NCBI GenBank assembly: GCA_040905425.1
Contig: JBBDRO010000023.1
Span: 1 to 10,299, forward strand
Length of the DNA stretch: 10,299 bases
From: Gemmatimonadota bacterium
GTDB lineage: Bacteria; Gemmatimonadota; Gemmatimonadetes; Longimicrobiales; RSA9
Direction: 5' to 3'
The translations under genes and the position numbers were made by a program. Under the pieces are notes generated by a model that made no database searches, was not told the origin of the DNA, and saw only the letters and a program-made list of their open reading frames with translations. This document shows positions 1-10,299 of this stretch, one piece after another. Every line of letters begins with the position of its first letter. Position 1 is the first letter of the stretch.

Positions 1-35
1 GACTCTGCCCTACCTTGGCTCGGCGACGAAAAGGT

Positions 36-54
36 GGGTTGAACTTCCTATCCC
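36..54 (+). mobile_element. Probable oriIS terminus of an IS91/ISCR-family rolling-circle element whose body lies upstream of the window
   Basis: GGGTTGAACTTCCTATCCC closely resembles the ISCR-type oriIS end as I recall it (..GTTTGAACTTCCTATACC). An IS91-family transposase fragment at 2674-2881 shows that this family has been active at the locus. The cognate transposase is outside the window, so the call cannot be confirmed here. Confidence 0.6.
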
Positions 55-272
55 TCAAGCGGCGAATCCCCCCGTCAAGATCGATCTGGGGAGGGCTGTC
101 CCCCTGGCCGGGAGCGCGCCCGCCGCCACTGTGCAGTGCCCCGCTCCTCCCTTAGGTTTCTCCCCTGCGCGCCGCTCGGCAGCCTCCATCAAGGCACGGC
201 ACGGCTGAGGCCGTTCCGGTTGCAACCGTGGAGAGCATGGCGAGCCGATTCGATATTGCCGCGGAGAGTGTT

Positions 273-2381
273 ATGCGCACGGGTCGAAACGATCCCTGCC
301 CGTGTGGGTCGGGCAGGAAATACAAGCAGTGCTGCCAGCAGCAGGACCGGGCCGCGTGGGCAGAGGAGTCGGGTGCCAACCGGCTGGGCCGCCAATACCG
401 CCAGGCAGCGGCGGCCGAGCCCGACTGGGAGGCGGACGCGGTCCCGATCATGGCGCGGTTCGAGGAGAGCGGTTCGCCGCGACCGGTCATGCTGATCGTG
501 ACGGCCGGCGAGTTCATAGTGCACGCCGATATCCGCGGTAGGCTGCCAGGCGAGACGGCGGACGTTGCCGCGGCGCTCGAGCGCGCGGTCACGGCGGCAG
601 CACGGGACGTCGGCGCGTTTCCGGAGCGCCTTCGGGTGCGTCATGACGACGTGGCTGCCGCGCTCGCGCCACTGCTCGCCGAGCGCGGCGTCGAGGTCCG
701 GGGCGGCGGCGTGCCGGTCCTCGAGGCGACCGCACACGCCATGCTCGAGTCGGTCGTGGGCGTGGCATTCTGGCCGCCAGTGTGCCGCGCCGACACCTGG
801 AGCGGGTGGGACCTGCCGCGCCCGCTGGTGGCCGAACTGTTCACCGCGGCCGCCCACTACTACATACGCGCGCCGTGGACCGATGCGGCGAACCTGCAAG
901 CGCCCCGCGCCACACTGCCGTCCGGCCGTGCGTGGACATGCGGCATGCTTGGCAATGCCGGGGAGGAATTCGGTCTGGCTCTGTACTCGGAGGAATCGGA
1001 CCTGTTCAGGACGGCAATGCCCATTGCTCCGAGCAAGCCGTTCGACGGGGTCCGCGGCCGCATCATCTCGGTCACGTTCGACCGGCCCGCGGAGGTCCAT
1101 CCCGATATGCGCCGCGAAGTCCGAATGCGCAGGTGGAACGTCGCCGGGCCGGCGGCCATCCCGACACTGATGACGGTGAACACGCCGGCGGGTGGCATCG
1201 CGCAGGATGACGTTCGCGACCTGATCGATCTGTTCGGCGCATTGCCGCTTTTCGTTCAGAAGCACCGCCGCGCACTGCTCGCCGAGGAGCGCTCGGGTAC
1301 GCCCGTCCAGATCATCGACTGGGTCGAGCCGGACAGCGGCATCGCCTTCCGCTACGACGGCCAGGCGGTGCGCTACGATCCGTTCCCGTGGGATGGCGAC
1401 GACGATGACGACGATGATGCCGCCGATCCCGGACTCTTTCCGAGGCTGCCGCCAGAGTTGCACGCAGACATCGACGCGCTGATTGGCCAGGTGGTCGAGG
1501 AGTTTGGCGCCGATGCCGACGAGGATGAGCTGCTCGACGCGCTGAACGTCAGACTTGAAGCGCTGACGAGGAGCGCCAACGAACAGCCGGCTGCGGACTT
1601 CGGGGGTCTCTCCCCGGCGCAGGTGCACCTGCTGCTGCAGGGCGATTGGGCCGATTCGGCGAGTGCATTGCAGCTGCGCCTCGATCTCTCGTTCGAGGAT
1701 GTCGCCGGCTCCACCATCCTGGCCAACGCACGCACGTTGCTCGAGTTCGCCGTCGAGCATGGACCGCCCGGCGCCACGCAGGCGGGTAACCTGAAGCTGG
1801 ACGCCGTGGCGCAGCTGGTGGAGCGGATGACCTTCGAGGAGGGGTACCTCGAGGAGATGCGCAGCGCCAGCCGGCGGATCACGGAACAGGACGTATGGCC
1901 GCTGCACTGCGTCCGTGTCGTGTGCGAGCTGGCCGGACTGCTGCGCCGTCGCTCGCAGCGCTTCGACCTGACCGCGGCCGGGCGCACGCTAGCTGACGCC
2001 GAGCGGGTGGGCAAGCTCTACGCGCTGCTGTTCCGCACCTGGTTCCGCGAATTCAACATGGACTATGTCAGCCGGTGGGAATGGCCGGAGCTGCAGCACC
2101 AGGTTGCATGGACGCTGTATCGGCTGCCAGCCGTGGCGCAGGACTGGCGCAGCGCGGTGTCATTGCTGCCCGATGTGGTGCTGCCCCACGCCCTGCACCA
2201 CGCACCCCGCGCTGCCGACCTCGAGCTCGCGCCGAGCAACCTGGCCGCGAAGCTGCTCGAGCCGCTTGCCGGATTCGGTTTACTCGAGCGGCGCGTGGTG
2301 GAAGCCGGCAGCCGGGGCCGCGGCACCGAGCTGTACCGCGCCGCGCCGCTCGCCGAACGATTCCTGCGCTTCGACCTGTGA
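273..2381 (+). CDS. SEC-C (Zn-binding) motif multidomain hypothetical protein, 702 aa
   Basis: Long ORF with an N-terminal GRNDPCPCGSGRKYKQCC, a canonical SEC-C motif. ATG 273 is preferred (GGAGAG at 263-268, and it places the motif at the N-terminus); GTG 228 and ATG 237 are in-frame alternatives. An acidic linker DGDDDDDDD (1392-1418) separates two halves. Stop TGA at 2379-2381. Confidence 0.88.
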   Translation: MRTGRNDPCPCGSGRKYKQCCQQQDRAAWAEESGANRLGRQYRQAAAAEPDWEADAVPIMARFEESGSPRPVMLIVTAGEFIVHADIRGRLPGETADVAAALERAVTAAARDVGAFPERLRVRHDDVAAALAPLLAERGVEVRGGGVPVLEATAHAMLESVVGVAFWPPVCRADTWSGWDLPRPLVAELFTAAAHYYIRAPWTDAANLQAPRATLPSGRAWTCGMLGNAGEEFGLALYSEESDLFRTAMPIAPSKPFDGVRGRIISVTFDRPAEVHPDMRREVRMRRWNVAGPAAIPTLMTVNTPAGGIAQDDVRDLIDLFGALPLFVQKHRRALLAEERSGTPVQIIDWVEPDSGIAFRYDGQAVRYDPFPWDGDDDDDDDAADPGLFPRLPPELHADIDALIGQVVEEFGADADEDELLDALNVRLEALTRSANEQPAADFGGLSPAQVHLLLQGDWADSASALQLRLDLSFEDVAGSTILANARTLLEFAVEHGPPGATQAGNLKLDAVAQLVERMTFEEGYLEEMRSASRRITEQDVWPLHCVRVVCELAGLLRRRSQRFDLTAAGRTLADAERVGKLYALLFRTWFREFNMDYVSRWEWPELQHQVAWTLYRLPAVAQDWRSAVSLLPDVVLPHALHHAPRAADLELAPSNLAAKLLEPLAGFGLLERRVVEAGSRGRGTELYRAAPLAERFLRFDL

Positions 2382-2421
2382 CCTTGGGCCGTGGGACCTC
2401 CTGGCCGGAAGCAAGCCTGGC

Positions 2422-2565
2422 ATCCGGAACTCGCCCTGCTATGTGCGCCACTTAGGAGGTGCCGGAGACCACGTCCAGTACTGCGTCTTCTTTTGCGACC
2501 TCACCGATGCCGAGCTCGCCGGTCTCCAGTCACGCCTCGAAGGCCGCCAGCCCCTTGCTGTTTGA
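2422..2565 (+). pseudogene. cas2: Degenerate, internally deleted CRISPR-associated cas2
   Basis: Translation IRNSPCYVRHLGGAGDHVQYCVFFCDLTDAELAGLQSRLEGRQPLAV*. GDHVQYCVFFCDL (2464-2502) matches the Cas2 G-x-x-(L/V)-Q-Y-S-V-F-x-C-x-L motif, and IRNS..CY resembles an eroded MRNxYxVCYD start. It is only 47 codons against roughly 90-100 for Cas2, has no start codon or catalytic YD aspartate, and ends 15 nt before a CRISPR repeat. Confidence 0.75.
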
Positions 2566-2580
2566 CCCTCGGGGAGCCAG

Positions 2581-2673
2581 GTCTCCGGGGCCTTCGGGCC
2601 CCGGCCTCATTGAAGGCCGGATCCGGTGGAAGTTCACGCACACCGAGGGCGTCTCCGGGCCTTCGGGCCCCGG
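2581..2673 (+). CRISPR. CRISPR mini-array/remnant (type I-G/I-U-like repeat): 1 full repeat, 1 spacer, 1 truncated repeat
   Basis: Repeat 1 (2581-2616) is GTCTCCGGGGCCTTCGGGCCCCGGCCTCATTGAAGG, 36 nt, with a perfect 8-bp stem CCGGGGCC/GGCCCCGG around a TTCG loop and an ATTGAAG 3' handle. The spacer is 2617-2650 (34 nt). Repeat 2 (2651-2673) is GTCTCCGGG-CCTTCGGGCCCCGG, with one G missing and the 3' 12 nt lost. The CCGGGGCC..GCCCCGGCCTCATTGAAG layout resembles type I-G repeats as I recall them. The array is adjacent to the cas2 relic. Confidence 0.85.
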
Positions 2674-2881
2674 TGCGGCGCCCGCCGCATGGTGGAGGTG
2701 GCCGCCCAGCTGAGCGACGCCGTGCTGCCGCCCATGCCGATCCGCCTCCGCCGGACCAGCCCGGGCTCAGGGCCCGACGCCCGCCTCGGCGCCGTCTCCT
2801 TCCTGCACCGCTTCGGCTCCGGCCTGAACCAGCCTGAACCCGCACTTCCACTTCCATGTGGTGGTCCTGGACGGCTTCTTC
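2674..2881 (+). pseudogene. IS91/ISCR-family (HUH rolling-circle) transposase fragment, deleted and frameshifted
   Basis: Reads CGARRMVEVAAQLSDAVLPPMPIR / LRRTSPGSGPDARLGAVSFLHRFGSGLN and, after removing a 10-nt duplication (2830-2839), PHFHFHVVVLDGFF. This matches ISCR-type motifs CPSCGARRM..AA.L.D.V.P..P.RQWV and GAV..(Q/H)RFGS.LN...HFH....DG.(F/Y), with the HUH motif at 2849-2857. The QWVLS.P segment, the N-terminus and the whole C-terminal catalytic Tyr region are absent. Confidence 0.85.
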
Positions 2882-3055
2882 TGGCGCCGCCTCGACCGTC
2901 TATCCCTCCCCCGCCGCCCAGGCGGGTGCGGAGCTCGCCACGATGGTGATCCCCGCGCTGTCCCGGACCCTAACGTTCCGCGCGACACCCGCCGCATCGT
3001 GGACGACGGCAAAGAGCAGCAGGACGGCGAGCCTGGCGCATCGGCGATCGATCAT
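2882..3055 (-). pseudogene. 5' remnant of a secreted RDSAG-motif protein gene (6-bladed beta-propeller-type family), with a nonsense codon and truncation
   Basis: GGAGGT RBS (3060-3065, minus strand) lies 4 nt before ATG 3055. Translation: MIDRRCARLAVLLLFAVVHDAAGVARNVRVRDSAGITIVASSAPAWAAGEG*TVEAAP. It has a signal-like N-terminus followed by VRDSAGITIV...PAW..GEG(W), which I recall as the N-terminus of Gemmatimonadota secreted propeller proteins. TAG at 2900-2902 sits where a TGG (Trp) is expected. Confidence 0.6.
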
Positions 3056-3183
3056 GCGTACCTCCAGCTCAGATTCGCGGCGGCGATCAGGCGCTGCGGA
3101 ATATCGGGCGCTGCGTAAGATCGAGCGTTCCTTGAGACGGGTCTTACATGCCAATCAAAGCGGCACGCGTGGCATCCGGTTTC

Positions 3184-3315
3184 CGCGCGAGCGGGTTTGA
3201 TGCGAATCATTGCTATCATACGCCCATGTGCGCCCGCCCGCACTCGCGCGTGCGGGATTGACGCGAATAATTGCGACCAGATGCAAACGCGCGGCGCACC
3301 CGCCCCGCGCGTGCG
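3184..3315. repeat. Imperfect 61-nt-period tandem repeat in a divergent intergenic region
   Basis: CGCGCG(A/T)GCG starts at 3184, 3245 and 3306, a period of exactly 61. Units 1 and 2 match at 29 of the first 35 nt. Their cores are TTGATGCGAATCATTGCTATCA (3197-3218) and TTGACGCGAATAATTGCGACCA (3258-3279), 18/22 identical. Confidence 0.7.
3211..3219 (+). promoter_or_regulatory. Possible extended -10 promoter element (TGnTATCAT) upstream of the M20 gene
   Basis: TGCTATCAT in a locally AT-rich patch, with no correctly spaced -35. A similar TGCTATAAA occurs on the minus strand at 3319-3327. Confidence 0.25.
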
Positions 3316-3458
3316 CTTTTTATAGCACGCTCGGCGGACGGGCACCCGCGGTGGGGGGCGCGGACGGATGGGCGGGCTCCAGCCGCGCCCCACTTCCCAC
3401 ACGCCCGCCACCCCACTAACCTGCCTCGCGCTCCACATCGCTATCCCGGATAAGACCG

Positions 3459-4676
3459 ATGCCGCCTGAGCACACCGATCCGCTGGCCCCGCTCCTCGAT
3501 GACGCGCGCGTCCGCGCCGCCCTGGAAGCCGCGCGCGCCGCGCACTTGCGCACCGTGGCCGACCAGCGGGAGGTCGCCGCCATCCCGGCGCCGACCGGGG
3601 ACGAAGGCGCACGCGCGGACTGGCTGGAGGCGCGCCTGCGCGAGGCCGGGGCGGCCGACGTGCACCGGGACGAGGCCGGGAACGTCGTGGCCACGCTGGG
3701 TGGCCACAGCGCCCACACCGGCAGCCACACAGGTGCCGAACCCGGCGCGATCCTGGCGGCCGCCCATCTGGACACGGTCTTCCCAGCCGGCACGGACGTC
3801 GAGGTGCGCGAGCAGGATGGTCGCCTGCTGGCCCCGGGCATCTCGGACAACGGCCGCGGCCTGGCCGCGCTGCTCACCCTGGCGCGCGTGTGGCGGGAGG
3901 CGGGGCTCACCGCCGCCCGGCCGGTGGTGCTGGTGGGCACCGTGGGCGAGGAGGGCAGCGGCGACTTGCGGGGGGCGCGCCACCTGCTGCGCGCGGGTGG
4001 CCCGTGGCGCGGTGCGGCCGCCTTCGTGGCCGTGGACGGCGGCGGACAGGAGCGCATCGTGCACCGCGGCATCGGCGCGGGGCGGCTGCGGCTGGAGGTG
4101 CACGGGCCCGGCGGCCACTCCTGGTCCGACTGGGGGCGGCCGAACGCGGTGCACATGCTGGCCGGTGTGGTGGCCCGCCTGGCGGAGCTGGAGCTGGAGG
4201 CGGAGCCGCGCACCACGCTCACGGTGGCGCGCATCGGTGGCGGCACGAGCATCAACGCCATCCCTGCCACGGCCTGGGCGGAGGTGGATCTGCGCGGCGA
4301 GACGCAGGCGGCCCTCGACGCGCTGGCGGCCCGGGTGCAGGGCGTGCTCGAGCGGTCCGCACAGGGGGAGGCGGGCCCGGACGTGCGGGTGAGCGTCATC
4401 GGGGACCGCCCGGCGGGCGCCACCCCCGTCGAGCACCCGCTGGTCCGGCTGGCGGAGGCGGCCACGCGGCACGTGGGCGGCCAGCCCGAGCTGGCCGCCT
4501 CCTCCACGGACGCCAACGTGGCCATGGCCGCAGGCATTCCCGCGCTGGCGCTCGGCGCCGGCGGGGACGCGGGCGGCACACACACCCCCGCCGAGTGGTT
4601 CGACCCCACGAACGGGTGGCTGGGGGTGCAGCGCTGCCTGCTGGTGCTGCTCGGGGCGGCTACGCTGGCGGACTGA
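3459..4676 (+). CDS. M20/M25/M40 family metallo-hydrolase (peptidase T-like), 405 aa
   Basis: Metal and catalytic motifs AHLDTVF, GISDNGRG, GTVGEEG, C-terminal STDAN and THTPAEW, plus dimerisation-domain motifs GPGGHSW and GGTSINAIP. Strong G/C third-position bias in this frame. Confidence 0.93.
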   Translation: MPPEHTDPLAPLLDDARVRAALEAARAAHLRTVADQREVAAIPAPTGDEGARADWLEARLREAGAADVHRDEAGNVVATLGGHSAHTGSHTGAEPGAILAAAHLDTVFPAGTDVEVREQDGRLLAPGISDNGRGLAALLTLARVWREAGLTAARPVVLVGTVGEEGSGDLRGARHLLRAGGPWRGAAAFVAVDGGGQERIVHRGIGAGRLRLEVHGPGGHSWSDWGRPNAVHMLAGVVARLAELELEAEPRTTLTVARIGGGTSINAIPATAWAEVDLRGETQAALDALAARVQGVLERSAQGEAGPDVRVSVIGDRPAGATPVEHPLVRLAEAATRHVGGQPELAASSTDANVAMAAGIPALALGAGGDAGGTHTPAEWFDPTNGWLGVQRCLLVLLGAATLAD

Positions 4677-4688
4677 ACGGGCGGGGCG

Positions 4689-4720
4689 GCGCACCCGGCC
4701 CCGGCACGGGGAGGGTGCGC
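4689..4720. terminator. GC-rich hairpin between convergent genes (possible terminator/pause; no U-tract)
   Basis: GCGCACCC (4689-4696) pairs with GGGTGCGC (4713-4720) and encloses an inner stem CCCCG-GCA-CGGGG (4699-4711). It lies in the 55-nt gap between two convergent stop codons. Confidence 0.35.
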
Positions 4721-4731
4721 GGCCGGGTCGC

Positions 4732-5724
4732 TTACTCCCCCAAGACCTCGGCGTCGGCGCCGATGTTCACGCTGCCGGACACGCCGCGCACCACCGCCCG
4801 GTCCCCGACCATGGCATCGTGCAGCGTGGCGTCCTCGATGCGCGCGTCGCGGCCGATAATGGCGTCCCGGAGGGTGGAGCCGCGCACCGTGGTGCCGGCC
4901 GCGATCGTGACGTTGGGACCCACTTCGACGTCCTCCAGCGTGACGCCCTCCTCAATGCGCACGGGTTCGTGGTAGCGCACGTTGCGGCCGCCGTCAGGAC
5001 GGCGACCGCGCGTGGTGGACAGCAGGTGGCGGTTGGTCTCCAGCAGCGTCTCCACCTTGCCGCAGTCGTACCAGCCCTCCACCTCCTCCACGCGGATCTT
5101 AGCGTCGTGGTCCACCATGTACTGGAAGGCGTCCGTGAGGTAGTACTCCTCACCCGGGCCCTTGGGGCCCTTGAGCGCGTCATCCACCCCCTCGAAGAGT
5201 AGCTCCCAGTCCCGGATGTAGTAGAGGCCGATGTTGGCCAGCTTGGAGATGGGGTCCTGCGGCTTCTCGATGATGCGCTTCATGTTGCCCTCGTCATCGG
5301 TCACGATGACGCCGAAGCGCTGGTAATCTTCCACCTCCTTGGCCCAGATCACGCCGGCGGAGTCCTCCGGCAGGCGCTGCACGAGCGAGAGGTCCGCGTC
5401 GAAGAGGGTGTCCACGAACATGATCAGGACGTCCTCGCGCACGTGCGGCTGGGCCAGCTTCACCGCCCCCGCGGTGCCGTCCTGGACCTTCTGCTCCACG
5501 TAGGTGGCGCGGAACTGCGGGTACTCCTTCTGGATATAGTCTTCGATGCGCTCCTGGAGGTAGCCCGTGATGAAGATGACCTCCTCCACGCCCAGCTCCA
5601 GCAGGTCATCCAGGATGTAGCTCATCACGGGACGCCCGCCCACGTGGACCAGGGGCTTGGGCTCGGACCAGGTATGGGGGCGGAGACGCTTTCCCTTCCC
5701 CGCCAGCGGGATGATCACTTGCAC
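4732..5724 (-). CDS. Sugar-phosphate nucleotidyltransferase (glucose-1-phosphate thymidylyltransferase-like) with C-terminal hexapeptide repeats, 330 aa
   Basis: N-terminal IIPLAGKGKRLRPHT...PKPL signature, QDGTAGAV, RFGV, IIEKP, ANIGLYY, EYYLTDA, WYDCG, and a left-handed beta-helix-like tail (VGPNVTIAAGTTVRGS..DAIIG). GTG 5724 is chosen because GAGAGGA lies at 5731-5737 (minus strand), 6 nt upstream. Confidence 0.93.
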   Translation of the reverse strand: MQVIIPLAGKGKRLRPHTWSEPKPLVHVGGRPVMSYILDDLLELGVEEVIFITGYLQERIEDYIQKEYPQFRATYVEQKVQDGTAGAVKLAQPHVREDVLIMFVDTLFDADLSLVQRLPEDSAGVIWAKEVEDYQRFGVIVTDDEGNMKRIIEKPQDPISKLANIGLYYIRDWELLFEGVDDALKGPKGPGEEYYLTDAFQYMVDHDAKIRVEEVEGWYDCGKVETLLETNRHLLSTTRGRRPDGGRNVRYHEPVRIEEGVTLEDVEVGPNVTIAAGTTVRGSTLRDAIIGRDARIEDATLHDAMVGDRAVVRGVSGSVNIGADAEVLGE

Positions 5725-5871
5725 GCGTGCTCCTCTCGTTGTGTACACCCGGCGCGCCGCGCGCGTCCGGTTCTTGCCGTCTTGCGGGCCAAGGTAGGCC
5801 CCCGTCGGGGGGCGACGCTATCGCCATGCCCGCCCGCCACGTAACGTACGCTCACACCACCGAGGATGGAT

Positions 5872-6603
5872 ATGAAACGTCATCTGCTCGCTACCGCCCT
5901 GTTGCTCGCCCCGGCCGCCGCCACGGCGCAGCAGGCCGAGGCTCCCCGCACCGTGAGCGTGAACGCCACCGCCACGGTCGAGCGCGCGCCCGACGAGGCC
6001 GTGCTGAACGTGGCCGTGGTCACCGAGGCCGAAACGGCCGGCCAGGCCGCCAGCGCCAACGCCGATCGCATGGCGGCCGTGGTGGCCACCCTGCGCGAGC
6101 TGGGGCTGGAGAATCGCGACATTCGTACCACCTCCTACAACCTCTCGCCGCGCTACGCGCGTACGCAGCCGCGGGAGGGCCAGACGGCGCCCATGATCGT
6201 GGGCTACACGGCCACCAACAACGTGTCCATCACAGTGGATTCCATTCCGCGCGTGGGCCCGGTCATCGACGCTGTGGTGCGGGACGGCGCCAATCGCGTG
6301 GATGGCATCTTCTTCCGCATCTCCGAACCCGAGCCGCTCCACATGGAGGCCGTGCGGCGCGCCGTGGCCCGGGCGCGCGCCGAGGCGGAGGTGCTGGCGA
6401 GCGCGGCGGGCGAGCGGCTCGGCCGCGTGCTGACCATCACCACGAGCGGCTACACTGCGCCGCCGCCGCGGCCGATGTACAACATGGATATGGTGCGTAT
6501 GGAGTCCGCACAGGCGGCGCCTACCCCCATCGAGGGCGGTGAACAGTCGGTTTCCGCGTCGGTGAGCATGGTCTTCGAACTGGTGGGCGGCGGCGCGCCG
6601 TGA
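5872..6603 (+). CDS. SIMPL (DUF541, YggE/BP26-like) domain periplasmic protein, 243 aa
   Basis: Signal peptide MKRHLLATALLLAPAAATA. SIMPL hallmarks: TVSVNATATVERAPD, IRTTSYNLSPRY, GYTATNNVSI, GANRVDGIFF, AVARARAEAEVLA, TPIEGGEQSVSASVSMVFEL. GAGGA at 5862-5866 favours ATG 5872 over ATG 5866. Confidence 0.93.
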   Translation: MKRHLLATALLLAPAAATAQQAEAPRTVSVNATATVERAPDEAVLNVAVVTEAETAGQAASANADRMAAVVATLRELGLENRDIRTTSYNLSPRYARTQPREGQTAPMIVGYTATNNVSITVDSIPRVGPVIDAVVRDGANRVDGIFFRISEPEPLHMEAVRRAVARARAEAEVLASAAGERLGRVLTITTSGYTAPPPRPMYNMDMVRMESAQAAPTPIEGGEQSVSASVSMVFELVGGGAP

Positions 6604-6627
6604 GCGCCCGCCCGTGAGGAGGAGCGC

Positions 6628-7026
6628 GTGACGACGGGCGCACGGACCGACCCCGAGACGGCGGACGCGCGCTTGCGCGGGCGCACCTACCACGTCCCCT
6701 TCGAGGACGTCTGGCAGGCGGCGCGCGCCCTGGCCGACGGCGGCCAGCGCGGCTGGACGCTGCTCACGGCGGATGACCAGGAGGGCGTCATCCTGACAAA
6801 GGCGAGCGTGCTGCTGCGCAAGACCATCGATGACGTGCGCATCACCATCCGCCTGGACGAGGACGCCCAGACCCGGGTGGACGTGCGCGCCGCGCCGCGC
6901 GAGGGCGGACGCGACTTCGGCCGCAACCGGCGCCGCATCGGGCGCTTCCTGAAACGCCTGGACGGGGAGGTTCCCCGGGCGGCGGAGCGGCGCCGGGAAG
7001 CGCGCGCGGCGGCGCCGGGCGCCTGA
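6628..7026 (+). CDS. DUF1499-like protein, 132 aa
   Basis: GTG start after GAGGAGGAG. The pattern GW......G.I......L...DDV.I......TRVDVR...R.G..DFGRN.RRI..FL..L is typical of DUF1499. The stop overlaps the next ATG (TGATG, 7024-7028). Confidence 0.8.
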   Translation: MTTGARTDPETADARLRGRTYHVPFEDVWQAARALADGGQRGWTLLTADDQEGVILTKASVLLRKTIDDVRITIRLDEDAQTRVDVRAAPREGGRDFGRNRRRIGRFLKRLDGEVPRAAERRREARAAAPGA

Positions 7027-7931
7027 TGCGCGTGCTGGACTTCCACACCCATCCCTGGCGCCCCGCCGACCTGGCCGCCGCCACGCGCGGCTTCATCGAG
7101 CGCATCTCACCGGCCGTGCGGCGGCACGGCGAGCGCCTGTCGGACCCCGTCCACGCGGCGGAGCTGCTGCGCGCCGAGGGGATCGAGCGGGCCGTAGTGC
7201 TGCCGGAGCACTGCCCCGCCACCTCCGGCGTGGTGCGCACGGAGGCGGTGCTCGAGCACTGCGCCGCGGCCCCCGACGTACTGCTGCCCTTCGCCAGCGT
7301 GGACCCGGTGAGCGACGCCGAGCCCGCCGCGCTGCTCCGCGCTTACATTGCCGCGGGCGTGCGCGGGCTCAAGCTCTACCCGTCCTACCAGTTCTACTAT
7401 CCGAACGAGCCGCGCGTCTACCCGCTCTACGAGGCGTGCGCGGCGGCGGGCATTCCCGTGCTGCTGCACATCGGCAGTTCGGTGATCCCCGGCACGCGCC
7501 TCAAGTACTGCGACCCCATCCACCTGGATGACGTGGCCGTGGACTTTCCCACGCTGCCCATCGTCATGGCGCACGGCGGGCGCGGCTACTGGCACGCCGA
7601 GTGTGCCTTCCTGGCGCGCCACCACGCCAACGTGTGGATCGACGTGGCCGGCCTGGTGCCGGAGCAATTGCCGCGGCTCTTTCCCGCTTTCGAGCGGGTG
7701 GCGGAGAAGATGATCTTCGGCAGTGACTGGCCCGCCATGCCGCGCAGTCCCGGCGCCAACGTGGAGACCATCGCGGGGCTGGGTCTGCCCGACGCCACGC
7801 TCGCGGGGCTGCTGCATGACAACGCCGCCGCCCTCCTGGGTGAACCCGCGCGGGCGGGCGGAGCGGAAATTGCGACCTCCGCGCGCCACGCCAGTGGGCC
7901 ACCCGAGCACCCTCGAACCACGGACCGATGA
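7026..7931 (+). CDS. Amidohydrolase-superfamily (amidohydro_2-type) metal-dependent hydrolase, 301 aa
   Basis: DFHTH (HxH), GLKLYP, YPLYEAC...IPVLLHIG, VMAHGG and IFGSDWP motifs. Start and stop overlap the flanking genes. Confidence 0.93.
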   Translation: MRVLDFHTHPWRPADLAAATRGFIERISPAVRRHGERLSDPVHAAELLRAEGIERAVVLPEHCPATSGVVRTEAVLEHCAAAPDVLLPFASVDPVSDAEPAALLRAYIAAGVRGLKLYPSYQFYYPNEPRVYPLYEACAAAGIPVLLHIGSSVIPGTRLKYCDPIHLDDVAVDFPTLPIVMAHGGRGYWHAECAFLARHHANVWIDVAGLVPEQLPRLFPAFERVAEKMIFGSDWPAMPRSPGANVETIAGLGLPDATLAGLLHDNAAALLGEPARAGGAEIATSARHASGPPEHPRTTDR

Positions 7932-10299
7932 CGCCGCCACGCCGCCGCGCCGAGCGCTACCCTCTCCTGCCGCTGCGCAGCACGGCCGTCTATCCCATGG
8001 CCGTGCTGGGCGTGCAGATCGGTATGCCGAGCACGCTGGAGATGCTCTCGGCCCATCCCGGCCCCGGCCTGCTGGCCGGACTGGTGGTGGCGCCCGGCGA
8101 GCCGGACGATGCCATCGAGCCGCACACGCTGCACAAAGTGGGCGTGCTGGTGCGCGTCTCCGACCGCCTGAACCTGCCGAGCGGCGCCATGCAGGCCACG
8201 CTGCAGGGCGTGCGGCGCGTGCGCCTGCGCGGCGTGAAGGAGCAGGCGGGCTACCTCACCGCCCTGGTGGACGAGCTGGACGAGGAGGCGCCCGACCCGG
8301 AGCGCACGGGTGACCTCATCGCGCGTATCCTGAACGCCCTGGAAGCGCTCTCGGCGCGCGTGGACCGGCTGCCGCGCGAGGTGCCGCGCATCCTGCGCAT
8401 GAACCTGGGTGATCCCGGTCGCTTCGCGGATCTGGTGGCGTCGCTGGCCAACTTCAGTGTGGCCGAGAAGGACGCCATGGTGCAGCTCGTGGACGTGGGT
8501 GAGCGGCTGGACTTTGCCTGCCATCAACTCGAGGAGCAGCTGGCCGACCTCGAGCCGGCGGGGGAAGGCGCCGCCCCGGCGGCGGAGGTGCAGGAAGCGC
8601 CGGCCGAGGCCCCGCAGCCCCGCACGCCCGCCGAGCGCGCCAACCTGCTGCGCCAGCGCATCCAGGCGTTGCAGGCCGAGCTGGGCCAGGTGGACCCGCT
8701 CGAGCGCGAGGTCATCGAGCTGCTGCGCCGGGTGGACGCCGCCGACCTGCCGGCCGCCGTGGCCGCGCAGGCCCGCATGGAGGCCGAACGCCTGCGCGCC
8801 ATCCAGCCCGGCAGCCTGGAGGGCAACGACGTGCGCAGCTACGTGGACTGGCTGGGCAGCCTGCCGTGGCGCGCCGAGGCGGCCGAGTCCCCCGGAGACA
8901 TCGACCTGGGCGCGGTGCAGCGGGAGCTGGACGAGGCCATCCTCGGGCTGGACGACCAGAAGGAGCGCCTGCTCGACTACCTGGCCGTGGCCCGCCTGCG
9001 CGGCGACCTGCGCGGTCCCATCCCCTGCATCGTGGGCCCCCCGGACGTGGGCAAGAGCTCCCTGGTGGCGGCGCTCGCGCGCGGGCTGGGCCGGCCGCTG
9101 GCCCACCTCGAGCTGGGCGGCCGCGGTGAGGCGCAGCTCGTGGGCACGCGCCGCACCCGCGCCGGCGCCTCCCCGGGCAAAATCCTGGGCGCCCTGCGCG
9201 ACGCCGCCGTCCGTGACCCCGTGCTGATGCTCGGCCAGATCGACGAGATCGGCATGGGCAAGGTGGAGGGGGACCCCGTGGAGGCCATGGAGGAGGTGCT
9301 CGACTTTGACGAACGCAACGAGTTCGTGGACCGCTACCTGGACATCCCCTTCGACCTCACGCGCGTCACCTTCATTGCCACGGCCCACGACTTCTACAAG
9401 ATCCCGCGCGACCTGCGCGCACTCATGGCCGAGATCCGCATCGCCGGCTACACGGCCGAGGAGAAGATCGAGATCGCCCGCGAGCGCCTGCTGCCGCGCA
9501 TGGTGGCCGACCACGGCCTGGCGGAGCGGGACGTGAGCTTCCCCCCGGAGGGGCTCTCCTTCCTGGTGCACGGCTACGCCCGGGACGCCGGCGTGGGGCA
9601 GCTGCGCCGCAACGTGGCCACCCTGCTGCGCACCCGGGCCCGCGCCCGCGCCGGCGGTGACGACTCCACGTGGGTCTTCGAGCCGGAGCGCATCGAGAAG
9701 ATCCTGGGGCTGCCGCGCTACACCGCCACGCCCGCCGAGAGCGCGCCCGAGGTGGGCGTGGTGACCGGCCTGGCGTGGACCGCCTCCGGCGGCGAACTCA
9801 TGTTCATCGAGGCGCTGCGCATGCCCGGCAGCGGCCGCCTCATCATCACCGGCTCGCTCGGTGACGTGATGCGCGAGTCGGTCAACGCCGCCTACTCCTA
9901 CGTGCGCAGCCGCCGCGACGCGCTGGGCATCGACGACGAGACCTTCAAGGACGCCGACGTGCACGTCCACTTCCCCGTGGGCGCCATCCCCAAGGACGGC
10001 CCCTCGGCCGGCATCGCGGTGGTGCTGGCCCTGGCCTCCACGCTCTCCAACCGCCCCGTGCGCCATGACATTGCCATGACGGGCGAGGTCACGCTGCGCG
10101 GCAAGGTGCTCGAGATCGGCGGCGTAAAGGAGAAGGTGCTGGCCGCCTACCGCGCCGGCATCCACGACGTCATCCTGCCCTCCGGCAACGAGCGCGACCT
10201 GCGCGACGTGCCCGAGGACGTGCGCGAGAAGACCACCTTCCACTTCGTGGACCGCATGGACGACGTGCTGGCGCTGGCGCTGCACGGGAAGAAGCACGC
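7928..10299 (+). CDS. lon: LonA-type protease (endopeptidase La homologue) with a degenerate AAA+ module; runs off the window close to its C-terminus (>=790 aa)
   Basis: Missing from the ORF track because there is no stop in the window; translated by hand from ATG 7928 (ATGA overlap with the amidohydrolase stop). Lon N-domain: [25 protein letters not shown]. Also [13 protein letters not shown] and [18 protein letters not shown]+ region: GPPDVGKS. Protease domain: [67 protein letters not shown]. Confidence 0.95.

Follow-up and report, generated by a model that had tools for sequence, protein, structure and literature searches.

A LonA paralogue of Longimicrobiales with degenerate AAA+ motifs and a conserved Ser-Lys protease dyad

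Results

Gene organization and domain architecture

The window, that is, the whole stretch of 10,299 nt analysed here, is an entire contig from a draft genome of 115 contigs. Its last gene codes for a degenerate LonA paralogue, designated LonDeg, whose ORF runs uninterrupted into the contig end and is truncated there at its 3' end (Table 1). The window copy is thus short of its final 20–40 codons. Full-length relatives have around 810–830 aa, and one of them, P0003 (832 aa), is 94% identical to the window protein across the aligned part. The initial annotation of this DNA had described an open frame with normal codon bias, and both features were borne out, with the frame open to the contig end and a GC3 of 0.95, as compared with 0.92 in the canonical lon gene of the same genome.

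Table 1. Genes, domains and motif positions in the window
Feature	Position (nt)	Strand	Details
DUF1499 gene	6628..7026	+	Pfam; stop overlaps start of next gene
Amidohydro_2 gene	7026..7931	+	Stop overlaps LonDeg start (ATGA)
LonDeg, degenerate LonA paralogue	7928..10297	+	ORF and translation; 790 codons, 3' end truncated at contig end
LonA N-terminal substrate-binding domain	7958..8530	+	Residues 11–201; PF02190, 83.2 bits; aligns with LonA N-domain structures
AAA+ module, alpha/beta subdomain and lid	8915..9682	+	Residues 330–585; degenerate motifs
Walker A-like P-loop GPPDVGKS	9035..9058	+	Residues 370–377; canonical GPPGVGKT; position 4 G to D, Lys kept
Pore loop 1 GTRRTRAG	9143..9166	+	Canonical GHRRTY[IV]G; Tyr to Arg411 at 9158–9160
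Walker B-like strand VLMLGQIDE	9221..9247	+	Canonical hhhhDE; DE to G436-Q437 at 9233–9238
Sensor-1 position	9386..9388	+	Asn to His, H487
Arg-finger position	9422..9424	+	Arg to Leu, L499
Sensor-2 position	9596..9598	+	Arg to Gly, G557
S16 Lon protease domain	9683..10285	+	Pfam Lon_C PF05362, 288 bits
Catalytic Ser693	10004–10006	+	In PKDGPSAG; LonA-type site, Pro before Ser
Catalytic Lys736	10133–10135	+	Second K of GGVKEK, 43 residues past Ser693

Each of the 14 orthologous LonDeg loci examined by tblastn synteny has a DUF1499 gene upstream of LonDeg in the same orientation, and six of 14 other loci have full-length Amidohydro_2 matches in the interval from DUF1499 to LonDeg. DUF1499 also occurs in 39 of 41 relatives, including four f1 genomes without a LonDeg match and seven of eight f2 genomes. 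We thus rejected DUF1499 as an obligate partner of LonDeg, because the two are not co-distributed. Our literature search listed four papers that mention DUF1499, but not one of them has it in its title or abstract.

LonDeg contains the same domains as canonical LonA (6u5z and 7p6u), in the same order, namely the N-domain, a long helical region, the AAA+ alpha/beta subdomain, the lid and the S16 protease, and aligns with both over its full length with 503–509 bits. The LonA architecture, N-domain included, that the initial annotation had proposed is therefore present. The Pfam AAA model matches with only 40.6 bits (residues 367–501), and Lon_lid covers residues 528–578. LonDeg passes the endopeptidase La model TIGR00763 marginally (623.4 bits; cut-off 608.05), whereas the canonical Lon of its own genome scores 874 bits; that this curated model is still passed is a counterpoint to an ATPase-dead reading. 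LonDeg fails the stricter model NF008053 (512.7 versus 891) and those for LonB (TIGR00764, 105 versus 517 bits), sporulation LonB (TIGR02902, 88 versus 723 bits) and sporulation LonC (TIGR02903, 101 versus 679 bits), its matches to the last three being limited to the protease region. We also ruled out its identity with BrxL (TIGR02653, 54 versus 628 bits; no BREX genes nearby) and a defence-system context, the sole PADLOC match being BrxL through the protease domain (residues 623–785). The ESM Atlas, queried with the AAA part of LonDeg, returned generic Lon and AAA clusters only.

ATPase and pore-loop residues are replaced throughout the clade

In the window protein, all six AAA+ positions compared (Walker A, pore loop, Walker B, sensor-1, Arg finger and sensor-2) are non-canonical. 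Unlike canonical LonA, LonDeg has replaced the Gly in position 4 of Walker A, the pore Tyr-[Ile/Val], the Walker B Asp-Glu, the sensor-1 Asn, the Arg finger and the sensor-2 Arg. Translation and HMMER alignment to LonA chains 7p6u and 6u5z confirmed the coordinates initially assigned to each of these motifs.

We counted residue states across the clade in 119 metagenome homologues. The Walker A Lys is present in all of them, whereas position 4 of the motif is D in 80, H in 20, E in 11, G in 4, Y in 3 and F in 1, and position 8 is S in 40, N in 26, T in 24, A in 20 and another residue in 9, so that many members of the clade carry N, A, G, K or R there. The departure from canonical GPPGVGKT noticed by the initial annotation is real, but the window protein still formally meets the pattern GxxxxGK[ST]. 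The pore-loop Arg occurs in 119/119 metagenome homologues, 17/18 genome orthologues and 29/29 degenerate GTDB loci. The Walker B Asp position is occupied by Q (52), H (30), E (15), R (14) or other residues (8), with the adjacent Glu retained in 110/119, and sensor-1 is mostly Q (114), otherwise H (5). The GQ (Walker B) and H (sensor-1) of the window protein are minority states, the majority in the clade being [QHER]-E and Q. Arg is absent from the finger position (L98/M18/F2/Q1) and from sensor-2 (G74/A44/L1) in each of the 119 homologues.

All 18 genome orthologues have lost the pore Tyr, the Arg finger and the Arg of sensor-2, and motif losses are shared by the 119 metagenome homologues, the 18 genome orthologues and 29 GTDB loci. 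There are few exceptions: loci L014 and L021 retain the Walker B DE, L018 retains a full GPPGVGKT, and P0135, a 50%-cluster representative, has Arg at the finger position.

Conversely, the catalytic dyad is intact. LonDeg shares with canonical LonA the site PKDGPSAG, with Pro before Ser, and the Lys 43 residues further on; the spacing between S693 and K736 reported by the initial annotation is identical in 6u5z, in a gap-free alignment. Ser and Lys are retained in 118/119 metagenome homologues and in 18/18 genome orthologues, and PKDGPSAG and GG[VI]KEK are each intact in 119/120 rows of the metagenome homologue table. For P0129 and P0135, among the five 50%-cluster representatives, the Ser/Lys motifs are not evident in the alignment, which could reflect frame errors or real decay.

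LonDeg forms a clade within LonA

The LonDeg clade is monophyletic (support 100/100) and was found only in two families of Longimicrobiales (Gemmatimonadota), all the carriers being MAGs or metagenome contigs. Its sister, with support 100/99 and assuming a root at the midpoint or at the canonical clade, is a clade of LonA paralogues from Gemmatimonadaceae (P0142; loci L064–L081), which have the same architecture as LonDeg and about 50% identity to it over the full length. In this sister clade, 18/18 sampled loci, and likewise 51/51 GTDB loci of this type, carry the canonical residue at each of the nine key ATPase and pore positions, and TIGR00763 matches with at least 835 bits in the five genomes searched. 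We found no synteny with the window within approximately 5 kb. From the shared node, the path is 1.01 substitutions/site to degenerate tips versus 0.52 to sister tips. The 80 named GTDB loci comprise 29 degenerate ones, with 2–4 of the nine canonical residues, and 51 with 9/9, without intermediates. Inside the clade there is thus no close orthologue with canonical motifs, such as would indicate decay in a single strain, the nearest canonical relatives constituting the separate sister clade.

We also asked whether every carrier has a canonical lon. Among 40 relatives, this was the case for 27/27 carriers, and the genome of origin likewise encodes a fully canonical LonA; the canonical motifs were verified in 13 relatives and in this last copy. 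Vertical inheritance of a LonA paralogue specific to two Longimicrobiales families is the best explanation for these data.

A LonA-like protein from Zixibacteria (P0257, MCJ7507206.1) shows full LonA architecture and degenerate sites in Walker B (DE to EG), sensor-1 (N to H) and the finger (to L), but, unlike LonDeg, it keeps the pore-loop Tyr and the sensor-2 Arg. It falls outside the LonDeg clade, several nodes away, and represents a partial degeneration, separate from that of LonDeg.

Relaxed constraint on the AAA+ module and conservation of the protease domain

We compared the domains of LonDeg and canonical Lon in the same 14 genomes (91 pairs). Mean pairwise identity of the AAA alpha/beta subdomain was 0.635 for LonDeg versus 0.877 for canonical Lon, indicating that the AAA module evolves faster in the former, whereas that of the protease domain, the most conserved domain within the LonDeg clade, was 0.787 versus 0.750. 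Likewise, pairwise NG86 estimates from five pairs, which are crude (pS 0.3–0.5; GC3 > 0.9), gave dN/dS values for the AAA module of 0.17–0.42 in LonDeg versus 0.04–0.14 in canonical Lon, and for the protease of 0.16–0.35 versus 0.15–0.28, with values below 1 in every LonDeg domain. The AAA module of LonDeg is therefore relaxed yet still constrained, and its protease domain is as conserved as that of canonical Lon. Additionally, at 19 AAA positions conservation reaches at least 90% in the LonDeg clade but stays below 50% in canonical LonA; these clade-specific positions cluster at 488–511, around the old Arg-finger segment, and Arg residues gained at 463, 469, 491, 497 and 504 are fixed in the clade.

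Contigs recovered from two other samples in the same study do not differ from the window at the codons of Walker A, the pore loop, Walker B, the Arg finger and sensor-2, and the frames are open in 18/18 genome orthologues and about 120 metagenome proteins. The identical contigs and the states conserved across the clade indicate that LonDeg is neither an error nor a decaying gene, and a loss that is both common to the clade and conserved looks like that of a repurposed enzyme rather than a broken gene. The proposal of selected repurposing over decay made in the initial annotation is in line with the clade-wide losses, the dN/dS values below 1 in every domain and the conserved dyad.

Discussion

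Our literature search returned LonC as the only ATPase-dead Lon and no description of the LonDeg clade, which agrees with the initial suggestion of a possibly undescribed subfamily. LonC, that is, MtaLonC or TTC1975 peptidase and the PDB 4fw9 group, is named as MEROPS S16.007 (PMC9569914). MtaLonC, which lacks ATPase activity, carries the Walker A-like sequence GPPSLGKHE, and its Walker B, sensors and finger are degenerate; LonC still binds nucleotide, and it can degrade unfolded substrates when ATP is absent (PMC3391209, PMC13069640). A distant branch of Lon, this known ATPase-inactive type is devoid of the LonA N-domain, as the initial annotation had stated, and it has LonC-specific insertions and an Asp before the catalytic Ser (PMC9569914, PMC3391209). 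Compared with LonC, LonDeg likewise keeps a P-loop-like GPPxxGK and an intact Ser-Lys dyad and has lost Walker B, sensor-1, sensor-2 and the Arg finger, but it differs in having the N-domain and in the Pro, instead of Asp, before Ser. Its sole match to chains of the 4fw9 group, with 33 bits, lies in the protease domain (residues 642–758). Since the LonDeg clade nests inside LonA, its loss of ATPase motifs is independent of that in LonC.

We infer, with moderate confidence, that LonDeg is an ATP-hydrolysis-independent, LonC-like protease that arose independently within LonA. Of the roles put forward in the initial annotation, namely an ATP-independent peptidase, a nucleotide-sensing protease and a regulatory subunit in hetero-oligomers with a canonical Lon, this corresponds to the first. 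The choice among these roles is a prediction from sequence, as are the absence of ATPase activity, the assembly into a ring, the class of substrate and the binding of any ligand. Three residues would have been lost in the stem of the clade, namely the Tyr of the pore loop, the Arg finger that acts in trans and the Arg of sensor-2. Constraint would then have eased on the Gly and Thr in positions 4 and 8 of Walker A, the Asp of Walker B and the Asn of sensor-1. What persists of the AAA+ module is most likely a non-hydrolysing scaffold and gate, which would keep an oligomeric ring above the S16 Ser-Lys protease chamber, itself still under full selection. LonDeg might thus act, as does LonC, as a self-compartmentalised peptidase on peptides or already unfolded proteins without hydrolysing ATP, and ATP-driven unfolding would fall to the canonical LonA that the genome also encodes. 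Given the invariant P-loop Lys, LonDeg could plausibly bind nucleotide or phosphate in a non-hydrolytic manner. Some members of the clade may bind nucleotide or have residual activity, given the GxxxxGK with its invariant Lys, the Walker B Glu in 110/119 homologues and the few exceptions with DE, GPPGVGKT or a finger Arg. The protease sites of canonical LonA need ATP binding for activation, a coupling that LonDeg would have to bypass, and this counts against the reading.

A more specific and rather tentative possibility is that LonDeg forms an energy-free LonA ring, permanently in an 'ATP-like' state and gated by ligand or substrate charge instead of by ATP turnover. The acidic or His residue in position 4 of the P-loop (D/E/H in 111/119) and the invariant Lys would mimic a bound phosphate, the conserved Asp/Arg cluster at 488–504 would turn the Arg-finger interface into direct subunit contacts, the Arg-lined pore would pick acidic or polyanionic clients, and the protease would be constitutively assembled. 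If true, this ring would have reached the LonC solution by a second, independent path while retaining the LonA N-domain.

Dead subunits tune other AAA+ hetero-rings, and LonDeg could similarly be a regulatory or structural subunit in mixed hexamers with the cell's own canonical LonA, tuning ATPase cooperativity or the choice of substrate. The presence of canonical LonA in each carrier searched, the retention of the LonA scaffold, N-domain and lid, and the new clade-specific conserved residues at the old Arg-finger interface are consistent with this idea. However, co-occurrence weighs little because canonical Lon is nearly universal, the two proteins of a genome are just 38% identical as a whole and 25% in the N-domain, an insertion of about 70 aa precedes Walker A in the canonical partner clade, and both genes are on different contigs. 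Moreover, the invariant dyad and a protease domain better conserved than that of canonical Lon point to proteolysis by LonDeg itself as the selected function and, to our knowledge, there is no bacterial Lon hetero-hexamer, which also counts against such mixed rings. We therefore consider them unlikely.

It appears still more doubtful that LonDeg is a protease gated or directed by polyanions. The ligands of its ring would be polyphosphate, nucleic acid or acidic tails, not hydrophobic polypeptide, held by an axial pore with one RRTR per protomer plus the P-loop Lys, and their binding would switch on or target proteolysis. The occurrence of Arg411 in place of the pore Tyr in 119/119 homologues suggests that this Arg is itself under selection, and the further Arg gains fixed in the clade point the same way. 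Nevertheless, the proposal is purely inferential, the RR ahead of the Tyr is already found in canonical LonA, and there are no polyphosphate or nucleic-acid genes among the neighbours.

We regard as very improbable that LonDeg is a working ATP-dependent Lon with compensating residues, such as D439-E440 or R497. The window Walker A matches GxxxxGK[ST], D439 and R497 are invariant in a 37-sequence alignment, and the TIGR00763 cut-off is passed. But the initial annotation had mentioned as possible compensation a DE three residues downstream of Walker B and an Arg two residues before the finger, and these correspond to ordinary residues of canonical LonA, which has D-K at the first place (DEIDK, Asp at 439) and, in many cases, Arg beside the true finger at the second (PLRDRME, 497). 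They are thus not new features, and we rejected compensation by either. Additionally, many members have N, A, G, K or R at the Mg-ligand site in position 8 of Walker A, and the sensor-2 Arg, the Arg finger and the pore-loop aromatic needed for translocation are missing in 119/119 homologues. The ATPase sites also differ between members, suggesting relaxed constraint and not an alternative catalytic solution. Finally, truncation by the end of a contig in a 115-contig draft might indicate a pseudogene in decay or an artefact of sequencing or assembly, readings that we rejected as having practically no chance because of the open frames in genome orthologues and metagenome proteins, the identical sequence in independent contigs, dN/dS below 1 in all domains, the GC3 of 0.95 and the invariant dyad.

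Lon is the textbook one-chain ATP-dependent protease. The source annotations 'ATP-dependent Lon protease' and 'endopeptidase La' are probably wrong for these proteins. LonC already shows the same principle, and the LonDeg clade is a natural knock-out of the hydrolysis and translocation residues in an otherwise complete LonA, with built-in controls in the canonical-motif sister clade and in the canonical paralogue of the same cells. It also bears on the order in which an AAA+ motor decays, with the pore Tyr, Arg finger and sensor-2 lost in all and the cis residues drifting. LonDeg thus lets one ask which roles the LonA scaffold and N-domain play when no ATP is turned over, and how activation of the protease site uncouples from the ATPase cycle.

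LonDeg is a LonA-type protein with degenerate ATPase motifs

The source genome is a 4.12-Mb draft of 115 contigs, of which the window is the full contig C23. Its degenerate LonA paralogue (LonDeg) has no stop before the contig end, giving a product of 790 residues with the domain order of LonA, including the LonA N-domain proposed in the initial annotation. LonDeg aligned end to end with the solved LonA chains 7p6u (509 bits) and 6u5z (503 bits), and narrowly passed the cut-off of TIGR00763 (endopeptidase La; 623 versus 608 bits), falling under the cut-off of each of the curated models NF008053, LonB, sporulation LonB/LonC and BrxL. Alignment to both chains recovered, position by position, all the motif substitutions claimed for LonDeg. 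The catalytic lysine is K736, the second Lys in GGVKEK, 43 residues after S693, as had been predicted, and the same spacing was counted in 6u5z in a gap-free alignment. The open frame and normal codon bias likewise stood, with a GC3 of 0.95 versus 0.92 for the canonical lon of the same genome.

Contigs X1 and X2 match the window exactly over 7900-10299, yet are possibly the assembly's own source. X3 and X4, contig fragments recovered from two additional samples in that study, are also identical to the window; they span the codons for Walker A, pore loop, Walker B, Arg finger and sensor-2, so these losses are not sequence errors.

Features of LonDeg and its surroundings (window coordinates unless residues are indicated)
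Feature	Position	Strand	Evidence
LonDeg ORF	7928-10297	+	open to contig end
LON_substr_bdg	residues 11-201	+	Pfam, 83 bits
AAA, weak match	residues 367-501	+	Pfam, 40.6 bits
Lon_lid	residues 528-578	+	Pfam
Lon_C	residues 586-786	+	Pfam, 288 bits
Amidohydro_2 stop/LonDeg start	7928-7931		ATGA overlap
DUF1499 stop/Amidohydro_2 start	about 7024-7028		TGATG overlap
DUF1499 and Amidohydro_2 genes	6628-7931		
M20 peptidase-to-DUF1499 block	3459-7026		synteny
717-aa ORF	228-2381		N-terminal SEC-C zinc motif (39 bits), weak DUF6930 match; no domain assigned elsewhere

The stop/start overlaps suggest that DUF1499, Amidohydro_2 and LonDeg form a translationally coupled three-gene unit. The recurring order at 14 orthologous loci is M20 peptidase, NTP-transferase (- strand), SIMPL, DUF1499, in some loci Amidohydro_2 and Amidohydro_1, LonDeg, and DUF445 and/or SDF symporter. 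DUF1499 lies 5' of LonDeg in all 14, but it also occurs in relatives without LonDeg and we therefore make no claim of partnership. The M20-to-DUF1499 block is syntenic upstream of LonDeg in two families (loci L050-L063), and the 3' neighbours are a DUF445 membrane protein and/or an SDF dicarboxylate/amino-acid symporter. The SIMPL protein has an N-terminal hydrophobic stretch that, by eye, resembles a signal peptide. PADLOC found no defence-system signal at the locus.

Motif losses are clade-wide

When 7,999 candidates were scored in a protein search with LonDeg residues 330-600, 606 had E <= 1e-3. The best 120 share 68-100% identity with the LonDeg AAA region and carry Longimicrobiales or Gemmatimonadota labels such as 'ATP-dependent Lon protease', 'endopeptidase La' or 'S16 family serine protease'.

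Motif states in the 119 best homologues (best 120 of 606 minus the window's own protein)
Position	State
Walker A position 4	D80, H20, E11, G4, Y3, F1
Walker A Lys	present 119/119
Walker A position 8	S40, N26, T24, A20, other 9
Pore-loop Tyr	Arg 119/119
Walker B Asp	Q52, H30, E15, R14, other 8
Walker B Glu	Glu 110, Gln 9
Sensor-1	Q114, H5
Arg finger	L98, M18, F2, Q1
Sensor-2	G74, A44, L1
Protease Ser	present 118/119, remaining row a gap

The pore Tyr and sensor-2 Arg are thus lost in all 119, and the Walker B GQ and sensor-1 His of the window are minority states in their own clade. With the window's protein included, 119 of the best 120 rows have an intact PKDGPSAG, and 119 an intact GG[VI]KEK. 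Among 18 genome orthologues (20 fetched, two from unpublished genomes excluded), all lack the pore Tyr, Arg finger and sensor-2 Arg and all retain the dyad. Sensor-1 Asn or Walker B DE survives in some clade members (loci L105, L096 and L102); the pore Tyr and the sensor-2 Arg are absent from every member, and the finger Arg is found solely in the representative P0135. By parsimony, this member-wise survival indicates that the pore Tyr, Arg finger and sensor-2 Arg were lost first, with the cis residues drifting later. The Ser and Lys motifs of P0129 and P0135, both 50%-cluster representatives, are not visible in the alignment, which may reflect metagenome gene-call frame errors or true decay in some members.

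LonDeg coexists with a canonical LonA

In 40 relatives, AAA-region matches fall into groups of at least 58% and at most 45% identity, a threshold set after the gap was seen. The high-identity group occurs in 20/24 genomes of the window's family, f1 (17/21 minus three flagged as unpublished), in 7/8 of the Longimicrobiales family f3 (7/7 minus one flagged) and in 0/8 of f2. All 27 carriers also contain a low-identity LonA, in agreement with the proposed co-occurrence with a canonical lon. Every motif is canonical in 13 such copies from carrier genomes, in five further LonAs and in the copy of the window's own genome (contig C81, 874 bits); a 545-aa fragment (L041) and a locus with the motif in no frame (L044) were dropped from this comparison. 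The latter genome's canonical LonA on C81 has an acidic insertion of ~70 residues directly before Walker A (L009, about 2970-3230).

Across a phylum sample of 401 genomes (E <= 1e-70), matches were confined to f1 (4/7), f3 (3/4) and the Gemmatimonadaceae family f5 (85/93; 84/92 minus one flagged genome), with none in f2 (0/70), f4 (0/166) or seven smaller families. The f5 matches are 46-51% identical to LonDeg, and all 18 fetched loci are canonical at every motif. Among 80 named GTDB loci, all from MAGs, 29 are degenerate, holding 2-4 of nine canonical residues, and are labelled Longimicrobiales, Longimicrobium, Longimicrobiaceae or, loosely, Gemmatimonadota; the other 51, labelled Gemmatimonadaceae or Gemmatimonas, hold 9/9 (one is frameshifted), and none of the 80 scores in between.

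With assumed roots, the degenerate clade is monophyletic (SH-aLRT 100 in 62- and 80-row trees; 100/100 in a careful 44-row tree), and its sister is the canonical clade of f5 and protein P0142 (100 and 100/99), not the canonical LonA of the same genomes. Measured from the node they share, degenerate tips lie at a path length of 1.01 substitutions per site and sister tips at 0.52. Consistent with vertical descent, f1 and f3 separate within the degenerate clade in the same way as in the canonical clade. Five complete f5 genomes (G136, G166, G284, G105 and G308) each encode three full-length LonAs (at least 835 bits, above the TIGR00763 cut-off). Within this multi-Lon lineage, one of the paralogues became degenerate in Longimicrobiales.

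The AAA module is retained and partly re-specified

For LonDeg versus canonical Lon, both taken from one set of 14 genomes (91 pairs), mean pairwise identity was 0.635 versus 0.877 in AAA alpha/beta, 0.587 versus 0.683 in the lid, 0.538 versus 0.644 in the N-domain and 0.787 versus 0.750 in the protease domain. dN/dS (NG86, five pairs) was 0.17-0.42 in AAA alpha/beta (canonical, 0.04-0.14) and 0.16-0.35 in the protease domain (canonical, 0.15-0.28); with pS at 0.3-0.5 and an extreme GC3, these values are crude. Comparison of 20 degenerate with 38 canonical rows over residues 330-600 yielded 11 columns fixed but different between groups, among them Y411R, L455E, N463R and H469R; 13 conserved in canonical LonA alone, comprising nucleotide-site residues and DP.Q around 459-462; and 19 conserved in the degenerate clade alone, which cluster near what was the Arg-finger segment (488-511). 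The AAA module has therefore been retained and partly re-specified, rather than simply eroding.

Comparison with known Lon types

Excerpts of PMC9569914 recognize LonA, LonB, LonC and a proposed LonBA, describe LonC as having lost ATPase activity with the replacement of essential residues, and state that the residue preceding the catalytic Ser is Pro in LonA but Asp in both LonB and LonC. In MtaLonC, as excerpted from PMC3391209, GPPSLGKHE resembles Walker A, the Walker B-like motif lacks its Glu, sensor-1 and sensor-2 have both been replaced and the Arg finger is disrupted; MtaLonC shows no ATPase, binds six nucleotides and degrades processively. The abstract of PMC13069640 describes phosphate-bound open rings that close upon ATPgammaS, inhibitor or substrate. 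On these excerpts, LonDeg has the same pattern of motif loss, but it carries a LonA N-domain and protease site, nests within LonA, and matches LonC chains weakly, in the protease domain only. Among the papers listed by full-text searches of open-licence PMC and bioRxiv, no title or abstract opening described a Lon with LonA architecture and degenerate ATPase motifs.

The Zixibacteria protein P0257, of LonA architecture, has Walker B DE to EG, sensor-1 N to H and Arg finger to L, with pore Tyr and sensor-2 Arg retained; in the tree it lies outside the Longimicrobiales clade, a separate case of partial degeneration. The representatives P0122, P0124, P0126 and P0133 contain two or three Lon-type AAA+lid modules in tandem without the LonA N-domain, followed by one Lon_C each, except for P0133, with no Lon_C match. 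Some of them combine one canonical module, with the pore loop HNRTW, with flanking modules in which Walker B or sensor motifs are degenerate.

Possible mechanisms

The initial observation was confirmed, and its first reading, a pseudo-ATPase Lon, is supported by alignment, clade, selection and co-occurrence with canonical Lon, the loss of ATPase activity itself being predicted from sequence. The most likely mechanism, which we favour with moderate confidence, is an ATP-hydrolysis-independent, LonC-like protease ring. The constant presence of a canonical Lon in carriers would also suit LonDeg as a subunit of mixed rings, which we consider unlikely, and the pore Arg shared by all 119 homologues would suit a polyanion-directed protease with an Arg-lined pore, to which we give slightly less credence. 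Residual ATPase by compensation is improbable, even with Walker A Lys and most Walker B Glu residues in place, given the clade-wide loss of Arg finger and sensor-2 Arg. Decay or artefact is negligible in view of the conserved dyad and the independent contigs.

In an ATP-hydrolysis-independent ring, the AAA module would act as scaffold and gate of the protease, and nucleotide or phosphate may still be bound through the invariant P-loop Lys.
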